Shown in pieces: positions 1 to 58,884 of a stretch of 58,884 nucleotides of DNA. The notes below the pieces were generated by a model. It saw only the letters and a list, made by a program, of their open reading frames with translations, was not told where the DNA came from and made no database searches. This DNA comes from Chloroflexota bacterium (GTDB lineage: Bacteria > Chloroflexota > Limnocylindria > Limnocylindrales > CSP1-4): NCBI GenBank assembly GCA_003158675.1, contig PMKN01000064.1, positions 1 through 58,884 of the forward strand, in the 5' to 3' direction. The translations under genes were made by a program, and so were the position numbers. How positions within the stretch are numbered: the stretch's first letter is position 1; each line of letters starts with the position of its first letter.

Positions 1-813
1 GTACTTCGCCAGCATCTCGCACAGGTCGTCGTCGATGCGCTGCGGCAGGAAGACTGGCACGCGCGAGCCGATGCGGATGATCTCGATATGGGGGATCTCG
101 CGCAGGCTGCGGATGATCGACTCGAGCAGCTTCGGATTGAGCGTCAGCGCGTCGCCGCCTGAGAGCAGTACGTCTCGGACCTGTGGGGTGCGGCGCAGGT
201 AATCGAGCTGGGCCTCGACATCGTGGCGGTTGAAGTTCTGCGACGCGTCGCCGACGATGCGCGACCGCGTGCAGTACCGGCAATAGCTCGCGCACTGGGT
301 CGTAACCAGCATCAGAACTCTGTCCGGGTAGCGGTGGACGAGCCCTGGAACCGGGGAGTGGCGGTCCTCGGCAAGCGAGTCCTCCATCATCGCCGTGAAG
401 GCTTCGTGTTCGCAGTCTGTGGGGATGACCTGGCGGCGGATCGGGTCGTCGGGATCGTCGGGGTCGATCAGGCTCAGGAAGTAGGGCGTGATGTCGACCC
501 GGAACTTGTCCGGCGACGACAGCCCGGCGCGCTCGTCGTCGGTCAGGTTGAGGACGCTGCCAATCTCCTCGACCGAGTTGACGCGGTTGGAAAGCTGCCA
601 GCGCCAGTCGTTCCAGCGCTCGTCGGGCACGTCCGCCCAGATGGGGGCACGGCGGCTGACGGCAGGGTGGCCATCAGGCCCGAGGGCGCGGGCGGGGTCA
701 CGCAGGTTGACGAAGGGGGCGTCGTCGTGGCGCGCCGCCAGCGCATGTGCGGCCGCGGTCTCCCCGGCAAGGCGTGCCGCCGGGTCGTGATCGCCAACCC
801 TGGGCTCTGCCAT
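1..813 (-). CDS. kamA: Lysine 2,3-aminomutase (KamA family radical SAM), N-terminal part, truncated at left edge
   Basis: Manual translation from ATG 813 (SD GGAGG upstream): WNDWRWQL, EDSLAEDRHSPVPGLVHRYPDRVL, CxxxCxxC motif CASYCRYC, VRDVLLSGGD, IRIGSRVPVFLPQRI. Not in the ORF track because it has no stop in the window. Confidence 0.92.
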   Translation of the reverse strand, partial: MAEPRVGDHDPAARLAGETAAAHALAARHDDAPFVNLRDPARALGPDGHPAVSRRAPIWADVPDERWNDWRWQLSNRVNSVEEIGSVLNLTDDERAGLSSPDKFRVDITPYFLSLIDPDDPDDPIRRQVIPTDCEHEAFTAMMEDSLAEDRHSPVPGLVHRYPDRVLMLVTTQCASYCRYCTRSRIVGDASQNFNRHDVEAQLDYLRRTPQVRDVLLSGGDALTLNPKLLESIIRSLREIPHIEIIRIGSRVPVFLPQRIDDDLCEMLAKY

Positions 814-869
814 GACGCGCCTCCGGAATGTGGCCGTCTCTACCGAGGGAGTCGGTGGTGCGGCGCCAA

Positions 870-895
870 CGCATAAAGCCTATGCACTCTGCATG
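870..895 (-). promoter_or_regulatory. Candidate operator: ATGCA-N3-TGCAT palindrome plus TGCAT-N7-ATGCG, just downstream of a TATGAT -10 (903-908)
   Basis: Minus strand reads CATGCAGAGTGCATAGGCTTTATGCG; the 14-mer ATGCAGAGTGCATA recurs exactly at 53878-53891 upstream of the dap operon. Confidence 0.65.
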
Positions 896-963
896 CCCGA
901 CGATCATACATCGGGCGGACCGCAATGGCGTCGAATGCCGCCTGGCGGCACGGTCGCCTGGCG

Positions 964-1521
964 TCAGCGTACGGCGCGCTCCAGGGCCAGCGTCTGCATA
1001 GCCAGGATGGTCATTGCGTCGGCGATCTCGCCGTTCGCGATCATCGCCATGACTTCGTCGAAGGCTACCCAACGCACTTGCAGTCTCTCCGTGCCTTCGG
1101 GCGAGGCCGGGCCCGCTTCCAGACCGGTGGCCACGAACAGGATCGTCACTTCGTCCGAGATTGAGTTGGACAGCTCGGCGCGGCACAGCTCGCGCCACTC
1201 TCCGCCGGAGTAGCCGGTTTCCTCGACGAGTTCGCGACGTGCCGCCGCCTCGGGGAACTCGTCGAAATCGCCGCCCCCCTCGGGGATCTCCCACGAGTAG
1301 TGGTTCATGGTGTAACGGAACTGCCCAACCAGCAGGACCCGGTCCGTCCCGGTGTCGAGCGGCACGACGCCGATGGCCAGGTGCCGGAAGTGGACGACGC
1401 CGTAGATGCCGGGCTTGCCGTCAGGTCGAACCACGTCGTCGTGGAGGATCTCGATCCACGGGTTCTCGTACGCGACGCGTCGCGACACGCGCTGCCAGGG
1501 GTTGCCTTCGATCGTACTCAC
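964..1521 (-). CDS. NUDIX hydrolase (ADP-ribose pyrophosphatase-like)
   Basis: Nudix box GGGDFDEFPEAAARRELVEETG; YENPWI and EIPEG motifs; start GTG 1521 lies 7 nt after a TACGAT -10. Confidence 0.88.
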   Translation of the reverse strand: MSTIEGNPWQRVSRRVAYENPWIEILHDDVVRPDGKPGIYGVVHFRHLAIGVVPLDTGTDRVLLVGQFRYTMNHYSWEIPEGGGDFDEFPEAAARRELVEETGYSGGEWRELCRAELSNSISDEVTILFVATGLEAGPASPEGTERLQVRWVAFDEVMAMIANGEIADAMTILAMQTLALERAVR

Positions 1522-1653
1522 GAGGCCAATCGTAGCGCCGGGGAGCCGACGAGGGGGCGGCCCGAGGACCGATGGAACCGCTCGGGCGCGCCAGGCGTCT
1601 GAGCGGTGTCCAAACGACAGCCGACCATCGCCGAAAGGCGCCAGGAGAAGATC

Positions 1654-2478
1654 ATGAACGACAGCACCAGCAACGCTCGCCAGGATCGGAGCGAGCCGGC
1701 CGCAAATGAACCATCGAGCCGGCCCGGCCCCTTCACTTTGGGCCGCATCGTGGCCGTAACGGCGGCCTTCAGTCTGCTCGTCGGCATCATGGTCGGGCCG
1801 ATAATCGCGAACCATTCCACCTCCGCCGCCGACCCGACCGGCACCGCCGTTCCGCCCGAGCACACGGTTACCGTCTCGGGATCGGGCAACGTCAGCGTCG
1901 CCCCGGACACCGCCGACGTCATGATCGGCGTCAGCGTCACGAAGACGACCGTCAAGGATGCCCGCGCGGCCGCAGCAACCTCGATGGACGCCGTTATCGC
2001 CGCAGTGAAGCAGGTCGGAGTCGCGGACAAGGACATCCTGACCACCGACATCAGCCTCAATCCGGTTTACGACTACAGCTCCAACGTTCCGCGGCTCACC
2101 GGCTACGAGTTCAGCAACAGCTTGAAGGTCACTGTGCGCGACTTGACCAAGGTTGCCGACGTGATCGACAACTCGGTCACGGCGGGCGCCACCACGATCC
2201 AGGGTGTCTCGTTCCGTTTGGACGATCCCAAGACGGTCGAGGCTCAGGCGCGCCAGCTGGCGATGACCGACGCTCGCGCCAAGGCCGACGCACTGGCACA
2301 GGCGGCGGGCGTCTCCATCAAGGGAGTCGCCTCGATCAACGAAACGACCGTGTCCTCGCCGATCACCTATTCCGCCGGGGCCATGGCGGACAAGGCTGCG
2401 GCCCAGGTTTCGACGCCGATCCAGACCGGCACGACGGACATTACGATCGAGGTCACCGTCAGCTACTTGATCGGCTGA
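1654..2478 (+). CDS. SIMPL (DUF541) domain exported/membrane-anchored protein
   Basis: N-terminal TM segment; TVTVSGSGNVSVAPDTA, LTGYEFSNSLKVTVRD, ARQLAMTDARAKADALA pattern; SD AGGAG before ATG 1654. Confidence 0.85.
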   Translation: MNDSTSNARQDRSEPAANEPSSRPGPFTLGRIVAVTAAFSLLVGIMVGPIIANHSTSAADPTGTAVPPEHTVTVSGSGNVSVAPDTADVMIGVSVTKTTVKDARAAAATSMDAVIAAVKQVGVADKDILTTDISLNPVYDYSSNVPRLTGYEFSNSLKVTVRDLTKVADVIDNSVTAGATTIQGVSFRLDDPKTVEAQARQLAMTDARAKADALAQAAGVSIKGVASINETTVSSPITYSAGAMADKAAAQVSTPIQTGTTDITIEVTVSYLIG

Positions 2479-2521
2479 TCAGCCGCATTGGGAGGGGCGG
2501 CTGGACGCCGCCGGGGGCTCA

Positions 2522-2555
2522 TCGGGGAGCGGTCGCGCAAGAGGCCGCTCCCCGA
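2522..2555 (+). terminator. GC-rich hairpin after SIMPL gene (no U-tract), possible terminator
   Basis: TCGGGGAGCGGTC / GGCCGCTCCCCGA 13-bp stem (one G-T pair). Confidence 0.4.
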
Positions 2556-2670
2556 GCCGTTGCATCCCGAAATGACTATCTAGATCGGTGCACTTTCTGC
2601 CAGCCGTCACCTCATGGCGGGACGAACGGCACGGTATCGACCACTACGGCGGCGCGATACTGTTCGAACC

Positions 2671-3108
2671 ATGCGACTTGATCTCACCAAACGCAGCGAC
2701 TACGCCATACGGGCGATGCTCGCTCTAACCAAGACGCCGGACGGTCTCCTGAGCAGCCGCAAGATCGCGGAAGAGATGAAGATCCCGCCGCGCTTCCTGC
2801 CGCAGATCATGGGCGACCTCACCCGGGCCGGCCTCGTCGAAGCCCATCCCGGCCGTTCCGGGGGGTACAAACTCGCGAAGTCGGCTTCGTCGGTGACGCT
2901 GTTGACGGTCATCGAGGCCGTCGAAGGCGATCCTCATCGCCAGATCTGCGTGATGCGCGGGACTGCGTGCGGGGCGGACGGCGAATGTGGCGTCCACGAC
3001 GTGTTCTACGCGGCCGAGAGCGCGATCCTCGAGAAGCTCAGCGGAGCCACGCTCCAGAGCATCATCGACGCGTTCCTGGCCAAGCAAGCGGTTGCCGCCA
3101 ACGCCTAG
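2671..3108 (+). CDS. Rrf2-family transcriptional regulator with Fe-S ligand motif
   Basis: MRLDLTKRSDYAIRAMLAL, GLVEAHPGRSGGYKLAK; C-X6-C-X5-C-X2-H near C-terminus. Confidence 0.9.
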   Translation: MRLDLTKRSDYAIRAMLALTKTPDGLLSSRKIAEEMKIPPRFLPQIMGDLTRAGLVEAHPGRSGGYKLAKSASSVTLLTVIEAVEGDPHRQICVMRGTACGADGECGVHDVFYAAESAILEKLSGATLQSIIDAFLAKQAVAANA

Positions 3109-3155
3109 CAACACGGCGGCGCGGCGACGCTGACACGGGAACGAGCCGCCTGCGC

Positions 3156-3737
3156 CTATCTCTTCGTCTGCCGGGCCTCCCACTCGTCGGCCAGGATGCT
3201 CATGTGGATCTCGTCCCAGTAGCGACCGTCTCGGAAGATGGCGTCGCGAGCCCGGCCCTCCTCGATGAATCCGCACCTCTCGTAGGCGCCGATCGCACGC
3301 GGATTGAATTCGAAGACGGATAGGGCCACTCGGTGAATGGCGAGCCGCGTGAAGGCGTGGGCGACCATCAGGCCGGTGGCCTCAGTCCCGTATCCGTGGC
3401 CCCAGGCGTCACGCTCGCCGATCGTGATGTGGAAGAGCGACGACCCGTTGTCTCCGTCGAGCTGGCTGAACGCACAGGTGCCGATCAGCCGATCGGTCTC
3501 GCGGATGTGGATAGCCATGGCGAGGAAGTCGGCGCCCATGATTCGGCCGTAGAAGAAGCGCTGGATCTCGTCCGGCGAAAGCGGGCCATCCTGGTAGCGG
3601 GTCAGGCGGGCGACCTCCGGATCCGAGTACCAGCGAATGAACGCTTTCAGGTTCTCGCCCCGGTGGCGTCGCAGAACGATGAGCTTGCCCGGGATTGCCT
3701 CGGGCCGCCAGGCCCCCCGTTCGGGCACGAATGTCAT
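3156..3737 (-). CDS. GNAT N-acetyltransferase (RimJ/RimL type)
   Basis: IGERDAWGHGYGTEA, LHRVAL-like IHRVALSVFEFNPRAIGAYERCGFIEEG; real start ATG 3737 inside a long shadow ORF. Confidence 0.88.
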   Translation of the reverse strand: MTFVPERGAWRPEAIPGKLIVLRRHRGENLKAFIRWYSDPEVARLTRYQDGPLSPDEIQRFFYGRIMGADFLAMAIHIRETDRLIGTCAFSQLDGDNGSSLFHITIGERDAWGHGYGTEATGLMVAHAFTRLAIHRVALSVFEFNPRAIGAYERCGFIEEGRARDAIFRDGRYWDEIHMSILADEWEARQTKR

Positions 3738-3845
3738 CGCTGTGAGCCGCCAGCGGCCGCCGCGCGGGGCACGACCGTTCGCCGCCGCGGATCGGTGGGA
3801 GATGGTCGAGCGGGCTTCACGAGGGGAAGGTATACCATCCCGCCC

Positions 3846-5603
3846 ATGCGTGGCTGGAGCGAGGTAGCCGAACGCGTCGGGGCAACTACCCGCACCTCTG
3901 AGAAGACTGCACTGCTGGCCCGATACCTTGCGCCACTCTCCGGCAGCGAACTCAGGCCGGCGGCTGTCTTCCTGACCGGGCGGCCCTTCTCCGAGTCGGA
4001 CCGCCGGACCATGGGACTGGGCTGGGCGGCGATCTCGACGGCGGTAACGAATCTGGCCGGGACCACCGCCGGAGCGCTCGGGGCGGCCTACGATCGGTCG
4101 TCGGATCTGGGTCAGGCTGTCGCCCAAGTCCTGACTCTTCGAACCGATCAGCCGGACCCGGCCAACTCCCCGGAGATCGAGGAAGTGGCTGAGGCCTACT
4201 CCGCCATCGAAGCCGCTTCCGGAGCCGCTGCCAAGGGGAAGATCTTCGGCGGCTTGCTTGCGCGCTGCGATTGCCTGACGGCCAAGTACGTCGTCAAGAT
4301 CCTGACCGGGGAGTTGCGCATCGGGCTGCGAGAGGGGCTGCTCGAGGCGGCCATCGCCGAAGCGTTCAATCGACCCTTGGCCGATGTGCGAATGGCGGAA
4401 ATGCTGACCGGCGACGCCGGCGAGACCGCGGTCCTCGCCAAAGAGGGGCGACTGGGAGAAGCGCGCCTGCGGCTCTTTCATCCCATCAAGTTCATGCTCG
4501 CGACGCCGGCCGAAGATGCGGCGGAGATCCTTTCGCGGCTGGGACCCACGGTCTGGGTGGAGGACAAGTACGACGGCATCCGCGCTCAGCTGCATCGGCG
4601 CGGCGGCGAGTCTCGCCTCTACTCGCGCGACCTCAACGACATCAGCGATCAGTTCCCGGAAATCGTCGCGGCCGCGGGGGCGATGCCTTGGGATGGCATC
4701 CTCGACGGCGAGATCCTGGCCTATGCCGACGGCCACGTTCTGCCGTTTCTCAGTTTGCAGGCGCGGCTGGGCCGAAAGGATCCCTCCGGCGCGGTACAGG
4801 CTGAGGTGCCGGTGATCTACGTGGCCTTCGATCTGCTCGCCGTCGGGCCCAGGTCCGGCGGGGGCACGGCCGCGGCGTCCGCGCCACTTGCCGCTGTCGG
4901 GCCGCTTGCCGCTGTCGAGCCGCTGCTCTCGACACCTCTCGCGGAGCGCCGCCGTCGCCTCGAGGCGCTCGAACTGCCGGTCCTCGCGGACGGCGGACGG
5001 TTCGCGCGCTCGCACCTGGTGACCGCCGATTCGGTCGAGGCGCTGGATCGCGCCTTCGGCGAGGCCAGGGCGCGCCGCAACGAAGGCCTGATGGTGAAGG
5101 ATCCGCAGAGCGGCTACTCTCCGGGCCGGCGGGGCCTCGGCTGGCTCAAGATGAAGCGGGCCCTGGCAACACTGGACTGCGTCGTGGTCGGCGTGGAAGT
5201 CGGCCATGGCAAGCGCCATGGCGTCCTGTCGGACTACACGTTCGCGGTCCGCGACGAAGCCAGCGGACGGCACGTGACCATCGGCAAGGCGTACACCGGC
5301 CTGACCGATCGGGAGATCGCCGAGATGACGGCCTGGTTCGAGGCCCACACGCTGCGCCAGGCCGGCCGCTACCGACTGGTCGAACCGACCGTGGTGGTGG
5401 AGGTCGCGTTCGACGTCATCCAGCGCTCCACGCGCCACCAATCCGGCTTCGCGCTCCGATTCCCCCGAATCGTTCGCCTGCGTCCCGACAAGAGCGCGGC
5501 CCAAATCGACTCGCTCCAGACGGTCGAGCGCCTGCACGGCGAGCTGCAGACCGGCGCCGAATACCTGGTCACCGCCGATGCCCGCAAGCCGGTCCGCGAC
5601 TGA
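3846..5603 (+). CDS. lig: ATP-dependent DNA ligase (LigB/archaeal-like, with N-terminal DNA-binding domain)
   Basis: Motif I EDKYDGIRAQLH, LDGEI, YVAFDLL, EGLMVKD, WLKMK, SGFALRFPRIVRLRPDK. Confidence 0.93.
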   Translation: MRGWSEVAERVGATTRTSEKTALLARYLAPLSGSELRPAAVFLTGRPFSESDRRTMGLGWAAISTAVTNLAGTTAGALGAAYDRSSDLGQAVAQVLTLRTDQPDPANSPEIEEVAEAYSAIEAASGAAAKGKIFGGLLARCDCLTAKYVVKILTGELRIGLREGLLEAAIAEAFNRPLADVRMAEMLTGDAGETAVLAKEGRLGEARLRLFHPIKFMLATPAEDAAEILSRLGPTVWVEDKYDGIRAQLHRRGGESRLYSRDLNDISDQFPEIVAAAGAMPWDGILDGEILAYADGHVLPFLSLQARLGRKDPSGAVQAEVPVIYVAFDLLAVGPRSGGGTAAASAPLAAVGPLAAVEPLLSTPLAERRRRLEALELPVLADGGRFARSHLVTADSVEALDRAFGEARARRNEGLMVKDPQSGYSPGRRGLGWLKMKRALATLDCVVVGVEVGHGKRHGVLSDYTFAVRDEASGRHVTIGKAYTGLTDREIAEMTAWFEAHTLRQAGRYRLVEPTVVVEVAFDVIQRSTRHQSGFALRFPRIVRLRPDKSAAQIDSLQTVERLHGELQTGAEYLVTADARKPVRD

Positions 5604-5709
5604 CCGAGCCGCGAGGGCCGCCGCCTCGGCCCGGATCCGGAACGAAGGTCCTGCCCAGCGCCTACTGACGGGCCATCCAAGGAATACGTGCGGTCGCTAT
5701 CCTGCCGTC

Positions 5710-6276
5710 ATGTTCGGCACGTTCAACCCTATGCAGCAGATGACGATCACGCTGGTGACCGACAGGATGGTCATCCAGGGAACCGTCCAGACGCGCGTTC
5801 GTCGCCTCACCGATCTGGTCAACGAGCCCGACGCGGTGCACCTGGTGCTCCAGGATGCCACGTTCATGGAAGTGGGCTCGAGACGCGTCGTTGCGCGAGG
5901 GATCGCCGCCCAGGTTCGGCTGAGCGAAGTGCTGTTCGTACATTCGAGCGCACCGACAGAGTCAGCGGCGACCATGCGGATGGCGAAGCAGCCGGTCAGG
6001 GCAACGCTGCTCGTGCCACCCTTCACGGTCGAGGGCACGATCTACCTGTCCTACGAGTCCGAGCTTCGGATCGCCCTGGACGCATATGGGGATCGGTTCG
6101 TGCCCGTCACGGGAGCAAGCTACTGGTCATACAGTGTGGCCGAGTCGCCAACCGAGGTGGACCTGCTGGTGGTGAACCACGCTCGGGCCCACGTTTCGAT
6201 CGCGGCGGGCGTCGCCTGGCAGGCCGATACATCCCCGGAACGAACGGATGCGGACCGAGGCCATAACCCCTGGTAA
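5710..6276 (+). CDS. Conserved hypothetical protein (DUF6812-like)
   Basis: Coding-like beta-rich ORF (IQGTVQTRVRRLTDLVN...VEGTIYL...RFVPVTGA); TATCCT -10 6 nt upstream. Family name from recall only. Confidence 0.6.
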   Translation: MFGTFNPMQQMTITLVTDRMVIQGTVQTRVRRLTDLVNEPDAVHLVLQDATFMEVGSRRVVARGIAAQVRLSEVLFVHSSAPTESAATMRMAKQPVRATLLVPPFTVEGTIYLSYESELRIALDAYGDRFVPVTGASYWSYSVAESPTEVDLLVVNHARAHVSIAAGVAWQADTSPERTDADRGHNPW

Positions 6277-6307
6277 GCCGCGCCGGTAGCGCCGCGGCTC
6301 GCCGGTT

Positions 6308-7156
6308 TCAGCGCTCGACCGGCAGGTCCAGCCGATCGCCCCACTCGGCCCAGCCGCCGTCGTAGACCGCAACATCGTCATGGCCGAGCAGCATCAGTGC
6401 GAAGGCGAGCTTGCAGGCCCCGAATCCCGTCGCGTCGTAGCAGATCAGGCGGCGCCCCGGCGCGACGCCGGCTCGTCGGAGCAGCGCCGCTATCTCATCG
6501 GCGCTGCGAAATCGGCCCGTCCGAGGTTCTGTGGTTGCGGCCGCCGGGATGTTCAACGCGCTGGGGATGTGCCCCAGACGACGGGTCGAGCCCGCCAGGC
6601 CCGCGTATTCCGAGGCCGGTCTCGCGTCGATCAGCTGGACCTGTTGTGACTTGAGCAGATCGCGCACCTCGGCGGCGCTGAGCCGAAGCCGCGACTGCAT
6701 GTGGGGCGTGAAGGTGGCCGGGGGGCGCATCTCCAGGGCTTCGGAGACCGGCTGAGCCAGCGCCCGCCAGGCCTCCAGCCCGCCCTGGAGAATCCTCGCC
6801 GAGTCGAAACCGTAGACCCGCAAGGTCCACCACGCCCGGGCTGCGTAGGAGTTGGCCGTGTCGTCGTAGAGGACCCCGACCATTCCGTTACCGAGTCCGA
6901 CTCTGCCCATTGCCGCCGTCACCCGCTGCGGGCCGGCTAGCTGCAGCACGTCACTATCCTCGTCGGGCTCCACAAGATCGGCGCGCCAGTCGAGATACGT
7001 GGCGCCGGGGATGTGACCGGCCGCGTAGGCGCGCCGACCGGAGCCATCGGGCCGCCAGCGAGCGTCGAGTACCTGGAAGCCGGGACGGGCGATGTTCTCG
7101 ACCAGCCACTCGGGCGTCGCCAGCAGCTCCGCTCGGTGGTATCCGATCGTCCCCAA
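6308..7156 (-). CDS. Tandem rhodanese-domain sulfurtransferase (SseA/TST-like), catalytic Cys replaced by Asp
   Basis: YAAGHIPGA, GHIPSALNIP, YDGGWAEW signatures; active-site loop reads ICYDATGFGA. Confidence 0.85.
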   Translation of the reverse strand: MGTIGYHRAELLATPEWLVENIARPGFQVLDARWRPDGSGRRAYAAGHIPGATYLDWRADLVEPDEDSDVLQLAGPQRVTAAMGRVGLGNGMVGVLYDDTANSYAARAWWTLRVYGFDSARILQGGLEAWRALAQPVSEALEMRPPATFTPHMQSRLRLSAAEVRDLLKSQQVQLIDARPASEYAGLAGSTRRLGHIPSALNIPAAATTEPRTGRFRSADEIAALLRRAGVAPGRRLICYDATGFGACKLAFALMLLGHDDVAVYDGGWAEWGDRLDLPVER

Positions 7157-7210
7157 CTCGACCCTCCCGCGAGACGGAACTGCCAGTGGCGACCTCTATG
7201 ATAGGAACCC

Positions 7211-8455
7211 ATGGTTGGTCCGTTCATGCCCGACGACGAGAAGGTGCCCGCGATCCGCGAAGCACTGCCTGCCACGGCTGCGGGCATCTACCTGAACACG
7301 GGCTCGGCAGGGCCACTGCCGCGGGAGACGGCTCGGGCGATGGCCGAGCTGGAGGGTATCGAACTGCGCACCGGCCGGGCCGACCTGGCGTACTGGAAAG
7401 ACTCGACCGAGCGCATGAACGAGGCCCGCGCGGCCGTGGCGGCGGTCCTGGGAACGGAGCTGCGCCGGATGGCTTTGACGCACGCCACCACCGACGGCAT
7501 GAACGTCGCGACGTGGGCGGTCGACTGGCGAGCGGGAGACAGGGCGGTCACGACCTCACTAGAGCATGCCGGCGCGCTGGCGCCGCTCTGGGCGGTGCGC
7601 GATCGCCAGGGAGTGGAGCTGGCAATCGCCCATATCGGCACCGGCAGCGATCCGGCGGACGTGCTCGCGGCGCTGGATCGGGCGATTACGCCGAATACCC
7701 GGCTCGTCTCCCTGTCGCACGTCTCGTGGGCCACCGGTGCGCGCCTCCCGATCGCCGAGATCGCGGCGCTGACTCATTCGCGCGGAGCGCTCCTCGCAGT
7801 CGACGGCGCGCAGGCGGTTGGGGCGATTCCGGTGTCGGTCGAGGAATTGGGCGCGGACTTCTATGCCGTTCCCGGCCAGAAGTGGCTGCTCGGCCCGGAA
7901 GGCACGGGAGCGCTCTACTGCGCACCTTCGGTGCTGGATCGGCCGCGCCTTACATTCGCCGGCTACGCCAGCTTCGAATCGATCGATCAGACCGCCGAAG
8001 GAAAGCCCTGGCCGGATGCCCGGCGTTTCGAGGTCGCCGGTTTCCACCAGCCGTCCGTTCTCGGCTTTGCCCGAAGCACGGCCTGGCTTTCGATGTATGT
8101 CGGCCTGAACTGGATCTACGAGCGAACGGCGCGCCTGGCCGGCGAGGCCGCCGAAATGCTGGCCGAGATTCCGGGGGTGGAGGTGCTGACACCGCGCGAT
8201 CGCATGGCCGGGCTGGTGACCTTCCGTATCGCTGGCTGGGCACCGGGACCGGCGCTCCACGAACTGGCGCAGCGGACCCTCGTCATCGCCCGCACGATCC
8301 CGCCACTCAAGGCGGTCCGTATCAGCGTCGGCTTCTTCAATACGGAAGCCGAGCTCCGCCGCTTCTGCGATGGCGTGGCTCTCGTGGCGGCGCACACTCC
8401 CGAGACGATTCCGCACCGAGCTCGCATCGAGGTCCTGCGCGGGGGCATGGACTGA
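7211..8455 (+). CDS. PLP-dependent class V aminotransferase, C-S lyase type (C-DES/EgtE-like)
   Basis: YLNTGSAGP, EHAG, DGAQAVG, GQKWLLGPEGTG; no catalytic Cys in the C-terminal loop. Confidence 0.85.
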   Translation: MVGPFMPDDEKVPAIREALPATAAGIYLNTGSAGPLPRETARAMAELEGIELRTGRADLAYWKDSTERMNEARAAVAAVLGTELRRMALTHATTDGMNVATWAVDWRAGDRAVTTSLEHAGALAPLWAVRDRQGVELAIAHIGTGSDPADVLAALDRAITPNTRLVSLSHVSWATGARLPIAEIAALTHSRGALLAVDGAQAVGAIPVSVEELGADFYAVPGQKWLLGPEGTGALYCAPSVLDRPRLTFAGYASFESIDQTAEGKPWPDARRFEVAGFHQPSVLGFARSTAWLSMYVGLNWIYERTARLAGEAAEMLAEIPGVEVLTPRDRMAGLVTFRIAGWAPGPALHELAQRTLVIARTIPPLKAVRISVGFFNTEAELRRFCDGVALVAAHTPETIPHRARIEVLRGGMD

Positions 8456-8497
8456 GGTCGGCCGCCCCCGCCCCAGAGGTGTACGATCGCGGCCGGC

Positions 8498-8573
8498 GGG
8501 GGAGTAGCTCAACGGTTAGAGCATGGCTCTTATACAGCCCCGGTTGGAGGTTCGAATCCTCCCTCCCCTACCA
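8498..8573 (+). tRNA. tRNA-Ile with TAT (UAU) anticodon
   Basis: 76-nt cloverleaf: acceptor GGGGGAG/CTCCCCT, D-arm GCTC/GAGC, anticodon arm TGGCT-CTTATAC-AGCCC (anticodon 8531-8533), T-arm GGAGG-TTCGAAT-CCTCC, A73 and encoded CCA. Confidence 0.9.
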
Positions 8574-8575
8574 AC

Positions 8576-8597
8576 CCCTGTTGTATTTGCGTGGGAA
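8576..8597. repeat. Left arm of 22-bp perfect inverted repeat
   Basis: CCCTGTTGTATTTGCGTGGGAA is the exact reverse complement of 9133-9154. Confidence 0.95.
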
Positions 8598-8613
8598 GAA
8601 TCCCCCCCCGCGT

Positions 8614-9078
8614 TTAGCGGGCAGCAGCCGGGAGACTCCGGTTCGTTGCCCGTCGCGCCGTTCTGGCGGTCAGAGCGAGTCCGGCCAGCAGAAGGGCGAG
8701 CGCGCCAGGCAGCAGCAGAGGAAACCACCACCCTGGCACCTTTGGCCAGGCCAACGGTCCACCGTAGTAGGCGGATTGAAACGGCAACGTCACGCTGCAT
8801 GGAGCCTCGCCTGGGATCAACAGGGAATCGCAGTTGACCGAAGTCGTCGCGAGCAGCCACGACCAGACGAGGCTATGCCCGACGATCGCACCGGCGACGC
8901 CCAATAGTCGAGGCCGTGCAAGAGCCAGCGCGAGCACCACGAGCAGCTCAGGGACGATCAGGTCCGGATCCACAACGAGTGTGGCATACCCACCCACCAA
9001 GCCGACCAAGGCGCCGGCGATCCACGAAGCTCCAGCCCGTCGCCACGAGCGACTGCGAACGCTGACCTCGCCAGTCAT
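8614..9078 (-). CDS. Hypothetical multi-pass membrane protein (cassette cargo)
   Basis: 154 aa, several hydrophobic segments, SD GAGGGA upstream of ATG, lies wholly between the inverted repeats. Confidence 0.65.
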   Translation of the reverse strand: MTGEVSVRSRSWRRAGASWIAGALVGLVGGYATLVVDPDLIVPELLVVLALALARPRLLGVAGAIVGHSLVWSWLLATTSVNCDSLLIPGEAPCSVTLPFQSAYYGGPLAWPKVPGWWFPLLLPGALALLLAGLALTARTARRATNRSLPAAAR

Positions 9079-9132
9079 CTCGGTCCCTCAAGATGAATTG
9101 CCGCCAGCAGCTTACGCTCTGGACGCCGCGAT

Positions 9133-9154
9133 TTCCCACGCAAATACAACAGGG
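9133..9154. repeat. Right arm of 22-bp perfect inverted repeat
   Basis: TTCCCACGCAAATACAACAGGG, reverse complement of 8576-8597. Confidence 0.95.
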
Positions 9155-9407
9155 AACCCTACCAAGAACCTGACCCGGCTAGGACGCCCTGATCACGTCG
9201 CGTAGCGGCGGTGGCCACCTGGCCTGGACGCCGTCGCCGCGGCCCGATTTCGCCATTTGCCAACCGGGCTAGATCCAGACCAGCTTGCGGTCATCGGGAG
9301 AGGCAGGTTGGCTCGTCGGCCGGCTCGCGGTTCCTTTGCGAGCGTGGGCGGCCAGAACCCGGCGGCCGGGGCCGACGGAGAGCTTCGTGGGCAGGCATCA
9401 TTCGCCG

Positions 9408-10034
9408 GTGACACCGCCGCTCGCCAACGACCGCGTGCGCATTCGCCCGGCGACCGCCTCGGATCAGGCCACTCTGGTCGAGTTCCGTCTCGCCATGTTT
9501 GCCGACATGCGCAACTGCGAGCCAGGCGCGAAGACGGCGCTACTCGCCGACCTGGAGGCCTTGCGCGCGTCCAACCTGCGATGGATGGCCGAGCATTTTG
9601 GGCGCGACTTCATCGCCTGGGTTGTGGACCTGGATGGCCGGACGGTGGCCAGCGCCGGCCTGCTGTGGTTCGCCCATCCGCCAGGGCCTCGCAACCCGGG
9701 AGGCCGGGAGGCCTACATCCTCAACGTCTACACGAGGCCGGAAGCGCGCCGCATGGGACTGGCCCGAGCGCTCATGGAACGGGTGGTCGAGGAGGCCCGC
9801 GCCGCGGATGTGCGCCGGATCTGGCTTCGAGCCAGCGCCGACGGTCGGCCGCTCTACGAGGCGATCGGCTTCGCTGTGGGCAACTACCTCGAGCTCACCT
9901 GCGACTGGCGAGCCGCCCGCGGCAACCCCGACCCACCCAACCGGCTACGCCGCAGGCGACCTGCGGCCACAGACTCACGGCCGGCGACCCGGGTCGGCTC
10001 GGCAACCGGTAATGGCTCCTTGCGGCTACCCTGA
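9408..10034 (+). CDS. GNAT N-acetyltransferase (start uncertain, GTG 9408 chosen)
   Basis: VRIRPAT, YILNVYTRPEARRMGLARALM, RPLYEAIGF. Confidence 0.8.
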   Translation: MTPPLANDRVRIRPATASDQATLVEFRLAMFADMRNCEPGAKTALLADLEALRASNLRWMAEHFGRDFIAWVVDLDGRTVASAGLLWFAHPPGPRNPGGREAYILNVYTRPEARRMGLARALMERVVEEARAADVRRIWLRASADGRPLYEAIGFAVGNYLELTCDWRAARGNPDPPNRLRRRRPAATDSRPATRVGSATGNGSLRLP

Positions 10035-10039
10035 GCGCG

Positions 10040-10831
10040 ATGGCAGCCAAAGTCCGGGTTCTAGGGTTCCCGATCACGGTGGGTTGGGCGTTTCCGGCGT
10101 TCTTGACGTTCCTCGGGTACATCTCCGATCTGACGGGCATCGAGCTGGTCGTCTGGGTCATCTTCGGGACCTTCGCCATCCTGGTCCACGAGCTCGGGCA
10201 TGCCCTGGCTTTCAGGCGCTACGGGCTGGAATCGTCGATCGCGTTCTGGGGGCTCGGTGGCGTCACGATCCCCGACGATCAGCTGGGCGCGGCCAGGTTG
10301 CCCGATCGAGATTGGCTGGTCGTGTCGCTGGCGGGACCCGGAGTGGGCCTCGTTCTCGGCGCAATCGGGCTGGTGGTTGAGCACGTGGTGGCGGGTCAGG
10401 GCCCCGAGATTCGTTCGGCTGCCAGCACCTGGACCTTCGTCAATCTGGGCTGGGGCGTCTTCAACCTGCTCCCGATCAGCGGGCTCGACGGCGGCAGCGC
10501 GGTGGTACACCTGCTGCGGCTCGCCTTCGGGCGGCGAGGCCAGTTGCTCGCTCTGGCGGCGAGCATCGCGTTCAGTGCTGCGGTGGCCGCCCTGGCCTTC
10601 GCCAATCGCTACACCTTCGTGGCTCTGATGGCGGTCCTCTTCGGCCTGGCAAATCCTTACCAGTATCGAGCCCTATTCGACGGTCTCTTCCCCGGACGGG
10701 CAATACGCCGCAGGCAGCGCGAGGTGGAGCTCGACGCCGAACTGCAGCGGCGACGGGCGCTGAACGAGGCGGACGAGGTGCCGGCCTCCAGCCTGCTCGG
10801 CGGACGGCGGGATTTGCCGCCGCAAGCGTGA
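10040..10831 (+). CDS. Site-2 protease family (M50) membrane metalloprotease
   Basis: HELGH zinc motif, SLAGP, FNLLPISGLDGG. Confidence 0.88.
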   Translation: MAAKVRVLGFPITVGWAFPAFLTFLGYISDLTGIELVVWVIFGTFAILVHELGHALAFRRYGLESSIAFWGLGGVTIPDDQLGAARLPDRDWLVVSLAGPGVGLVLGAIGLVVEHVVAGQGPEIRSAASTWTFVNLGWGVFNLLPISGLDGGSAVVHLLRLAFGRRGQLLALAASIAFSAAVAALAFANRYTFVALMAVLFGLANPYQYRALFDGLFPGRAIRRRQREVELDAELQRRRALNEADEVPASSLLGGRRDLPPQA

Positions 10832-10843
10832 TCGCTCTCCCAG

Positions 10844-12469
10844 TCAGCCACCCACGCGCGGGTGGGCGACGAAGAAGTCGGCGATCAACCGGGAGGCGTC
10901 GAAGTCGTCCGGGTTGGACGGCGTGGGGGACGAAGATCGAACGGGCCAGCCGTGCCAACCGCCGGTTACCACGCGCATGGAAACGGTGCTCCCGGCCCCG
11001 CAAGCCCAGCTCGTCGTGGTCGATGCGCCGTCGACCGTAACCGCCTGGTTCGCGGCGCAGGCGTTCAGGTCGCGCCAGCGCTCGATCACATCCGCCATCG
11101 GCGAGAAGAGGATGTCCGTCCTGCCGCCCGCGATCGGGATGACGCCGTCGGCGGTGCCGTGGATGGCAAGCACCGAGACGGGCCGGGCCAGGGTGCACGG
11201 CACGTCCGCGCCGCCGTCGGCGGTGGCCATATTGCCCGAAACGGGCGCGATGGCCGCGACGCGCCCGGACAGCTCGCAGCCGAGCCGGTACGTCATCATC
11301 GCCCCGCGCGAGAGGCCGGTCACGTAGACGCGATCCGGATCCACCGCGTCGCTCGCCTCGAGCCGGTCGATCGTGGCCGAGATGAAGGCGACGTCGTCCG
11401 CGCCGGGGTGCTGGCCCCAGGCCGGCCCGCTGCCGAAGGCGTCCCAGCCGTCGGCGACGCCATCGGGATAGATCGCGATCCAACCGAGCCGGTCGGCTTC
11501 GGTGTCGAAGCCGGTCATCGATTCCATGGTGAAGCCGTCGCCGTAGACACCGTGCAGGATGAAGACGAGACCGGGCCCGGCGGCAACCCGGGAGGGTCTG
11601 TAGACACGGTAGGTCCGGTCGATAGCCCCGACGCGAATCGTGTCCACATGCGTTCGGCCGGTCAGCTGGGCGGCAATGACCGGGGCTTGATCCCTCAAGA
11701 ACTGCGCCGACATGTTCACCAGGCCGAGGATCGCCAACGCCGCGAAGGCGATCGCGGCTTTGCGGCCCGGGCGCGGGATCGGTCGCAGGAGCGAGTCCGC
11801 CCCGAGGCGGGGCTCAAGGGCGTCCTTCACCCGGCCCGGAACGCCGAGCAGCCACAGGCCGGCAAGCGCACTCCATACCGCCGCGAGCGCTTCGACCGGT
11901 TCGATCGCCCAGAGTTGGGGCTGGAGCGCGCTCTCTCGCAGGCTCCAGATCGTCCAATCGGTGGCGGTCCACATCATTGCCACCGCCAGCGCTGCCGACA
12001 GCCAGGCGAATGCCCGGGACCGGCCACCGATAGCCACGCCTGCGAGGACCAGCGCCGCCGGCAGGCCTACGAGCACGGCGAGCGCTGCCACGCCGCGGGC
12101 CTGGCTCACCGCGTACAGATGCGCATCCGGTGCGAAGACGGCAACGCCGTTTCTCCCGGCGCCCGCCACGACCCCTGCGGCAAACGCCAGCCACGCAACG
12201 CGCCGGCGTTCGGCCATGAGCAGCGCCCCACCCAGGGCGTACAGCTGCAGCGCGACCAGGGTGACGCAGACGGGCACCAGGACCGCGAACCAGCGTGAGT
12301 CTGCGGCGCCGAACAGGCGCTCGGGCCGGGAGACCAGGGAATGGCTCAGCTGGCCCTGCCAGATCTCGAGACCTGCCGCCACTGCCCAGACAACCGGGAC
12401 GAAGAGGCCGGCGATGCCGGCGCCTCGAACGAATCGCGGGTGTTGCTGACGGGTCTCGATCGCAGACAC
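10844..12469 (-). CDS. Membrane protein fused to PHB-depolymerase/LpqC-like alpha/beta esterase
   Basis: About 6-7 N-terminal TM segments then LHGVYG, GLSRG nucleophile, HGTADG, GGWHGWP; SD GGAGG before GTG. Confidence 0.8.
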   Translation of the reverse strand: MSAIETRQQHPRFVRGAGIAGLFVPVVWAVAAGLEIWQGQLSHSLVSRPERLFGAADSRWFAVLVPVCVTLVALQLYALGGALLMAERRRVAWLAFAAGVVAGAGRNGVAVFAPDAHLYAVSQARGVAALAVLVGLPAALVLAGVAIGGRSRAFAWLSAALAVAMMWTATDWTIWSLRESALQPQLWAIEPVEALAAVWSALAGLWLLGVPGRVKDALEPRLGADSLLRPIPRPGRKAAIAFAALAILGLVNMSAQFLRDQAPVIAAQLTGRTHVDTIRVGAIDRTYRVYRPSRVAAGPGLVFILHGVYGDGFTMESMTGFDTEADRLGWIAIYPDGVADGWDAFGSGPAWGQHPGADDVAFISATIDRLEASDAVDPDRVYVTGLSRGAMMTYRLGCELSGRVAAIAPVSGNMATADGGADVPCTLARPVSVLAIHGTADGVIPIAGGRTDILFSPMADVIERWRDLNACAANQAVTVDGASTTTSWACGAGSTVSMRVVTGGWHGWPVRSSSPTPSNPDDFDASRLIADFFVAHPRVGG

Positions 12470-12702
12470 GACGGACCTCCGCTGCGTGTTCTGTCTCCGC
12501 TACGCTATGCGCCTCCCTCAGCCCGGCATTGTGAGACCTCGCGCGGTGCGCCGTTCGGGCGACGGTCCGGCAGCCGCGTTTCGGGGCTCCCCAAGCGAGT
12601 CGATCGACCGTACGATTGCCGAGCGCTTCATCGGAGGCGCCAGTCAACCGCCGACTGGTGGAGACACGGCCGCAAGGCGATCAGGAAGAGGACCGTCCGC
12701 GA

Positions 12703-13581
12703 ATGAGCTCCCTCCCTCCAGACGCGTCCGACACGTCCCAGTCCGACGCCGAAGACGGCAGCACCGACTCGACGGAATTCCCGCGCTGGGCCGCACCCGC
12801 GGTGCCACCGCCGTGGACGGGTATGGGGGAAGCGGCGAAGGTACCGACATTTGGCGTGAGTGACATCCGGGCCGAAGTCGAACCTGCGGCGGCTCCGGCA
12901 CAGCCCGAACCGGCCGCAACTCCGGCGCAGCCGACCGCCGTCGAAATCCCGCCTGGTCAGGCGCCCTACGGCCAGGCGCCCAACGGTCAGGCGCCCTGGG
13001 CCGCGATGGCCGGCCCGGCAGAAGACCGCCAGCCTTCCCTCGACCGGCGCAGGTTGATGCCCACAGTCGCGGTCGCGTGCATCGTTGCGGCCGTGGTCCT
13101 GGGCGGTCTTGGGCTGGACAAGGTCCTCGCCGCCCCGAGCGCAGGCAAAGTCGCAGTTGGCAACCATGTGACCATCGTCGCGGCGCCCGGCTGGGTTCGC
13201 GCCGACGAAGGGGGCGCTAACGGCAGCGCCGGCGTGACCCTTCAGCAGGCCAACGCCCAACTTTCTGTCCAGGCTCTCTCGTACGGCGGATCGGCCAGCG
13301 CTGCCCTCAGCGACCTTGAGAGCTCCGTCTCGTCGGAGGCCGACCAGGTCTCCTTCGGCGACGAGCAGGACGGGACGATCTCCGGGCGCAAAGTGGCGAT
13401 GGCCGGCTTCGAGGCGGTGGTGTCGGGTTCTTCGAGTTCGGGCACCGTCGACGGCGAGCTCATCTGCATGATTGCGAGCGGCAACGCCGTGGTCTTCGAA
13501 GTGGTGGCGGCACAGGGCGACCTCGGCACCGTTGTGGACGATGTCAAAGCAATGGTCTCCAGCGTTGAGGTGGGTCAATGA
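12703..13581 (+). CDS. Hypothetical bitopic membrane protein (Pro/Ala-rich N-terminus, TM, extracytoplasmic domain)
   Basis: ATGA-overlap with prsW-like gene; single TM LMPTVAVACIVAAVVLGGLGL. Confidence 0.65.
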   Translation: MSSLPPDASDTSQSDAEDGSTDSTEFPRWAAPAVPPPWTGMGEAAKVPTFGVSDIRAEVEPAAAPAQPEPAATPAQPTAVEIPPGQAPYGQAPNGQAPWAAMAGPAEDRQPSLDRRRLMPTVAVACIVAAVVLGGLGLDKVLAAPSAGKVAVGNHVTIVAAPGWVRADEGGANGSAGVTLQQANAQLSVQALSYGGSASAALSDLESSVSSEADQVSFGDEQDGTISGRKVAMAGFEAVVSGSSSSGTVDGELICMIASGNAVVFEVVAAQGDLGTVVDDVKAMVSSVEVGQ

Positions 13582-15140
13582 GCGCTGCAGTCGCCGCGCC
13601 TGCCTCCACCGACCCGGTCGCTCCGCCCCCACGCTGGGGCGTCCAGGCTTCTCTGATCCAGCCCCGACAGCCGGCCTTCTGGCTGTTCCTGGTCCTGCTC
13701 GGCATTGGCGGCTACCTGTTCTTGGACGAGCAGTCGACGATGAGCCAGCTGCCCACTGCCCTGACCATGTCGTGGGCTCTTGTCCTGATATATGCCGTGC
13801 CGGTCGCCTTGATCGTGTACCGCCTCGATCTGTTCGAACGGGAGCCGAAGCTGATGCTGGCGGCCGCCCTCCTGTGGGGTGGCGTGATCGCTACCAGCCT
13901 TGCGGCCCAGGCCAACGGTGCCTGGCTCTCGATCATGGGCAAGACCTTGCCGCTCGATGTGACGGCCAACTGGGGGCCGGCGATCGTTGGCCCGGGCGTC
14001 GAGGAGACGCTCAAGCTCATGGGGGTCATCACCCTGTTCCTCATCGTTCCCGATGAGTTCGATGGCGTCATGGACGGTTTCGTCTACGGCGCCATGGTCG
14101 GTCTGGGCTTCACGGTGGTCGAGGACGTCTCCTACTTCATCACCGCCTCCGCCGCTTTCGGTGGCGGAGACGCCACGGGCCCGGTCGTCGACACTTTCCT
14201 GATCCGCGTCGTCGCGGGCGGGATGTACAGCCACGTACTCTTCACCGCCGTCACCGGCATGGGATTCGCCTACTTCGTCACGCAGCGCAAAGCGGGGTTC
14301 AGCCGGCGGGTACTGGGTTTCGCGGCCTGCGTCGTTGCAGGCGTATCCGCTCATGTGGTGTGGAACTCGCCCTGGATGCAGTCGTTCCTGGCAACCACGA
14401 GCGGGCGGCCTAGCACGCTGCAGTGGATCGAATACGGCCTGGTCAAAGGCATGCCGTTCTTCGTGCTGCTCGTGGTCCTCGTGGTCCTGGCAACCCGAAG
14501 CGAGGAGAAGAACTTTCGGTCAATCGTGGCCGGCGAGCCAGATCCGCAGGTCATCACGGAGCCCGAGATCACGTCGCTGGGAAGCCTCCTGTCCAGGAGG
14601 TCGGCTCGAACGGCCGCGGGACGACTGCGCGGCCCGATGGGCTCGCGCCTAACGGGACAGCTCCAGGCGGCCCAGATCGACTACGCCATAATCCGCAGCC
14701 GAGTTGGCACGTCGATCGATCCGGCCATGGATGCGCAACGACTCAAGATCCGCGGCATCCGCAGCCAGCTCGAGGCGCTGCCGTTGGTGGCCGCCCCGAT
14801 GGGGAGTTCCTTGCCATATGCGGTGACCGTGCCGTATGGAGCGACGGGCACGGCGGTCGCAGTCGCAAGTGCCGCCGAAACCCTGCCCGAGCCGGTGGCC
14901 GCGGCCGTACCGGTGGCCGCGCCGCAGGAAGTCCCTCCAGCGTGGGTCCCGACCCACCTCGTGCCCCCAAGCGGAATGGCCGCATGGGACGCTCCCGACC
15001 CGTCGCGGCCGCCCATGGTCAACCTGCCGGAGCGCCTGGAGTTGATGGTGGAATCGCGTGCCGGGGCGTGGGCGCTGGTTCGGGCGATCAACGGCTGGCG
15101 GGGTTGGGTGGACGGACGTCGGCTGGTGGATCGCGGCTGA
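13578..15140 (+). CDS. PrsW-family intramembrane glutamic protease with C-terminal SH3-like tail
   Basis: EETLK, GLGFTVVED, HVLFT, HVVWN motifs; tail WVPTHLVP...GAWALVRAINGWRGWVDGRRL. Confidence 0.85.
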   Translation: MSAAVAAPASTDPVAPPPRWGVQASLIQPRQPAFWLFLVLLGIGGYLFLDEQSTMSQLPTALTMSWALVLIYAVPVALIVYRLDLFEREPKLMLAAALLWGGVIATSLAAQANGAWLSIMGKTLPLDVTANWGPAIVGPGVEETLKLMGVITLFLIVPDEFDGVMDGFVYGAMVGLGFTVVEDVSYFITASAAFGGGDATGPVVDTFLIRVVAGGMYSHVLFTAVTGMGFAYFVTQRKAGFSRRVLGFAACVVAGVSAHVVWNSPWMQSFLATTSGRPSTLQWIEYGLVKGMPFFVLLVVLVVLATRSEEKNFRSIVAGEPDPQVITEPEITSLGSLLSRRSARTAAGRLRGPMGSRLTGQLQAAQIDYAIIRSRVGTSIDPAMDAQRLKIRGIRSQLEALPLVAAPMGSSLPYAVTVPYGATGTAVAVASAAETLPEPVAAAVPVAAPQEVPPAWVPTHLVPPSGMAAWDAPDPSRPPMVNLPERLELMVESRAGAWALVRAINGWRGWVDGRRLVDRG

Positions 15141-15158
15141 TCGCCGCAGGAGGGATCG

Positions 15159-17099
15159 ATGGGATTGTTCGGACCGCCCGAAATCGCCAAGCTCGAGGCC
15201 AAGGCGGACATCAAGGGACTTCTCGACGCGCTCGGCTACAAGAAGGACGCCGGCGTAAGGGCACAGGCGGCGACCTCGCTGGCGAGCCTGTGCATCCGCG
15301 TCCTCGACAACTCCCGGCAGCGAGTCGACGCGTCGGCCGTCTTCGACTGGCAAGCTTCTGACAACTGGAACAAGGCCATCGAGGCCGTCTCGGCGGTTGC
15401 CACCGTGCTTTCCTCCGCCCTTGCCGACCCCGAGCCCGAGGTCCGCCGCTCCGTGGCTTCCGCGCTTGGACGGATTGGCGTCCCGGTGAGCGTTCCCGCA
15501 CTGGCGGTCTTCATGGCCGACCCTGACCCCAGTGTCCGGCGGGCGATCGTGGATGCCCTGACGGCAATCCCAGACACGCGCGCCAACCCGCTTCTTGTCG
15601 CCTACTGGATCCCAGAACTCAGTTCGCCGAGCATCACCACTCGCCTCCAGGCGGCGCGGGCACTCGGCAAGCTGGGCGATCCCGCTGCCGTCACCGCTCT
15701 GGCGGCAAGCCTGAACGATCCGGACCACGACGTCTGCACCGCTGTAGCCTCGGCCCTGGGTCAGATCGGCGATCCCGCCGCGATCGAACCTCTGAGTGCG
15801 GGATTCGCTTCCTCGATCGCCGGCATCCGGCTGAGCGTCGCGCTGGCGCTGAGCAGCATCGGTGGCGAAGCAGTCCGGCCGCCTCTGCTGGCCGCTCTCT
15901 CGGACCCTGACGCTTCCGTTCGCCGAGCTGCAGCCGAAGGGCTCGACAAAGCCGGCTGGGTGCCCGCGGCGGACGAGGTGGCCGCTGCCTACTGGGCCGC
16001 CAGGGGCGACTGGTCCAAGTGCGGCGAAGTCGGTCCGCCGGCCGTGGAGACGCTACTCGCAGCTCTCGACACCGGGCCAAAGGAAGCGCGGCAGTCCGTG
16101 TCGGTGGCGCTGGGCAAGATTCGCGATGCCCGAGCCGTGGAGCCGCTCATCGCTGTGCTGGGCAACCCCGATGGCGCGGGCCATGAAGGGGCGGCCCTCG
16201 CTCTCGGCGAGATAGGGGATCCGCGTGCGGTGGAGCCGCTCATTCACGCTCTCAAGCACCCCATCCCGCGAGTGCGTGACGCGGCCGCGGCGTCACTCGG
16301 CAGGATCGGCGACCTGCGCGCCGTGGAACCGCTCGTGACCGTGGGCCGTTTCTGGGATCACAAGATCGCACCGGCCGAGCGGGCAGCTTTGATCGCGATC
16401 GGGCCGACCGCCACGGATCAGTTGGTAGCTTGTCTCAGCCAGCCCGACGACGATGTCCGCAAAGCCGCGGCCGATGGGCTGGACGGGCTGGCATGGTCTC
16501 CGGGCGCGGATGCCAGCGGAGCTGCCTACTGGGCGGCGAGGTGGCGCTGGGATAAGTGCGTCGAGATCGGCGCGGCGGCGGCGGATGCGCTGGCCCTGGC
16601 GATGTCGGTTCTGCCCGCCAGGCAGAGCCTCCCAGCGGCCGAAGCCCTGGACGGCATCGGCTGGAAGCCCGACAACGGCCAGGCCGGAGGCGCCTATTGG
16701 GCAGCGAAGGAGAACTGGGACGGGTGCGTCGAGATCGGCGCGCCCGCGGTTGACGTCCTGATCCCGCTGCTCGGCGCAGCGGGCTGCCGCGACTCCGTTG
16801 CGACAGCCCTGGGCAAGATTGGGGACGCCCGTGCCATGGAGCCTCTGATCGGGCTTCTCACAAACTCCGAGTGGGAGACACGCCTGGCCGCGGCCAACGG
16901 CCTGGTCCGCCTGTACCGGGCGGGCAACCTGACCGATGCGCAAAAGGTCCGGATCCTGGACCAGCGGCCGACGATGGTCGCTCCGCGGACGCAGGACAAT
17001 CCGCCTCACGACGACTGGTCGAGTTCGAGCGACTGCAGCCATCGCGACACGGGCGGCTCGCACGTCGACGTGGGCATTGGGGTCGATTTCCCCGTCTAG
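15159..17099 (+). CDS. HEAT/PBS-lyase repeat protein
   Basis: Many ALGxIGDxRAVEPL and VRxAAAxxL repeats; SD AGGAGG. Confidence 0.88.
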   Translation: MGLFGPPEIAKLEAKADIKGLLDALGYKKDAGVRAQAATSLASLCIRVLDNSRQRVDASAVFDWQASDNWNKAIEAVSAVATVLSSALADPEPEVRRSVASALGRIGVPVSVPALAVFMADPDPSVRRAIVDALTAIPDTRANPLLVAYWIPELSSPSITTRLQAARALGKLGDPAAVTALAASLNDPDHDVCTAVASALGQIGDPAAIEPLSAGFASSIAGIRLSVALALSSIGGEAVRPPLLAALSDPDASVRRAAAEGLDKAGWVPAADEVAAAYWAARGDWSKCGEVGPPAVETLLAALDTGPKEARQSVSVALGKIRDARAVEPLIAVLGNPDGAGHEGAALALGEIGDPRAVEPLIHALKHPIPRVRDAAAASLGRIGDLRAVEPLVTVGRFWDHKIAPAERAALIAIGPTATDQLVACLSQPDDDVRKAAADGLDGLAWSPGADASGAAYWAARWRWDKCVEIGAAAADALALAMSVLPARQSLPAAEALDGIGWKPDNGQAGGAYWAAKENWDGCVEIGAPAVDVLIPLLGAAGCRDSVATALGKIGDARAMEPLIGLLTNSEWETRLAAANGLVRLYRAGNLTDAQKVRILDQRPTMVAPRTQDNPPHDDWSSSSDCSHRDTGGSHVDVGIGVDFPV

Positions 17100-17161
17100 A
17101 CGGAACTGGCAGCCTCTCAATCGGCGCCGGCAGGCCGCGCCGTGCCCTAGCGCCCGATTCC

Positions 17162-18409
17162 TCAGGGCTCCGTGACGCGAGGCGCCGGTGCTGACAACCC
17201 GGCGATGACGCGCATCGTCTCCCGAGCGATCATCCTCTCCTCGTTCGTCGGGATGAGCAGCACACGGACGCGGCTCGCCGGGGTGGCGAGATTCACGGCG
17301 TGTCCTCGTTCGGTTTCGTTCTTCTTCGCGTCCAGTTCCACGCCGAGGAACCCGAGCCCGCGGCAGACGCGCTCTCGGACGACCGGGCTGTTCTCGCCGA
17401 TGCCCGCCGTGAAGACGATCGCGTCCAGGCCGCCCATCGCCGCCGCGTAGGCGCCGACGTACTTGCGAATTCGATAACAGAAGACCGCCAGAGCGAGTTC
17501 GGACCGGGCGTGGCCCTTCGCCGCCGCTTCTTCGACGTCGCGCATGTCGCTCGACAGTCCGGACAGGCCCTGCAGGCCGCTCTCCTTGTTGATGATCCTG
17601 TCGATGTCCGAGACCGAGGCCTCCAGACGCCGCGCCAGGTACACGAGGATGGCCGGGTCCAAGTCGCCCGAACGCGTGCCCATGACCAGCCCCTCGACCG
17701 GTGTCAACCCCATGCTCGTGTCTACCACTCGACCGCCCTTGACGGCGGCCATGCTGCAGCCGTTGCCGAGATGGGTGGTGACGATCCGCGACGCTTCCCG
17801 CTCGATCCCATCCTTGGCGAGCATCTCTAGAGCGATGCCGGTCACGTACTGGTGGGAGGTGCCATGGAACCCGTATCGCCGCACGCCGAAAGCGGTGTAG
17901 TAGTCGTACGGAAGCGCGTACATGTAGGCGTAGTCGGGGATCGTGGCGTGGAATGCCGTGTCGAATACTGCCACTTGCGGAATGCCCGGCATGAGCCGCA
18001 GGCAGGCTCGGATGCCGTCGAGGTTGGGCGGATTGTGGAGTGGCGCGAGCTGGCTCATCTTCTCGACTCCGGCGAGGACCTCATCGGTGATGAGCGTGGG
18101 TTGGACGAACTTCTCGCCCCCATGGACGACCCGGTGGCCGATCGCGACGATCTCCTCGACTCGCTGTACGACGCCCTTGGAGGGGTCGGTGAGGAGCGCG
18201 AACACTCGGGTCATCGCCTCGTCGTGGCAGTCCATCTCCGCGTCGAAGACGACCTTCCCGTCGCGCTTCGTCTCCTGGATGATCCGGCCCTGTCGCTGGG
18301 CCACGCCGACGCACTCGGCCAGGCCCTTGGCGACGACCTCCTCCGTCTCTGCGTCGATGAGCTGGTACTTGAGCGAGGAGCTGCCGCTGTTGAGGACGAG
18401 GATCTTCAT
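17162..18409 (-). CDS. ackA: Acetate kinase
   Basis: MKILVLNSGSSSLKYQL, GHRVVHGG, APLHNP, YGFHGTSH, HLGNG, DAIVFTAGIGEN, IPTNEE. Confidence 0.96.
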   Translation of the reverse strand: MKILVLNSGSSSLKYQLIDAETEEVVAKGLAECVGVAQRQGRIIQETKRDGKVVFDAEMDCHDEAMTRVFALLTDPSKGVVQRVEEIVAIGHRVVHGGEKFVQPTLITDEVLAGVEKMSQLAPLHNPPNLDGIRACLRLMPGIPQVAVFDTAFHATIPDYAYMYALPYDYYTAFGVRRYGFHGTSHQYVTGIALEMLAKDGIEREASRIVTTHLGNGCSMAAVKGGRVVDTSMGLTPVEGLVMGTRSGDLDPAILVYLARRLEASVSDIDRIINKESGLQGLSGLSSDMRDVEEAAAKGHARSELALAVFCYRIRKYVGAYAAAMGGLDAIVFTAGIGENSPVVRERVCRGLGFLGVELDAKKNETERGHAVNLATPASRVRVLLIPTNEERMIARETMRVIAGLSAPAPRVTEP

Positions 18410-18411
18410 CG

Positions 18412-19431
18412 TTACTGAGCGGCCTGAACAGCGGTGATGGCAGCCACGTTCACGATGTCGACGGCATCGCAGCCACGCGAGAGGTCGTTCACCGGGCTGC
18501 ATAGACCCTGCAGCACGGGACCGAATGCCTTGGCCTTCGCGAGCCGCTCGGTCAGTTTGTAGGCGATGTTCCCAGAGTTGAGGTCGGGGAAGATGAGCAC
18601 GTTAGCCTTGCCGGCAACCGGACTGCCCGGTGACTTCTTCTTGCCGATCCAGTCGACGAGCGCCGCATCGGCCTGGAGTTCGCCGTCCAGGGCGATGTCG
18701 GGGCGCCGTTCCCTGGCGATCCGGGTCGCCTCGACGACCTTGTCGACGATCGGGTCTCTGGCGCTGCCCTTGGTCGAGAGCGAGAGCATCGCGACGCGAG
18801 GCTCGAACCCGAGGAGACTGCGCATGGTGTCCGCGCTCTGGATCGCGATTTCAGCCAGTTGCTCCGCATTGGGGTTGATGACGAGGCCGCAGTCGGCGTA
18901 GATGAACGCGCCATCCTCGCCGTATTCGCAGTCCGGAACGAGCATGACGAAGAAGGCCGAGACGAGGCCGCAATTGGGAGCGGTGCCGAGGACCTGCAGG
19001 GCCGGCCGAATAGTGTCGGCGGTGGAGTGGGTCGCCCCGGAGACCTGGCCGTCCGCCTCGCCCTCATGCACCATGAGGCAGCCGTAGAACAGCGGATCCA
19101 AGACCAGTTGCGCAGCCTTCTCCTCGGTCATCCCTTTGTGGCGGCGGAGATCGAGCAACGTCGCCGCGAATCTGTCGCGCTCCGGCGAGGTCGTAGGATC
19201 GACGATCCGGCAGCCGCTGAGATCCGCGCCGGCTTCCTTCGCGGCGGCCACGATCTTCCACTCCGGGCTCACGAGGACGACCTTGGCCAGGCCCTCGCGG
19301 ACGATCCGCTCGGCCGCGGTGACCGTCCGAACGTCGTCGGCCTCTGGCAGCACGACGGTCTTGTTCGCCGCACGTGCACGTGCGTAGACGGTCTCCATGA
19401 CGTTCGACTTCGGGGGATGGGCCGTACTCAT
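18412..19431 (-). CDS. pta: Phosphate acetyltransferase
   Basis: VVLPE, YADCGL, RVAMLSLSTKGS, DGELQADAA, ANVLIFPDLNSGNIAYKL, NDLSRGC. Confidence 0.95.
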   Translation of the reverse strand: MSTAHPPKSNVMETVYARARAANKTVVLPEADDVRTVTAAERIVREGLAKVVLVSPEWKIVAAAKEAGADLSGCRIVDPTTSPERDRFAATLLDLRRHKGMTEEKAAQLVLDPLFYGCLMVHEGEADGQVSGATHSTADTIRPALQVLGTAPNCGLVSAFFVMLVPDCEYGEDGAFIYADCGLVINPNAEQLAEIAIQSADTMRSLLGFEPRVAMLSLSTKGSARDPIVDKVVEATRIARERRPDIALDGELQADAALVDWIGKKKSPGSPVAGKANVLIFPDLNSGNIAYKLTERLAKAKAFGPVLQGLCSPVNDLSRGCDAVDIVNVAAITAVQAAQ

Positions 19432-19633
19432 ACTGCCGCCTTCATATGCTGCTCGGGGCCTGCGCCCGTGGTACGAGCAGTCCGTACCGGATGGCGCTGC
19501 GGGAGCGTCAGCGATCTTGATACGAGCTTCCGCGATGCGGAGCCTCGTCGAGTAGGGCCAATGGGCGCGCGATGCGGGCCGTAAGTCCCGAGTGGGGCGG
19601 ACGGGCGGGGGCCGAAAGACCAGGCCTGTGTGC

Positions 19634-19663
19634 ACCCCCGGTTCGCCGGGGGTTTTAGGCTTT
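19634..19663 (+). terminator. Intrinsic-terminator-like hairpin on + strand with no + gene upstream
   Basis: ACCCCCGG-TTCG-CCGGGGGT followed by TTTAGGCTTT. Confidence 0.55.
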
Positions 19664-19681
19664 GCGGCTAACGAAATTCGG

Positions 19682-20206
19682 CTACTGGCTCTGGCGCGCT
19701 CGATCCGCCGGTACGGGTCGCTGCCGCCGCCCGCCTGCCGCTCGGGGCCGGATCTGGTCCGCCCGCAGAACAGTGCAGCCGGACCTGCCGTCGATCTCCC
19801 AGGCATCCGTTGCGACAGCCGCGAAGACAGTCACCTGGATAGGGCGGCGTGGCGAGTCGTTGCGGCGGCCCGCGGGGCGCGAAACCGGGCCGCTCACCGG
19901 CAACGGGCCGGCCACCCGGTGCAGTGCGTCCGTTCGCGGTTCGAAAGCCAACCGGAAGGCGCCGAACAGGCGGGCAAGGCCGGCCGTCGCGAGGCTGAGC
20001 GGAACGGTCGCCATCAGCGCCGCCGCGAGCAGATCGACCGCGCTTCCGCCGAAAGCGATGCGGTCGGACGGCAGCAACGTGGCCATCATCGGCGTGGCCA
20101 GCGCCACATATCCAAACATGGCGGCGACCGAGAGCCAGGCGATCCCGAGGACCGTCAGTTCGATCGGCCCCACCTGGCGGCTGGTTCGTAGCTTGGCCGG
20201 AGCCAT
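19682..20206 (-). pseudogene. Hypothetical membrane protein, possibly an internally deleted or degenerate gene
   Basis: Two clear TM segments, then low-complexity sequence with a short protein-like patch QVTVFAAVATDAWEIDGRSGCTVLRADQI. Confidence 0.35.
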
Positions 20207-20557
20207 CGCACGTGTCACGGTGCAATCTTGCTCTCTCCGCGCAGTCGCGGCACTAGGTCCGGTGACCAGTTGCCTGGAGTCACCGGCCACGGCGAGCGGT
20301 GCCTGCGCGCACCGCTCCATCGGGTTTGTGTCCGAATGGTCTATCGGGACATTCAGACGATGACAGGAGCGGTTGGGTGTGGTCTGGAGTGGTATATCTG
20401 ACCAGGCAGCCCGGGCGCTTCAAGGTGCCCTGAGAGGTTGGTTGGCAGACAGCCTTGGCCTGGTCCTGGGTGCCATTACACCCGTACCATTGCTCGCTCC
20501 CCCCGGCCGTCCCATTGTCCAAAGCGGACGGGGCTCGTGTGTTCACGGAGGTTCGGT

Positions 20558-22708
20558 TTGTCGGGACGGCGCCACGCAGAGACTTACGCCACATGGCTGT
20601 TGGCGTTCCCTGTCGCGCTGCTCATGCTCGTCCTGGCAGTCGGCACCGCCGCAGCCCACCCTCCAGGTCATCTGTCCGACCCTTCCGTTTCGGTGCGCCA
20701 GATCCAAGCGGGCGACGCCATCGCGCTGGGAATCACCTACACGGATGCCGGCGGCGCTGCGCCTCGCTCGGTGGTGGCTCAGGTCGGCGACATTCGCGCG
20801 GCCATGACCGCCGGCTCTGGTGCCTTTAGCACCGGAGTTCGTTACACGGTGTCGATAACTCCAGCGCCGGGCTGGCAGGCCGTCGTCATCCGGGCGACTG
20901 ATTCTGGAGGTCACGACGAGGACCTCTGGGCAGGCCAGATCCTCGTGAAGGCTCCCAAGCCAAACCCGACCCCGACGCTGGGCCCAACTGCAACTCCCAA
21001 ACCGGAGCCCACGGCAACGCCGCGGCCCACGCCCACGCAGTTCCAAGGAACGGACGGGGGTACCGGAACCAGCGGTCAGAACGACGGCGGATCCGGCTTG
21101 AACGCCGCCAGCCCAACGCCCGCCGACAACGGCGGATCGTCCGACGTGGGCGCTAGCCCGGCACCGGCCGAAGCCACCACTCCGGCACCGGCCGAAGCCA
21201 CCACTCCGGCACCGGCCGAAGCCACCACTCCGGCACCGGGCGCAGCCACGACTCCGGCACCGGAAGGCGCCACAACTCCTGCCCCTCGCGCCGCAACGAC
21301 GCCTGTCCCTCGCGCCGCAACGACCCCGGCGCCCCATCCCGCGACGACCCCGGCACCCCACGCAGCCACGACTGCCGTCCCCGGAGCGGTCACGACATCC
21401 GGTGGCGGTGCCGCCGCGACGCCCGACGGAGCCGATCCCCAGGCCTCGACCGATCTCGCCGCGGATCTCGGCATTGGCACCGGCCAGCAGTCCGATCAGG
21501 CCGGCGGGCCAAGTTCGACCGGCAACGTGGCCGGCGGTCAAGTTGAGGAGACTCGCGGCGCGATCGCCGTTGGTGCGCGACCGGTCCCTGCCGACCTTCT
21601 GGCGCCGTATCGCCACACCTCGCTGCCTCAGCTACTCCGTGAGTTGGCGCCGACCATTGGCACGGCAACGGCCGGCGGAGCGGCCTGGGCTGCCTTCGTG
21701 CTCTTTGGCAAGCGCCGTCGCGACGGTGACGAGTCCGAGTCCGGTTCTCTGCAGGCCGCAGCTGCGGACGCGGGTGTGAACATGGCAGCGGCCGATGGGC
21801 TGGCGGAGGTCGATGAGTCGCAGCTCCCGCGCTGGCGACGGCCCTCGCTGCAGCAGGTTCGCCGAACCGATCCGCTGCGTGCCGTGGCAAATGAGCCGCA
21901 CCTCTCGTTCGAGTCCGCCGGCGTTCGTCCGCTCGAGAGCTACGAGCGCCGCGAGATCCGCTACCGACTGGTCCGCCTGCTCGACGGTCCGGACGAGGTC
22001 CGGGCTTCTGAGATCGGCATCCTGGATCGCGGCGACGAGGTTCAGCTACTCGAGCGCCGGGGCGTCTACTGGCGGATCCTGTGCCCCGACGGGCGCGCCG
22101 GCTGGATACATCGAATGACTCTTGGCAACCCCGCTTCGGAGGCCGAGGAAGAGGCTTCGACGCACTCGCAGGCCGCCTACGAAGCCCCGTTCGTGGCCGA
22201 GCTGGACGCTGCCAACGGTCGACCGCCTGCGTCCAAGACGGAGTCCGAAATGGCGGCCGCAAGTCAGGACGAGGCATCTGACGGGCTGCTGGAGGCCTAC
22301 ATGCGGGCCCGCAGCGGACTGCGCCAGGGCGAAGCGGTGGCTCAAGAAGCCCTGGCTGCGCAGGCCGATCCGGTTGTGTCTCGACCTCGGCGCCGGGCCA
22401 AGACTCGTCCTGCGGCGCCGACTGCCGCTCCGGCCGTGAGTCGAGCGCGCGACTGCCTGGAGAAGGCCGGGTTCGCCGTCCAGGGCCCCAAACCGCCAAC
22501 GGAACCGACCGTAGGGAAGGAGCCGGCGGTTGAGCGGGCGTCGGACCAGGTAGTCAACCTTTCGTCGGACCTGCCTGCAAGCGACGCTTCTCTCGCCGCA
22601 GAACCAGAACGTGTTGGTGACAAATGTTCGGAACGAAAGACCGCGGGTAGCCGTAAGGCCTCAAGCGGGACCCGGCCTGGTACCAGATCACGTCGCCCTT
22701 CACGGTGA
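20558..22708 (+). CDS. Exported/membrane-anchored protein with Pro/Ala/Thr stalk, TM anchor and cytoplasmic SH3-like domain
   Basis: TTG start after SD GGAGG; signal peptide ending AAA; repeat stalk; TM AWAAFVLFGKRRR; EIGILDRGDEVQLLERRGVYWRILCPDGRAGWIH. Confidence 0.7.
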   Translation: MSGRRHAETYATWLLAFPVALLMLVLAVGTAAAHPPGHLSDPSVSVRQIQAGDAIALGITYTDAGGAAPRSVVAQVGDIRAAMTAGSGAFSTGVRYTVSITPAPGWQAVVIRATDSGGHDEDLWAGQILVKAPKPNPTPTLGPTATPKPEPTATPRPTPTQFQGTDGGTGTSGQNDGGSGLNAASPTPADNGGSSDVGASPAPAEATTPAPAEATTPAPAEATTPAPGAATTPAPEGATTPAPRAATTPVPRAATTPAPHPATTPAPHAATTAVPGAVTTSGGGAAATPDGADPQASTDLAADLGIGTGQQSDQAGGPSSTGNVAGGQVEETRGAIAVGARPVPADLLAPYRHTSLPQLLRELAPTIGTATAGGAAWAAFVLFGKRRRDGDESESGSLQAAAADAGVNMAAADGLAEVDESQLPRWRRPSLQQVRRTDPLRAVANEPHLSFESAGVRPLESYERREIRYRLVRLLDGPDEVRASEIGILDRGDEVQLLERRGVYWRILCPDGRAGWIHRMTLGNPASEAEEEASTHSQAAYEAPFVAELDAANGRPPASKTESEMAAASQDEASDGLLEAYMRARSGLRQGEAVAQEALAAQADPVVSRPRRRAKTRPAAPTAAPAVSRARDCLEKAGFAVQGPKPPTEPTVGKEPAVERASDQVVNLSSDLPASDASLAAEPERVGDKCSERKTAGSRKASSGTRPGTRSRRPSR
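21158..21397 (+). repeat. In-frame 24-bp tandem repeat x10 encoding PAPxxATT
   Basis: CCGGCACCGGCCGAAGCCACCACT x3 exact, then 7 progressively diverged units. Confidence 0.95.
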
Positions 22709-23483
22709 AGCCGGTGCGTGTCGCTCGTTCGGCCAGGTCCGAACCGGTGAAGATGTAGCGCCCGCCCTGGTAGGCGTCCCGAACGATTACGGCCGCATAT
22801 CGCTCCGGTCGGAGGACGCGCTCGAGTTGCCGAAAGACACTCTCCATCCGATCGAGGAACGTCCCGTAGTCGGCGCTGTTGGCAAGGTCGCCAGGGTGGT
22901 CCGTGACCATCGAGTAGTCCGTCCGGCGGTTGGCGTGCTGCTCGGCGAGTTTCCCCCCGGCCATGGTGATCGGCAGCTGGATGTTGTAGGGCGGGTCGGT
23001 GGCGATGAAGTCGACGCTATCGGCCTCTATCTCGGGCAGCACGAGCATCGCGTCGCCCAGTCGCATCTCCAGCCCCGAGGCATCGAACGGGCGCTCGCCG
23101 CCTGGGTCGCTCGAGCCGATGTCGGCCAGCAGCGGGCCGAGTCCGCCACGCTCCGATACGAGGCGGCGAAGAAGCGATTCGTAGACCTCGACCCAGCGAG
23201 GCTCGATCTCGATTCCGATCGCCCGCCGGGGTCCGCGCGCGATCGCCGCTCCCAGCAGCGTCCCACCCACGCCGGCGAAAGGGTCGAGGACGAGCTCCCC
23301 ACTTGTCGTGAAGAACTCGATCAGTCGGGCCATGAGCCGAGGCGGCTTGTTGGCGCCGTGCTCCTTGCGGAGGTCGTGGCCGAGTTCGGAGGGGTAGGCG
23401 GTGCCCCAGACGGACTTGGTGAAGTACAGCCATTCCTCCCCGGTGAGTTCGTTGAGCGTGTTGCCGGGGTGTCGTGGACTCAT
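22554..23483 (-). CDS. Orphan amino-methyltransferase (N4-C/N6-A type), circularly permuted motif order
   Basis: HGANKP and VLDPFAGVGGT (SAM-binding) precede TDPPYN; then RVLRP and DVIWY; no adjacent endonuclease. Confidence 0.82.
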   Translation of the reverse strand: MSPRHPGNTLNELTGEEWLYFTKSVWGTAYPSELGHDLRKEHGANKPPRLMARLIEFFTTSGELVLDPFAGVGGTLLGAAIARGPRRAIGIEIEPRWVEVYESLLRRLVSERGGLGPLLADIGSSDPGGERPFDASGLEMRLGDAMLVLPEIEADSVDFIATDPPYNIQLPITMAGGKLAEQHANRRTDYSMVTDHPGDLANSADYGTFLDRMESVFRQLERVLRPERYAAVIVRDAYQGGRYIFTGSDLAERATRTGFTVKGDVIWYQAGSRLRPYGYPRSFVPNICHQHVLVLRREKRRLQAGPTKG

Positions 23484-23631
23484 GGCACGAGCCTACCAGG
23501 CGCGACGCGTCCGCTCCTGGCCACTACGAAATCGGTACCCAGGAAGTCGCCGCTTCAGGGTACGCTTGGGGGGCCGAGGGGATCGGCCGGGCGTCGGGGC
23601 AGACGGCGCTGTTACGGGGTTTGTCAAGGCC

Positions 23632-26600
23632 ATGGTGAACAGCATGGGTCGTAGCGGCCCCCACGGCTCCGAAGGACGCTCTGTCCACCGCAAGCTGTGG
23701 AGCCAGCGTTTCGTTGGCCGCGAGCGGCAGTTGGAACGAATCGCGGTCGGACTCGAGAGCGCCGCCGACGGCCAGCCCAATGCGCTGATTCTCTCGGGAA
23801 CGGCGGGCCTCGGCGTCAGCCGCCTTCTGACGGAGACGAGGCGTCGAATCGAGTCTCTGGCGGAGCCGTTCGCGGTAGTCCATGGCGTCGCTCTGCCGGC
23901 CGCGTCCGGGGTGCCGTACGCGCCCATCGCCGCTGCCCTCGAACGCCTGCTGGTCCCCATGCCGGACGAAATCATCGCCTCGTTGGTCGGTCCAACAGGC
24001 GACGCCATCGCCCGCCTGGTGCCGGAGTTACGACCCAGGCTGGCGGCTCTCGGGGTTCTGCCGGCCCGGCCTCCGATCGTCGCCACCGAGTGGCGCGAGG
24101 CGCGCATGTTCGAGGCGGTTCTCGGCTTGCTGGAGCGGCTCGGCGCACAGCAGCCAGTCGCGGTCCTGCTCGAGGACTTGCACCATGCGGATGCGGCGAC
24201 GCGCGGCCTCGCGACTTTCCTGGCCCGGGTGTCACGCGGCCAGCGGGTCACGCTCGTCCTGACCTACCAGCCGGATACGCTGGTGCGCTCCCATCCCCTG
24301 CGGGCAACTCTCTCCGCGCTGGCCACAACGCCTTCGGTCGTCAGTGCCGAGGTCAACCCCTTGGACCGCGGTGAGCTGAGCCAGTTGATCGATGCCATCG
24401 AGGGCGGCCGGCCTTCCTCGACTACCCTGCTGCTGGTCGCCGAGCGGTCGCGCGGCAACCCTCTGGTGGCCGAGGAGCTGCTTGCAGCCCGCCGCGAATT
24501 GTCCGGTGTGTCGCTCGCCGGATCGTTCGAGCGGCTCGTGACGGCCCGGTCCGCTCTTCGCTCTCCGGAGTGCCGGCGAGTGCTGCGTTTGCTTTCCCTG
24601 GCTGGAACTCCCGTCTCGATGCCCACGCTCATGGCCATGGCCATGGAGTTCGAGCGGCGTGCGACGGCGCGGCCGCCACGGTCCGCGTACGGTTCGCGCA
24701 AGGGAGAAGGCCTGGATTCGGACGTCGCGGCCGGCACCGCCGAGGGCATCGAGCACGGCTTCCTCGTCGAGGAGGCGGACGGCAGGCTCCTGGGCCAGGG
24801 TCGTGAGATGCGCGTCCGGTTCCGTCACGAGCTGATAGCCGAGGCGATCGCTGCGGATCTGCTGCCAGCGACGAAGCGGCGCTACCACGCGGCACTGGCG
24901 GTGGCCGGGCGAGGGGAGGGCACGCCCCAGGGCCAGCCACCCGAGCCTGCCACTGCCCTGGTCCACCACCTGGCGGCGCACCAGTTGACCGAGGCCGAGC
25001 AGACGGCGCTGGCCTCGGCCGCCGCCGCCGAGGGGCTCGATGCCGGGGCTGATGCCCTCGCCCACTACGAGCAAGCGCTTTCTCTATACGAGATCGTTCC
25101 CCAGGAGGAGGGCGCGCCTCAACTACCCGACCTGTACGTTCGTGCGGCGGAGGCGGCGTTCGCGGCCGGTGATCCGGCGCGAGCCGAAGCCTACAGCGAG
25201 GCGGCGGCCGCCCATCTCGACGATCCCCGCGAGAGGCTGGCGCTCGGGCTCGTGATGGCGCAGCTCGGCCGCTACCGACGCGCCTCCGGCGACTACGAGG
25301 GTTCTCTCGCTGCTTACAAACGCGCCGTCGATCTCGTGCCACGCGAGCCGACGGCCGCCCGAGCGCGAGTTCTGGCCTCGCTGGCCCAGTTCCGCATGCT
25401 CGAAGGAGTGTTCTCCGAGGCCAAGCGCTATGCGCAAGAGGCGGTCGACGTGGCCCGGACAGTTGGCGACCCAGCTCGCCAGGAGCTGCTCCACGCCACC
25501 TGCACGCTTGCCGTGGCAGAAGCCTGGGGCGATAACCCGGACCCCGCAGTCGAGATGCTCCGCCGTACCCGCGACGAGGCCGCCGCGCTGGGCCGGTTGG
25601 ACGATCTGTTCCGGGTATACGCGAACCTGACCACCGTCCTGGACTTGCTGGGCCGCCGAGAGGAGGCGATAGCCATCGCCTTCGAAGGCATCGCCGAGGC
25701 GGAACGGGCAGGCCAGGCGACCGTGTACGGCAACTTCCTGCGGGCCAATGCCTCCGAGTCCCTCTACTTCATGGGCCGCTGGCACGAATCGCGGCGCCTT
25801 TGTCTGGATGCGCTGAGCTGGAACCCGGTCGGCATCGGGTTCCTTTCGCCACTGCTCAACCTGGCCACGGTCGAGGTGGCGATGAGCGCGGGCGAGTCCG
25901 CCGGACGCTTGCTCGGGCAGGTCCTGCTCGCGGTCGAGACCGTCCAGGACCCGCAATTCGCCGTCCCGGCCCAGCAGACCGCGGCGGCTTACGGGCTCTG
26001 GCAGGAGGACCTGGTGGACGCGCGTCGCGCCGCGGAACGCGGTTGGCAGAAGGTCAGCGACACCGAGGATTGGCTGCTCATGGCTCGCATGGCAGCGACG
26101 TGCCTGGAGGTCGACGCGACCATATCAACGGATGCCCACCGGCGCCGCGACCTCGGTGCTGTGGCGGCGGCCCGCGAAAGGAGCCTGCCGATCGTATTGC
26201 AGGCCGAAGCCGTAGTGAGGGCGTGTGGCGTTTCGCCCAGGCTCGGCTCCAGGCGCCAGGCGGATCTGGCGATCCGAGTCGCTCGGGCCTTCCGGGCGCG
26301 GATCGAGGGCCGCGACGACCCGGCCACGTGGTCCCAGCTGGCGACGGATTGGGCTGAATTGGGCGATCCGTATGAAGCTGCTCGGGCGCATTGGCGCGAG
26401 GCGGAAGCTCTCCTGGACAGGTCCCGAGGTCGATCCACGCGCCTCGTCGCCAGGGACCCGCTGGTTGCCGCGGCTGAAGGCGCCTACGCCCTGGGCGCGT
26501 GGCCGCTGCTTCGGGCCGTGGCAGAACTCTCGCGTCGGGCCATGCTTCCTCTCCCAAGATCCATCGAAACTGCTCTCGACGGGCGCCTGGGATCGGCTCC

Positions 26601-26976
26601 CGAATCGCCCCGGCAGCCGTCCGGCCGGCCGGCCTCGCCGCCGCCGGTTTCAAGCTGGCTGGGCCAGCCGGCCCCAATCCCCGGCTTCGGCTCGTCGGCC
26701 GGCGTCAGGCTCAGGCCGGGAACGGCCGTCGCGGCCGGATTTGCCGCGTCTGCGACCAAGCAGGTCCAGCACGGTTTCGGATTGAGCAAGCGAGAACTCG
26801 AGGTCTTGGCCCTCATTGCCGAAGGCCGCAGCAATCCCGAGATCGGGCGTCAGCTCTACATAACCCGCAAGACCGTTGCGGTGCACGTGAGCAACATCCT
26901 GACCAAGCTCGGAGTGTCAGGACGCGTAGAGGCGGCCGCCGCCGCAATCAGGCTTGGGCTCACCGAGCGCAGCTAG
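23632..26976 (+). CDS. LuxR-family large ATPase regulator (AAA/STAND + TPR-like + HTH)
   Basis: FVGRERQL, P-loop GTAGLGVS, Walker B LLEDLHHAD, RSRGNPL, C-terminal LSKRELEVL...GRSNPEIG...KTVAVHVSNILTKLG. Start 23632 or 23644. Confidence 0.9.
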   Translation: MVNSMGRSGPHGSEGRSVHRKLWSQRFVGRERQLERIAVGLESAADGQPNALILSGTAGLGVSRLLTETRRRIESLAEPFAVVHGVALPAASGVPYAPIAAALERLLVPMPDEIIASLVGPTGDAIARLVPELRPRLAALGVLPARPPIVATEWREARMFEAVLGLLERLGAQQPVAVLLEDLHHADAATRGLATFLARVSRGQRVTLVLTYQPDTLVRSHPLRATLSALATTPSVVSAEVNPLDRGELSQLIDAIEGGRPSSTTLLLVAERSRGNPLVAEELLAARRELSGVSLAGSFERLVTARSALRSPECRRVLRLLSLAGTPVSMPTLMAMAMEFERRATARPPRSAYGSRKGEGLDSDVAAGTAEGIEHGFLVEEADGRLLGQGREMRVRFRHELIAEAIAADLLPATKRRYHAALAVAGRGEGTPQGQPPEPATALVHHLAAHQLTEAEQTALASAAAAEGLDAGADALAHYEQALSLYEIVPQEEGAPQLPDLYVRAAEAAFAAGDPARAEAYSEAAAAHLDDPRERLALGLVMAQLGRYRRASGDYEGSLAAYKRAVDLVPREPTAARARVLASLAQFRMLEGVFSEAKRYAQEAVDVARTVGDPARQELLHATCTLAVAEAWGDNPDPAVEMLRRTRDEAAALGRLDDLFRVYANLTTVLDLLGRREEAIAIAFEGIAEAERAGQATVYGNFLRANASESLYFMGRWHESRRLCLDALSWNPVGIGFLSPLLNLATVEVAMSAGESAGRLLGQVLLAVETVQDPQFAVPAQQTAAAYGLWQEDLVDARRAAERGWQKVSDTEDWLLMARMAATCLEVDATISTDAHRRRDLGAVAAARERSLPIVLQAEAVVRACGVSPRLGSRRQADLAIRVARAFRARIEGRDDPATWSQLATDWAELGDPYEAARAHWREAEALLDRSRGRSTRLVARDPLVAAAEGAYALGAWPLLRAVAELSRRAMLPLPRSIETALDGRLGSAPESPRQPSGRPASPPPVSSWLGQPAPIPGFGSSAGVRLRPGTAVAAGFAASATKQVQHGFGLSKRELEVLALIAEGRSNPEIGRQLYITRKTVAVHVSNILTKLGVSGRVEAAAAAIRLGLTERS

Positions 26977-27078
26977 CTCGAGCTGTAGGTTCATGCCGCG
27001 CCGCCGGGACCCGCCTCCGCCGCCCATCCGCCTCACCGTCCGGCGGGCCGCGCCACCTGGTCGGGCGACCCAGACACG

Positions 27079-27111
27079 AAGAAACCCGGGCACGAGAGGC
27101 CCGGGTTTCTT
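27079..27111. terminator. Bidirectional intrinsic terminator
   Basis: AAGAAACCCGGG-N9-CCCGGGTTTCTT perfect 12-bp IR giving a TTTCTT tail on both strands. Confidence 0.8.
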
Positions 27112-27123
27112 GGAGTGGCCGGT

Positions 27124-27192
27124 CTACCAGCGCTTCCCCCAGACGATCACCAAAAGCGCCACCACGACCGGAGCCAGAACGTTGAGGTCCAC
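27124..27192 (-). CDS. 22-aa hydrophobic peptide MDLNVLAPVVVALLVIVWGKRW, Fst/Ldr type I toxin-like
   Basis: GTG start, SD AAGGAG upstream, TAG stop, terminator 13 nt downstream, own promoter. Below the ORF-track cutoff. Confidence 0.7.
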   Translation of the reverse strand: MDLNVLAPVVVALLVIVWGKRW

Positions 27193-27256
27193 CGCCGACT
27201 CCTTGATCTACTTGACCGGGAATCGCTGCCCCACTGGTTCGTGTGCAGCGTCGGCA

Positions 27257-27284
27257 AGGATACGCGTCTGCGCGCAATTCTCAA
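27257..27284 (-). promoter_or_regulatory. Sigma70-like promoter for the small peptide (TTGAGA-16-TATCCT)
   Basis: Minus strand TTGAGA attgcgcgcagacgcg TATCCT about 65 nt upstream of GTG. Confidence 0.55.
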
Positions 27285-27441
27285 TCGCACTTCCGTACGG
27301 AGGGTCAGTGCCGGACTCCGCCGCTCGGTACTAGGGCGGCGAAGGCAAATGGGGCAACGGTGCCCGCGGTTGGCCAGCCGAAGGGCACTTCATACCGGCG
27401 GTGCCGGAGAGGCAGGCGATCCGGCAGGCTGACTCCGGGTT

Positions 27442-28902
27442 CTACTGGGCCTTGATCGCGGCGATCAATTTCGCCAGGCCGGCCTTGGCGTCGGCGAAGT
27501 ACATCCCCGTCTTGGGATTGACGTAGAGCGGATTGTCGATGCCGGCATAGCCGCGGCCCATCGAACGTTTCATGACGATGATCGAGCGGGCGTGGTCAAC
27601 GTCCAGAATCGGCATGCCGAAGATGGGGCTGGAGCGGTCAGTTCGGGCGGCCGGGTTGGTAACGTCGTTGGCGCCGACCACCAGAGCGACGTCCGTTCGC
27701 TCGAACTCGGGGTTGATCTCGTCCATCTCCTTGAGCTGCGGGTAAGGCACGTTCGCCTCTGCGAGCAGCACGTTCATGTGGCCAGGCATTCGGCCGGCCA
27801 CCGGATGGATGGCGTAGGAGACGTCCACGCCGCGAGCCTCGAGAAGGTCGGCCAGCTCCCGGACTCCGTGCTGGGCCTGGGCCACGGCCAGCCCGTACCC
27901 CGGGACGATGACGACCTTGCTGGCGTAGGCGAGTTGGATCGCGGCGTCGTCGACGGACACTTCCCGGACCGTTCCGCCCGCACCGGTCAGCGCTGCCTGG
28001 GATCCCTCTGCGGCCCCGAAGCCGCCCACCAGGATATTGGCGATGGAACGATTCATGGCGTCGGCCATGAGCTTGGTCAGGATGGCTCCGGAGGCGCCGA
28101 CCAGAGCCCCGGCCACGATCAGGATGACGTTGCCCACCACGAAGCCGGCCATGGCAACGGCGCTGCCGGTGAAGGCGTTGAGCAGAGATATCACCACCGG
28201 CATGTCCGCGCCGCCAATGGGCAGGACCATCGTGACGCCAAAGACGAGGGCACTCGCCAGGGCGACCATGAGCAGCAGGTCCATCACCGAGGCGTCGTAG
28301 TTGAAGAGGCCCGTGCCGGAGAGGACCAGCACAATGGAGCAGCTGATGGCCAGCACGAGGGCGACCGCCGAGAGCAACCGTCCGCCTGGGAAGACGATTG
28401 GCTGGCCCTTGAGCCGGCCCATCAGCTTGGCCGAGGCGATCAGCGAGCCCGTGAATGTCACCGAACCGACGATGACGTCGACCAGGATGAAGAAGATCAA
28501 CCACCCATCCAGGGCCGCCAGTGCCCCTTCCGGGGTCCGCTGGCTGCTGAGCCGGATGAAGTCGTCGATGGCCAAAAGCCCCGCCGCGCCGCCGCCCACG
28601 GCATTGAAGAGAGAGACCAACTGCGGCATCGAGGTCATGGCCACCGTCCGTGCCATTCGCAGGCCGATGGCGCCGCCGACCACCATGCCGCCGCCGATGA
28701 TCAACCAGTTGCCCGGTTCGACGCCGCGATAACCGACGTAGATCAGTTCCGCGACGACGGCGATAGTCATGCCCGTCGCGGAGAGGCGGTTGCCACGCCG
28801 GGCCGTGGCCGGCGAGTTCATCTGGTGCAGGCCCAGAGCGAAGAAGGCGGCGCCGATGAGGAAGGCGAGCTGAACTACGTATCCGAGATCGATGGCGGTC
28901 AT
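27442..28902 (-). CDS. pntB: NAD(P) transhydrogenase subunit beta
   Basis: MPQLVSLFNAVGG, GGADMPVVISLLN, VPGYGLAVAQAQH, HPVAGRMPGHMNVLLAEA, GANDVTNPAA. Confidence 0.97.
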   Translation of the reverse strand: MTAIDLGYVVQLAFLIGAAFFALGLHQMNSPATARRGNRLSATGMTIAVVAELIYVGYRGVEPGNWLIIGGGMVVGGAIGLRMARTVAMTSMPQLVSLFNAVGGGAAGLLAIDDFIRLSSQRTPEGALAALDGWLIFFILVDVIVGSVTFTGSLIASAKLMGRLKGQPIVFPGGRLLSAVALVLAISCSIVLVLSGTGLFNYDASVMDLLLMVALASALVFGVTMVLPIGGADMPVVISLLNAFTGSAVAMAGFVVGNVILIVAGALVGASGAILTKLMADAMNRSIANILVGGFGAAEGSQAALTGAGGTVREVSVDDAAIQLAYASKVVIVPGYGLAVAQAQHGVRELADLLEARGVDVSYAIHPVAGRMPGHMNVLLAEANVPYPQLKEMDEINPEFERTDVALVVGANDVTNPAARTDRSSPIFGMPILDVDHARSIIVMKRSMGRGYAGIDNPLYVNPKTGMYFADAKAGLAKLIAAIKAQ

Positions 28903-28915
28903 GGCCGGATCCTCC

Positions 28916-29230
28916 TCAGTTGGCGGACTTGTCGGCCTTGGGGACCGGGCGGCGTTTGAACATCTGCAGCATTCGATCGGTTACCCAGTAGCCGCCGACG
29001 ACATTCGCGGCGGCGAAAACGACGGCAACGAAAGCCAGGACGGAGGTCAATGCGTTGTCGGCGGTCGCGCCCAGACCGATGGCTCCGACCAGGACGATGC
29101 CGTGGATGGAATTCGTACCCGACATGAGCGGCGTGTGAAGCGTCGCCGGAACACGGCTGATCACTTCGAAGCCCAGCAGGATCGCCAGGACGAAGACGGT
29201 CAGGTCGTTGATCAGGGTGCCGACGTTCAT
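28916..29230 (-). CDS. pntA: NAD(P) transhydrogenase subunit alpha part 2
   Basis: VPATLHTPLMSGTNSIHG, NVVGGYWVTDRMLQMF. Confidence 0.95.
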   Translation of the reverse strand: MNVGTLINDLTVFVLAILLGFEVISRVPATLHTPLMSGTNSIHGIVLVGAIGLGATADNALTSVLAFVAVVFAAANVVGGYWVTDRMLQMFKRRPVPKADKSAN

Positions 29231-30387
29231 GCCTGGGCGCCTCCCTTGGGAGCGGTCTGAAGCAGTTGCTGGGTAGCTGCCTGTACAACCTTGCCGCCAT
29301 GGGTGATCACTGTGGCAGCCGTGACTTCATCGCTGAAGTCGAAGTCGAGCTTGCCATCGACGACGAAGTTGAGCAGAAGGTTGGAGATATTGCGTGAGTA
29401 GAAGGTGCTTGCCCCAGTCGGCATGGAGGCCGGCAGATTCACCGGGGCGTGAACCTCGACGCCATTTGGAGTGGCGATGACCTTGCCAGGTCTCGACAGT
29501 TCGCAGTTGCCGCCCAGTTCACTCGCGGCCATGTCTACGATCACCGAGCCTGACTTCATACCCTCGACCGCGGCCCGAGTGACCAGCACGGGAGGCCGCC
29601 GGCCCGGCACCTGGGCCGTTGTTATCACGATGTCCGAGGCGGCGATGATGCCGTTCAGTTCGGCCTGCTGGGCCGCCTGCTCCTCCGCGGTCAGGGCGCG
29701 GGCGTAGCCACCCTGACCCGTGGCCTCGATGGCGGATTTGAGGGTCACGAACTGGGCCCCGAGCGATTCCGCTTGCTCCTTGGTATCGCTGCGGACGTCG
29801 TAGGCCTTCACCATCGCCCCGAGCCGGCGGGCGGTGGCGATAGCCTGGAGCCCGGCCACTCCCACCCCGAGGACCAGCACGTTGGCGGGCTTGGCCGTGC
29901 CGGCCGGAGTAGTGAGCAGCGGGAAGTATCGGCCGAAGGCGTTGGCGGCGATGAGAACTGCCTTGTAGCCACCCACGTTCGCCTGCGATGAGAGCGCGTC
30001 CATCCCCTGCGAGCGGGAGAGTGTCCGCGGGATCGCGTCCAGGCTAACTGCCGTCACTTTCTGGCGCGCGAGCCGGACCATCGCCAGCGGATCGAGGAGG
30101 GGCGCCAGCAGGCCGATGACGACCTGGCCTTCCTGGAGCATCGCTGCCTCGGCCGACGTGGGCCGATGGATCCTCAGGATCACGTCGCTGGTGGAGCACA
30201 ACGTCGCGGTGTTGACTATCTTGGCGCCCGCATCCACGTAGCTCTGATCCGGGAAATGCGCGGCCGCCCCCGCGCCGCGCTCCACGAGCACGGTCATCCC
30301 GGAATTGCGGAGCTTCTGGATCGCGTCCGGGACCAGCGCCACGCGCCTCTCGTCCGGGGCGGTCTCTTTGGCTACGCCAACTCTCAT
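29227..30387 (-). CDS. pntA: NAD(P) transhydrogenase subunit alpha part 1
   Basis: MRVGVAKE...ERRVALVP, DALSSQANVGGYKAV, GVGVAGLQA, DIVITTAQVPG, GGNCEL. Confidence 0.96.
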   Translation of the reverse strand: MRVGVAKETAPDERRVALVPDAIQKLRNSGMTVLVERGAGAAAHFPDQSYVDAGAKIVNTATLCSTSDVILRIHRPTSAEAAMLQEGQVVIGLLAPLLDPLAMVRLARQKVTAVSLDAIPRTLSRSQGMDALSSQANVGGYKAVLIAANAFGRYFPLLTTPAGTAKPANVLVLGVGVAGLQAIATARRLGAMVKAYDVRSDTKEQAESLGAQFVTLKSAIEATGQGGYARALTAEEQAAQQAELNGIIAASDIVITTAQVPGRRPPVLVTRAAVEGMKSGSVIVDMAASELGGNCELSRPGKVIATPNGVEVHAPVNLPASMPTGASTFYSRNISNLLLNFVVDGKLDFDFSDEVTAATVITHGGKVVQAATQQLLQTAPKGGAQA

Positions 30388-30787
30388 CGCGATTTCACCT
30401 GCTGCACGCGTCATGGACCGGCCGATTCAGGGCAACAGCGTCCAGCTAGGACGCGCTGGAAGTCTAGTCCGGCCCGCTGTGGCGTGCGTGCCTTCCGGCA
30501 CGTCCGCCCTGGATCGACCCCGAAAGGCCGGCGGAGGGCACCCGCGGAACTCTGGCTCCTTGCGGTGGCCAATCCGGCATATCGAGCTTGGTCCGAACCA
30601 TCCCACGTCTCAAAGATCGAGGCGCCGGAGGTTGGCCCTGTTTCACAGATCGAATTGGCGCTCATACATCAGTTCGCTCCGCAACCGGGCCTCTGGCCAC
30701 ACGTGCAGAAGGGCGTATAGTCGATCCCACACCGCTGGCTTGCCGGCGACACATATCAGGATGGCCGTGGACCGGGAGTGGAACGCT

Positions 30788-31108
30788 ATGGTCACAGTTC
30801 GCAAAGCCGATCCCGCACTTATGGACAAGGCCGCCAAATCCGGGCGCGAGTTGAGCCCGGCCGCGCAGCAGCGAGAGCAGCAGCAGCGCCAGTTCAAGCG
30901 GTTGATCGCCCAGCTCAAGGGTCCCCAGCAGGTCTTCTCAGTACGCCTCGATCCCACAGAGAAGCCGATCACCATCAGGCAGCGTTTGCTTCGCGTTGCG
31001 GCTGACGCCAAAGTCGAGATCGCCGTACGCAAGCACGGCGATGGATTCCTCGTGGGCCTGCTCACACCCGATCGGCGCACGAACCGGGGACGCCGCGCTA
31101 AGGCCTGA
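30788..31108 (+). CDS. Small basic hypothetical protein (106 aa)
   Basis: SD GGGAG before ATG, TATAGT -10 at 30717-30722; Arg/Lys-rich, C-terminal RRTNRGRRAKA. Confidence 0.7.
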   Translation: MVTVRKADPALMDKAAKSGRELSPAAQQREQQQRQFKRLIAQLKGPQQVFSVRLDPTEKPITIRQRLLRVAADAKVEIAVRKHGDGFLVGLLTPDRRTNRGRRAKA

Positions 31109-31161
31109 CGACCGGCTGATCCGCCACGCTCCCAGCGCCTGAAGGCGCGACCCCAAAGGCT

Positions 31162-31980
31162 CTACCGCTTGGGCGGTTCCTCAGCCGAGATCGTCTCTTC
31201 GACGTCGGCCGATTCCTCCGCTCCGGCTGATTCCACCGGATCCGGGTCGAGGACTACCAGTCGGTAGGCTTCGGCCGCCGCTGTGCCGATCCTGGCTCCC
31301 TGGTCGACCAGGCGTGCCCGCACGCGGCCGAACACGGCCTCGGGATCGTGGAGCTGGCTGGAATGTGCCCGCAGGGCTTCGATCTTGCGGTCGGCGGCGG
31401 CGGTCACGTCGATCCACACGTCGGGCTTGTTGGACCACATGAGATACAGCCGCCTCACCCGGTGAGCCGGGAGCCCCTGGCGGGTCAGCCAGGGAAAGAC
31501 CATCGGATTGCGGGCGGCGGGGTAGACGGCGTCCAGAGCCGCCATTGCTGCCGCGCGATGATCGGTATGGTTGATGCCTCCGCCGTCGTGGATCACCACC
31601 TCCGGATCACCCGCGAAGACCGCGTCCGGCTTGAAGGTTCGGATCTCGCGGACGAGCATTTCGCGCAACGACAGGTCGTCGACCAGGTTGCCGTCGGGCT
31701 GATGCAGGAACGAAACGCCCCGATAGCCCACAACCTGCGCCGCCAGACGCTGCTCGTCTTCGCGAGCCTGGGCCAGTTCGAACGGATTGGCCTCGGGGTC
31801 TTCTCCGCCGGCGTCGCCGGATGTGCAGCACACCAGCCAGCCCTCGGCTCCCGCCTCGATCCAGGCCGCGGCCGTACCTGCCGGGCCGAAGTCGGCGTCG
31901 TCAGGGTGGGCCACGATGACCATGAATCGCCTGGGTCGCCAATCGTGCGGGGAGGGCATCTCGTCGATGGTGGGTTTCAT
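31162..31980 (-). CDS. PIG-L/LmbE family deacetylase
   Basis: AHPDDADF, TSGDAG, NHTDH, ALRAHSSQ; SD AGGAG. Confidence 0.9.
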   Translation of the reverse strand: MKPTIDEMPSPHDWRPRRFMVIVAHPDDADFGPAGTAAAWIEAGAEGWLVCCTSGDAGGEDPEANPFELAQAREDEQRLAAQVVGYRGVSFLHQPDGNLVDDLSLREMLVREIRTFKPDAVFAGDPEVVIHDGGGINHTDHRAAAMAALDAVYPAARNPMVFPWLTRQGLPAHRVRRLYLMWSNKPDVWIDVTAAADRKIEALRAHSSQLHDPEAVFGRVRARLVDQGARIGTAAAEAYRLVVLDPDPVESAGAEESADVEETISAEEPPKR

Positions 31981-32160
31981 CTGGCTCCTGAAAGGTGGAC
32001 AACTTGCGGTGCGAATCGGCAACAACCGGCCCCGAGCGATGGCTCGGCACGCTCCGGCAGGCCATCTGGGCCTCCGCGAAGATCGCGCACGAGAGTTATC
32101 ATGCCGCCCGAGGCTTCGCTCGTCTCCCCCCACGGGCGAGGCCTCTCTCCATGCCCGCCG

Positions 32161-32646
32161 CTAGGGGAGGGTCGCGCGTGCCCGACCCAGCGCTTCCAGG
32201 ACCTCCGCCGCGTGGTTCTCGGGCTTGACCTTGGTCCAGACGTGGGCGAGCCGGCCGTCGGGACCGACCAGGAAGCTGTTCCTGGCGACGCCCCAGTAGG
32301 TCCTGCCGTACTGGTTCTTCTCCACCCAGCTGCCGTACGAGTCGGCTACGGCGTGGTCTTCGTCCGCGAGCAGAGTGAAGGGCAGTCCGTACTTGGCGCG
32401 GAAGGCCGCCTTGCTCGCGGCCCCCTGGGGGCTGATTCCCCAGACCTCGGTGTCTGCGTCTCCGAAAGTGGCGTGGGCGTCTCTGAAGGAGCAAGCCTCC
32501 TTGGTGCAGCCCGGCGTGTCGTCGGCCGGGTAGAAGTACACGACCGTGAAGTGGCCCGTTCTGTCGGCGAGACGGTGATGTCGTCCCTCGTCGTCTCGTA
32601 GCTCGAAATCGGGGGCGATTTCGCCCACCGCAGGGATATTGCTCAT
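32161..32646 (-). CDS. bcp: Peroxiredoxin BCP/PrxQ
   Basis: [28 protein letters not shown]. Confidence 0.94.
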
Positions 32647-32771
32647 GCAAGCAGGTTAGCAGGGCGTTTCGTGACGGTTGCGACCGGCGTTCGGTAGCCC
32701 GCAGGACGAGATCGGCCATGCGAGCCCGAGGCATCCTTGCGGCGCCAGGTGCTAGGATTCGGCCAACCGAA

Positions 32772-32862
32772 TACGCCTCCGGGGAGCGCCACTGGCGCTG
32801 AGAGTGCGGCTCCTGCCGCAGACCCGCTGTACCTGATCTGGGTAATGCCAGCGAAGGAAGCA
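32772..32862 (+). ncRNA. TPP riboswitch (THI box)
   Basis: GGGGAG...CTGAGA...GACCC...ACCTGATCTGGGTAATGCCAGCGAAGGAA directly upstream of thiD operon. Confidence 0.95.
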
Positions 32863-32880
32863 GGCACAACCAACTCCCTC

Positions 32881-32921
32881 TCGCCGCACTCCCCAAACGC
32901 GGAGCGCGGCGACGTTGTTTT
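32881..32921 (+). terminator. Riboswitch expression-platform terminator
   Basis: TCGCCGC/GCGGCGA outer stem with CTCC/GGAG inner stem, followed by CGTTGTTTT. Confidence 0.65.
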
Positions 32922-32952
32922 CGAGGCAGAAGGTGAACGGGATTGGTCCACG

Positions 32953-33822
32953 GTGAGTGACGACGACCGACTGGGGGCGACGCGGCAGCCAGCTCCGCGC
33001 GCGGAGCTACGCGCGGACGAGAAGCTCCGGCGCGTGCGTGCCCTCACGATCGCCGGCTCCGACTCGGGCGGCGGTGCCGGCATCCAGGCCGATCTCAAAA
33101 CGTTCATGGCGTTCGGCGTCTATGGCGCCTCGGTCGTGACCGCGATCACGGCCCAGAACACCGTCGGCGTGCGCGCCATCCATGAGGTGCCGCCGGATGT
33201 CGTCGCGGCGCAGATCGACGCGGTTCTCGACGACATCGGCGCCGACGCTGCCAAGACCGGAATGCTCTCGAGCGCGGCGATCATCGAGGTCGTGGCTGAC
33301 CGACTGCGCGCCCACCCGGTCGCGGCGCTGGTCGTGGATCCGGTCATGGTCGCCAAGAGCGGCGACGTGCTGCTGCAGCCGGCGGCGGTGCGGGCGCTCA
33401 TCGAGCTGCTCCTCCCGATGGCGACGGTGGTCACGCCCAACGCTCCGGAGGCGACCGTGCTCTCGGGCCTGGAGGTGCGGGACACGCGGTCTGCCCGCGA
33501 AGCTGCACGGCGGATCCATGGCCTCGGTCCGGCCGTGGTCATCGTCAAGGGCGGACACCTCGACGGCGACCGGTCCGAGGACCTAGTGTTCGACGGTCGT
33601 TCGTTCGAAGTCCTGTCCGGTAGGCGCGTCGACACCCCCCACACGCATGGCACCGGCTGCACGTTCTCGGCAGCCATCGCAGCCTGCCTCGCCCGTGGCA
33701 TGACCCCGCTGGCGGGGGCACGGGAGGCGAGGGCGTTCCTCCAAGGAGCCATTGAGCATGCCGAGCCACTCGGCTCCGGCCACGGGCCAGTGAACCATCT
33801 CTGGAGGTCGTTCCATGCGTGA
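32953..33822 (+). CDS. thiD: Hydroxymethylpyrimidine/phosphomethylpyrimidine kinase
   Basis: [56 protein letters not shown]. Start approximate. Confidence 0.95.
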
Positions 33823-34639
33823 GCTCGATCTGGCTGCGCTGACTGCGCAATCGCTGGCCCGGATACGCGAACGCACCCCGCTCGTCCACAACATCACCAA
33901 CTTCGTCGTGATGAACGACACGGCCAACGTGCTCCTCGCGCTCGGCGCCTCGCCGGTCATGGCTCATGCGATCGAGGAAGTCCGCGAGATGGTGGCCCAC
34001 GCCGGCGCCCTCGTGCTCAATATCGGGACGCTCGAGGAGAGCTGGATCGAAGCCATGCTGGCGGCCGGCGAGGAGGCGAACGTTCGCGGCATACCCGTGG
34101 TACTGGATCCGGTAGGGGCCGGCGCGACGAGGTTCCGCACTGCCGCCACCGAGCGGATCCGCGCCGCGGTTCGTGTCGCGGTGGTCCGTGGCAATGGTGC
34201 CGAGCTGGCCACAATCGCCGGAATGGAGGCGAGGATCCGGGGCGTGGACGCGGTTTCGTCCGGGGATCCGGTCTCGGCCGCTCGGATGGCCGCGACCCGC
34301 TTTGGTGGAGCGGCCGTCGTCAGCGGGCCTGTCGATTACGTGGCCGACGCCACCCGCCTGGCCGAGGTGCACAACGGCCATCCGCTCATGGGCCGCATCA
34401 CCGGCTCGGGCTGCATGGCCACGGCTATCGTCGGAGGGTTCCTGGCGGTCGAGCCCGACCCGTTCCTGGCCGGGGCCGAGGCGATGATCGCGTTCGGGAT
34501 CGCCGGCGAGCTGGCCGCGGAGCGCAGCGCCGGACCGGGCACGTTCCGGGCGAATCTGATCGACGCCGTGGCGGCGCTGGACAGCGACACGGTCTTGTCG
34601 CGAGCGCGAGCTTCGGTCGGTGAGATGGATCCGGCATGA
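33815..34639 (+). CDS. thiM: Hydroxyethylthiazole kinase
   Basis: PLVHNITNFV, GASPVMAH, VLDPVGAGAT, RGNGAE, ITGSGCM. Confidence 0.95.
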   Translation: MRELDLAALTAQSLARIRERTPLVHNITNFVVMNDTANVLLALGASPVMAHAIEEVREMVAHAGALVLNIGTLEESWIEAMLAAGEEANVRGIPVVLDPVGAGATRFRTAATERIRAAVRVAVVRGNGAELATIAGMEARIRGVDAVSSGDPVSAARMAATRFGGAAVVSGPVDYVADATRLAEVHNGHPLMGRITGSGCMATAIVGGFLAVEPDPFLAGAEAMIAFGIAGELAAERSAGPGTFRANLIDAVAALDSDTVLSRARASVGEMDPA

Positions 34640-35328
34640 GCGGAACGCCCCCAGACGAGGAGCGGGCGCGCCGCCGCGAAGTGCTCCGGAAGGCGGGCGT
34701 CTACCTGGTGACCGAGGAGTCGCTCAGCGTCGGGCGACGCTCGGAAGAGATCGCCGAGGCTGCGCTGGCGGCCGGCGTGCGTGTCGTGCAGGTTCGAGAG
34801 AAGGACGGGACGGCGCGTCGAGCCCTGGAGATCGCTCTCGCCTTGCGGCGTATGACGCGCCGATTCGGGGCGCTCCTGATTGTCAACGATCGGATCGACA
34901 TTGCGCTGGCCGCGGACGCCGATGGCGTTCACCTGGGCCAGGAGGACATTCCGATGGCGGCAGCCAGAAGGCAGCTGGGCGAGGCGGCTTTGATCGGGTT
35001 GTCGATCACGGCGGCCGGGCAGCTTGCCGCGCCTGATGCTGCCCTGGCTGACTGCCTGGGCGTGGGCTCGATATTTGCCACGAGTTCGAAGTCGGACGCG
35101 ACTCTTACCGGGCTGGCGCTGCTCGGGGCGGCGCGGGCGGCCGGGGGCGGCCGGGTACCAATAGTCGCCATCGGCGGGATAACGGTTGGAAATGCGGGTC
35201 GGGCTGTGCTCGCCGGCGCTGACGTGGTGGCGGTCATCGGCGCCATCACCGCCGCGTCCGATCCGGGTCGAGCAGCCAAGTCGCTCCTGGAGGAGGTCCG
35301 CGTGGCGCGGGCTCGGGCGACGCGATGA
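34636..35328 (+). CDS. thiE: Thiamine-phosphate synthase
   Basis: VQVREK, LIVNDRIDIALA, DGVHLGQED, PIVAIGGIT. Confidence 0.93.
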   Translation: MSGTPPDEERARRREVLRKAGVYLVTEESLSVGRRSEEIAEAALAAGVRVVQVREKDGTARRALEIALALRRMTRRFGALLIVNDRIDIALAADADGVHLGQEDIPMAAARRQLGEAALIGLSITAAGQLAAPDAALADCLGVGSIFATSSKSDATLTGLALLGAARAAGGGRVPIVAIGGITVGNAGRAVLAGADVVAVIGAITAASDPGRAAKSLLEEVRVARARATR

Positions 35329-36308
35329 GCGGCTCCGGCGAGTTCGAGCTGATTGCGTCGCTGGCGAGGCGCCTCGATCCCGCGACCGACGGGCTGGGTA
35401 TCGGCGACGACGCCGCGGCCTGGTCGGCGACCCCAGGCGCGCTGGTCGTGGCCACGACCGACATGCTGGTGGAAGGCGTCCACTTCCGCCTCGACTGGAC
35501 GTCGCCGCGCGACCTCGGCTGGAAGGCGCTTGCAGTCAATCTCTCCGACCTTGCGGCCATGGGCGCCACGCCGGGCCGGGCCCTGATCTCCGTGGCGTTG
35601 CCGCCGGGTCAGACGAGGCTGGTCGAGGAGATGTACGAGGGCCTCGGCGAGCTGGCCCGCCTCACCGGAACGCGGGTGGTCGGCGGCGATACGGTGCGAA
35701 CTTCGGGGCCGCTCGTCGTGAACGTAGCTCTCGTCGGCGAGGCGGAGCGAGGCCGTTTGCTGCGGCGGGACGGCGCCCGGCCCGGCGACCTGCTCGTCCT
35801 GACCGGAGCCGTCGGAGCGTCGGCGGCGGGCCTGGCCCTGTTGCTCGAGGGCGACCGCGACCGGCTCTCCTCGCCCGAGGCGGCGCAGCTCCTGGCGGCC
35901 CACCATCGGCCCACGCCGCGGCTCGCCGCGGGCCGCGCTCTCGCGTCCGCCGGCTCGCGCTGCGCCATCGACGTCAGTGACGGAGTTGCCAGCGAAGCCT
36001 GGCATCTGGCCCGGGCCAGCGGCGTGAGCATCAGGCTCGATGTCGACCGGCTGCCGCTCGATCCCGCCGCGATCGTCCTTTTCGGCGAGGCGAAGGCGCG
36101 CCAGTTCGCCGTTTCGGGTGGCGAGGACTACCAGCTGCTCTTCACCGTGCCCGAGGCCCTCCTGTCGGGCGTGAAGGCGGCTTGCGGCGGAGAGGACCGC
36201 TCCACGGTAGTGGGCCGGGTGACGGGGATCCAATCGGGTGGAGAGGTCCAACTGATGGACGCGGACGGTGTCGTGGATCCTGGCCCGTCCGGCTATGTGG
36301 CGTTCTGA
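35325..36308 (+). CDS. thiL: Thiamine-monophosphate kinase
   Basis: GEFELI, GIGDDAA, TDMLVEGVHF, AVNLSDLAAMGA, GGDT, DVSDG, GGEDYQLLFT. Confidence 0.94.
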   Translation: MSGSGEFELIASLARRLDPATDGLGIGDDAAAWSATPGALVVATTDMLVEGVHFRLDWTSPRDLGWKALAVNLSDLAAMGATPGRALISVALPPGQTRLVEEMYEGLGELARLTGTRVVGGDTVRTSGPLVVNVALVGEAERGRLLRRDGARPGDLLVLTGAVGASAAGLALLLEGDRDRLSSPEAAQLLAAHHRPTPRLAAGRALASAGSRCAIDVSDGVASEAWHLARASGVSIRLDVDRLPLDPAAIVLFGEAKARQFAVSGGEDYQLLFTVPEALLSGVKAACGGEDRSTVVGRVTGIQSGGEVQLMDADGVVDPGPSGYVAF

Positions 36309-36321
36309 AACAGGAGGAACG

Positions 36322-37653
36322 GTGGTCGCGGAAGCTCAGCCCCTCGGGATACCTCGCGGCGACCTGGCCGCAGCCACTGTCGGAATCGAGCCTGTTCCGG
36401 ATCGGTTCCGGGTACTGGGATTCCTCGACTACTTCGTGTTGTGGGCGGACCTCGGGGTCGGATTGCTGGTGCTCCTCGCCGGCACGGCGCTCGTACCGGG
36501 GCTCGGGTTATGGGAAGCGTTCGCCGCGATCCTCGGCGGCACGTTCATCGGCAACGTGATGCTAGGGCTGGCCGGAGTCGTTGGTAGCGACAACGCGGTC
36601 CCTTCGATGGTCAGCCTGCGGCCGAGCTTCGGTCGGCGTGGCAGCTATCTGCCGAGCCTCATCAACGTCGTCCAGCTGGTGGGTTGGGGGGCGTTCGAGA
36701 TCTTCATCATGGCCAAGGCTACCGTCGGTCTGACGCATTCTCTGTGGGGCTTCTCCAGCTATGGGTTGTCTGCGGTCGTTTGGGGAATCGTGGTCATCCT
36801 TTTCGCCCTTGGCGGTCCGCTCGTCATAGTCCGCCAGTGGCTGGAGAAGGCCGGCATCTGGATCGTCCTAGTCACCGGTGCGTGGATGGTCGTTTATGTT
36901 GCGACGCACGCCGACCTTGCCGCGCTCGCGAGCAGGCACGGCGATGGCAGCTTGACCTTCGCCCAGGGAATAGACCTCGTGGTGGCGATGCCGATCAGCT
37001 GGCTGCCGATCGTCGCCGACTTCAACCGCTTCGCTCGCTCCTCCCGTTCGTCGTTCTGGGGGACCGTATCCGGGTTTGCCGTAGCCAACGTGCTGTTCTA
37101 CAGCCTGGGCGTTCTCCTGATTCTCGTACTGCCGACCGGCGGCCTAATAGAGTCGATCATGACCATCGCCTTTGGGGCGGCCGGTCTGGCGCTTCTTCTC
37201 GGCGACGAGACCGACAACGCCTTTGCCGATATCTACTCGGGTGCAATCTCGATCAAGAACATCCTGCCGGCGCTCTCGACGCGCATCCTGGTGACCGGTC
37301 TGGGTTGCGTGTGTCTGGCGATCGCTCTCGCGGTCGATCTCAACAGCTACCAGGGCTTCCTGTATTTGGTGGGTTCGCTGTTCACGCCGCTGTTCGGAGT
37401 CCTGTTCGCCGATTACTATCTTCTGAAGCGGCGCCGTTATGAATCGGATGCCCTGTACCCTGCGACCGGCAGTGGGCGAGCATTGAGTGGAGTGAACCCT
37501 GTGGCTCTCGTGGCATGGGGCTGCGGTATTGCGGCCTACCTGACCGAGACCACCTACGTCGGCTGGCTTGGGGGCACTCTTCCGTCCCTAGCGGTCTCGC
37601 TCGTCGTCTACGTGGCGGCAAGTGTGACTCTGGAGCGGGTTCGAGCCAGATAG
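36322..37653 (+). CDS. cytX: NCS1/cytosine-permease family transporter, likely HMP transporter CytX
   Basis: About 12 TM, RPSFG, NVVQLVGW, MPISWLPIVADFNRF; last gene of TPP-regulated operon; SD AGGAGG before GTG. Confidence 0.78.
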   Translation: MVAEAQPLGIPRGDLAAATVGIEPVPDRFRVLGFLDYFVLWADLGVGLLVLLAGTALVPGLGLWEAFAAILGGTFIGNVMLGLAGVVGSDNAVPSMVSLRPSFGRRGSYLPSLINVVQLVGWGAFEIFIMAKATVGLTHSLWGFSSYGLSAVVWGIVVILFALGGPLVIVRQWLEKAGIWIVLVTGAWMVVYVATHADLAALASRHGDGSLTFAQGIDLVVAMPISWLPIVADFNRFARSSRSSFWGTVSGFAVANVLFYSLGVLLILVLPTGGLIESIMTIAFGAAGLALLLGDETDNAFADIYSGAISIKNILPALSTRILVTGLGCVCLAIALAVDLNSYQGFLYLVGSLFTPLFGVLFADYYLLKRRRYESDALYPATGSGRALSGVNPVALVAWGCGIAAYLTETTYVGWLGGTLPSLAVSLVVYVAASVTLERVRAR

Positions 37654-37928
37654 TCGTCTGGAAGATGACCGGGCGACGCGCCCCAAAGGCCCCCATTCGG
37701 CCGTCCTTGTGCCCCGAAAAGACCACCTTCAAGGCCATTGCATAGAACGTCCATCGCAGCTACGATCATTCACACGGTTCGCAGGGATTGGACTTGCAGG
37801 TTCGGTGAACCGAAGGCGCCCAAATGGGGTCACTAACTTGAGGGACCGCTATCACATACTGGTCGTTGGCGTGCCGCCTGCCGATACTCTCATTAGTTGT
37901 CCAATCGAACACATGGTAGATTTCATCC

Positions 37929-38492
37929 GTGAGTGAGCCCTCGCAATCCGCCACCGATCGTGTTGTCGAAGTCGCCGCCCGCAAAGGCGTCAAACTAGAC
38001 ATCACCACATTCGACGACTCGACGCATACTGCCGAAGAGGCGGCCGCCATCGTTGGCGCCGACCTGGGGCAGATCGTCAAGTCGCTCGTTTTCGTGGCGC
38101 CGCGAGCAGGCGGAAGACTGGTCCCCATCGTGTGTCTGGTCTCGGGGCGCAACCGCGTGGACCTGGCGCAGCTGGCGGCCGTGACCGGCGAGGCGGCAAT
38201 CAGGCGCGCCACCGCGCGCGAGGCACGCGACCTCATCGGCTTCTCGATCGGCGCGGTGCCGCCCTTCGGGCACGGTCACGACGTTCGAATCGTGATGGAT
38301 CCGGATCTGTGCCCGTACCCGGTGGTGTGGGCCTCCGCAGGCACCGACTCCGCAGTCTTTCCGGTGCCGCCCGGCACCCTCCGCGCCCTGGCGAATGCCC
38401 TGGTGGCGCCCATCGCCGAGGAGCCCTGGATCCCGGCCGCGATAGGCATTGACGCGCGTCTCCGCTTCGAGTCCGGCGGCTCCACCGCGTAG
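37929..38492 (+). CDS. YbaK/EbsC aminoacyl-tRNA editing domain protein
   Basis: STHTAEEAA, GQIVKSLVF, GAVPPFGH. Confidence 0.88.
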   Translation: MSEPSQSATDRVVEVAARKGVKLDITTFDDSTHTAEEAAAIVGADLGQIVKSLVFVAPRAGGRLVPIVCLVSGRNRVDLAQLAAVTGEAAIRRATAREARDLIGFSIGAVPPFGHGHDVRIVMDPDLCPYPVVWASAGTDSAVFPVPPGTLRALANALVAPIAEEPWIPAAIGIDARLRFESGGSTA

Positions 38493-38574
38493 CTCCCCCG
38501 TCCCTGCCGATCCCGTCTTGGATTCAGTTTTCGGCCGGTTCTGACGACTCCACGTTCCGCGGATGGTGGACGAG

Positions 38575-38620
38575 CGGTGGACAACCCGCCTCTGCCAAGC
38601 GGCGGCCGGTGGACAACCCG
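38575..38620. repeat. 14-bp direct repeat CGGTGGACAACCCG x2, 32-bp period
   Basis: Copies at 38575-38588 and 38607-38620 in a 440-bp intergenic region. Confidence 0.85.
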
Positions 38621-38932
38621 GTTGAAACGAAGGCGTGAGTCCCGTAGCGTGTTTTCCACGCCCGAAGGGGTCGAGCGACTGCTAGCGGCTGCGATGACAT
38701 CAAGGCCCACGCATTCGAAAAGGTTCCTTCGGGCGTTTCGTTTTGCCCGCAATGCGCGTAGCCCTCGACAGCCCGTCGAGGCGGTGGCCTGGGAGAAGGA
38801 CCGCCGCCTCGGCCGGTGTTCGTTTCCGGGGCGGAGGATCTGGCCCAGAAACGTCGGAAGCTCTTCGATTGTGGGAGCCGCGAGCGGTCGCCCGTAACGG
38901 AGTCGGCCGGTCGAGACTGCCGACCGGGTCGG

Positions 38933-39352
38933 TCAGCCCTCCGCCCTTCGCTCGAATTCGCCCCACTGGCTGTCCACGTAGAGCGCCTGGAGGAAGAGGA
39001 GCGTGTTGATCTGGTACATGGTCCAGGGTGATGCGTTCGCAGGAAGGCCGGACGCGTAGCCGATCAATCCTTCGGCTTCGACGCTAGTGAGCCCGCTCGA
39101 AACGAGCAGACGATAGGAAGCCTGGGTCCGGAGCTTGCGGTGCCGGACGTCGGGGGGTGTTGGACCCGCGACCGCCGCGGCCTGTCGCTCCGCCGCCCGC
39201 TCGAATGTCGGATCCGGAATCGCAGGCGCGGGCCCGACGTCAATCGGGACCCAGCTGGCATGGGACCTGCCGAGGCGACCGCGAGCCGCGGTCGGCCGGC
39301 TTTGCGTGCGACCGATGCCGCCCGTACTCGCGTCGTCTGCCTTGCCCGTCAT
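38933..39352 (-). CDS. Hypothetical protein
   Basis: Helical protein-like C-terminus YRLLVSSGLTSVEAEGLIGYASGL...QINTLLFLQALY; start uncertain. Confidence 0.55.
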   Translation of the reverse strand: MTGKADDASTGGIGRTQSRPTAARGRLGRSHASWVPIDVGPAPAIPDPTFERAAERQAAAVAGPTPPDVRHRKLRTQASYRLLVSSGLTSVEAEGLIGYASGLPANASPWTMYQINTLLFLQALYVDSQWGEFERRAEG

Positions 39353-39579
39353 TGCCGGAACCTTTCGAGCCCTTTGATGTGGTATCGGTGACCCGGAACT
39401 TTCCTCCAGCAGCGTCTTGAAGCTTCCAATGCCTGAGGTTCGGGCTCCATGCCCCGCACGTGCGTGGCCCCAGGTACTTGCTGTTCAGCGGTGGCGCGTT
39501 CGGATTAGGGGAATGGAGCCAGGGTCGCTGGAGCGGCCCCGGAACGCCGCCGCCTGTCCGCGCCGCTAGACTGAAATAC

Positions 39580-40767
39580 GTGCGAGTCCGCCTGTTCGAG
39601 TTGCGGCTTCTGTCCGTCGCCCTCACAGTCCTTTGGGCTGCGGGGGGTGGCATAGTGCTGATCGCGTACCGGCCCGGCGGTCCGCTCGACCTGCTCGTCG
39701 GGTTTACCGCCTCGCTGCCGCTCCTGCTCAGCGTCGCCTCGATTGTGTGGCCGCCCCTGGTGACGAGCAATCGTGGGTCGGCGGGGATCTTCTGGCTGGG
39801 GCTCGTAGCGGGTTTGCTGCTGGTGCCCTCGATCGCGAGCGTGGCCGCCCAGGTGATGGCTAGCAGCTCACAGCCCCTGCTGCCGTCGGTTGAACTCGTC
39901 TACCCCTGGGCCGCGGCCCTTTTCGCCACCGCGCTGTTCGCGGGATTGGGTGTCAGCCGCCAGTTGATCTCCGAGACCGGGATCGGCAGGCGGCGGATGG
40001 CCGTTTCGATTGGGTTCGGGCTGGCGGCGACGGCCTTGATCGGGGCGTGCTTTGCCGGGGCCAGCCTGGCCGATGACGCGGCCCTGCGCGACAAGCCCGC
40101 GCTCTACTCGCGGTTCGGCCCCACGTCGGCGCGGCTCACGCCTCCCACATGCGAAGACGGTCTGAAGATTGGGACGACCGCGACTCTGAGTCTCCACATC
40201 CAGGGCAACGTCGATGGGCGATCGATCGGGACAGTCGATCTGACCGGCAGCCGAGCCGGCAGTGACGTGTCGTGGACAGCTCAGGTCGTGCACGAGGATC
40301 GCTTCGGACAATACGGAGCGATCCGACTCGGTTCTTCGGGTTGGAGGCTCGACCTCGGACAGCCCTGGCAGAGCGCCTCGCCTTCGGCGCTGGATTCGGA
40401 CATGGTCGACGTCACCGTGCTCGCTCAAGCGCTTGCGCCAGGCGACCGCGCCACTGCAGAAGACCGCGGGCTCGAGTACGTCGAGGGGGCGCGGGCCCGA
40501 CACTGTCGGGTCGCGGTCGACGGCCCGACATTTGCCGCCTCATTTCCCCAGGTGGTCTGGCTGACCGACAACGCCAGCATGGCCAATTGGCGCGGCGAGA
40601 TCGACTACTGGGTCTTCGGCGACGGCGAAGTGGGCCTGGTGCAAGGATCGGTGAACGGCAACGCCCAGGCGATGCTGCCACAGGGGCTGCAGGCCACGGT
40701 GGAGGTCAAGCTCACAGCCACCGATCGGGGCCAGCCGGTCTCCATCACGCCGCCGAGCGGACCGTGA
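39580..40767 (+). CDS. Hypothetical membrane protein (about 5 TM plus extracytoplasmic beta domain)
   Basis: GTG 7 nt after TAGACT -10; GTGA overlap with WYL gene. Confidence 0.7.
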   Translation: MRVRLFELRLLSVALTVLWAAGGGIVLIAYRPGGPLDLLVGFTASLPLLLSVASIVWPPLVTSNRGSAGIFWLGLVAGLLLVPSIASVAAQVMASSSQPLLPSVELVYPWAAALFATALFAGLGVSRQLISETGIGRRRMAVSIGFGLAATALIGACFAGASLADDAALRDKPALYSRFGPTSARLTPPTCEDGLKIGTTATLSLHIQGNVDGRSIGTVDLTGSRAGSDVSWTAQVVHEDRFGQYGAIRLGSSGWRLDLGQPWQSASPSALDSDMVDVTVLAQALAPGDRATAEDRGLEYVEGARARHCRVAVDGPTFAASFPQVVWLTDNASMANWRGEIDYWVFGDGEVGLVQGSVNGNAQAMLPQGLQATVEVKLTATDRGQPVSITPPSGP

Positions 40768-41840
40768 CGCGGCCGACGACCCCGGGTCGTCCCCAGCGTG
40801 CTGTCGAGCCGGCGGTGGAGCCGGAGGTGGAGCCGGCGCCCGGCCTGGCTTTCGATCGTGCATCCGATCGAGCTTCGGCCAAACACGATCGACTGGCCCG
40901 CTTCTACCGCGTCATCCGCTACCTCCAGGCTCACCCCGAGGGGGCCTCGCCCGACGCGATTGCCGAATTCGTAGGGATGTCGAGGCGGACCGTCTACCGC
41001 GATCTCCAGGCGCTCGAGGGCGAAATCGAGATCCCGCTCTGGAGCGAGGGCGGCAAATGGGGCATCGTCGAGGGGGCGTTCCTACCGCCGCTTCGATTGA
41101 CCCTCAATGAAGCCGTCGCTTTCTTCATCGCGGCGCGCCTCACCGCCCAGTGGGCCGACCGATACGAGCCGGACATGGGCGCCGCATTCCAGAAGCTAGC
41201 GGAGATCCTCCCGCCCGTCGTGGCGCGGCATCTGGAGCGAACCATCGATCTGCTGGCCAGCCGTCCACCCGACGAACGGCTGGCCCGCCATCTGCGGCTC
41301 CTCGCCCGGGCGTGGGCGGAGCGCCGGGTCGTGGATCTGACCTACGACGCCGCCACGTACAGCCCGGGCCGGCCCGCCCGGCGCTCGCGAGTCCACCCGT
41401 ACCTGTTGGAGGCGTCGGCGACGACGAGGGCGCTGTACCTGATGGGCTTCGATGAGTCGCGCGAGGCCGTTCGAACCTTCAAGCTGCAGCGAATCCTGGA
41501 CGTATCGCTGACGCCCGACACCTTCGAGCCACCGGAGCCCCGCGTCGTCCAGGAGAGTCTCGGCCGGGCCTGGGGCGTCATCGCCGACCAGGAGGAGGTC
41601 GAGGTGGTGCTCCGTTTCGATGCCGCGATCGCCGGCCTCGTGACCGAGACGACGTGGCACCCTACGGAGCAGGTGGCGCACCAACCGGATGGCAGTCTCC
41701 TGTGGCGCTGCCGAGTCTCGGGCACCCTGGAGATCCGGCGCTGGATCCTGCAGTGGGGTGCGCAGGTGGAGGTGCTGGCGCCGCCGGACCTGCGGGACGA
41801 GGTGGCCGCAACTCACCGGGCCGCTGCGGCGCGGTACTGA
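40764..41840 (+). CDS. WYL-domain transcriptional regulator (wHTH-WYL-WCX, PafB/PafC-like)
   Basis: MSRRTVYRDLQALE HTH, HPYLL...YLMGFD...VRTFKLQRI, WILQWGAQVEVLAPPDLR. Confidence 0.92.
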   Translation: MTRPTTPGRPQRAVEPAVEPEVEPAPGLAFDRASDRASAKHDRLARFYRVIRYLQAHPEGASPDAIAEFVGMSRRTVYRDLQALEGEIEIPLWSEGGKWGIVEGAFLPPLRLTLNEAVAFFIAARLTAQWADRYEPDMGAAFQKLAEILPPVVARHLERTIDLLASRPPDERLARHLRLLARAWAERRVVDLTYDAATYSPGRPARRSRVHPYLLEASATTRALYLMGFDESREAVRTFKLQRILDVSLTPDTFEPPEPRVVQESLGRAWGVIADQEEVEVVLRFDAAIAGLVTETTWHPTEQVAHQPDGSLLWRCRVSGTLEIRRWILQWGAQVEVLAPPDLRDEVAATHRAAAARY

Positions 41841-41896
41841 CGGGGCAGCGGCCGCCGCAGCCGTCATTCGGGCCGCGTCTCGGCTAGGCTTGGACG

Positions 41897-43399
41897 ATGC
41901 ATGACAATACGGTCAGAGCCGAGGGCAGCCAGGACGAGGCACCGCTCGCCGGCGACGGCCCGGATGTGGCGCCCGCGAGCGGGTTGCACCCGCTGATCTG
42001 GTCGGTGAACCTCTTCAGCGACCCGATCCACGGTTACATCGAGCTGACCAAGCGCCTCACTCCCGAACGCGCGAACCAACTCGGCATGGCCCCGGAAGAC
42101 GCCGCCGAAGCCGACCTGCTCGACTCGGCCTGGCTCCAGCGGATGCGCCGCATCAGCCAGCTCCAGAGCGCTCGTTGGGTATTTCCCTCGGCCGAGCACA
42201 GCCGCTTCACCCATGGCCTGGGCGTCATGCACGAGGCGAGTCTGTGGGCCCGCCATCTGTATCCCAGCCTTCGGACGGCACTCGCCGAGGCGGACCCCGG
42301 GGCTGCGCTGCCGTCGGAGGGTCTGGTCGTCGAGACACTCCGACTGGCCGGTCTCCTGCATGACGTGGGCCACGGGCCGTTTGCCCATTTCTTCGACGAG
42401 CACGTCCTGTGCCACTATCCTGCTCCGGCCGATCCCCGTCGCGGTGGGCGCAAGAGCCTGACCCACGAGGACCTCTCCGCCCTAATCATCGAGCGCGAGC
42501 TAGGCGACACGATCGCGGCGATCCGCCGCGCCCCTGGCGTAGTCCCCGAGCGCGACGCGCTGCGGCCGGACGAGCTGATCGACCCGCGCTGGGTCTCCTT
42601 CCTGATTTCCAAGCCGGCCCTGGCGGATCCGAGCATGCCGCGATGGCTGCGCTGGCTGCAGCCGCTGCTTTCAGGCGTGTTCACCGTTGACAACCTCGAC
42701 TATGTGCGCCGCGACGCATACATGATCGGCGTCGCCACCGGGCCAGTAGACGTGGAGCGGCTGCGCCGATACAGCTTCATCGGGCCGCGCGGACTCTCGT
42801 TGTATGAGCCCGGGCTCGCGGCTCTCGAAATGTTTCTGACCGCGCGGCTATTCCTGTACGAGCAGATCTACTTCCATCGCTCGGTTCGGGCGATCGACCT
42901 CGATCTGGCGGAGGTCTTCCGACCCAGCGTTGTGGCGATCTTCGGCGATGTCTCACCGGCCGAGGCTCTGGGCCATTACGCGGACCTGGACGAGTACGCC
43001 CTACTGCATCAAGCCGCCCTCTGGGCGCGGGGCGAAGCCATCGCCATTGACCCGGCGCCCGGCGACGGCACCGTAACGGCCGAGGTGGGTCGGGTCTGGC
43101 AGGCGATCCTGCTGCGCCGCTCGAGATGGCGCGCCGAGGCCGAGCTGCGGCGCAGCTATGAGGCGGCCGGACGCGACGCCGCTCGGGCCGAGGTGGCCAG
43201 GGATCTCGCACCGTCCGAGCCGGATGGCGGGTCCATTGATCTGGCAGAAATCGACGCTAGGCCGGCCGATGCAACCGCAACCGATTCGCTTCTTGCGATC
43301 GTGGGTCGCGACGGCACGCCGGGAGCGCCACTCAGCCATTCACTGGGCCGGCTGCCCGCATACTCGCTCGTGGCCAGACGATACCGGCGCAACGACTGA
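41897..43399 (+). CDS. HD-superfamily phosphohydrolase (YdhJ/SAMHD1/dNTPase-like)
   Basis: DPIHGYI, QRMRRISQL, HSRFTHGLG, LHDVGHGPFAH, DNLDYVRRD, IYFHRSVRA. Confidence 0.9.
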   Translation: MHDNTVRAEGSQDEAPLAGDGPDVAPASGLHPLIWSVNLFSDPIHGYIELTKRLTPERANQLGMAPEDAAEADLLDSAWLQRMRRISQLQSARWVFPSAEHSRFTHGLGVMHEASLWARHLYPSLRTALAEADPGAALPSEGLVVETLRLAGLLHDVGHGPFAHFFDEHVLCHYPAPADPRRGGRKSLTHEDLSALIIERELGDTIAAIRRAPGVVPERDALRPDELIDPRWVSFLISKPALADPSMPRWLRWLQPLLSGVFTVDNLDYVRRDAYMIGVATGPVDVERLRRYSFIGPRGLSLYEPGLAALEMFLTARLFLYEQIYFHRSVRAIDLDLAEVFRPSVVAIFGDVSPAEALGHYADLDEYALLHQAALWARGEAIAIDPAPGDGTVTAEVGRVWQAILLRRSRWRAEAELRRSYEAAGRDAARAEVARDLAPSEPDGGSIDLAEIDARPADATATDSLLAIVGRDGTPGAPLSHSLGRLPAYSLVARRYRRND

Positions 43400-43406
43400 C
43401 CGATCG

Positions 43407-44366
43407 TTACGGCGCCGGCGGGCTCGAGGGGTGCGCGGAGGCCCAGGCGGCAGCTTCCGTCGGCCGCAGGGCGCGCATCTCCGCCAGGTCGTTTCGGTAT
43501 GGGAGCACCAGCAGGGGGTTGATGCGAGCCGTCTCGGTGGCCGGCAGTTTCAAGCGCGCCGCTTCGCTTGGTTCGAGCGCGAAGGTGGCTGTTTCGAGCG
43601 GGTTGAACAGGCCGAAATGGACATGGCAGCCGCTGGCATGCCCAGAGTCGCCTTCGATCCCGATCACCTGGCCGGCCTTGACGACCTGGCCGGGCTTCAC
43701 CTTCACGCTCCACTCATGGGCGTAGATGCTGCGGTAACCGTCCCCGTCGTCGATGACGATGATCACCGGGTTGGTGCCCCACCAGTTGTGCTCGTCGAAG
43801 AGCGTCTTGTAGGCCGTGAGGTCGCCGTTCCACCCAATGAAGTCCGCGTAGTGCTGACTCGCGACCAGAACGACACCATCGTGCGCGGCATAGACCTTGT
43901 CGCCACACTGAGTCGCCATATCAACGCCGTCGTGGAACAGCTTGCCGTTGACGACGAACTCCCCCCAGTTGCTGGGCCCGAAGGGCAGGGTGATCTTGGC
44001 GTTGACCAGTGGCCAGACGTAGCCGGTCATCTGCCACGTCGGGAGCGGCGTCAGCGGGTTGCTTGTCGGCGTTGGACTGGAAAGCGGAGTCGAGGTTGGC
44101 GGGGTGGTCGGGCTGGGAGTGGCTGTGGCAGTGACATTGGCGGCGATGACAGTGGGTTCGGCGCTCGAAGCGGCGGTTGGCGCTGGAGAGGAGGTCGCCT
44201 GCGCGAAGAAGACCGGCCCGGCTGCCAGGCCGGCGACGATCACGACAGCCAGAGCGACAATCGCTGCCGCGGGCAAGGCCAGTCGGCTCCTTGGGAAGGC
44301 GGGCCAGCTGCGACCCGGTGCGCGGGCCATGGGCGGCCGGGGAGGTAGGCTGTCGAGGCTGCTCAC
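43407..44366 (-). CDS. M23 family metallopeptidase, membrane-anchored
   Basis: HDGVD, YAH, G-DSGHASGCHVHF; N-terminal TM and Pro/Thr linker. Confidence 0.9.
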   Translation of the reverse strand: MSSLDSLPPRPPMARAPGRSWPAFPRSRLALPAAAIVALAVVIVAGLAAGPVFFAQATSSPAPTAASSAEPTVIAANVTATATPSPTTPPTSTPLSSPTPTSNPLTPLPTWQMTGYVWPLVNAKITLPFGPSNWGEFVVNGKLFHDGVDMATQCGDKVYAAHDGVVLVASQHYADFIGWNGDLTAYKTLFDEHNWWGTNPVIIVIDDGDGYRSIYAHEWSVKVKPGQVVKAGQVIGIEGDSGHASGCHVHFGLFNPLETATFALEPSEAARLKLPATETARINPLLVLPYRNDLAEMRALRPTEAAAWASAHPSSPPAP

Positions 44367-44662
44367 TTGGTTCCTTGTAGCACGAAACGAGCACAGTTGT
44401 CACGCCGGTACTCCATAGCTCGGCCGGCAAGGTGACTTCTGTACCAGCTCCGCACGCCGCCGCCCGGGTTGCGCGGGAGGACCGGGGCGCGGCACACTGG
44501 GCGGACACCAGTCCGGAACGCCGGCCGCTACCGCCACGAAGCACTCATTTGGGAAGGGCTCGCGTCCATTTCGTTGAGTCCGCCAGGCAGCTCCGCCGCC
44601 ACGAAGGCCATTCCTGGCCTTCGACTCGGCCGACGGAACCGCGCAGATCGGAGAGACCACAG

Positions 44663-46972
44663 ATGCGCCGAGCCAGCCTGACAGGCCGAATCCTGGCCGT
44701 CGTCGCACTCGTCTGCGTCGCCGCAGCCACGCCGGTCACAACATTGGCTGCTGCCACTGCGACGCCGGGGGCATGGGCGGCCACAGGGAACCTGGGCCAG
44801 GCGCGCGGCTTCGCGCCGGCAATTCTGCTGGGCGACGGCTCCGTGATCACCGCTGGTGGAACGGACGGCTTCTCGTACACCGCCTCGGCGGAGCGCTGGA
44901 GTGGCGGCACCTGGTCGGGAGCGGGGGCTATCGGCCAGGCGGTCGCGGGCCAGGTCGCCGCCGTGCTGCCCAATGGCAAAGCTCTGTTCGCCGGCGGGGC
45001 GGACAGCATGAGCTACTACACCTACGGCGACCTGTTCGATCCCGTGGCCGGAACCTGGACTCAGACTCCGCCAATGGCTCAAGCCCATGCGTATGGCGTC
45101 GCTGCATCGCTGGCCAACGGCGACGTGCTGGTCATCGGCGGCTACGACGGCGGCGCGAACCTGACCACGGGCGCCGTCGACATCTACTCTGCGGCGGACG
45201 GGACATGGAGCGCCGGACCGGCTCTGCCGGGGCCGCGCTTCGCGTTCACAGCCACCACCATGGCCAACGGCAACGTGCTCGTTGCGGGTGGCGATGACGG
45301 TTCGATCAGTAGCAGCTCGGCTCTCTCATCCGTCCTGGTCTACACCCCCGGGTCAGGCTGGACGGCCGGCGATTCGATGTCGCGGGTTCGAGTCGACCAG
45401 GCCGCGGTGCTGCTCAAAGACGGTCGAGTTCTGGTAGCCGGCGGAGCCGACGCGAATGGCACCGCCCAGAACACGGCCGAGATCTTCGATCCCAATTCCG
45501 GCCATTGGACTCAGACGGGGACAATGCCATCCGCCCGGGCCGCGTTCACGTTGACGGTCCTGCCCGACGGCAGGGTGGTCGCGGCCGGCGGCTACGGGAC
45601 CGATCCGGGCCAGGCGCTGACCACGGCCGATCTCTTCGACCCCGCAACGGGCGGCTGGACCACCACGGGGGCGCTAGTCCACGGGCGCCGTTTCCAGGCC
45701 GCGACGCCGCTCGCGGACGGCAGGGTCATGGTCGTGGGCGGCCACGACGCATCGTCCGATGCGTTCATGGCCTATTCGGAGATCTACACGCCTCCGCCCG
45801 CCCGCGTCGCGTATCCGGCGACGACCTTCCATCCAGTCGACCCGACCCGGCTTCTCGACACTCGCTCCGGCAACGGCCTGAAGGGAGCCTTCTACCCCGC
45901 CACCCCGCGCCGCTTCCAGGTGACCGGCCGCGGCGGCGTGCCGGCCGGCGCGGTCGCGGTCACGGGCATTCTGACCGCCACCGCTGAGACGTCGAACGGC
46001 TACCTGACCATCGGCCCCGTATTCACCGGTTCACCGACGTCGTCGACTCTCAACTTCCCATCCAACGACAATCGGGCCAACAACGTGGCCGTCGCTCTCG
46101 ATGCCGATGGCATGCTCACCGTGGTCTACGTCGGCGGGGGCACGACCCACGCCGTCTTCGACGTGACCGGATACTTCACCGCCGACGATTCGGGCGCCAC
46201 CTTCATGTCGCTCACTCCCGGTCGGGTGCTCGACAGCCGCGCCGGGACGGGCGTCAAGGGCCGCTTCGCGACCAACGTCGCACGCTCGTTCCAGGTTGTC
46301 GGCAAGGCCGGCGTGCCCACTGGGGCGATCGCCGTGACCGGCAACCTGACGCTGGTCAAACCCACCGGCAATGGCTGGGCGTTCGTCGGCCCCTCGATCC
46401 CGTCAAATCCGGCGACGCTCAACTGCTCGACGGTCAACGCACCGGCCGGCGACACGCGCGCCAACGGGGTGACCGTCAAGCTCGGAGCGGGCGGCACGCT
46501 GAGCGCCGTATGGTCCGGTCCGGCCGGCTCCACGGCGGACCTCCTGTTCGACGTCACGGGCTACTTCGTGAACGGCACGTCCGGCTCCAGATTCGTTCCT
46601 ATCGAGCCGACGCGGCTTGTCGACACCCGCTACAACCAGCCGTTCGCCGGCCCTCTTGCCAGAGCCACGCCGGCCACGATCTCTGTCGGAGGACACGGTG
46701 GCGGACCGCCGAACGCGTCCGGCATCAGCGGCAACCTGACCGTTACCGGGCAGACGTTCCTCGGCTACGTGACGGTCGCGCCACACCTGGACGCCGGAGT
46801 CGTGCCCACGTTCTCGACGATCAATTTCCCGAAGGGCGACAACCGGGCCAACGGTTTCTTCGTGGCCCTGAACCCCGACGGCTCGATCGGTGTCGTCTAC
46901 GAGGCGTCCGCCTCCGGAGCGTCGACGCATTTCATCATCGATATCACCGGCTACTTCCTGCCTTCTTCCTAG
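44663..46972 (+). CDS. Secreted Kelch-repeat protein with three C-terminal about 130-aa repeats
   Basis: Signal peptide; repeated L-x-DG-x-V-x-x-x-GG Kelch units; repeats FHPVDPTRLLDTR / FMSLTPGRVLDSR / FVPIEPTRLVDTR. Confidence 0.85.
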   Translation: MRRASLTGRILAVVALVCVAAATPVTTLAAATATPGAWAATGNLGQARGFAPAILLGDGSVITAGGTDGFSYTASAERWSGGTWSGAGAIGQAVAGQVAAVLPNGKALFAGGADSMSYYTYGDLFDPVAGTWTQTPPMAQAHAYGVAASLANGDVLVIGGYDGGANLTTGAVDIYSAADGTWSAGPALPGPRFAFTATTMANGNVLVAGGDDGSISSSSALSSVLVYTPGSGWTAGDSMSRVRVDQAAVLLKDGRVLVAGGADANGTAQNTAEIFDPNSGHWTQTGTMPSARAAFTLTVLPDGRVVAAGGYGTDPGQALTTADLFDPATGGWTTTGALVHGRRFQAATPLADGRVMVVGGHDASSDAFMAYSEIYTPPPARVAYPATTFHPVDPTRLLDTRSGNGLKGAFYPATPRRFQVTGRGGVPAGAVAVTGILTATAETSNGYLTIGPVFTGSPTSSTLNFPSNDNRANNVAVALDADGMLTVVYVGGGTTHAVFDVTGYFTADDSGATFMSLTPGRVLDSRAGTGVKGRFATNVARSFQVVGKAGVPTGAIAVTGNLTLVKPTGNGWAFVGPSIPSNPATLNCSTVNAPAGDTRANGVTVKLGAGGTLSAVWSGPAGSTADLLFDVTGYFVNGTSGSRFVPIEPTRLVDTRYNQPFAGPLARATPATISVGGHGGGPPNASGISGNLTVTGQTFLGYVTVAPHLDAGVVPTFSTINFPKGDNRANGFFVALNPDGSIGVVYEASASGASTHFIIDITGYFLPSS

Positions 46973-47129
46973 GGTCCAATTGCGCCCAGTGGCCCGATTT
47001 GCGCCCTGCCGGTATAGACGTGGACCTGCGACCGGACACCCAGATACCATGAGTGCCGCACTTCAGGTTTAGCTCAACGCGGTTCTGCCGGCCGCATGTC
47101 CAGCTACCGTTCCAGTTGGTGCAGGGAGA

Positions 47130-48572
47130 GTGTCCGTGGACGTCGTCCAACTCTCGAGGCTTCAGTTTGCCCTGACGATCAGCTTCCACTTCATCTTTCC
47201 GTCGATCACGATTGGGCTCGCCGGCCTGATCGCTGTCACCGAAACCCTGCGCTGGCACACCCGGCGCGAGATCTACGACCGCATGGCGGTCTGGCTCACG
47301 AAGCTGTTCGCGATCACCTTCGTGACAGGCGTCGTGAGCGGCGTGGTCATGGAGTTCCAGTTCGGCACCAACTGGTCCGCCTTCTCCGGCTACGTCGGCG
47401 ACATCTTCGGCGCGCCGCTCGCCGCAGAGGGGATCCTCGCCTTCTTCCTCGAGTCGGCCTTCGTCGGCCTGATCCTCTTCGGTCGCGATCGCGTTTCTTC
47501 GACTGTGCGCTGGGTCGCCGGGCTTCTGGTGGCCTTCGGAACGCTTCTCTCCGGTTTCTGGATCCTTGTCGCCAACTCGTTCATGCAGACGCCGGCCGGC
47601 TACTCCTGCTACCCGGATCCGAATTGCGGCCCCACCACGACCAAGCTCGTCCTGACCGACTTCTGGGCCGCCGTCTTCAACCCCTCGACGGTGGCGCGGG
47701 TCTTCCACACCATCGCCGCATGCTACGTGGTGGGCGCCTTCTTCCTCACCGGAATCGCGGCCTGGTACATCCTGCGCGGCCGCAATCTCGACGTCGCTCG
47801 CATCTCTCTGCGGATGGGCATCGTGGCCGCGTTCCTGTTCTCGGGCCTGATGTTCGTCAGCGGCGATATGCAAACCCGCGAAGTCGCTGCCCAGCAGCCA
47901 CTCAAGTTCGCGGCGATGGAAGGAATCTGCAAGACCGAAAGCGGCGTCGCGCTGACGATCATCGCCATGCCGCCTACTCAGGCCTGTCCCGCGAATGCGG
48001 GCGGGATTGCCCTGCCCAACGGCTTGAGCCTGATGATGAATCTGGATCCCAACAGCACGATCAAGGGCCTCGATCAACAGCCCGACCAATCGCTCTGGCC
48101 GCCGGTGATGACCACTTTCCTGGGGTTTCACCTGATGGTCGCCATGGGCGGCCTGATGCTCCTGCTGATGACGCTGGGGGCGTTCTTCCTGCTGAGGCGG
48201 TCCGTGGAGCGACAGCGGTGGTGGCTGTGGGCTGCGGTCCTGGCCGTTCCGCTGCCCATCGCGGCTGTGGAGATCGGGTGGATGGTCGCAGAGGTTGGCC
48301 GGCAGCCGTGGATCGTATACGGCCTGATGATGACGACCGCAGGCGTCTCGCCCGGCGTCACGGCCGGCGACGTCCTCATTTCGCTCGGCGCCATTCTGGT
48401 CGTCTACGCCCTGCTCTTCTTCCTGTGGCTGTATTCGCTCCGGAAGGAGATCATCCGCGGCCCCGGTTCGGCGCCGGCGCAGGTGGAGGCTGCGGTTGGG
48501 TCCACGCCCCGCAAGCCAGTTGAGCCCGCAGTGACATCCGCCGCAGGGGCGATGGGCAAGGGAGGGCGTTGA
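47130..48572 (+). CDS. cydA: Cytochrome bd ubiquinol oxidase subunit I
   Basis: SRLQFALTISFHFIFP, MEFQFGTNW, FFLES, QPLKFAAMEG, GWMVAEVGRQPWIVYG. Confidence 0.96.
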   Translation: MSVDVVQLSRLQFALTISFHFIFPSITIGLAGLIAVTETLRWHTRREIYDRMAVWLTKLFAITFVTGVVSGVVMEFQFGTNWSAFSGYVGDIFGAPLAAEGILAFFLESAFVGLILFGRDRVSSTVRWVAGLLVAFGTLLSGFWILVANSFMQTPAGYSCYPDPNCGPTTTKLVLTDFWAAVFNPSTVARVFHTIAACYVVGAFFLTGIAAWYILRGRNLDVARISLRMGIVAAFLFSGLMFVSGDMQTREVAAQQPLKFAAMEGICKTESGVALTIIAMPPTQACPANAGGIALPNGLSLMMNLDPNSTIKGLDQQPDQSLWPPVMTTFLGFHLMVAMGGLMLLLMTLGAFFLLRRSVERQRWWLWAAVLAVPLPIAAVEIGWMVAEVGRQPWIVYGLMMTTAGVSPGVTAGDVLISLGAILVVYALLFFLWLYSLRKEIIRGPGSAPAQVEAAVGSTPRKPVEPAVTSAAGAMGKGGR

Positions 48573-48573
48573 G

Positions 48574-49590
48574 ATGCCGGAACTCGCAACGCTCTGGTTC
48601 GTTCTCCTGGGATTCCTCCTGGGCGGCTACGCGATGCTGGACGGTTTCGATCTCGGGGCCGGCATCGTCCATCTCTACGTGGCCCGAACCGACGAGGAAC
48701 GGCGCCACGTTCTCAACGCCATAGGCCCGGTCTGGGACGGCAACGAGGTTTGGCTGATCACCGCCGCGGGCGCGACTTTCGCCGCCTTCCCAACCGTCTA
48801 CGGGACCGTTCTCTCGGGGCTCTACCTGGTGGTCATGCTTCTGCTGGGGTCGCTGATCGTGCGCGCGATCTCGATCGAGTATCGCGACAAGGAAGCCTCG
48901 ACCCTGTGGCGTCGCGGCTGGGATGCTGGATTCTTCCTTGGGTCCGCCGGGGCGGCGCTGCTATTTGGGCTGGCTCTCGGCAACCTGCTGGCGGGTCTGC
49001 CCCTCGAGAACGGGGTCTACCACGGCGGCTTCCTGGGCCTCTTGCGCCCATTCCCGCTGGTCGTCGGCCTGCTCACGCTGGCTCTTGCCGCGCAGCAGGG
49101 TTCGGCGTGGCTGGTCATGAAGACGCAGGGCGATCTGGCGGCGCGGGCTCGGCAAACGCAGTTGGGCGCCCAAGTGGCGGTCGTGGTGGCCTGGCTGGCC
49201 GCCACGGTACTTGCGGCCGCAGGCTCAGCCCCGGCGATCGACAATTTCAAATCGAATCTGGGCGCGTGGATCGGCCCGGTCCTTGTCGCGAACGCGATCT
49301 TCTTCGGCTTCCGGGCAACACTGATGGGCCAGCATTTCCGGGCCTTCGTATGTTCCAGCCTGGTGATCGTGTTCCTGGCCGCCACTGCGGCAACAGCGCT
49401 CTACCCGAACCTGGTGCCAGCCACAGATCCCGCCCAGAGCCTGACCGTGGCCGGCGCCCATTCCTCCGACCTGACCATGAAGGTCATGCTCGTTGTGGCG
49501 GGTCTCGGGATGCCGATCGTCATTGGCTACTCGTCCTTCATCTACTGGAAATTCAAGGGCAAGGTCCGCCTGGACGGGGCGAGCTACTAA
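48574..49590 (+). CDS. cydB: Cytochrome bd ubiquinol oxidase subunit II
   Basis: YAMLDGFDLGAG, IGPVWDGNEVWLI, FAAFP. Confidence 0.95.
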   Translation: MPELATLWFVLLGFLLGGYAMLDGFDLGAGIVHLYVARTDEERRHVLNAIGPVWDGNEVWLITAAGATFAAFPTVYGTVLSGLYLVVMLLLGSLIVRAISIEYRDKEASTLWRRGWDAGFFLGSAGAALLFGLALGNLLAGLPLENGVYHGGFLGLLRPFPLVVGLLTLALAAQQGSAWLVMKTQGDLAARARQTQLGAQVAVVVAWLAATVLAAAGSAPAIDNFKSNLGAWIGPVLVANAIFFGFRATLMGQHFRAFVCSSLVIVFLAATAATALYPNLVPATDPAQSLTVAGAHSSDLTMKVMLVVAGLGMPIVIGYSSFIYWKFKGKVRLDGASY

Positions 49591-49663
49591 GGGCGTCTTG
49601 CCCTCGCGTCCAAAGGGCTGCCGCGCCTGGTAGGGCGGATGCCCTGTCGGCCTCATCTGCGGG

Positions 49664-51019
49664 CTACCAGCGCGGTGCGACCTGCGAGTCCAGGAGTTCG
49701 CGCGGGGAGACGCGCGGCCGGATCAGTCTGGCCTCGCCGCCGCGCACCGCCACCTCCGCAGCGGTTGGGTGCGACAGGAAGTACGGCATCGATTCGGTGA
49801 ATCCGTACGCGCCCGCGTCCAGCACAGCAATGAGATCGCCAACCTGCGGCTTCGGCAGCAACGCGGCCGTGGCGAAGACGTCCAGACCGGTGCAGAGCGG
49901 TCCCGCCACGGTAGTGGGAACGCGTTCACGCGAGTCGGCGTCCGTGGCCAGAAGCGCCAGGCGCTGCGGTTGACGCACGAGCGCGGTCCGAACCAGGTGG
50001 TTGATACCGCCATCGAGAATCGCGACCGGCGCCGCGTCGGTGCCTTTCACGTCCACGACCCGGGCCACGTACGCTCCTGCGGGCCCCACGAGGAAGCGGC
50101 CGGGCTCGAGCAGGACTTCCATCTCGCGCAGGGCGGGATCCCGGTCCCAACGGGCGCGCAGCTCCTCCAGCCGAGCCCCCAAAGCGGCGAGGTCCAGTGG
50201 CTTCTCGGCGTCGGCGTAGGGGATCCCCAGCCCGCCGCCCGCGTCCACGAGCCGGAGCGGAACGCCCGCCTCGGCGGCCACTTCCTCACCGACTGCCACC
50301 AGCTCCGCCACGTGATCCACCAGACGGTCGACGTCGAGCAGGTTGGACGCGCCGAAGGCGTGGATGCCGAGCAGCTCCAGGTTGGGTGACGCTGCAGCGC
50401 GCTTCGCCGCTTCCTTGAGGACCGGCAGCGGCATGCCGAACTTGCCTTCGGCGCCACCGATGAGACGGACCCGTTCGAACTTCGCGTCGTCGGCCACGGC
50501 GAGACGCAGCAGGACGGGCTGGCGACGCTGAAGCCGAGCCGCGATGCCTTCGAGACGCTCCAGCTCCCCTGGCGATTCGACGGTCACGGCGCCGATGCCA
50601 GCGGTCACCGCGGCGGCCAGCTCGTCGTCGCGCTTGCCCGGCCCGGTCATCGCGATCGAGACCGGGGCGAAACCCGCGCGGAGCACGGTTTCGAGCTCGC
50701 CGCCCGAGGCTATGTCAGCGCCGATGCCGCAACCGGCGACATGGGCGAGCAGGCCGAGCGCGGGATTGGCCTTGACGGCGAAGGCGAGCCGGAACCCGAA
50801 CGGGAGAACGGCCCCCAGCGCGTCGATGCGACGGCCGATCAGGTCCAGGTCGTAGACGTAGAGCGGCGTCCCGAAGTCCCTCGCCAGCGCAGCCGGGGAA
50901 GCCCCGCCCAGAAGCCCGTCGCCGAGCATGGTGTCGATTTGGGGCGGCCGGGGGGCTTCCGCCTGCTCGACCGAAGGGTCGGCCGCCTGTTCGACCGAAG
51001 CCGGCTCCTGGGTGGTCAC
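49664..51019 (-). CDS. lysA: Diaminopimelate decarboxylase (fold-type III PLP), atypical motifs
   Basis: FGTPLYVYD, FAVKANP, ASGGEL, TGPGKR, DAGGGLG, EPGRFLV, AGAYG; last gene of dap operon (GTGA overlap). Confidence 0.82.
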   Translation of the reverse strand: MTTQEPASVEQAADPSVEQAEAPRPPQIDTMLGDGLLGGASPAALARDFGTPLYVYDLDLIGRRIDALGAVLPFGFRLAFAVKANPALGLLAHVAGCGIGADIASGGELETVLRAGFAPVSIAMTGPGKRDDELAAAVTAGIGAVTVESPGELERLEGIAARLQRRQPVLLRLAVADDAKFERVRLIGGAEGKFGMPLPVLKEAAKRAAASPNLELLGIHAFGASNLLDVDRLVDHVAELVAVGEEVAAEAGVPLRLVDAGGGLGIPYADAEKPLDLAALGARLEELRARWDRDPALREMEVLLEPGRFLVGPAGAYVARVVDVKGTDAAPVAILDGGINHLVRTALVRQPQRLALLATDADSRERVPTTVAGPLCTGLDVFATAALLPKPQVGDLIAVLDAGAYGFTESMPYFLSHPTAAEVAVRGGEARLIRPRVSPRELLDSQVAPRW

Positions 51020-51816
51020 CGCAGGGCCTCCCGGAGAGCGACTCTGGCGTCGGTGCGCTCGTCGCGGTACTTGACGATGACCGCGGCCGAAAGGCCGATG
51101 CCGTTCGCCTCCGCGAATTCGCCGCGAGCTTGCCGTACGCCCGGCGCGACAACGGCTCCGGCCGGCACGATGAGCGGCTCCTCCAGCGTCCCGACGATGA
51201 CGCGGGCCTGCACGAGATCGTACAAGCGGCTCGTGCCCGTCAGGATCGTTCCTGCGGCGATCACCGCGCCGCGCTTGACGAGCACGCCCTCGAGCAGCGC
51301 CGATTGCGCCCCGACGAAGACCTCGTCCTCCACGATTACGGGCCGGCGGCCGGCCGGCTCCAGGACCCCGCCGATCTGGACCGCGGCCGAGAGATGGACG
51401 CGCGCCCCGATCTGGGCGCACGAGCCCACCAGGACGTGCGAGTCGACCATCGTGCCCTCGCCGACCCAGGCCCCGACGTTGATGTACGAGGGCGGCATGA
51501 TCGTCACGCCGGGCGCGAGATACACGCCGCGCCGGACCGAGGAGCCGCCCGGGACGACCCGCCACGGCTTGCCCGCCGCAAGCGCCGCGCGTGCCTCCTC
51601 CGAATCGAGCAGGTCCTTGACCGGTAGTCCAACGCGGTCGCGGAACTGGAAGGCTCCGTCGATGTTCCACGTTCGCGTGGCGCGGTCGGAGAACAGCGAC
51701 AGGATCGCCTGTTGGACCTCGGGATTGACTCGCCAACCGTCGGCCGAGGAAGGGTCTGGTTCGGCGGCCCGGCTCTCACCCGAATCCAAAGCCCGCAGGA
51801 TCGAGTCCATGCTCAC
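51016..51816 (-). CDS. dapD: Tetrahydrodipicolinate N-succinyltransferase
   Basis: RVVPGG, MPPSYINVGAWV, MVDSHVLVGSCAQIG, GGVLEP, IVKYRDERTDAR. Confidence 0.93.
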   Translation of the reverse strand: MSMDSILRALDSGESRAAEPDPSSADGWRVNPEVQQAILSLFSDRATRTWNIDGAFQFRDRVGLPVKDLLDSEEARAALAAGKPWRVVPGGSSVRRGVYLAPGVTIMPPSYINVGAWVGEGTMVDSHVLVGSCAQIGARVHLSAAVQIGGVLEPAGRRPVIVEDEVFVGAQSALLEGVLVKRGAVIAAGTILTGTSRLYDLVQARVIVGTLEEPLIVPAGAVVAPGVRQARGEFAEANGIGLSAAVIVKYRDERTDARVALREALR

Positions 51817-52781
51817 GCTACTCCCACGCCTGCCGGTGCGGTCGATGAGGTCGCTGCTCCGTCCGCGTCCGCATCGAGAAGCCCGAACCCCGTGAGAAGC
51901 GTCCGCATTCGGCTCCGGTGCGGCTCATCGAGCGGCATCAGCGGCATGCGCAGTGTGTCCGAGCAGAGTCCCATCAGCGACATGGCCGCCTTCACCGGGA
52001 CCGGGTTCGGGCCGCCCAGGAAGTTCGCCTTCATCAGCGGTAGCCAGCGCTCGTGGATCGCGCGAGCACGGTCCCAGTCGCCGGCGAAGGCCGCGTCGCA
52101 CAACTCCGCCATTTCGCCGGGGATCTCATTGGCGCACGTGCAAATGACTCCGTCGCCGCCGAGGGCGAGCATCGGCATCGTCCAGGTGTCGTCGCCTGCG
52201 AGGACCGAGAAGTCCGCTGGGCGCTCACTCAGTATCGTCGCAATCTGGTCCATGTTCGCCGACGCTTCCTTCAATGCCACGATCCGAGGATGCTCGGCGA
52301 GACGGAGGAGGGTTGCCGCCTCGACGTTCACGCCGGTGCGGCCCGGGACGTTGTAGACGATGATCGGGAGGTCGCCCTCATCGGCCACGGCTCGGAAGTG
52401 CGACTCGAGCATCCGCTGGTCGGGCTTGTTGTAGTACGGCGCCACGACGAGAGCGGCGTCCACGCCGAGCTTCGCGGCGCGCCGCGTCGAGCTGATCGCG
52501 GTCGCCGTGCTGTTGGAGCCGGTACCGGCGATGACACGAACACGCGCCCGGCTCGGCCGCTCGGACGCGACCTCCAGAGTCGTGCCGATGACCCACTCAT
52601 CTTCTTCGTGGCTCAAGGTCGGTGTTTCGCCGGTGGTGCCGCACGCGACCAGGCCGTGTATGCAGGCGTCGATCTGGCGGCGGACCAGCGCGCGGAAGGC
52701 AGCCTCATCGATTTCTCCGGACGGGGTGAATGGCGTGACGAGGGCCGTGAAGGCTCCTCGGAACTGGCGGCTGGGTGGCAT
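51813..52781 (-). CDS. dapA: 4-hydroxy-tetrahydrodipicolinate synthase
   Basis: TALVTPF, GTTGE, GTGSNST, APYYNKP, YNVPGRTG, ALKEAS, PVPVKAAM. Confidence 0.96.
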   Translation of the reverse strand: MPPSRQFRGAFTALVTPFTPSGEIDEAAFRALVRRQIDACIHGLVACGTTGETPTLSHEEDEWVIGTTLEVASERPSRARVRVIAGTGSNSTATAISSTRRAAKLGVDAALVVAPYYNKPDQRMLESHFRAVADEGDLPIIVYNVPGRTGVNVEAATLLRLAEHPRIVALKEASANMDQIATILSERPADFSVLAGDDTWTMPMLALGGDGVICTCANEIPGEMAELCDAAFAGDWDRARAIHERWLPLMKANFLGGPNPVPVKAAMSLMGLCSDTLRMPLMPLDEPHRSRMRTLLTGFGLLDADADGAATSSTAPAGVGVA

Positions 52782-52810
52782 CTCGGTCGCTCCTTGAGGA
52801 ATCGCGGGGT

Positions 52811-53626
52811 TCAGTGGGAGGCGTGGGAGTCAGGCTGGGCGGCCGCTCGGCCGTCCGATCCGGAGCCAGCAGAGGCTCTGGCGATGATCGAGTCGAGGAC
52901 ATCGTCGAAGCTATGGAAACCGGGTGCGCGTGGCTCGGCCAGCAGCCACTCGGCGGCGGCGATAGCCCCGGAGGCGTAGGCCGACCGATCTCGAGCGGTC
53001 AGGCGCATCTCCAGGCTCTCGCCCGGGGCGTCGAAACCGACCAGATGCATGCCCGGGGCCGCGCCTGCCCGGATGACCGACACGTCCAGCTCCTCGGGCG
53101 CGGGCGAGCCGTGGACCATCGGCTGAGCCACGCGGGTCTTGCGCGGATGCGCGGCTATGAGCCGGCGGGACAGCTCGATGGCGGTGCCCGAGGGGCGATC
53201 CGTCTTGGTGCGACGGTGCCACTCGACCAGATATGGGTCGTATTCGGCAAACGGGCCGAAGAGCCGGGCCGCGTCCTCTACGAGACGGGCGAACAGCATG
53301 ACGCCGAGGCTGAAGCTGGCCGATGCGACTGCCGCGGCGCGGCCATCGAGCAGCAGCCGCTCGACCTGGGGGCGGTCGGCGGCCCAGGCCGTCGTGCCGA
53401 TCACGAAGTTGCGGATGCCCGCGTCCAGTGCTGCCTGCACGTTCGGAAGAACGGCCTCGCCGACGCTGAAATCGAACAGCACGTCCGCGCCACGGAAGCG
53501 CTCCGGCAGGTGGCCGGCGGCGGAGTCAGGCATGCCCAGGATCGCCTGGGGCGGCATGCCGCGGCCCGCCAGCGCAGACGCAACCACCAGACCCATGCCT
53601 CCGTCCCCGGCGACGATACTCAGCAT
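52811..53626 (-). CDS. dapB: 4-hydroxy-tetrahydrodipicolinate reductase
   Basis: GDGGMG, DFS, VIGTT, SFSLGV, EWHRRTKTDRPSGTA, RSAYASGA; SD GGAGG. Confidence 0.9.
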   Translation of the reverse strand: MLSIVAGDGGMGLVVASALAGRGMPPQAILGMPDSAAGHLPERFRGADVLFDFSVGEAVLPNVQAALDAGIRNFVIGTTAWAADRPQVERLLLDGRAAAVASASFSLGVMLFARLVEDAARLFGPFAEYDPYLVEWHRRTKTDRPSGTAIELSRRLIAAHPRKTRVAQPMVHGSPAPEELDVSVIRAGAAPGMHLVGFDAPGESLEMRLTARDRSAYASGAIAAAEWLLAEPRAPGFHSFDDVLDSIIARASAGSGSDGRAAAQPDSHASH

Positions 53627-53664
53627 TCCGATTTGCCTCCGTGGTTGTTCCGACGTGGTCCCAG

Positions 53665-53703
53665 AAAATGGAAAGCCGCGGCACCTGTTTGCGGTGTCGC
53701 GGC
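53665..53703 (-). terminator. Attenuator terminator
   Basis: Minus strand GCCGCGACACC-GCAAACA-GGTGCCGCGGC followed by TTTCCATTTT, 39 nt upstream of dapB start. Confidence 0.75.
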
Positions 53704-53755
53704 CCTCGGAGCCTTGCCCTCTGGCTCCGCGGTTCATCCGAAACGCCGCCGAGCC

Positions 53756-53824
53756 TTAGGGCCGAGCCTCGCGGCAGGGCCGCCAACGCTTCGACTTGGG
53801 CTTGGCGGGCAGCTGGATGAACAT
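53756..53824 (-). CDS. Leader peptide MFIQLPAKPKSKRWRPCREARP (22 aa)
   Basis: ATG 9 nt after CATAAT -10; AAG codons at positions 8, 10, 12; TAA stop. Confidence 0.7.
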   Translation of the reverse strand: MFIQLPAKPKSKRWRPCREARP

Positions 53825-53833
53825 TGCTGGCGG

Positions 53834-53863
53834 ATTATGCACCAACTGACAACAGATGCGCAA
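53834..53863 (-). promoter_or_regulatory. Sigma70-like promoter of leader-dap operon (TTGCGC-18-CATAAT)
   Basis: Hexamers at 53858-53863 and 53834-53839 in an AT-enriched patch. Confidence 0.55.
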
Positions 53864-53876
53864 CCATTGCGGTCAT

Positions 53877-53916
53877 TATGCAGAGTGCATACGAGGAGCT
53901 GCATAGACAGCATGCA
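53877..53916. promoter_or_regulatory. Candidate operator: TATGCA-GAG-TGCATA palindrome plus TGCAT-N7-ATGCA
   Basis: 15-bp dyad at 53877-53891; 14-mer identical to kamA upstream element; second dyad at 53900-53916. Confidence 0.65.
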
Positions 53917-54017
53917 TCGCGGATAGGAGGCCCGCCAGGACTGGGCGCGGCGCCGCAGGCCCGGGGTAGGGATTTCCCGCCGTTCCTCGCGCCTTTGACG
54001 GTGCTACCTTCGATGGC

Positions 54018-56111
54018 ATGGAGTCCATTCGACGCCGGCCCACTCGGGGTTCTGCGGCCGTCGCGCTGGCCGTAATTGCGGCGGTTGCGTCAGTGACGGC
54101 GCTGCGCTTGCCAGCGCCGGATGTGGGGTTCCACCTTGCCTACCAGAACGGCGAAGTCGAAGTCTCGTCGGTGGACTACGGCAGCGCGGCCCAGTCGGGC
54201 GATATGCAGTCCGGCGTCGTTGTCACGTGGCTGAACGGTCAGTACCTGCTTGGCATGTCCGAGCAGGCCAAACGCGACCTCGTCCAATCGGGCGGGCCCT
54301 GGGTGACGTTGCGGACCACGACCCGAGACCAGGTGGCCGCCGAGGAGGCCGCGTACACGAAGCTCGCCGCCGTGGCGCGCCAGAGCGATACTCCCTGGCT
54401 GGCGAATCCCGAGGCGAACCCGGTGCCGGCGTGCTACCTGGACGGGACGTGCATCCCTTTCGAAACACGGTGGCAGGCGGATGGCGGCAGTTTCACCTAC
54501 TCCATCCTTAGCCCCATGGTCGAGGGCGCCGCACTGTGTCTGCCCACGGATGGCAACCAGGTTTCGGTATCGTTCGCGGAATCCTTGTTGCAGCCGGACG
54601 GGGCGGGATCCTACACGGTTTATGCGACCGGAGCGCAATTCTGCGTCCTGGGTTCCCCGGTTCCCGGCGCTTCCCCATACGGGTACATCGGTGCATCCGA
54701 CCAGTTGTACTTCCGGGACTGGTGGATGCCGGTCGGGTCCGACCCCGGACCAGCCATCCTCGGCTTCGCGATCCTGCTGTTCGGTTGGCTCATCGTCGGC
54801 CGCGGCTGGGCCGGCTCGACACTCAAGCCCTTCGCCCTGACGCTTCCGCTTGCCACGGCGGTGCCGCTGCTCGTAGTGCCCATCGACCGCTACCCGACTC
54901 TGGCGGCGCTTGTCGCGGGTTCGATCCTGGTGCCGATGGCCATGCTGCCGCTCGCCATCGACTTCCTCGACCGGATGGATCGTGGCTCGCGCCGGTCGCT
55001 CGTCGCTTCGGTCACCGTTGGACTGGCGCTCGGATCCGCCGGCTGCGGACTCCTGATGCCTGCCGATTACGCTCTGGTCGTGCTGCGCGCCTTCCTGGCC
55101 GGTTGTGTGCCATTCGTCCCCGGCCTGTTCGCGGCCCGCCCGTTCCACCGCCTGGAATCGGGCGCGATCCCCGGCCGCAGCCGGTGGCGTGGCGTTGCCG
55201 CAAGCGGGTTGACATTGATCCCAGGGCCGTTCGCCGCTCGGCTGGCGCGCCGGCTCGAGTTCGGCTCGGCCGCGTCGTCGAGCCCGACTCCTCGCGCGCT
55301 GATCGATCGGGTCGACATACTGCTGGCGGCCATGACGCCTGGCATCGCCGCGATCTGCCTTACCTCCCCGTACAAGGTCGCGGTCGAGCCTCTCCTGTAT
55401 TGGCTGGCAGCGTTGCTGGTCGCGACCCGCCTCATCGTGCGGCCTCTCGGGCGGCTCGCGACAGTTGCGGTCCGCCAGCGCGATCTGGTCGTCGCCGCCA
55501 CCGAAGCTGAGCGGACTCGGATCGCCGCCGACATCCACGACGATGCCCTCCAGGATCTGACGATGCTGGTGCGCCGACTCGACGCGGCCGGCGACGCGCA
55601 GAACGCGCAGGCGGCACGAGACATCGCCGAGCGGCTGCGAGCGATCTGCGGCGACCTGCGGCTGCCGGTGCTCGACGATCTTGGCGTCGGCCCGGCGCTC
55701 GAATGGCTATGCAGCCGGTTGGACGTGAAGACCGAACCCATCACGCTCGACCGTCTCGATGGCGAAGCCAGGCTTCCGGCAGACGTCGAGCTGGCCGTCT
55801 TCCGGATCGCCCAGGAAGCTCTCTCGAACGCGGTCCGGCATGGCGCGGCGCCTGTCGTGGTGCGCTATCGGGCGCGGGACGGATGGGTCGAACTCGAGGT
55901 GGACGACGCCGGCCCGGGGATCGCGGATGGCGCGGCCGAGCTGGCCGAGAAGACCGGTCACCTGGGGCTGCTCAACATGACGCAGCGATCCGAGGCCGTG
56001 GGGGCGAGACTCTCGATCCGCGGCAGGCCGGGCGGCGGCACGCGGGTCTCTTTCGTCTGGGAACGCGCGAGTTCCACGAACGGCGCCGTGGCCGCGATCG
56101 CTCCCGCATGA
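54018..56111 (+). CDS. Membrane sensor histidine kinase (HisKA_3/NarX-like) with PDZ-like N-terminal region
   Basis: RIAADIHDDALQ H-box, QEALSNAVRHG, DDAGPG, GHLGLLNM; multiple TM. Confidence 0.88.
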   Translation: MESIRRRPTRGSAAVALAVIAAVASVTALRLPAPDVGFHLAYQNGEVEVSSVDYGSAAQSGDMQSGVVVTWLNGQYLLGMSEQAKRDLVQSGGPWVTLRTTTRDQVAAEEAAYTKLAAVARQSDTPWLANPEANPVPACYLDGTCIPFETRWQADGGSFTYSILSPMVEGAALCLPTDGNQVSVSFAESLLQPDGAGSYTVYATGAQFCVLGSPVPGASPYGYIGASDQLYFRDWWMPVGSDPGPAILGFAILLFGWLIVGRGWAGSTLKPFALTLPLATAVPLLVVPIDRYPTLAALVAGSILVPMAMLPLAIDFLDRMDRGSRRSLVASVTVGLALGSAGCGLLMPADYALVVLRAFLAGCVPFVPGLFAARPFHRLESGAIPGRSRWRGVAASGLTLIPGPFAARLARRLEFGSAASSSPTPRALIDRVDILLAAMTPGIAAICLTSPYKVAVEPLLYWLAALLVATRLIVRPLGRLATVAVRQRDLVVAATEAERTRIAADIHDDALQDLTMLVRRLDAAGDAQNAQAARDIAERLRAICGDLRLPVLDDLGVGPALEWLCSRLDVKTEPITLDRLDGEARLPADVELAVFRIAQEALSNAVRHGAAPVVVRYRARDGWVELEVDDAGPGIADGAAELAEKTGHLGLLNMTQRSEAVGARLSIRGRPGGGTRVSFVWERASSTNGAVAAIAPA

Positions 56112-56713
56112 GCGAGCCGCAGGGCGCGATCCGAGTCGCGATCGTCGACGACCACCCGGTCGTGCGCGAAGGAACGGCGGCGTTGCTCGCGGTACAGCCG
56201 GGACTTCGAATAGCAGGAACGGCGGCGTCCATTGAGGAGGCGGCGCCGCTCCTGGATCCGTCGGCCGTGGACGTTCTGCTGGTCGACATCAGGCTCGGGA
56301 CCGATAGCGGACTGGTGCTGCTGGCGGGCGACGCGCCTCGGCCGGCGATCGTGGTCCTGACCGCCTACGACTACCCGCAGTACGCGGCAGCGGCAAGGCG
56401 TATGGGCGCGTCCGGATTCGTCGTCAAGACAGCGCCGGTGGCAGAGCTGGTGGAGGCGATTCGGTGCGCAGCGGCCGGAGGCGAGGCGTTTGGCTGCGCG
56501 CCAGACAGTCCGGTCGCGCTGACCCGGCGCGAACTCGAGGTCGTTCGTCTCGTGGCCGACGGCCGCAGCAACGACGAGATCGGAGCTGCGCTCGGGATCA
56601 CGACCAAGACGGTCGAGGGGCATCTGCGGCGGCTGTTCGAACGCCTGGCGGTGCAATCGCGAACGGAACTCGCCACGCGCGCGGTGCGCGAAGGCTGGCT
56701 CGAGGTGCCGTAG
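56108..56713 (+). CDS. NarL/LuxR-family response regulator
   Basis: IVDDHPVVREG, LVDIRL, FVVKT, LTRRELEVV...GRSNDEIG...KTVEGH; ATGA overlap with kinase. Confidence 0.93.
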   Translation: MSEPQGAIRVAIVDDHPVVREGTAALLAVQPGLRIAGTAASIEEAAPLLDPSAVDVLLVDIRLGTDSGLVLLAGDAPRPAIVVLTAYDYPQYAAAARRMGASGFVVKTAPVAELVEAIRCAAAGGEAFGCAPDSPVALTRRELEVVRLVADGRSNDEIGAALGITTKTVEGHLRRLFERLAVQSRTELATRAVREGWLEVP

Positions 56714-57041
56714 CCACGGGCGCTTCGGCGCGGGGCGCGGCGGAGTGCCGCGGAGGGCCGCGGAGGGCCGCCTGGTCGCGGCCCGGTCGCGGCTCGACCC
56801 CGGTTGGCGCTCGACAACGCCGGGGGTAATGCAAAGGGCGAGACTGAGGTCGGCCGTGTTCGTCGAGGGCCCAATCGCGGCTTGGGCTAGCCGCAGAGGG
56901 CTAACAACCGGCTTCGTCAGGCCCGATCATCCAGCCAACGGTTTCTTTGGATCACGGGGGCCGATATTGAGCGGGAAGTCGGCCGGTCGGGGCCACGCTC
57001 GCCTCTGCGCGGTCGGGGCCGCCACTCCCTCGGAGGCGCCG

Positions 57042-58310
57042 CTACTTGAGCGCTTCCGTCAGCAGCGCGCCGAGTTGATCCCACTCGACCAGAAAGGCGT
57101 CGTGGCCCTTGGTTGAGTGGATTTCGCGATAGACGGCGTCCATCCCGGCGGTCGTGGCGGCCTTGACCATCTCCTGGACCTGAGTCGTGCCGTACAGGAT
57201 GTCGCCCTCGATGCCGACGCCGGTCAGGCGCGTGCCGTAGGCAGCCAGCCGCTGCAGTGCTGCCACCGTGCTACCTCGACCGCGGCCAATGTCGTGCGTG
57301 TCCATGGCCAGGACGAGGGACCGGTAGGTGTCCTCGTCAAAGCGCTCCAGCAGCTTCCGACCCTGGTGGCGAAGGTAACTGACGATCGAAGGAGTGCCGT
57401 CCGGCTCGACGCGTCCGGCGAAGCGCTGTTCGAAGTCGATCTCCGAACGGTACGTTGTGATGGCCAGCTGGCGGGCCAGGTCCAGGCCCTCCAGGCCGAG
57501 CTTGTCGACGATCTCGAGCTGGATGTGGTCCCAGCCCACGGCGAGCTGGCCGATGCGGGCCGGCGCGGCCATCGGCACGACCCGGCTGATCTCGCCCGGC
57601 CGCTCCAGGGCCACTTCCAGGGCCACCATGCCGCCCAGCGATCCGCCGACCGCCAGAGCGAGCTTGCCGATCCCAAGCGCATCCAGCAGGCGCCACTGGA
57701 CGCGGGCCTGGTCGCGGACCGTGATCAGGGGAAACGTCCGGCCGTATGGCTTGCCAGTCTGAGCGTTGCGGGAAATCGGACCGCTGGTGCCGTACCGGCT
57801 GCCCAGCAGGTTCGCGCAAATCACACCGTACTTGTCGGTGTCGAGAACCTGGCCGGACCCGATCAGGGGCGCCCACCAGTCGCCGGCCGCGTCCGCGGAG
57901 CCGGTCAGGGCGTGGACGACCAGGATCTGGCGGCCTTCGCCGATCGGGACGCCGTCGTGACGGTAGGCCACGACCAGGTCAGGCAGGACGGCCCCGGACT
58001 CCAGCACGAAGCGACCCAGCCAGCGAGAGACGATCTTGCCGGTCTGCGGGTCGCTCGAGTTGTCCACGACGGCAAGGCTACGAAAACCGGAGTCGGCGCG
58101 TGCGGTCGAAACGCCGGGGTCGGCGGGAACGAAGACCGGCCTGGTGCCACGACCGCTCGTCCGGATGCCGGGCACCGCATCCGGGGACGCGGAGGCGCCG
58201 AGCCCCGCGGGGGACCCGGCGCGCGCGGGTTCGGAGTCAGCGACGGCCGCGGAGGGCGCGGACTGGCCGCGCACCTCCGAGATCCATCGGATTGCCGATG
58301 CCGATTTCAT
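57042..58310 (-). CDS. metX: Homoserine O-acetyltransferase with low-complexity N-terminal extension
   Basis: HALTG, GGSLGGM, GHDAFL; SD GGAG before ATG 58310. Confidence 0.9.
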   Translation of the reverse strand: MKSASAIRWISEVRGQSAPSAAVADSEPARAGSPAGLGASASPDAVPGIRTSGRGTRPVFVPADPGVSTARADSGFRSLAVVDNSSDPQTGKIVSRWLGRFVLESGAVLPDLVVAYRHDGVPIGEGRQILVVHALTGSADAAGDWWAPLIGSGQVLDTDKYGVICANLLGSRYGTSGPISRNAQTGKPYGRTFPLITVRDQARVQWRLLDALGIGKLALAVGGSLGGMVALEVALERPGEISRVVPMAAPARIGQLAVGWDHIQLEIVDKLGLEGLDLARQLAITTYRSEIDFEQRFAGRVEPDGTPSIVSYLRHQGRKLLERFDEDTYRSLVLAMDTHDIGRGRGSTVAALQRLAAYGTRLTGVGIEGDILYGTTQVQEMVKAATTAGMDAVYREIHSTKGHDAFLVEWDQLGALLTEALK

Positions 58311-58332
58311 GGCAGCTCCTCGAGCCGCTCCG

Positions 58333-58884
<552 letters not shown>

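What the first reader, a model, noticed from the sequence alone, without database searches (positions are those of the whole stretch)
870..928. Identical palindromic element upstream of lysine catabolism (kamA) and lysine synthesis (dap): an unnamed lysine regulon
Seen: ATGCAGAGTGCATA occurs exactly at 881-894 (minus) and 53878-53891 (plus), 53 kb apart. Each site also carries a TGCAT-N7-ATGC dyad (870-886; 53900-53916) and the same 11-mer CCATTGCGGTC (918-928; 53864-53874) in the same relative orientation. Rough estimate: a 14-mer match between two 200-bp regions on either strand is about 8e4/4^14, or 3e-4. At kamA the dyad starts 8 nt downstream of a TATGAT -10 (over the likely TSS, a repressor position). 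At dap it sits 14-28 bp upstream of the predicted -35 (an activator position). Inference: one lysine-sensing factor that, when lysine is low, activates synthesis and represses degradation. The spacing does not fit tandem ARG boxes. The regulator is unidentified; an Lrp/AsnC protein elsewhere or the adjacent divergent two-component pair are candidates.
Basis: partly seen in the sequence, partly recalled or inferred. Interest (0 to 1): 0.8.

Follow-up and report, generated by a model that had tools for sequence, protein, structure and literature searches.

The report
Conserved lysine-gene operator, probable ArgR paralogue
The repeated 14-mer is the core of a DNA operator kept for a very long time in front of lysine-breakdown and lysine-synthesis genes in an uncultured group of soil and freshwater Chloroflexota, and the protein that reads it is most likely a duplicated arginine-repressor-type regulator working on a new site geometry.

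Summary
ATGCAGAGTGCATA occurs only twice in the whole 2.78-Mb genome, upstream of kamA and of dapB. The real unit is three half-sites, ATnCA-N3-TGCATA-N5-TATGCR. At kamA it starts 8 nt after the -10 box.

This unit is kept upstream of kamA in 93 distinct sequences from Limnocylindria, a class of Chloroflexota. It also sits before a class-III aminotransferase/CoA-transferase operon, on another contig here and in relatives. It occurs in several copies upstream of the dapB-dapA-dapD-lysA promoter. The arms do not vary, the spacers do, and the h1/h2 pairing is broken in 44% of sequences. It therefore reads as a protein operator, not an RNA switch. The shared 11-mer CCATTGCGGTC is not part of it.

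The half-sites match ARG-box half-sites, but the spacing is N7/N3, not N4. A canonical N4 ARG box sits at argC in the same genome.

The order carries a second ArgR paralogue (ArgR2), syntenic with lysyl-tRNA synthetase. Lineages that keep only ArgR2 still have the operator. Other families, and the one ArgR-less genome that has kamA, lack it.

ArgR2 is my best candidate (inferred, about 45%). Effector and sign are unknown.

The parts
870..894 (-). kamA operator: h1 ATGCA (894-890), gag, h2 TGCATA (886-881), ggctt, h3 TATGCG (875-870)
   Evidence: Read. PWM score 46.4 bits, the top hit in the genome. The same architecture is found in 93 distinct kamA upstream regions.
903..908 (-). Probable -10 box TATGAT of kamA, 8 nt upstream of h1
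   Evidence: TATGAT or TATCAT is conserved at a fixed distance from the operator in almost all kamA loci. It is not called by the strict consensus scan.
1..813 (-). kamA, lysine 2,3-aminomutase (5' part, cut by the contig end); SD GGAGG at 824-820, ATG at 813-811
   Evidence: The full-length orthologue L077 scores 565.8 bits on TIGR03820, cut-off 525.4. It scores 568 bits against PDB 2A5H, with D293 and D330 conserved. The gene is monocistronic in L077.
918..928 (-). 11-mer CCATTGCGGTC at kamA: not part of the operator
   Evidence: 8 copies in the genome. Not conserved at this place in relatives.
53878..53891 (+). dap site A: ATGCA-gag-TGCATA (palindromic). On the dapB strand it reads ATGCA-ctc-TGCATAAT.
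   Evidence: ATnCA-N3-TGnAT at this position relative to the leader in 13 of the 18 g1 dapB regions that could be anchored on the leader.
53900..53924 (-). dap site B: a full three-half-site unit on the dapB strand, ATCCG-cga-TGCATG-ctgtc-TATGCA
   Evidence: PWM score 15.2 bits, the third hit in the genome. The same unit is seen in L055, L058, L064 and L070, 9-10 nt from site A.
53858..53872 (.). Separate palindrome GCGCAA-cca-TTGCGG (contains the 11-mer). It overlaps a possible -35 (TTGCGC) of the dap leader promoter.
   Evidence: Conserved as CGCAA-N3-TTGCGC upstream of dapB in g1 and absent at kamA. A NarL/ComA-type site or a hairpin is inference only.
53834..53842 (-). (G/A)TGCATAAT just before the leader ORF: either the -10 box or the alternative start codon of a 28-codon leader
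   Evidence: The first base is A or G in all relatives examined, giving ATG or GTG, and the distance to the ATG of MF(V/I)Q... is fixed at 9 nt.
53660..53824 (-). Lys-codon leader ORF (53824-53756, MFIQLPAKPKSKRWRPCREARP*), structured leader and terminator-like hairpin (53703-53675) followed by a T-run. Context only; this is a separate finding of the scan.
   Evidence: Synonymous changes in relatives: AAG to AAA, CCC to CCG, TCG to TCC. Flagged independently as e1-5236664.
49664..53629 (-). dapB (52811-53629), dapA (51813-52781), dapD (51016-51816), lysA (49664-about 51000): lysine biosynthesis operon
   Evidence: ORFs. dapD scores 259 bits on NF008808, above its cut-off. lysA scores 293.8 bits on TIGR01048, just below the cut-off of 297.9. 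dapB is conserved in 22 of 24 other g1 genomes.
54018..56713 (+). Histidine kinase and NarL/LuxR-type response regulator, divergent from dapB: not linked to the operator
   Evidence: The kinase is found next to dapB in only about 4 of 23 g1 loci. Response-regulator family.
2671..3108 (+). Rrf2-family regulator near kamA: examined as a candidate and set aside
   Evidence: Syntenic with kamA in g1, but it has no orthologue in f2. The f2 Rrf2 is the orthologue of the other paralogue, C39:12413.

Best explanation
**What it is.** The 14-mer is the core of a transcription-factor operator built from three ARG-type half-sites: ATnCA-N3-TGCATA-N5-TATGCR.

**Where it sits.**
- At kamA and at the aminotransferase/CoA-transferase operon, one unit lies immediately downstream of the -10 box, over the transcription start.
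- Upstream of the dapB-dapA-dapD-lysA leader promoter, two units lie side by side.
- Together these three loci form a small regulon for lysine use and synthesis in the order holding families f1 and f2 of Limnocylindria.

**Who binds it (inferred).** The most likely binder is ArgR2, a second ArgR-family paralogue encoded in uppP-argR2-(greA)-lysK. It would bind as an oligomer on a roughly 20-bp repeat when a basic amino acid is bound. Lysine is favoured by the targets and the lysK synteny. Arginine is not excluded, because the ligand pocket is canonical.

**What it does (inferred).** It would repress dap, adding to the Lys-codon leader attenuator. It would either repress or, like AhrC at catabolic genes, activate kamA and the aminotransferase operon.

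**Shown.** The operator, its conservation and its gene set.
**Inferred.** The identity of the protein, the effector and the sign of control.
For: **Operator and regulon.**
- The motif is unique to these loci in the genome.
- It is conserved in 93 distinct kamA upstream regions, with invariant arms and a variable spacer.
- The aminotransferase site is identical (TGCATAAAGGCTATCCG) in about 20 g1 genomes and is present in f2.
- In metagenome contigs with at least 58% GC, 21 of 25 full-pattern hits precede kamA (11) or the aminotransferase (10). Two more are kamA-like sites cut by contig ends.
- The dap sites stay with dapB, not with the kinase.

**ArgR link.**
- The half-sites equal those of the canonical N4 ARG box at argC in the same genome (TGCAT-gact-ATTCA). 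That box is kept in 23 of 25 g1 argC loci.
- They also equal S. coelicolor ARG boxes (PMC5839063, Table 1: CTTTGCATGGTCATGCGTAA).
- There are two ArgR paralogues in f1. ArgR1 lies inside argCJB-R-G.
- f2 lacks argC, dapB and ArgR1, yet keeps ArgR2 fused in an operon with lysK, and keeps an operator at both kamA and the aminotransferase operon (two or three pattern hits per genome).
- In families f3, f4 and f5, the six ArgR genes examined lie inside the arg operon and many f4 genomes have none; the pattern is at control level there.
- The one ArgR-less genome with kamA (G046) keeps the -10 box but has no operator.
- f1 genomes with only ArgR2 (genus g17) keep the operator.
- AhrC is a documented bifunctional repressor and activator (PMC10404663).
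Against: - No binding data exist.
- The spacing (12 and 8 bp between half-site centres) is not that of any described ARG box (9 bp).
- No operator lies near argR2 or lysK.
- G094 (only ArgR1 found) and G126 (no ArgR found, 90% complete) still have operators. This could reflect assembly gaps or could be a real contradiction.
- The co-occurrence of ArgR2 with the operator is confounded by phylogeny, since each probably arose once.
- ArgR2's pocket (PGSAHAI...GDDT) looks like an arginine pocket, not an obviously altered one.
- I could not check whether the ArgR2-only genomes keep an N4 box at argC.
Confidence: 0.5

Rival explanations
1. The operator is real but is read by a different regulator. 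Candidates are the single Lrp/AsnC-family protein of this genome (C6:53565-54077) or an unrecognised protein, sensing lysine.
For: - The h1-N3-h2 part (5-3-5, 13 bp) has the general shape of Lrp/AsnC-family sites (own knowledge).
- One Lrp homologue exists, next to an ornithine/lysine-cyclodeaminase-family gene.
- Lrp-type regulators control lysine catabolism in other bacteria (own knowledge).
- The evidence for ArgR2 is circumstantial.
Against: - The best conserved part is the 6-5-6 palindrome, not the 5-3-5 one. The centre of h1 is mismatched to h2 in 44% of sequences.
- No operator-like site lies near the Lrp gene.
- I could not test whether f2 has Lrp.
- The neighbours I tested fail the phyletic test. 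These are the Rrf2 regulator, the 140-aa protein downstream of kamA, and the two-component pair.
Confidence: 0.3
2. The element acts as RNA. A 5'-terminal hairpin UGCAUA-N5-UAUGCR in the kamA and aminotransferase mRNAs, possibly alternating with AUGCA-N3-UGCAU, would control stability or translation or bind an RNA-binding protein.
For: - It lies at or just after the likely transcription start.
- The h2/h3 arms can pair in 99.4% of cells, including U-G in 54 of 84 sequences.
- One pair changes on both sides (C-G to G-C) in 5 sequences.
Against: - Three of six pairs never vary, and the double change is confined to one clade (f2). Mixed forms break it.
- The alternative h1/h2 helix is mismatched at its centre in 37 of 84 sequences.
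- There is no Rfam match.
- At dap the units lie upstream of the leader promoter. Site B lies about 60-85 bp upstream of the proximal TGCATAAT box, where no transcript is expected.
- The spacer sequence is free while the arm sequence is fixed, which is the signature of sequence-specific protein contact.
Confidence: 0.07
3. The match is a chance or recent-duplication similarity between two AT-richer promoter regions, with no shared function.
Against: The element is conserved at orthologous positions across two families, with different spacer sequences, and recurs at a third locus.
Confidence: 0.01

Closest known systems
ArgR/AhrC with ARG boxes (E. coli ArgR, B. subtilis AhrC, S. coelicolor and M. 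tuberculosis ArgR)
   Same: - The half-site TGnAT/ATnCR is the same.
- Sites are placed on or next to the promoter, and several half-sites are read by one oligomer on a roughly two-turn repeat.
- One protein controls both synthesis and breakdown of an amino acid (AhrC; PMC10404663).
- An ArgR-family protein is encoded in every f1 and f2 genome examined except one.
   Different: - The spacing is TGCAT-N7-ATGCR and ATnCA-N3-TGCAT, not TGnAT-N4-ATnCA.
- The targets are lysine genes, not arg genes.
- The arg operon in the same genome has its own canonical N4 box.
- The candidate protein is a paralogue outside the arg operon.
Thermus thermophilus lysine cluster: ArgR plus a lysine leader peptide (Fujiwara et al. 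2006, Microbiology 152:3585, listed in the references of PMC5737407; Tsubouchi et al. 2005 J Biol Chem, from memory)
   Same: Lysine biosynthesis genes under dual control: an ArgR-family protein at the promoter and a Lys-codon leader-peptide attenuator.
   Different: - Thermus uses the alpha-aminoadipate pathway, whose enzymes are shared with or related to arginine synthesis, and its single canonical ArgR with arginine.
- Here the pathway is diaminopimelate, the regulon also covers kamA and a catabolic operon, and a second paralogue is implicated.
- I could not read either paper.
Lysine riboswitch (L-box, RF00168)
   Same: It controls lysine synthesis and transport genes in many bacteria.
   Different: It is an RNA aptamer of about 180 nt. 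There is no Rfam match at either site, even at E of 10 or less.
ArgP (IciA)/LysG LysR-type regulators of dapB, lysP and lysE in proteobacteria and corynebacteria (own knowledge)
   Same: Lysine- and arginine-responsive control of dapB and lysine genes by a DNA-binding protein.
   Different: These are LysR-type proteins with T-N11-A boxes, usually encoded divergently from their target. No such gene is conserved next to any of the three loci.
KamR / sigma-54 control of kamA in Bacillus thuringiensis (from scan note e1-2963394, not checked by me)
   Same: Dedicated transcriptional control of a kamA locus.
   Different: That system uses an enhancer-binding protein with -24/-12 promoters. Here the promoter is sigma-70-like, with TATGAT or TATCAT followed by an operator.

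Membership tests
ARG box / ArgR regulon | Half-site TGnAT/ATnCA recognised by the ArgR winged helix | tested here: met
   In 84 distinct sites the invariant positions are T, C, A of h1, T, G, A, T, A of h2 and A, T, C of h3, and the centre of h1 and h3 varies. The half-sites equal the argC box of the same genome and S. coelicolor boxes (PMC5839063).
ARG box / ArgR regulon | 18-bp palindrome with 4 bp between the half-sites, often two boxes 2-3 bp apart | tested here: not met
   The spacing is N7 (h2-h3) and N3 (h1-h2) at kamA, the aminotransferase operon and dap. The only N4 box near arg genes is at argC.
ARG box / ArgR regulon | An ArgR-family protein encoded in genomes that carry the sites | tested here: met
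   PF01316 matches in 41 of 41 f1/f2 genomes. Exceptions in the wider sample are G126 (none found, 90% complete) and G094 (only ArgR1 found).
ARG box / ArgR regulon | Arginine-dependent binding of the hexamer to the site | not testable with these tools
   This needs EMSA or footprinting with purified ArgR1 and ArgR2.
Lysine riboswitch (L-box) | Match to the RF00168 covariance model in the 5' leader | tested here: not met
   No match at the gathering threshold in the window. No match at E of 10 or less in 53600-54060 or 780-1000.
Lrp/AsnC-family operator | 13-15 bp palindrome (5-3-5) with an A/T-rich centre, usually several phased copies, and usually also at the regulator's own gene | tested here: inconclusive
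   h1-N3-h2 has 5-3-5 geometry. However, its spacer is G/C-rich and variable and its centre is mismatched in 44% of sites. One Lrp gene exists, with no site near it.
LysR-type (T-N11-A) box | Dyad with a T-N11-A core next to a divergently transcribed LysR-type gene | tested here: inconclusive
   TGCATA-N5-TATGCA formally contains T-N11-A. No regulator gene is conserved divergently at kamA, the aminotransferase operon or dapB. LysR genes elsewhere in the genome were not surveyed.

The most novel reading that the evidence does not exclude
In one order of Limnocylindria an ArgR gene was duplicated. The copy, sitting next to lysyl-tRNA synthetase, became the master regulator of lysine metabolism. 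It reads ARG-type half-sites rearranged to a new geometry (ATnCA-N3-TGCATA-N5-TATGCR). This lets the same cell run an arginine regulon (N4 box, ArgR1) and a lysine regulon (N7 box, ArgR2) with near-identical recognition helices. The regulon also points to an undescribed KamA-initiated route that degrades beta-lysine through an aminotransferase, an aldehyde dehydrogenase and a CoA-transferase.
Probability: 0.35. Interest if true: 0.72.

Novelty: new variant of a known kind. Interest (0 to 1): 0.6.

Why it matters
Apart from the L-box and a few LysR- or Lrp-type regulators, lysine control in most phyla is unknown, and nothing is known for Limnocylindria. These are abundant uncultured Chloroflexota of peat, soil and lakes.

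- The operator gives a clean, testable regulon that ties lysine synthesis to a KamA-based lysine-use pathway.
- If ArgR2 is the binder, it would show how a hexameric amino-acid repressor gains a second regulon by changing half-site spacing rather than base contacts.
- It would also parallel the ArgR plus Lys-leader dual control described for Thermus.
- The regulon persists in 1.1-Mb streamlined genomes with no detectable argC or dapB, which suggests that imported lysine matters to them.

Tried and rejected
**Known RNA families.** Rfam was run at the gathering threshold and at E of 10 or less. Nothing matched at either site; the only hits in the window are a TPP riboswitch and a tRNA elsewhere.

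**The 11-mer as part of the element.** Rejected: 8 genomic copies, different spacing at the two sites, and no conservation at kamA.

**Candidate regulators set aside.**
- Rrf2 next to kamA: syntenic in g1, but it has no f2 orthologue.
- A conserved 140-aa protein downstream of kamA in f2 and many other species: absent from all 25 g1 genomes, with no Pfam or NCBIfam hit.
- The two-component pair divergent from dapB: not conserved there.
- A Fur-like gene beside the aldehyde dehydrogenase in f2: it sits next to a Ni/Co-type transporter and has no counterpart at that position in g1.

**Autoregulation.** I looked for an operator at argR2, lysK or the Lrp gene and found none.

**A fourth regulon member.** An ABC-transporter binding-protein gene carries a site in G017 and G020. 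It has no orthologue in this genome.

- The strict sigma-70 scan calls no promoter at either site.
- MAFFT alignment of the two regions was uninformative.
- The Thermus ArgR paper is not held in the library.

Full report
**1. Observation**

The 14-mer ATGCAGAGTGCATA lies at 881-894 (minus strand) and 53878-53891 (plus strand). No third site appears in the window, even with two mismatches. The window is contig C41:1-58884 of a 2.78-Mb, 67% GC, 102-contig genome. In that genome both the 14-mer and the palindrome ATGCA-N3-TGCAT occur only at these two places.

The TGCAT-N7-ATGC dyads at 870-886 and 53900-53916 are also there.

The 11-mer CCATTGCGGTC is present at both sites, but I do not count it as part of the element:
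- It is 23 nt from the 14-mer at kamA and 3 nt from it at dap.
- It has eight copies in the genome, mostly in coding sequence.
- It is not kept at kamA in relatives.

**2. Organism and genes**

Related kamA loci all come from MAGs labelled Chloroflexota or Candidatus Limnocylindrales, from fens, peat and soil.

kamA is a genuine lysine 2,3-aminomutase:
- The full-length orthologue passes the TIGR03820 cut-off.
- It aligns over its whole length with the Clostridium enzyme 2A5H. It keeps D293 and D330, which from memory are the residues that hold the lysine epsilon-amino group.
- The gene stands alone.

The other site lies upstream of dapB-dapA-dapD-lysA.

**3. Anatomy at kamA**

I compared 110 kamA upstream regions from relatives. 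Of these, 109 held a match within 3 mismatches, and 93 distinct sites entered the model (84 distinct 30-mers). The layout is fixed:
- a -10 box, TATGAT or TATCAT;
- 8 nt;
- h1, (A/T)TnCA;
- 3 nt;
- h2, TGCATA;
- 5 nt;
- h3, TATGC(G/A).

In the window these are 908-903, 894-890, 886-881 and 875-870. The spacers vary freely. The arms are invariant apart from the central base. In the small-genome family f2 the site reads ATTCA-N3-TGGATA-N5-TATCCA or ATCCA-N3-TGCATA-N5-TATCCA.

**4. The regulon**

A weight matrix built from the kamA sites finds only three loci above 12 bits in the genome:
- kamA, 46 bits;
- C6:13667, 27 bits;
- the dap region, 15 bits.

The C6 site reads TATACT-N9-ATCCA-gcc-TGCATA-aacgc-TATCCG. 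It precedes a class-III aminotransferase followed by CoA-transferase subunits A and B. A glutamate-semialdehyde-dehydrogenase-like gene lies just upstream. Electron-transfer-flavoprotein and acyl-CoA dehydrogenase genes lie divergently.

That site is conserved:
- It is identical (TGCATAAAGGCTATCCG) in about 20 congeneric genomes.
- It is present before the same gene in f2.

An exact scan of metagenome contigs with the full three-half-site pattern gave 25 hits in contigs of at least 58% GC. Of these:
- 11 precede kamA;
- 10 precede the aminotransferase;
- 2 are kamA-like sites cut by contig ends.

**5. The dap region**

Read on the dapB strand, in order:
- a full unit, ATCCG-cga-TGCATG-ctgtc-TATGCA (53924-53900);
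- 9 nt;
- ATGCA-ctc-TGCATAAT (53891-53878 and onward);
- a separate palindrome, CCGCAA-tgg-TTGCGC;
- a second TGCATAAT (53841-53834);
- the Lys-codon leader ORF and terminator, which the scan has flagged separately.

This arrangement recurs in congeners. The histidine kinase that is divergent here lies next to dapB in only about 4 of 23 genomes. The sites therefore belong to dapB.

Which TGCATAAT is the -10 box is not settled. The base before the proximal one is always A or G, so it could instead be a start codon.

**6. DNA or RNA**

- The h2/h3 arms could pair in RNA (99.4% of cells). Three of six pairs never vary, and the only double change is confined to f2.
- The h1/h2 helix has a mismatched centre in 37 of 84 sequences.
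- At dap the units lie upstream of the leader promoter.
- No Rfam family matches.

Fixed arm sequence with a free spacer points to a sequence-specific DNA-binding protein.

**7. Which protein**

Several neighbours fail a simple test, which is that the regulator must exist wherever the operator does:
- The Rrf2 gene near kamA has no f2 orthologue.
- A 140-aa protein encoded after kamA in f2 is absent from all g1 genomes.
- The two-component pair is not syntenic with dapB.

The half-sites themselves are ARG-box half-sites:
- In this genome the argC promoter carries TGCAT-gact-ATTCA at its -35. This box is kept in 23 of 25 congeners.
- S. coelicolor ARG boxes read TGCAT-N4-ATGCG (PMC5839063).

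The genome has two ArgR-family genes:
- ArgR1 lies inside argC-argJ-argB-argR-argG. Its ligand motif is GDNT.
- ArgR2 lies in uppP-argR2-greA-lysK. Its motif is the canonical GDDT.
- lysK is a class-I lysyl-tRNA synthetase.

**8. Phyletic pattern**

- **f2 (1.0-1.4 Mb genomes):** no match to argC, dapB or ArgR1. ArgR2 is present and is followed 10 nt later by lysK. An operator precedes both kamA and the aminotransferase operon (two or three pattern hits per genome).
- **Families f3, f4 and f5:** the six ArgR genes examined lie inside the arg operon and many f4 genomes have none. Almost none has kamA. The N7 pattern is at control level, with 2 hits in 40 genomes.
- **G046:** the one genome in these families with kamA has no ArgR. 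Its kamA keeps TATCAT but has no operator.
- **f1 genus g17:** only ArgR2 is present, and the operators are kept.
- **Exceptions:** G094 (only ArgR1 found) and G126 (no ArgR found) have operators. G061 (only ArgR1 found) has none. All three are 90-95% complete.

**9. Mechanism**

What is shown is an operator over the start site of two catabolic transcription units and next to the promoter of the lysine biosynthetic operon.

What is inferred:
- An ArgR2 oligomer reads half-sites whose same-orientation repeat is 20 bp. This is close to the 21 bp of tandem ARG boxes, although the inner spacings are 12 and 8 bp rather than 9 and 12 bp.
- ArgR-family proteins bind DNA with the amino acid bound, and AhrC represses synthesis and activates breakdown (PMC10404663).
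- The simplest model is therefore repression of dap and control of kamA and the aminotransferase operon when lysine (or arginine) is plentiful.
- At kamA the position suggests repression. That would be odd for a catabolic gene, so the sign is open.

**10. Comparison and novelty**

The nearest known system is ArgR/AhrC with ARG boxes. The defining N4 spacing is not met, so I do not file the sites as ARG boxes.

A functional parallel is Thermus, where ArgR and a lysine leader peptide both act on the lysine cluster. I know this from a reference listed in PMC5737407 and from memory; I could not read the paper.

I found no description of this operator, or of an ArgR paralogue tied to lysine genes, in five literature searches of the held library. 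Absence from that library is weak evidence.

**11. Limits**

- All genomes are MAGs.
- No transcript data could be used.

Noticed in passing
window 53660-53842 (-): A Lys-codon leader ORF (MFIQLPAKPKSKRWRPCREARP*, possibly starting 6 codons earlier at GTG 53842) followed by a conserved structured leader and terminator before dapB. Relatives show synonymous changes inside the ORF: AAG to AAA, CCC to CCG, TCG to TCC. The peptide always ends in (A/E)ARP-stop or a similar sequence.
   Followed up: partly
window 53858-53872: The palindrome GCGCAA-N3-TTGCGG is conserved upstream of dapB in congeners and overlaps a possible -35. It resembles ComA/NarL-type sites (from memory). No binder has been identified.
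   Followed up: partly
genome contigs C12:11253-11813 and C95:about 1330-1800: Two ArgR paralogues. The one inside the arg operon has an altered ligand motif (PGSAGAI...GDNT). The one next to greA and lysK is canonical (PGSAHAI...GDDT). This raises the question of which of them senses arginine.
   Followed up: partly
genome contig C6:8044-17059: A cluster of acyl-CoA dehydrogenase, EtfAB, a P5C-dehydrogenase-like aldehyde dehydrogenase, a class-III aminotransferase and CoA-transferase A/B, co-regulated with kamA. It could be an undescribed beta-lysine (or 5-aminovalerate/glutarate-type) degradation route.
   Followed up: no
L127:7114-7572 and L157:9515-9916 (relatives): A conserved protein family of about 140 aa is encoded just downstream of kamA in f2 and many other Limnocylindria. 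It is absent from the window's genus and has no Pfam or NCBIfam match.
   Followed up: partly
f2 genomes G025-G040: These 1.0-1.4-Mb genomes give no match to argC (E of 1e-20 or less) or dapB (E of 1e-30 or less), yet keep kamA at 76-79% identity. They are probably arginine and lysine auxotrophs that still process lysine.
   Followed up: partly
window 32770-32877 (+): A TPP riboswitch (RF00059, 71.6 bits).
   Followed up: no
window 2671-3108 (+): An Rrf2-family regulator with a Cys-x6-Cys-x5-Cys motif is kept within 1-8 kb of kamA in nearly all congeners. kamA is an oxygen-sensitive Fe-S enzyme, so a redox link is conceivable.
   Followed up: partly
L169:4082 and L171:4046 (G017, G020): An operator-like site (TGCATAGGCCGTATSCG) lies about 120 nt upstream of an ABC-transporter substrate-binding-protein gene in two congeners. 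This gene has no orthologue in the window's genome.
   Followed up: partly

What the first reader, a model, noticed from the sequence alone, without database searches (positions are those of the whole stretch)
8566..9165. Integrase-less 591-bp cassette in the tRNA 3' end whose excised junction would be a 22-bp perfect palindrome
Seen: the order is tRNA end CCCTACCAA (8566-8574), IR-L (8576-8597), one membrane-protein gene with its own SD, IR-R (9133-9154), then CCCTACCAA again (9157-9165). Recombination across the 9-bp direct repeat would give a 591-bp circle. Its junction would be IR-R, a 12-nt core containing the tRNA end, then IR-L: a 22-bp stem around the crossover. Known: tRNA 3'-end duplication marks integrase-mediated islands. 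No integrase or transposase is in the window. Inference: a minimal single-gene cassette or satellite mobilised in trans, or a collapsed island. The IRs could also allow inversion.
Basis: partly seen in the sequence, partly recalled or inferred. Interest (0 to 1): 0.8.

Follow-up and report, generated by a model that had tools for sequence, protein, structure and literature searches.

The report
Transposase-less cassette behind tRNA-Ile gene
The small one-gene unit behind the tRNA-Ile gene is a transposase-less copy of a jumping gene family, apparently undescribed, that inserts exactly at the 3' end of tRNA genes in soil and peat Chloroflexota; no integrase is involved.

Summary
tRNA-Ile(TAT) ends at 8573. 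A perfect 22-nt inverted repeat (8576-8597 / 9133-9154) brackets one 154-aa membrane-protein gene. CCCTACCAA is repeated at 8566-8574 and 9157-9165.

It is not an integrase island. The 22-mer is the terminal inverted repeat of an insertion-sequence family in Limnocylindria-type Chloroflexota MAGs. Full-length copies are 2.2-2.4 kb and carry one ~715-aa protein: conserved D-D-E triad, best fold match the IS256-family ISCth4 transposase, two C-terminal DUF4379 zinc ribbons. One metagenome copy (L206) has the window's exact 22-mer at both ends and an intact transposase frame.

About 80% of 93 distinct junctions lie at a tRNA 3' end, right after CCA. The tRNA's last 8 nt are duplicated as a target-site duplication, and at least ten different tRNAs are hit.

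Other members are 93-850-bp deletion derivatives and cassettes with other cargo. The same 154-aa cassette sits at tRNA-Arg(TCT) and other sites elsewhere, and inside an IS21.

The window element is therefore a mobile insertion cassette that needs a transposase in trans. Its own 82%-complete MAG has none.

Novelty: new variant of a known kind. Interest is moderate.

The parts
8498..8573 (+). tRNA-Ile(TAT) gene with encoded CCA. This is the target; the insertion leaves it intact.
   Evidence: ARAGORN; Rfam RF00005, 67.2 bits.
8566..8573 (+). Left copy of the target-site duplication, CCCTACCA: the last 8 nt of the tRNA. The literal direct repeat is 9 nt, 8566-8574.
   Evidence: The family-wide 8-nt duplication comes from 20 paired elements.
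8574..8597 (+). tRNA-proximal terminal inverted repeat: the perfect 22-mer CCCTGTTGTATTTGCGTGGGAA (8576-8597) plus two outer bases, AC.
   Evidence: The identical 22-mer is at both ends of the autonomous copy L206. The outer dinucleotide is the same at both ends in 13 of 20 family pairs.
8614..9078 (-). Passenger gene: 154-aa predicted multi-pass membrane protein with two conserved Cys. Function unknown.
   Evidence: ORF list. 36 close homologue clusters, all unnamed. dN/dS 0.33-0.59. No Pfam, NCBIfam, PADLOC or PHROG family.
9133..9156 (-). tRNA-distal terminal inverted repeat: perfect 22-mer 9133-9154 plus two outer bases, AA on the + strand. It lies 54 nt upstream of the passenger gene's start.
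9157..9164 (+). Right copy of the target-site duplication, CCCTACCA. The literal 9-nt repeat is 9157-9165.

Best explanation
Window 8574-9156 is a non-autonomous, cargo-carrying derivative (a mobile insertion cassette) of an insertion-sequence family found in Limnocylindria-type Chloroflexota. The autonomous elements are 2.2-2.4 kb. They are bounded by the same ~24-bp terminal inverted repeats and encode one ~715-aa DDE transposase of the IS256/Mutator superfamily, with two C-terminal DUF4379 zinc ribbons. Shown: the family's ends are joined to DNA immediately after the CCA of tRNA genes, so the tRNA stays intact. The tRNA's last 8 nt are duplicated on the far side of the element. Here the same two ends enclose only a 154-aa membrane-protein gene. 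The unit was therefore placed behind tRNA-Ile(TAT) by a transposase acting in trans. It can move again only if such an enzyme is present, and none was found in this 82%-complete assembly. Inferred, not shown: transposition is copy-out/paste-in through a circle with abutted ends, as in the IS256 family; and target choice is made by the transposase itself, perhaps through its zinc-ribbon domains reading the conserved T-arm/acceptor DNA.
For: (1) The 22-mer recurs in relatives as inverted pairs 2.2-2.4 kb apart. Genome G057 has 8 copies, several at contig ends. Each pair encloses one long ORF, intact in L057, L058, L060 and L206 and frameshifted in others. (2) L206 has the window's exact 22-mer at both ends, is 2,324 bp long, has an open 726-codon frame and lies at tRNA-Ala(CGC). 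(3) Transposase nature: D180, D254 and E387 are invariant in 39 sequences. The AlphaFold model has pLDDT 75.6. The top Foldseek PDB matches are ISCth4 (IS256 family), E 6e-8, probability 1.0, followed by Hermes, P element, Mos1 and retroviral integrases. The core profile finds 553 clusters. Members P0168 and P0282 pass Pfam's own thresholds for Transposase_mut and/or MULE. (4) Geometry: of 20 paired elements, 13 have a perfect 8-nt duplication of the tRNA end. Targets are Ile-TAT, Pro-TGG, Gly-CCC/TCC, Arg-TCT/CCG, Lys-CTT, Asn-GTT, Cys-GCA and Ala-CGC. 74 of 93 distinct junctions carry the tRNA-end signature. A 189-bp copy at a non-tRNA site has a perfect 8-bp duplication. (5) Deletion derivatives of 93, 188, 340 and 850 bp exist. 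The 340- and 850-bp ones still hold transposase fragments. (6) Other cargo: a 275-aa ORF in a 1,021-bp unit at tRNA-Pro, and a lipoprotein-like ORF in a 668-bp unit at tRNA-Asn. (7) The same 154-aa cassette lies at tRNA-Arg(TCT) in another population, seen in at least 10 metagenomes, and at further sites. (8) The tRNA-Ile of other genus members is unoccupied. Two (G008, G023) carry decayed copies of the repeat there.
Against: No transposase homologue and no other copy of the repeat were found in the window's own genome. Mobility here is therefore historical or depends on an unbinned or foreign copy. No exact empty site with the window's right flank was found in 40 relatives. The transposase itself does not reach any curated transposase model: ISL3 NF033550 scores 18 bits against a cut-off of 180, and MULE E 0.008. 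The outer two bases of the window's ends differ (AC versus TT read inward), whereas the sister cassette has AT/AT.
Confidence: 0.88

Rival explanations
1. It is a collapsed genomic island or satellite integrated by a tyrosine integrase into the tRNA 3' end. The 9-bp repeat would be the att core and the inverted repeats the recombinase-binding arms.
For: Duplication of a tRNA 3' end is typical of integrase islands (established knowledge). The predicted circle junction has the arm-core-arm layout of simple recombinase sites.
Against: Every full-length element with these ends encodes a DDE-type protein and no recombinase. The repeat is only 8 nt and changes with each of at least 10 target tRNAs. 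A non-tRNA insertion also has an 8-bp duplication. No integrase lies in the window near the site.
Confidence: 0.02
2. It is a dead relic. The cassette arrived by transposition but is now fixed in this lineage, and it is kept only because the membrane-protein gene is useful.
For: There is no transposase and no second copy in the own assembly. The same insertion is present in near-identical metagenome contigs L093 and L201. The gene is under moderate purifying selection.
Against: Both 22-mers are still perfect and the duplication is intact. An autonomous element with identical ends exists in related communities. The MAG is only 82% complete, and repeated IS copies are often lost from bins.
Confidence: 0.4
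3. The inverted repeats are a regulatory or RNA-structural feature, such as an operator pair or long-range stem serving the membrane-protein gene or the tRNA, and not the ends of a transposon.
For: One copy of the repeat lies upstream of the gene in every context, including inside IS21.
Against: The same repeat bounds unrelated cargo, transposase genes and 93-bp empty units. No Rfam family and no promoter or terminator pattern was found.
Confidence: 0.02

Closest known systems
Mobile insertion cassettes (MICs), e.g. MIC231 of IS231, and passenger-carrying transporter IS (concept as used in PMC2266710 and PMC4337579)
   Same: Two transposon ends identical to those of an autonomous IS. No transposase inside. 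One unrelated passenger gene. A flanking target-site duplication. The same unit found at several sites.
   Different: The parent IS is of a different, apparently undescribed lineage. The cassette inherits a strict target, the 3' end of tRNA genes. Trans-mobilisation has not been tested.
IS256 family / prokaryotic Mutator-like transposases (ISCth4 structures 6XG8, 6XGW, 6XGX; p-MULT survey PMC3942029)
   Same: DDE catalytic core with the same fold. Terminal repeats of about 24 bp. An 8-bp (8-9) duplication. Relatives in the same profile family pass Pfam Transposase_mut/MULE.
   Different: The element and the enzyme are almost twice as long (2.2-2.4 kb, ~715 aa). There is an N-terminal Cys/His region and two C-terminal DUF4379 zinc ribbons. 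The protein does not reach the curated IS256/ISL3 models. It inserts right after the CCA of tRNA genes, which the p-MULT survey does not mention.
Dada DNA transposons of eukaryotes (PMC3706591)
   Same: DDE transposases distantly related to IS256/MuDR that home to tRNA and snRNA genes and make short duplications.
   Different: Dada inserts inside the RNA gene and each family hits one gene type. This family inserts after the last base of the mature tRNA, keeps the gene intact and uses many tRNA species. Direct homology was not tested.
tRNA-integrating islands, prophages and casposons
   Same: They use the tRNA 3' end as a safe landing site, the tRNA end is repeated on the far side, and elements can stack in tandem behind one tRNA.
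   Different: Those elements use tyrosine/serine integrases or Cas1-type casposases, and each is tied to one tRNA, with a longer shared core or duplication (my own knowledge). Here a DDE transposase makes an 8-bp duplication at any of many tRNAs.

Membership tests
Mobile insertion cassette (non-autonomous IS derivative with cargo) | Ends identical to those of an autonomous IS | tested here: met
   L206 has the window's exact 22-mer at both ends and an intact transposase frame.
Mobile insertion cassette (non-autonomous IS derivative with cargo) | No transposase inside; the passenger gene is unrelated to transposition | tested here: met
   The only ORF of the unit is the 154-aa membrane protein. 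It has no family hits and no similarity to the transposase.
Mobile insertion cassette (non-autonomous IS derivative with cargo) | Flanking target-site duplication, and the same unit at different sites | tested here: met
   CCCTACCA is present on both sides. The same cassette lies at tRNA-Arg(TCT) and other sites.
Mobile insertion cassette (non-autonomous IS derivative with cargo) | Mobilised in trans by the parent transposase | not testable with these tools
   This needs a transposition assay. No transposase was found in the own genome.
IS256 / Mutator-superfamily DDE insertion sequences | DDE triad on an RNase H-like fold resembling IS256-family transposases | tested here: met
   D180, D254 and E387 are invariant. 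Foldseek's top hits are ISCth4, E 6e-8, probability 1.0.
IS256 / Mutator-superfamily DDE insertion sequences | Match to Pfam Transposase_mut (PF00872) or MULE (PF10551) above the curated threshold | tested here: inconclusive
   The element's own protein does not reach the threshold. P0168 (E 1.5e-62 to the core profile) and P0282 do.
IS256 / Mutator-superfamily DDE insertion sequences | Terminal inverted repeats of about 20-40 bp and an 8-9 bp duplication | tested here: met
   22-24-bp ends and an 8-bp duplication, perfect in 13 of 20 pairs.
IS256 / Mutator-superfamily DDE insertion sequences | C/DxxH motif after the second catalytic D (PMC3706591) | tested here: inconclusive
   The nearly invariant S275-R-H-H278 sits 21-24 residues after D254. 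Ser replaces Cys/Asp, and no aligned comparison with IS256 was made.
IS256 / Mutator-superfamily DDE insertion sequences | Copy-out/paste-in through a circle with abutted ends | not testable with these tools
ISL3 family | Match to NCBIfam NF033550 or Pfam PF01610 above the cut-off | tested here: not met
   18.2 bits against a cut-off of 180; PF01610 E 0.13.
Integrase-mediated tRNA island or satellite | A tyrosine or serine recombinase in the element or its full-length relatives | tested here: not met
   Full-length relatives carry a single DDE-type ORF.
Integrase-mediated tRNA island or satellite | An att core tied to one tRNA species | tested here: not met
   At least 10 tRNA species are used, each with its own 8-nt repeat. 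A non-tRNA site also shows an 8-bp duplication.

The most novel reading that the evidence does not exclude
A single ~715-aa DDE transposase places its element at one exact phosphodiester, directly after the CCA of essentially any tRNA gene. It would do so with no helper ATPase, guide RNA or separate target selector, reading the conserved T-arm/acceptor DNA (or a tRNA-gene structure) through its DUF4379 zinc ribbons. Any cargo placed between two 24-bp ends, such as the window's membrane-protein gene, would then be delivered to a harmless site present some 40 times per genome.
Probability: 0.4. Interest if true: 0.7.

Novelty: new variant of a known kind. Interest (0 to 1): 0.55.

Why it matters
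It explains an apparently integrase-less cassette as an ordinary kind of object, a mobile insertion cassette. It also exposes the parent. That parent is an abundant insertion-sequence lineage that public annotation labels only 'zinc-ribbon domain-containing protein' or 'hypothetical'. It inserts precisely after the CCA of many different tRNA genes without harming them. If one protein achieves this precision, it is a compact natural example of safe-site DNA insertion in bacteria. It would also be a bacterial counterpart of the eukaryotic Dada transposons. The family shows how small membrane and secreted-protein genes are shuttled between soil and peat Chloroflexota, on this cassette and also inside an IS21.

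Tried and rejected
Integrase or recombinase: none in the unit or in full-length relatives.

Known RNA family, promoter or terminator in 8300-9400: only the tRNA was found.

Exact empty site: the right flank (9166-9300) matched nothing in 40 relatives.

Transposase in the own genome: none at E <= 0.001. Remnants of the repeat behind the other 37 tRNAs of the genome: none, at least 10 mismatches each.

Function of the cargo: no hit in Pfam (one sub-threshold DUF4381 match, E 0.047), NCBIfam, PADLOC or PHROGs.

ISL3 membership: rejected on score.

A 9-bp duplication with 1- and 2-nt spacers was my first model. An 8-bp duplication with 24-bp ends fits the 20 pairs better.

The 33%-identical homologue in genus member G023 (L065) showed no clear terminal repeats and was not pursued.

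Literature searches found no description of this family. ISfinder could not be consulted.

One row of alignment A3 (L020) was taken in the wrong frame and should be ignored.

Full report
**Observation.** tRNA-Ile(TAT) lies at 8498-8573. It is followed by AC and then CCCTGTTGTATTTGCGTGGGAA (8576-8597). The exact reverse complement of that 22-mer lies at 9133-9154. CCCTACCAA, which holds the tRNA's last 8 nt plus one base, recurs at 9157-9165. Between the repeats there is one plausible gene, 8614-9078 on the minus strand. It encodes 154 aa and has GAGGGA 5 nt before its ATG. The 22-mer is far beyond chance: none was expected in 100 shuffles allowing up to 3 mismatches. It occurs nowhere else in the 2.78-Mb, 82%-complete assembly.

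**What the repeat is.**
- A DNA search of 40 relatives showed the same 22-mer directly behind other tRNA genes.
- A pattern search of 401 genomes of the family found it, with 0-3 mismatches, in 19 genomes of 10 genera.
- In seven genomes it forms inverted pairs 2.2-2.4 kb apart.
- In one genome (G057) there are eight copies, several at contig ends, as expected of a repeated IS.
- Pairs only 93 or 340 bp apart also occur.
- In L057, L058 and L060 the 2.2-2.4-kb units hold one open frame of 711-720 aa. Other copies are frameshifted.
- An exact-match scan of metagenome contigs found L206. It is 2,324 bp long, has the window's identical 22-mer at both ends, has an open 726-codon frame and lies behind tRNA-Ala(CGC).

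**The enzyme.**
- Curated libraries recognise only two C-terminal DUF4379 treble-clef zinc ribbons (E 1e-26 to 1e-31). There are also sub-threshold hints of ISL3 (18 bits against a cut-off of 180) and MULE.
- Public names are 'zinc-ribbon domain-containing protein' or 'hypothetical protein', from Chloroflexota and Candidatus Limnocylindrales MAGs. Many copies sit on 2.2-2.6-kb solo contigs.
- In an alignment of 39 homologues, D180, D254 and E387 are invariant. E387 sits in an S-T-G-x-x-E-G motif.
- The AlphaFold model has mean pLDDT 75.6, and above 85 across most of the core.
- The model's best PDB matches are the ISCth4 transposase of the IS256 family (E 6e-8, probability 1.0, about 370 aligned columns). 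Hermes, P element, Mos1 and retroviral integrase cores follow.
- A profile of the core alone finds 553 clusters among 1.84 billion representatives.
- Two of these relatives, P0168 and P0282, pass Pfam's own thresholds for Transposase_mut and/or MULE.
- I conclude that this is a divergent DDE transposase of the IS256/Mutator superfamily, enlarged by zinc-binding domains.

**Insertion geometry.**
- I compared the flanks of 20 distinct paired elements.
- On one side the element abuts a tRNA gene: ...CCA, two bases, then the 22-mer.
- On the other side the 22-mer is followed by two bases and then a copy of the tRNA's last 8 nt.
- The 8-nt repeat is perfect in 13 of 20 pairs. The ninth base is repeated in only 10 of 20. 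The two outer bases are the same at both ends in 13 of 20 (CC, AA, TT or AT, by subfamily).
- The simplest reading is a 24-bp terminal repeat, an 8-bp target-site duplication and insertion exactly after the CCA.
- The targets are Ile-TAT, Pro-TGG, Gly-CCC, Gly-TCC, Arg-TCT, Arg-CCG, Lys-CTT, Asn-GTT, Cys-GCA and Ala-CGC.
- Of 93 distinct end junctions in high-GC DNA, 74 carry the tRNA-end signature. Many of the remaining 19 are decayed versions of it.
- A 189-bp copy at a non-tRNA site (L183) has a perfect 8-bp duplication, CGCTGAGG. This shows that the repeat is made by staggered cutting and is not a shared att core.
- Full-length copies occur in both orientations relative to the tRNA.

**Derivatives and cargo.**
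- The 340-bp units keep a C-terminal piece of the transposase gene.
- An 850-bp unit whose intact end carries the window's exact 22-mer keeps N- and C-terminal pieces.
- Other units carry foreign genes: a 275-aa ORF in 1,021 bp behind tRNA-Pro(TGG) in G008, and a lipoprotein-like ORF in 668 bp behind tRNA-Asn.
- The window's 154-aa gene has 36 close homologue clusters (44-93% identity), all unnamed.
- dN/dS is 0.33-0.59 between contexts.
- The same 575-bp cassette, with both ends, lies behind tRNA-Arg(TCT) in a population seen in at least ten metagenomes.
- It also lies at two further sites, L207 and L210.
- In G012, G004 and related contigs, one end plus the gene sits between istB and the multi-repeat right end of an IS21-family element.
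- The gene therefore travels on two kinds of mobile DNA.

**The window's locus in relatives.** Other genus members have the aminotransferase gene followed by tRNA-Ile without the cassette. In some of them the M50 peptidase gene follows within about 70-400 nt. G008 and G023 carry decayed copies of the repeat behind tRNA-Ile. A member of another genus has a 188-bp unit behind its own tRNA-Ile(TAT). In the window's genome, 35 of 38 tRNA genes encode CCA, but only tRNA-Ile(TAT) is occupied. The genome has no transposase homologue.

**Mechanism.**
- Shown: the ends, the duplication, the target preference, the enzyme class, and the existence of an autonomous partner with identical ends.
- Inferred from the IS256 family (ISCth4 work; my own knowledge): copy-out/paste-in through a double-stranded circle with abutted ends. 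It would be made by the transposase, not by recombination across the repeat.
- Inferred and untested: the transposase itself reads the tRNA gene, possibly through the DUF4379 domains.

**Comparison and novelty.** The object is a mobile insertion cassette in the sense used for IS231/MIC231 and Tn3-type MICs (PMC2266710, PMC4337579). Its parent resembles IS256-type elements but differs in size, domain make-up and strict tRNA-end targeting. The survey of prokaryotic Mutator-like transposases does not mention tRNA at all (PMC3942029). Eukaryotic Dada transposons (PMC3706591) are the nearest functional analogue, but they insert inside the RNA gene. Full-text searches found no description of the family. 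ISfinder could not be checked. Earlier notes of this scan report other, unrelated tRNA-seeking IS lineages. Those notes are unchecked leads. They suggest that tRNA-end targeting has arisen repeatedly.

**Limits.** All related sequences are from MAGs and metagenome contigs. Some flank pairs are mismatched (L169, L206), as expected from recombination between copies or from chimeric assembly.

Noticed in passing
window 8498-8573: The occupied tRNA is tRNA-Ile with anticodon TAT, an uncommon way for bacteria to read AUA. The same tRNA species is independently occupied by a 188-bp unit in another genus (L154 410-597).
   Followed up: partly
L023 about 1090-4271 (G012:C45); also L004, L081-L092, L094-L097: An IS21-family element (istA, istB, three 13-nt repeats at each end) carries one copy of the 22-mer plus the 154-aa gene as a passenger between istB and its right end.
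   Followed up: partly
L018 3776-3810 (G008:C21); L203 315-2127; L211: Tandem stacking. After the right-hand duplication a decayed second left end follows (CCCTGTTGTTGCGTCGTT). L203 has two right ends, each followed by the same tRNA-end copy. Newer insertions appear to push older ones downstream.
   Followed up: partly
L039, L059, L103, L206 (just beyond the distal duplication); L015 (directly after tRNA-Ile): A second conserved sequence, TGTC(A/T)TGAGTCGCGACAT, follows tRNA ends or their duplicated copies at several different tRNAs. It may be the end of another tRNA-seeking element family. It is absent from the window's genome.
   Followed up: partly
L057 1553-3826 (G333:C2): A full-length element is flanked on both sides by inverted copies of the same tRNA 3' half. 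This is either two convergent tRNA genes or an assembly or rearrangement artefact.
   Followed up: no
L186 4441-5108: A 668-bp cassette behind tRNA-Asn(GTT) carries a small lipoprotein-like ORF (signal peptide with LVAGAC). This is a third cargo type, and again an envelope protein.
   Followed up: no
L020 about 2985-3100 (G015:C9): The 22-mer upstream of a 71%-identical copy of the gene is preceded by a hairpin ending in CGGGCGCGCCA. That matches the 3' end of tRNA-Arg(CCG), although no tRNA gene is present; it looks like a leftover tRNA fragment.
   Followed up: no
window 7211-8455, 9285-10034, 10040-10831: The neighbours are a class-V aminotransferase, a GNAT acetyltransferase and an M50-type peptidase. 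The GNAT gene is absent between tRNA-Ile and M50 in several relatives, so the stretch behind this tRNA is a variable spot.
   Followed up: partly

What the first reader, a model, noticed from the sequence alone, without database searches (positions are those of the whole stretch)
53665..53863. Lysine-codon leader peptide with classical attenuator geometry upstream of dapB-dapA-dapD-lysA
Seen (minus strand): a promoter, then ORF MFIQLPAKPKSKRWRPCREARP with AAG at codons 8, 10 and 12. Stem 1:2 CGCCAA/TTGGCG (53807-53802 / 53786-53781) encloses the Lys codons and overlaps segment 2. Segment 2 GCGGCCCT (53783-53776) is exactly complementary to AGGGCCGC (53706-53699), which includes the 5' arm of the terminator. 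The terminator 3:4 (53703-53675) has a U-rich tail before the dapB SD. A ribosome stalled at the early Lys codons would break 1:2 and free 2:3 (read-through); a ribosome reaching the stop would cover segment 2 and allow termination. Known: this logic is established for trp, his, leu, thr, ilv and phe operons, whereas lysine operons are typically controlled by the L-box riboswitch, which is not seen here. I know of no well-characterised Lys-leader attenuator, but cannot check the literature.
Basis: partly seen in the sequence, partly recalled or inferred. Interest (0 to 1): 0.86.

Follow-up and report, generated by a model that had tools for sequence, protein, structure and literature searches.

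The report
Lysine-codon leader attenuator before dapB
A tiny, probably leaderless 22-codon gene with lysine codons at fixed positions, followed by a switchable terminator, sits before the lysine-synthesis operon of an uncultured soil Chloroflexota bacterium, and sister copies of the same RNA switch carry methionine or cysteine codons before methionine and cysteine genes, so the ribosome itself most likely senses amino-acid supply.

Summary
On the minus strand there is a promoter (-35 53863-53858, -10 53839-53834), an SD-less ATG 9 nt after the -10, the ORF MFIQLPAKPKSKRWRPCREARP* (53824-53756), a GC-rich terminator (53706-53663), then dapB-dapA-dapD-lysA.

The element is conserved in 24/24 genomes of the genus, in 115/201 genomes of the family (39/49 genera), and in a second family of class Limnocylindria. 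Rfam 15 has no match.

The decisive evidence is a natural codon swap. Homologous leaders share the same core (xWRP = strand GCGGCCCY, complementary to the terminator's 5' arm):
- Lys at ORF positions 10 and 12: before dapB in 74/77.
- Met: before metY in 36, also before metG.
- Cys-x-Cys: before cysE-cysK in 6/6.

All three classes occur in this genome.

Its stem 1:2 is not. Strand 2 is instead held in a covarying hairpin (H1) whose downstream arm contains the stop codon.

Best reading (about 0.78): ribosome-mediated transcription attenuation that senses Lys-tRNA charging. This is a new variant of a known kind. The principle is textbook, and a Lys leader in Thermus is known to me from memory only. 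The new parts are the lineage, the leaderless design and the Lys/Met/Cys scaffold. No RNA data could be obtained.

The parts
53834..53863 (-). Promoter: -35 TTGCGC (53863-53858), 18-nt spacer, -10 CATAAT (53839-53834). The start codon lies 9 nt after the -10, so the mRNA is leaderless or has a 5' UTR of at most 3 nt.
   Evidence: Read directly from the sequence. 82 of 100 homologous leaders have TTGnnn-17/18-xAxxxT ending 6-10 nt before the start codon. Only 1 of 100 has an SD-like motif.
53756..53824 (-). Leader ORF, 22 codons plus TAA: MFIQLPAKPKSKRWRPCREARP*.
   Evidence: The ORF is present in 24/24 genomes of the genus, and TAG, TAA and TGA are all used as the stop. The promoter-proximal ATG/GTG is in frame with the conserved CGG-CCC in 90/91 leaders, despite six different spacings.
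53789..53803 (-). Sensing codons: Lys8 (53803-01), Lys10 (53797-95), Lys12 (53791-89).
   Evidence: Across 101 leaders, position 10 is K in 73 and M in 26, and position 12 is K in 76 and M in 24. K leaders precede dapB and M leaders precede metY.
53776..53783 (-). Strand 2 (GCGGCCCU), the 5' strand of the antiterminator. It encodes part of Trp14-Arg15-Pro16-Cys17.
   Evidence: It is exactly complementary to 53706-53699. The pairing holds in 97.3% of cells over 87 leaders, with compensations C-G to U-A and C-G to A-U, and U-A to C-G. Arg15 is CGG in 101/101, so the constraint is at RNA level.
53752..53790 (-). Hairpin H1 (5' arm 53790-53773, loop GCGA, 3' arm 53768-53752). It sequesters strand 2 and acts as an anti-antiterminator. 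It may also be an RNAP pause hairpin. The stop codon lies in its 3' arm.
   Evidence: RNAalifold consensus. Covariation includes the third base of Arg13 with the third base of the stop codon (CG 60 / UA 9), plus TGG to CGG together with TAA to TGA in one genome.
53733..53821 (-). Closing helices around H1. P1: UUCAUCC 53821-53815 with GGAUGAA 53739-53733. P2: CGCC-A-AGCC 53807-53799 with GGCU-CGGC-GGCG 53755-53744.
   Evidence: Minimum free energy fold. 82.9% of cells are paired in the genus, 5 pairs change on both sides, and slid controls are at most 46%. Support is moderate.
53708..53728 (-). Hairpin H3 (GGAGCC ... GGCUCC) between H1 and the terminator.
   Evidence: Other genera have GCCUCC...GGAGGC at the same place (alignment). 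Its role is unknown.
53663..53706 (-). Intrinsic terminator: 5' arm AGGGCCGCGACACC (53706-53693, which includes strand 3 at 53706-53699), loop GCAAACA, 3' arm GGUGCCGCGGCUUU (53685-53672), U-rich tail to 53663.
   Evidence: The stem is 97-99% paired over 87 leaders, with 7 pairs changed on both sides.
49664..53640 (-). Regulated operon: SD GGAGG 53640-53636; dapB 53626-52811; dapA 52781-51813; dapD 51816-51016; lysA about 51019-49664 (a GTG that overlaps the dapD stop).
   Evidence: Pfam and NCBIfam matches; for the lysA start.

Best explanation
This is a ribosome-mediated (leader-peptide) transcription attenuator that reports charged Lys-tRNA and controls dapB-dapA-dapD-lysA.

Transcription starts at or 1-3 nt before the ATG of a 22-codon ORF, which has no SD and so needs leaderless-type initiation.

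Default state. The RNA folds into hairpin H1, closed by P1/P2. H1 locks strand 2 (GCGGCCCU, the Trp-Arg-Pro codons) against a downstream arm. The terminator then forms and transcription stops at about 53665.

Lysine scarce. The ribosome stalls with Lys10 in its A site (in this genus also Lys8). Its leading edge then lies just 5' of strand 2. It has melted P1/P2 and the base of H1. Strand 2 pairs with strand 3 (AGGGCCGC, the terminator's 5' arm) as soon as strand 3 is made, and RNA polymerase reads through into dapB.

Lysine plentiful. The ribosome runs on over strand 2 (codons about 12-20) while the terminator is being transcribed, then terminates inside the H1 3' arm and leaves. H1 re-forms and the terminator wins.

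Shown here: the ORF, its fixed sensing positions, H1, the terminator, the 2:3 complementarity, and the match between codon class and downstream pathway.

Inferred: the transcription start site, translation of the ORF, the timing of events, and which ribosome position gives read-through.
For: 1. Conservation. The element is in 24/24 genomes of the genus, in 115/201 genomes and 39/49 genera of the family, and in a second family of the class.

2. Natural codon swap on one homologous scaffold.
- Leaders with at least 2 Lys in the six codons before W-R-P precede DapB in 74/77. The other 3 are contig ends.
- Leaders with at least 2 Met precede homocysteine synthase MetY (18, 18 more), Met-tRNA ligase or a ThrC-like enzyme.
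- Cys-x-Cys leaders precede cysE-cysK in 6/6.
- There are no cross cases.
- Positions 10 and 12 are K or M in 99-100 of 101 leaders.
- All three classes occur in this genome: K in the window; M at contig C41 about 59562-59751, before the metY whose 3' end is 58333-58884; C at contig C52:1296-1435.

3. The ORF behaves as coding. The start codon lies 6-10 nt after the -10, with no SD. The frame is kept in 90/91 leaders over six spacings. All three stop codons are used.

4. Structure. H1 plus terminator: 96.8% of cells paired, 13 pairs changed on both sides, 0/500 shuffles reach this. Pairing 2:3: 97.3% paired against at most 75% for slid controls.

5. Ribosome-mask folding of transcripts cut before the terminator's 3' arm.
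- This window's leader: P(2:3) = 0.00 with no ribosome, 0.87 with the A site on Lys10, 0.33 on Lys12, 0 on codons 13-18.
- Medians over 101 leaders: 0.36, 0.87, 0.02, 0.

6. No riboswitch or T-box matches.
Against: - There is no experimental or transcript evidence.
- The topology is not the textbook one. The strand that sequesters strand 2 lies downstream of it, so a stalled ribosome cannot simply cover it.
- Equilibrium folding of the full leader always gives the terminator.
- In the cut transcripts about half of the leaders already form 2:3 without a ribosome. A ribosome at the stop codon also frees strand 2 (median 0.74). The direction of the switch therefore rests on kinetics and on biological sense.
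- A stall on Lys12 would partly cover strand 2.
- Only 2-3 Lys codons are present.
- The covariation for 2:3 is thin because 7 of its 8 pairs hardly vary.
Confidence: 0.78

Rival explanations
1. Inverted logic: a translation-proficiency sensor. Read-through needs a ribosome that has passed strand 2 and sits on the H1 3' arm or stop codon, which frees strand 2. A ribosome stalled at codons 10-12 leaves H1 or covers strand 2 and causes termination.
For: In the leaders examined in detail, including this genome's K, M and C copies, the stop codon lies in or just after the H1 3' arm. Mask folding gives P(2:3) of 0.74 (median) at the stop and about 0 with the A site on codon 12.
Against: It would switch Lys, Met and Cys biosynthesis and Met-tRNA ligase off during starvation for their own product. 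It gives no reason for pathway-matched codons at fixed positions. P(2:3) is highest (0.87) with the A site on the first sensing codon.
Confidence: 0.06
2. A trans-acting factor, either an RNA-binding attenuation protein or a transcription factor on the upstream ATGCA boxes, is the real sensor. The shared GGCGGCCC / GGGCCGC core is its binding platform and the ORF is secondary.
For: The same core occurs before three different pathways. An array of ATGCA/TGCATAAT boxes lies upstream of the promoter (53917-53875) and is conserved in the genus.
Against: A shared core cannot give Lys, Met or Cys specificity, whereas the codons do. The core is fully explained as two mutually exclusive helices that covary. 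The boxes lie outside the transcript and would be an additional layer of control, not an alternative.
Confidence: 0.06
3. A metabolite- or tRNA-binding RNA switch (a new lysine riboswitch or a T-box-like element), with the ORF incidental.
For: The leader is a highly structured, conserved 160-nt RNA with covariation. Arg15 is always CGG, which is an RNA-level constraint.
Against: No L-box, T-box or other Rfam match. The conserved core is common to the Lys, Met and Cys leaders, and only the codons differ. The start codon sits at the promoter and the frame is kept in 90/91 leaders. No Stem I or specifier-loop architecture is present.
Confidence: 0.04
4. A nascent-peptide arrest element. The conserved (R/L)-W-R-P-x-R peptide stalls the ribosome from inside the exit tunnel (TnaC- or SpeFL-like), possibly in response to a ligand. 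The Lys codons would be part of the arrest motif.
For: W-R-P is conserved across classes. K-x-K and R-x-R are '+x+' motifs, known to slow peptide-bond formation in the presence of macrolides (abstract of PMC12583479). The ORF ends inside H1.
Against: Trp14 is replaced by G, R, L, M or T in 27 of 101 leaders. Arg15 and Pro16 show no synonymous variation, as expected for RNA pairing rather than for peptide selection. W14 to R in one genome is compensated by a change in the stop codon that pairs with it. The KKK to MCM to CxC swap follows the pathway.
Confidence: 0.05

Closest known systems
Classical leader-peptide transcription attenuators (E. coli/Salmonella trpL, hisL, leuL, thrL, pheL, ilvL; Corynebacterium and Streptomyces trp, leuS and trpS attenuators, PMC1262725)
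   Same: A short ORF with codons for the end product, a mutually exclusive antiterminator and terminator sharing one strand, an intrinsic terminator before the first structural gene, and an aminoacyl-tRNA ligase among the targets (metG here; leuS and trpS in Streptomyces).
   Different: The sensing amino acids are Lys, Met and Cys. The ORF has no SD and starts at the TSS. Only 2-3 sensing codons sit at fixed positions 10-12. The antiterminator strand is itself coding, and it is sequestered by a downstream arm that carries the stop codon, not by an upstream segment 1. One homologous scaffold serves several pathways. There is no sequence similarity to the Rfam leader families.
Leaderless polycysteine short ORFs of mycobacteria ('Cys ribulon'; Canestrari et al., bioRxiv 10.1101/834739)
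   Same: Leaderless sensory sORFs as the first cistron. Ribosome stalling at cognate codons relieves repression. Several operons are coordinated by the same principle.
   Different: The mycobacterial ORFs carry runs of Cys, and stalled ribosomes unmask the downstream ribosome-binding site, which is translational control without a terminator. Here there is a strong intrinsic terminator and antiterminator, with Lys and Met classes as well, in Chloroflexota.
Leader-peptide attenuation of the Thermus thermophilus lysine (alpha-aminoadipate) gene cluster (Tsubouchi et al., J Biol Chem 2005; recalled from my own knowledge, not retrievable in the paper library)
   Same: Lysine codons in a short leader ORF control read-through into lysine-biosynthesis genes. 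Lys-codon attenuation as such is therefore not unprecedented.
   Different: A different pathway (AAA rather than DAP), phylum and leader. No homology was tested. No paralogous Met or Cys versions are known to me.
L-box (lysine) riboswitch, Rfam RF00168
   Same: The same regulatory target (dap/lys genes) and the same output (premature termination).
   Different: The riboswitch binds lysine directly through a five-helix aptamer of about 180 nt. No match here even at E<=10, and the conserved core is shared with the Met and Cys leaders.

Membership tests
Ribosome-mediated leader-peptide transcription attenuators | A short ORF in the leader enriched in codons for the amino acid made by the downstream operon | tested here: met
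   Lys at codons 8, 10 and 12. Positions 10 and 12 are K in all DapB leaders. Met or Cys sit at the same positions before metY, metG and cysEK.
Ribosome-mediated leader-peptide transcription attenuators | The leader ORF is translated | not testable with these tools
   Indirect evidence only: the start codon lies 6-10 nt after the -10 in 82/100 leaders, the frame is kept in 90/91, and TAA, TAG and TGA are interchangeable. No Ribo-seq or RNA-seq was available.
Ribosome-mediated leader-peptide transcription attenuators | An intrinsic terminator between the leader ORF and the first structural gene | tested here: met
   A GC-rich stem plus U tract at 53706-53663. The stem is 97-99% paired with 7 covarying pairs over 87 leaders. 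Termination activity itself was not tested.
Ribosome-mediated leader-peptide transcription attenuators | An alternative antiterminator helix that uses the terminator's 5' arm | tested here: met
   GCGGCCCU::AGGGCCGC is 97.3% paired with compensatory changes, and slid controls reach at most 75%.
Ribosome-mediated leader-peptide transcription attenuators | A ribosome stalled at the sensing codons favours the antiterminator, and an unstalled ribosome favours the terminator | tested here: inconclusive
   Mask folding supports it: P(2:3) is 0.87 at codon 10 and 0 at codons 13-18. However, the model is an equilibrium one, 2:3 is also predicted at the stop codon, and the full-length fold always gives the terminator.
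Ribosome-mediated leader-peptide transcription attenuators | An upstream segment 1 that pairs with segment 2 and is covered by the stalled ribosome (trp geometry) | tested here: not met
Segment 2 pairs with a downstream arm instead. The element works like an attenuator but with a different topology.
L-box lysine riboswitch (RF00168) | A match to the covariance model of the lysine aptamer | tested here: not met
   cmscan of 53300-54300 at E<=10 gave only noise hits.
T-box riboswitch (RF00230) | Stem I with a specifier loop, plus a T-box antiterminator bulge | tested here: not met
   No Rfam match. The leader is only about 160 nt, and its conserved core is explained by H1, 2:3 and the terminator.
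Mycobacterial leaderless Cys sORF attenuators | A stalled ribosome unmasks the RBS of the downstream gene (translational control, no terminator) | tested here: not met
   A conserved intrinsic terminator is present here. The dapB SD (53640-53636) lies 23 nt or more beyond the U tract and is not part of the conserved helices.

The most novel reading that the evidence does not exclude
The switch may read more than tRNA charging. The invariant (R/L)-W-R-P-x-R stretch, translated from the antiterminator strand itself and flanked by K-x-K and R-x-R motifs, could act as a nascent-chain brake that holds the ribosome on or just before strand 2. The stop codon embedded in the H1 3' arm could make ribosome release part of the decision. 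This would be a hybrid of codon-sensing attenuation and arrest-peptide control, reused as a plug-in module for Lys, Met and Cys.
Probability: 0.08. Interest if true: 0.8.

Novelty: new variant of a known kind. Interest (0 to 1): 0.58.

Why it matters
Lysine genes are usually described as riboswitch-controlled (L-box). This element shows that a large uncultured soil and peat lineage (Limnocylindria, Chloroflexota) uses ribosome stalling instead.

It does so with one RNA switch that evolution has re-targeted to lysine, methionine, cysteine and Met-tRNA ligase by exchanging two or three codons at fixed positions. That is a natural version of the codon-swap experiment used to prove attenuation.

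It extends leaderless sensory sORFs beyond Actinobacteria. It offers a compact 160-nt module whose specificity should be programmable. It also provides an annotation rule for several hundred MAGs, in which these ORFs and the Lys/Met/Cys regulons are currently unannotated.

Tried and rejected
- **Rfam search of the leader** at permissive E-values found only noise.
- **The simple promoter and terminator scanner** missed both elements.
- **Classical alternative (H1 3' arm pairing with the terminator 5' arm):** 91% paired in Lys leaders, but no signal above shuffles, and the complementarity is lost in Met leaders.
- **Equilibrium folding of full-length leaders with ribosome masks** was uninformative, because the terminator always wins. 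The measure 'strand 3 paired with anything upstream' was too unspecific and was replaced by the specific 2:3 probability.
- **T-box idea** from the ACCGCG in the genus leader was dropped. The motif is not conserved in the family and there is no Rfam hit.
- **The Thermus Lys-leader paper** could not be found in the library.
- **The whole-genome scan with model R2** missed this genome's own Met leader. It was found by reading the contig beyond the window.

Full report
**What is in the window**

Read on the minus strand, the 390-nt gap between a divergent histidine-kinase gene (54018+) and dapB holds these elements in order:
- an array of ATGCA/TGCATAAT boxes (53917-53875);
- a promoter, TTGCGC (53863-53858), 18 nt, CATAAT (53839-53834);
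- 9 nt later an ATG (53824) with no Shine-Dalgarno sequence;
- a 22-codon ORF, MFIQLPAKPKSKRWRPCREARP, ending in TAA (53758-53756);
- a hairpin GGAGCC...GGCUCC (53728-53708);
- a GC-rich terminator (53706-53672) with tail UUUCCAUUUUCU to 53663;
- then GGAGG (53640-53636) and the dapB ATG (53626).

The operon is dapB, dapA, dapD and lysA. The leader folds better than shuffled sequence (z = -2.6). No Rfam family matches, including the L-box and the T-box.

**Where it comes from and how widespread it is**

Record titles of the closest DapB loci name Chloroflexota MAGs of Candidatus Limnocylindria/Limnocylindrales from fens, peat and soil.
- All 24 same-genus genomes with dapB carry the same leader: same promoter, an ATG at the same place, 22 codons in 21 of 24, and TAG, TAA and TGA all used as the stop.
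- A covariance model of the genus alignment (R1) finds the element in 115 of 201 genomes and 39 of 49 genera of the family.
- It also finds it in a second family of the class.

**The decisive observation: one scaffold, different sensing codons**

In other genera the dapB leader reads, for example, MRRIFSTES-KKK-LWRPCREARALGL*.

Weaker R1/R2 hits are paralogous leaders with the same core. In all of them x-W/G-R-P is the RNA GGCGGCCCY, followed by a terminator whose 5' arm is RGGGCCGC. Their codons at the sensing positions differ:
- ...SWL-MCM-RGRPRR..., ...SS-MMSM-PWRPRS..., ...T-MAM-RWRPRR...
- ...FA-CFC-PRRPRRRR*.

I classified 101 leaders by the six codons before W-R-P and identified the downstream ORF by BLAST against references that were themselves checked with NCBIfam.

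| Leader class | Downstream gene |
|---|---|
| Lys | DapB in 74/77 (the other 3 are contig ends) |
| Met | homocysteine synthase MetY in 18 + 18; Met-tRNA ligase in 1; a ThrC-like enzyme in 1; a few unresolved |
| Cys-x-Cys | cysE-cysK in 6/6 |

No leader is mismatched to its pathway.

Numbered as in this window, position 10 is K (73) or M (26), and position 12 is K (76) or M (24).

All three classes are present in this very genome:
- the Lys leader in the window;
- a Met leader (M..SS-MMSM-TRRPRSAEDGV*) at contig positions about 59562-59751, before the metY whose 3' end is at 58333-58884 of the window;
- a Cys leader (VKSHSFACFCPRRPRRRR*) before cysE-cysK on contig C52.

A ligand- or protein-binding RNA shared by three pathways could not provide specificity. 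Codons read by the ribosome can.

**Is the ORF real?**

- 82 of 100 leaders have TTGnnn-17/18-xAxxxT ending 6-10 nt before the start codon, and only 1 has an SD-like motif. Translation would therefore have to be leaderless or nearly so.
- With promoters located without regard to frame, the first ATG/GTG after the -10 is in frame with the invariant CGG-CCC in 90 of 91 leaders, across spacings of 11, 12, 14, 15, 16 and 27 codons.
- This is indirect evidence. Translation itself is not shown.

The conserved WRPCREAR peptide is better explained by RNA constraints:
- Arg15 is CGG in 101/101 and Pro16 is CCC in 93/101, with no synonymous variation.
- Trp14 is replaced in 27 leaders.
- In one genome TGG to CGG is compensated by TAA to TGA in the stop codon it pairs with.

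**RNA structures**

- **Hairpin H1** (53790-53773 with 53768-53752) starts at the Lys12 codon and contains the stop codon in its 3' arm.
- **H1 and the terminator together** are 96.8% paired over 87 leaders, with 13 pairs changed on both sides. None of 500 shuffles and no slid control comes close.
Compensations are C-G to U-A, C-G to A-U, and U-A to C-G. The last of these also separates this genome's Lys leader from its Met and Cys leaders. Most of its positions are invariant, so the covariation is thin, but the complementarity is not implied by H1 or the terminator alone.
- **The classical alternative**, the H1 3' arm pairing with the terminator, shows no signal, and the complementarity is not evident in the Met leaders read by eye.
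In two genomes where CGCC becomes CUCC it is the downstream GGCG that becomes GGAG. This supports a closing helix P2 around H1 instead.

**How it most likely works**

The sensing codons sit at a fixed distance from strand 2. The first nucleotide of codon 10 is 14 nt before it, and the first nucleotide of codon 12 is 8 nt before it.

A ribosome with codon 10 in its A site would end just before strand 2, having opened P1/P2 and the base of H1. A ribosome reading codons about 12-20 would lie on strand 2.

I folded transcripts cut before the terminator's 3' arm, with a 27-nt ribosome mask.

| Ribosome position | P(2:3), this window | P(2:3), median of 101 leaders |
|---|---|---|
| none | 0.00 | 0.36 |
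| A site on codon 10 | 0.87 | 0.87 |
| A site on codon 11 | 0.67 | 0.68 |
| A site on codon 12 | 0.33 | 0.02 |
| A site on codons 13-18 | 0 | 0 |
| A site on the stop codon | 0.54 | 0.74 |

This fits the classical logic:
- a stall before strand 2 gives the antiterminator;
- an unstalled ribosome on strand 2 gives the terminator;
- no ribosome gives H1 and the terminator.

There are clear caveats:
- The model is an equilibrium one.
- Full-length folds always give the terminator.
- A ribosome lingering at the stop codon would also free strand 2.
- About half of the leaders form 2:3 without a ribosome in the cut transcripts.

The direction of the switch therefore rests on the requirement that biosynthetic genes and metG be induced by starvation, and on kinetics that I cannot compute. 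A role for H1 as a pause hairpin is pure inference.

**Comparison with what is known**

The principle is that of the trp, his, leu, thr and phe attenuators and their actinobacterial relatives (PMC1262725). That survey found no RNA element for lysine or methionine in Actinobacteria.

The leaderless sensory ORF resembles the mycobacterial polycysteine sORFs (bioRxiv 10.1101/834739), but those act on translation without a terminator.

From my own memory, a Lys-codon leader attenuates the Thermus thermophilus aminoadipate lysine cluster (Tsubouchi et al. 2005). I could not retrieve the paper. If it is as I recall, lysine attenuation as such is not new.

I found no paper on such leaders in Chloroflexota, and Rfam 15 has no model.

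Earlier notes of this scan describe the same element in related genomes, including the Met/Lys/Cys idea. I treated them as leads. I had already found the Lys/Met split before reading them, and I then verified the Cys class myself.

**Verdict**

It is a new variant of a known kind: a leaderless Lys/Met/Cys family of homologous attenuators with an unusual topology in an uncultured phylum-level lineage. It is well supported by comparative genomics and untested experimentally.

Noticed in passing
window 53875-53917 (minus strand), upstream of the leader promoter: An array of ATGCA-type boxes (ATGCAT, TATGCA x2, TGCATAAT), plus a second TGCATAAT that forms the -10. It is conserved in position in the same-genus leaders. 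It could be a set of transcription-factor sites or a second promoter, which would add a layer of control. Earlier first-reader notes on related genomes saw the same boxes.
   Followed up: no
window 58333-58884 (minus strand) and contig C41 about 59562-59751 (locus L252 63-252): The window ends inside metY (homocysteine synthase). Its own leader, just outside the window, is a Met-codon paralogue of the dapB leader (MNAIAFSRRENSRRASTLRSSMMSMTRRPRSAEDGV*) with GCGGCCCC / GGGGCCGC and a terminator. R2 scores it at 24 bits.
   Followed up: yes
G000 contig C52:1296-1435 (locus L232 297-436): A Cys-codon paralogue (VKSHSFACFCPRRPRRRR*, GTG start 6 nt after the -10 CATGAT) lies before cysE-cysK in the same genome. 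Five same-genus genomes have the same arrangement.
   Followed up: yes
locus L200 (G042:C46), hit 296-434: A Met-codon leader (MNRHDATMAMRWRPRREAGVA*) precedes methionine-tRNA ligase (metG), so an aminoacyl-tRNA ligase is under the same type of control.
   Followed up: partly
loci L093 and L094 (second hit at 4186): Leaders with M-T-M-A-M or R-M-A-M precede a threonine-synthase-like PLP enzyme with an N-terminal Cys-rich motif. It could be a MetM-type homocysteine-forming enzyme rather than ThrC.
   Followed up: no
locus L238 (G013:C70), hit 320-483: A leader with N-M-C-C (MKTFGALENMCCPWRPRRVENGV*) precedes an amidohydrolase or cytosine-deaminase-like gene. Its link to sulfur amino acids is unclear.
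   Followed up: no
loci L077 and L067 (hit at 2753), downstream ORFs of 178-192 aa: Some Met-class leaders are followed first by a conserved protein of about 180 aa with no NCBIfam match (the L077 ORF was scanned). In L067 this small gene lies directly upstream of the Lys leader and dapB.
   Followed up: no
window 52811-53626 (minus strand): DapB here is divergent. The N-terminal domain matches Pfam only over residues 39-85, and the NCBIfam dapB score (113.6) is below the cut-off (122). The small-genome sister family of the order gave no match to this DapB.
   Followed up: no
window 49664-51736 (minus strand): The 690-aa ORF in the mechanical list is an artefact of high GC content. Its first 239 codons overlap dapD in another frame. 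lysA most likely starts at the GTG at 51019, which overlaps the dapD stop (GTGA) and suggests translational coupling.
   Followed up: partly
locus L012 (G013:C224), between the terminator and dapB: About 190 nt of tandem GGCCACTCGGCCC-like repeats are inserted between the attenuator terminator and the dapB SD in one relative. In L004 a 34-nt duplication repeats the -10 and the start of the leader ORF.
   Followed up: no
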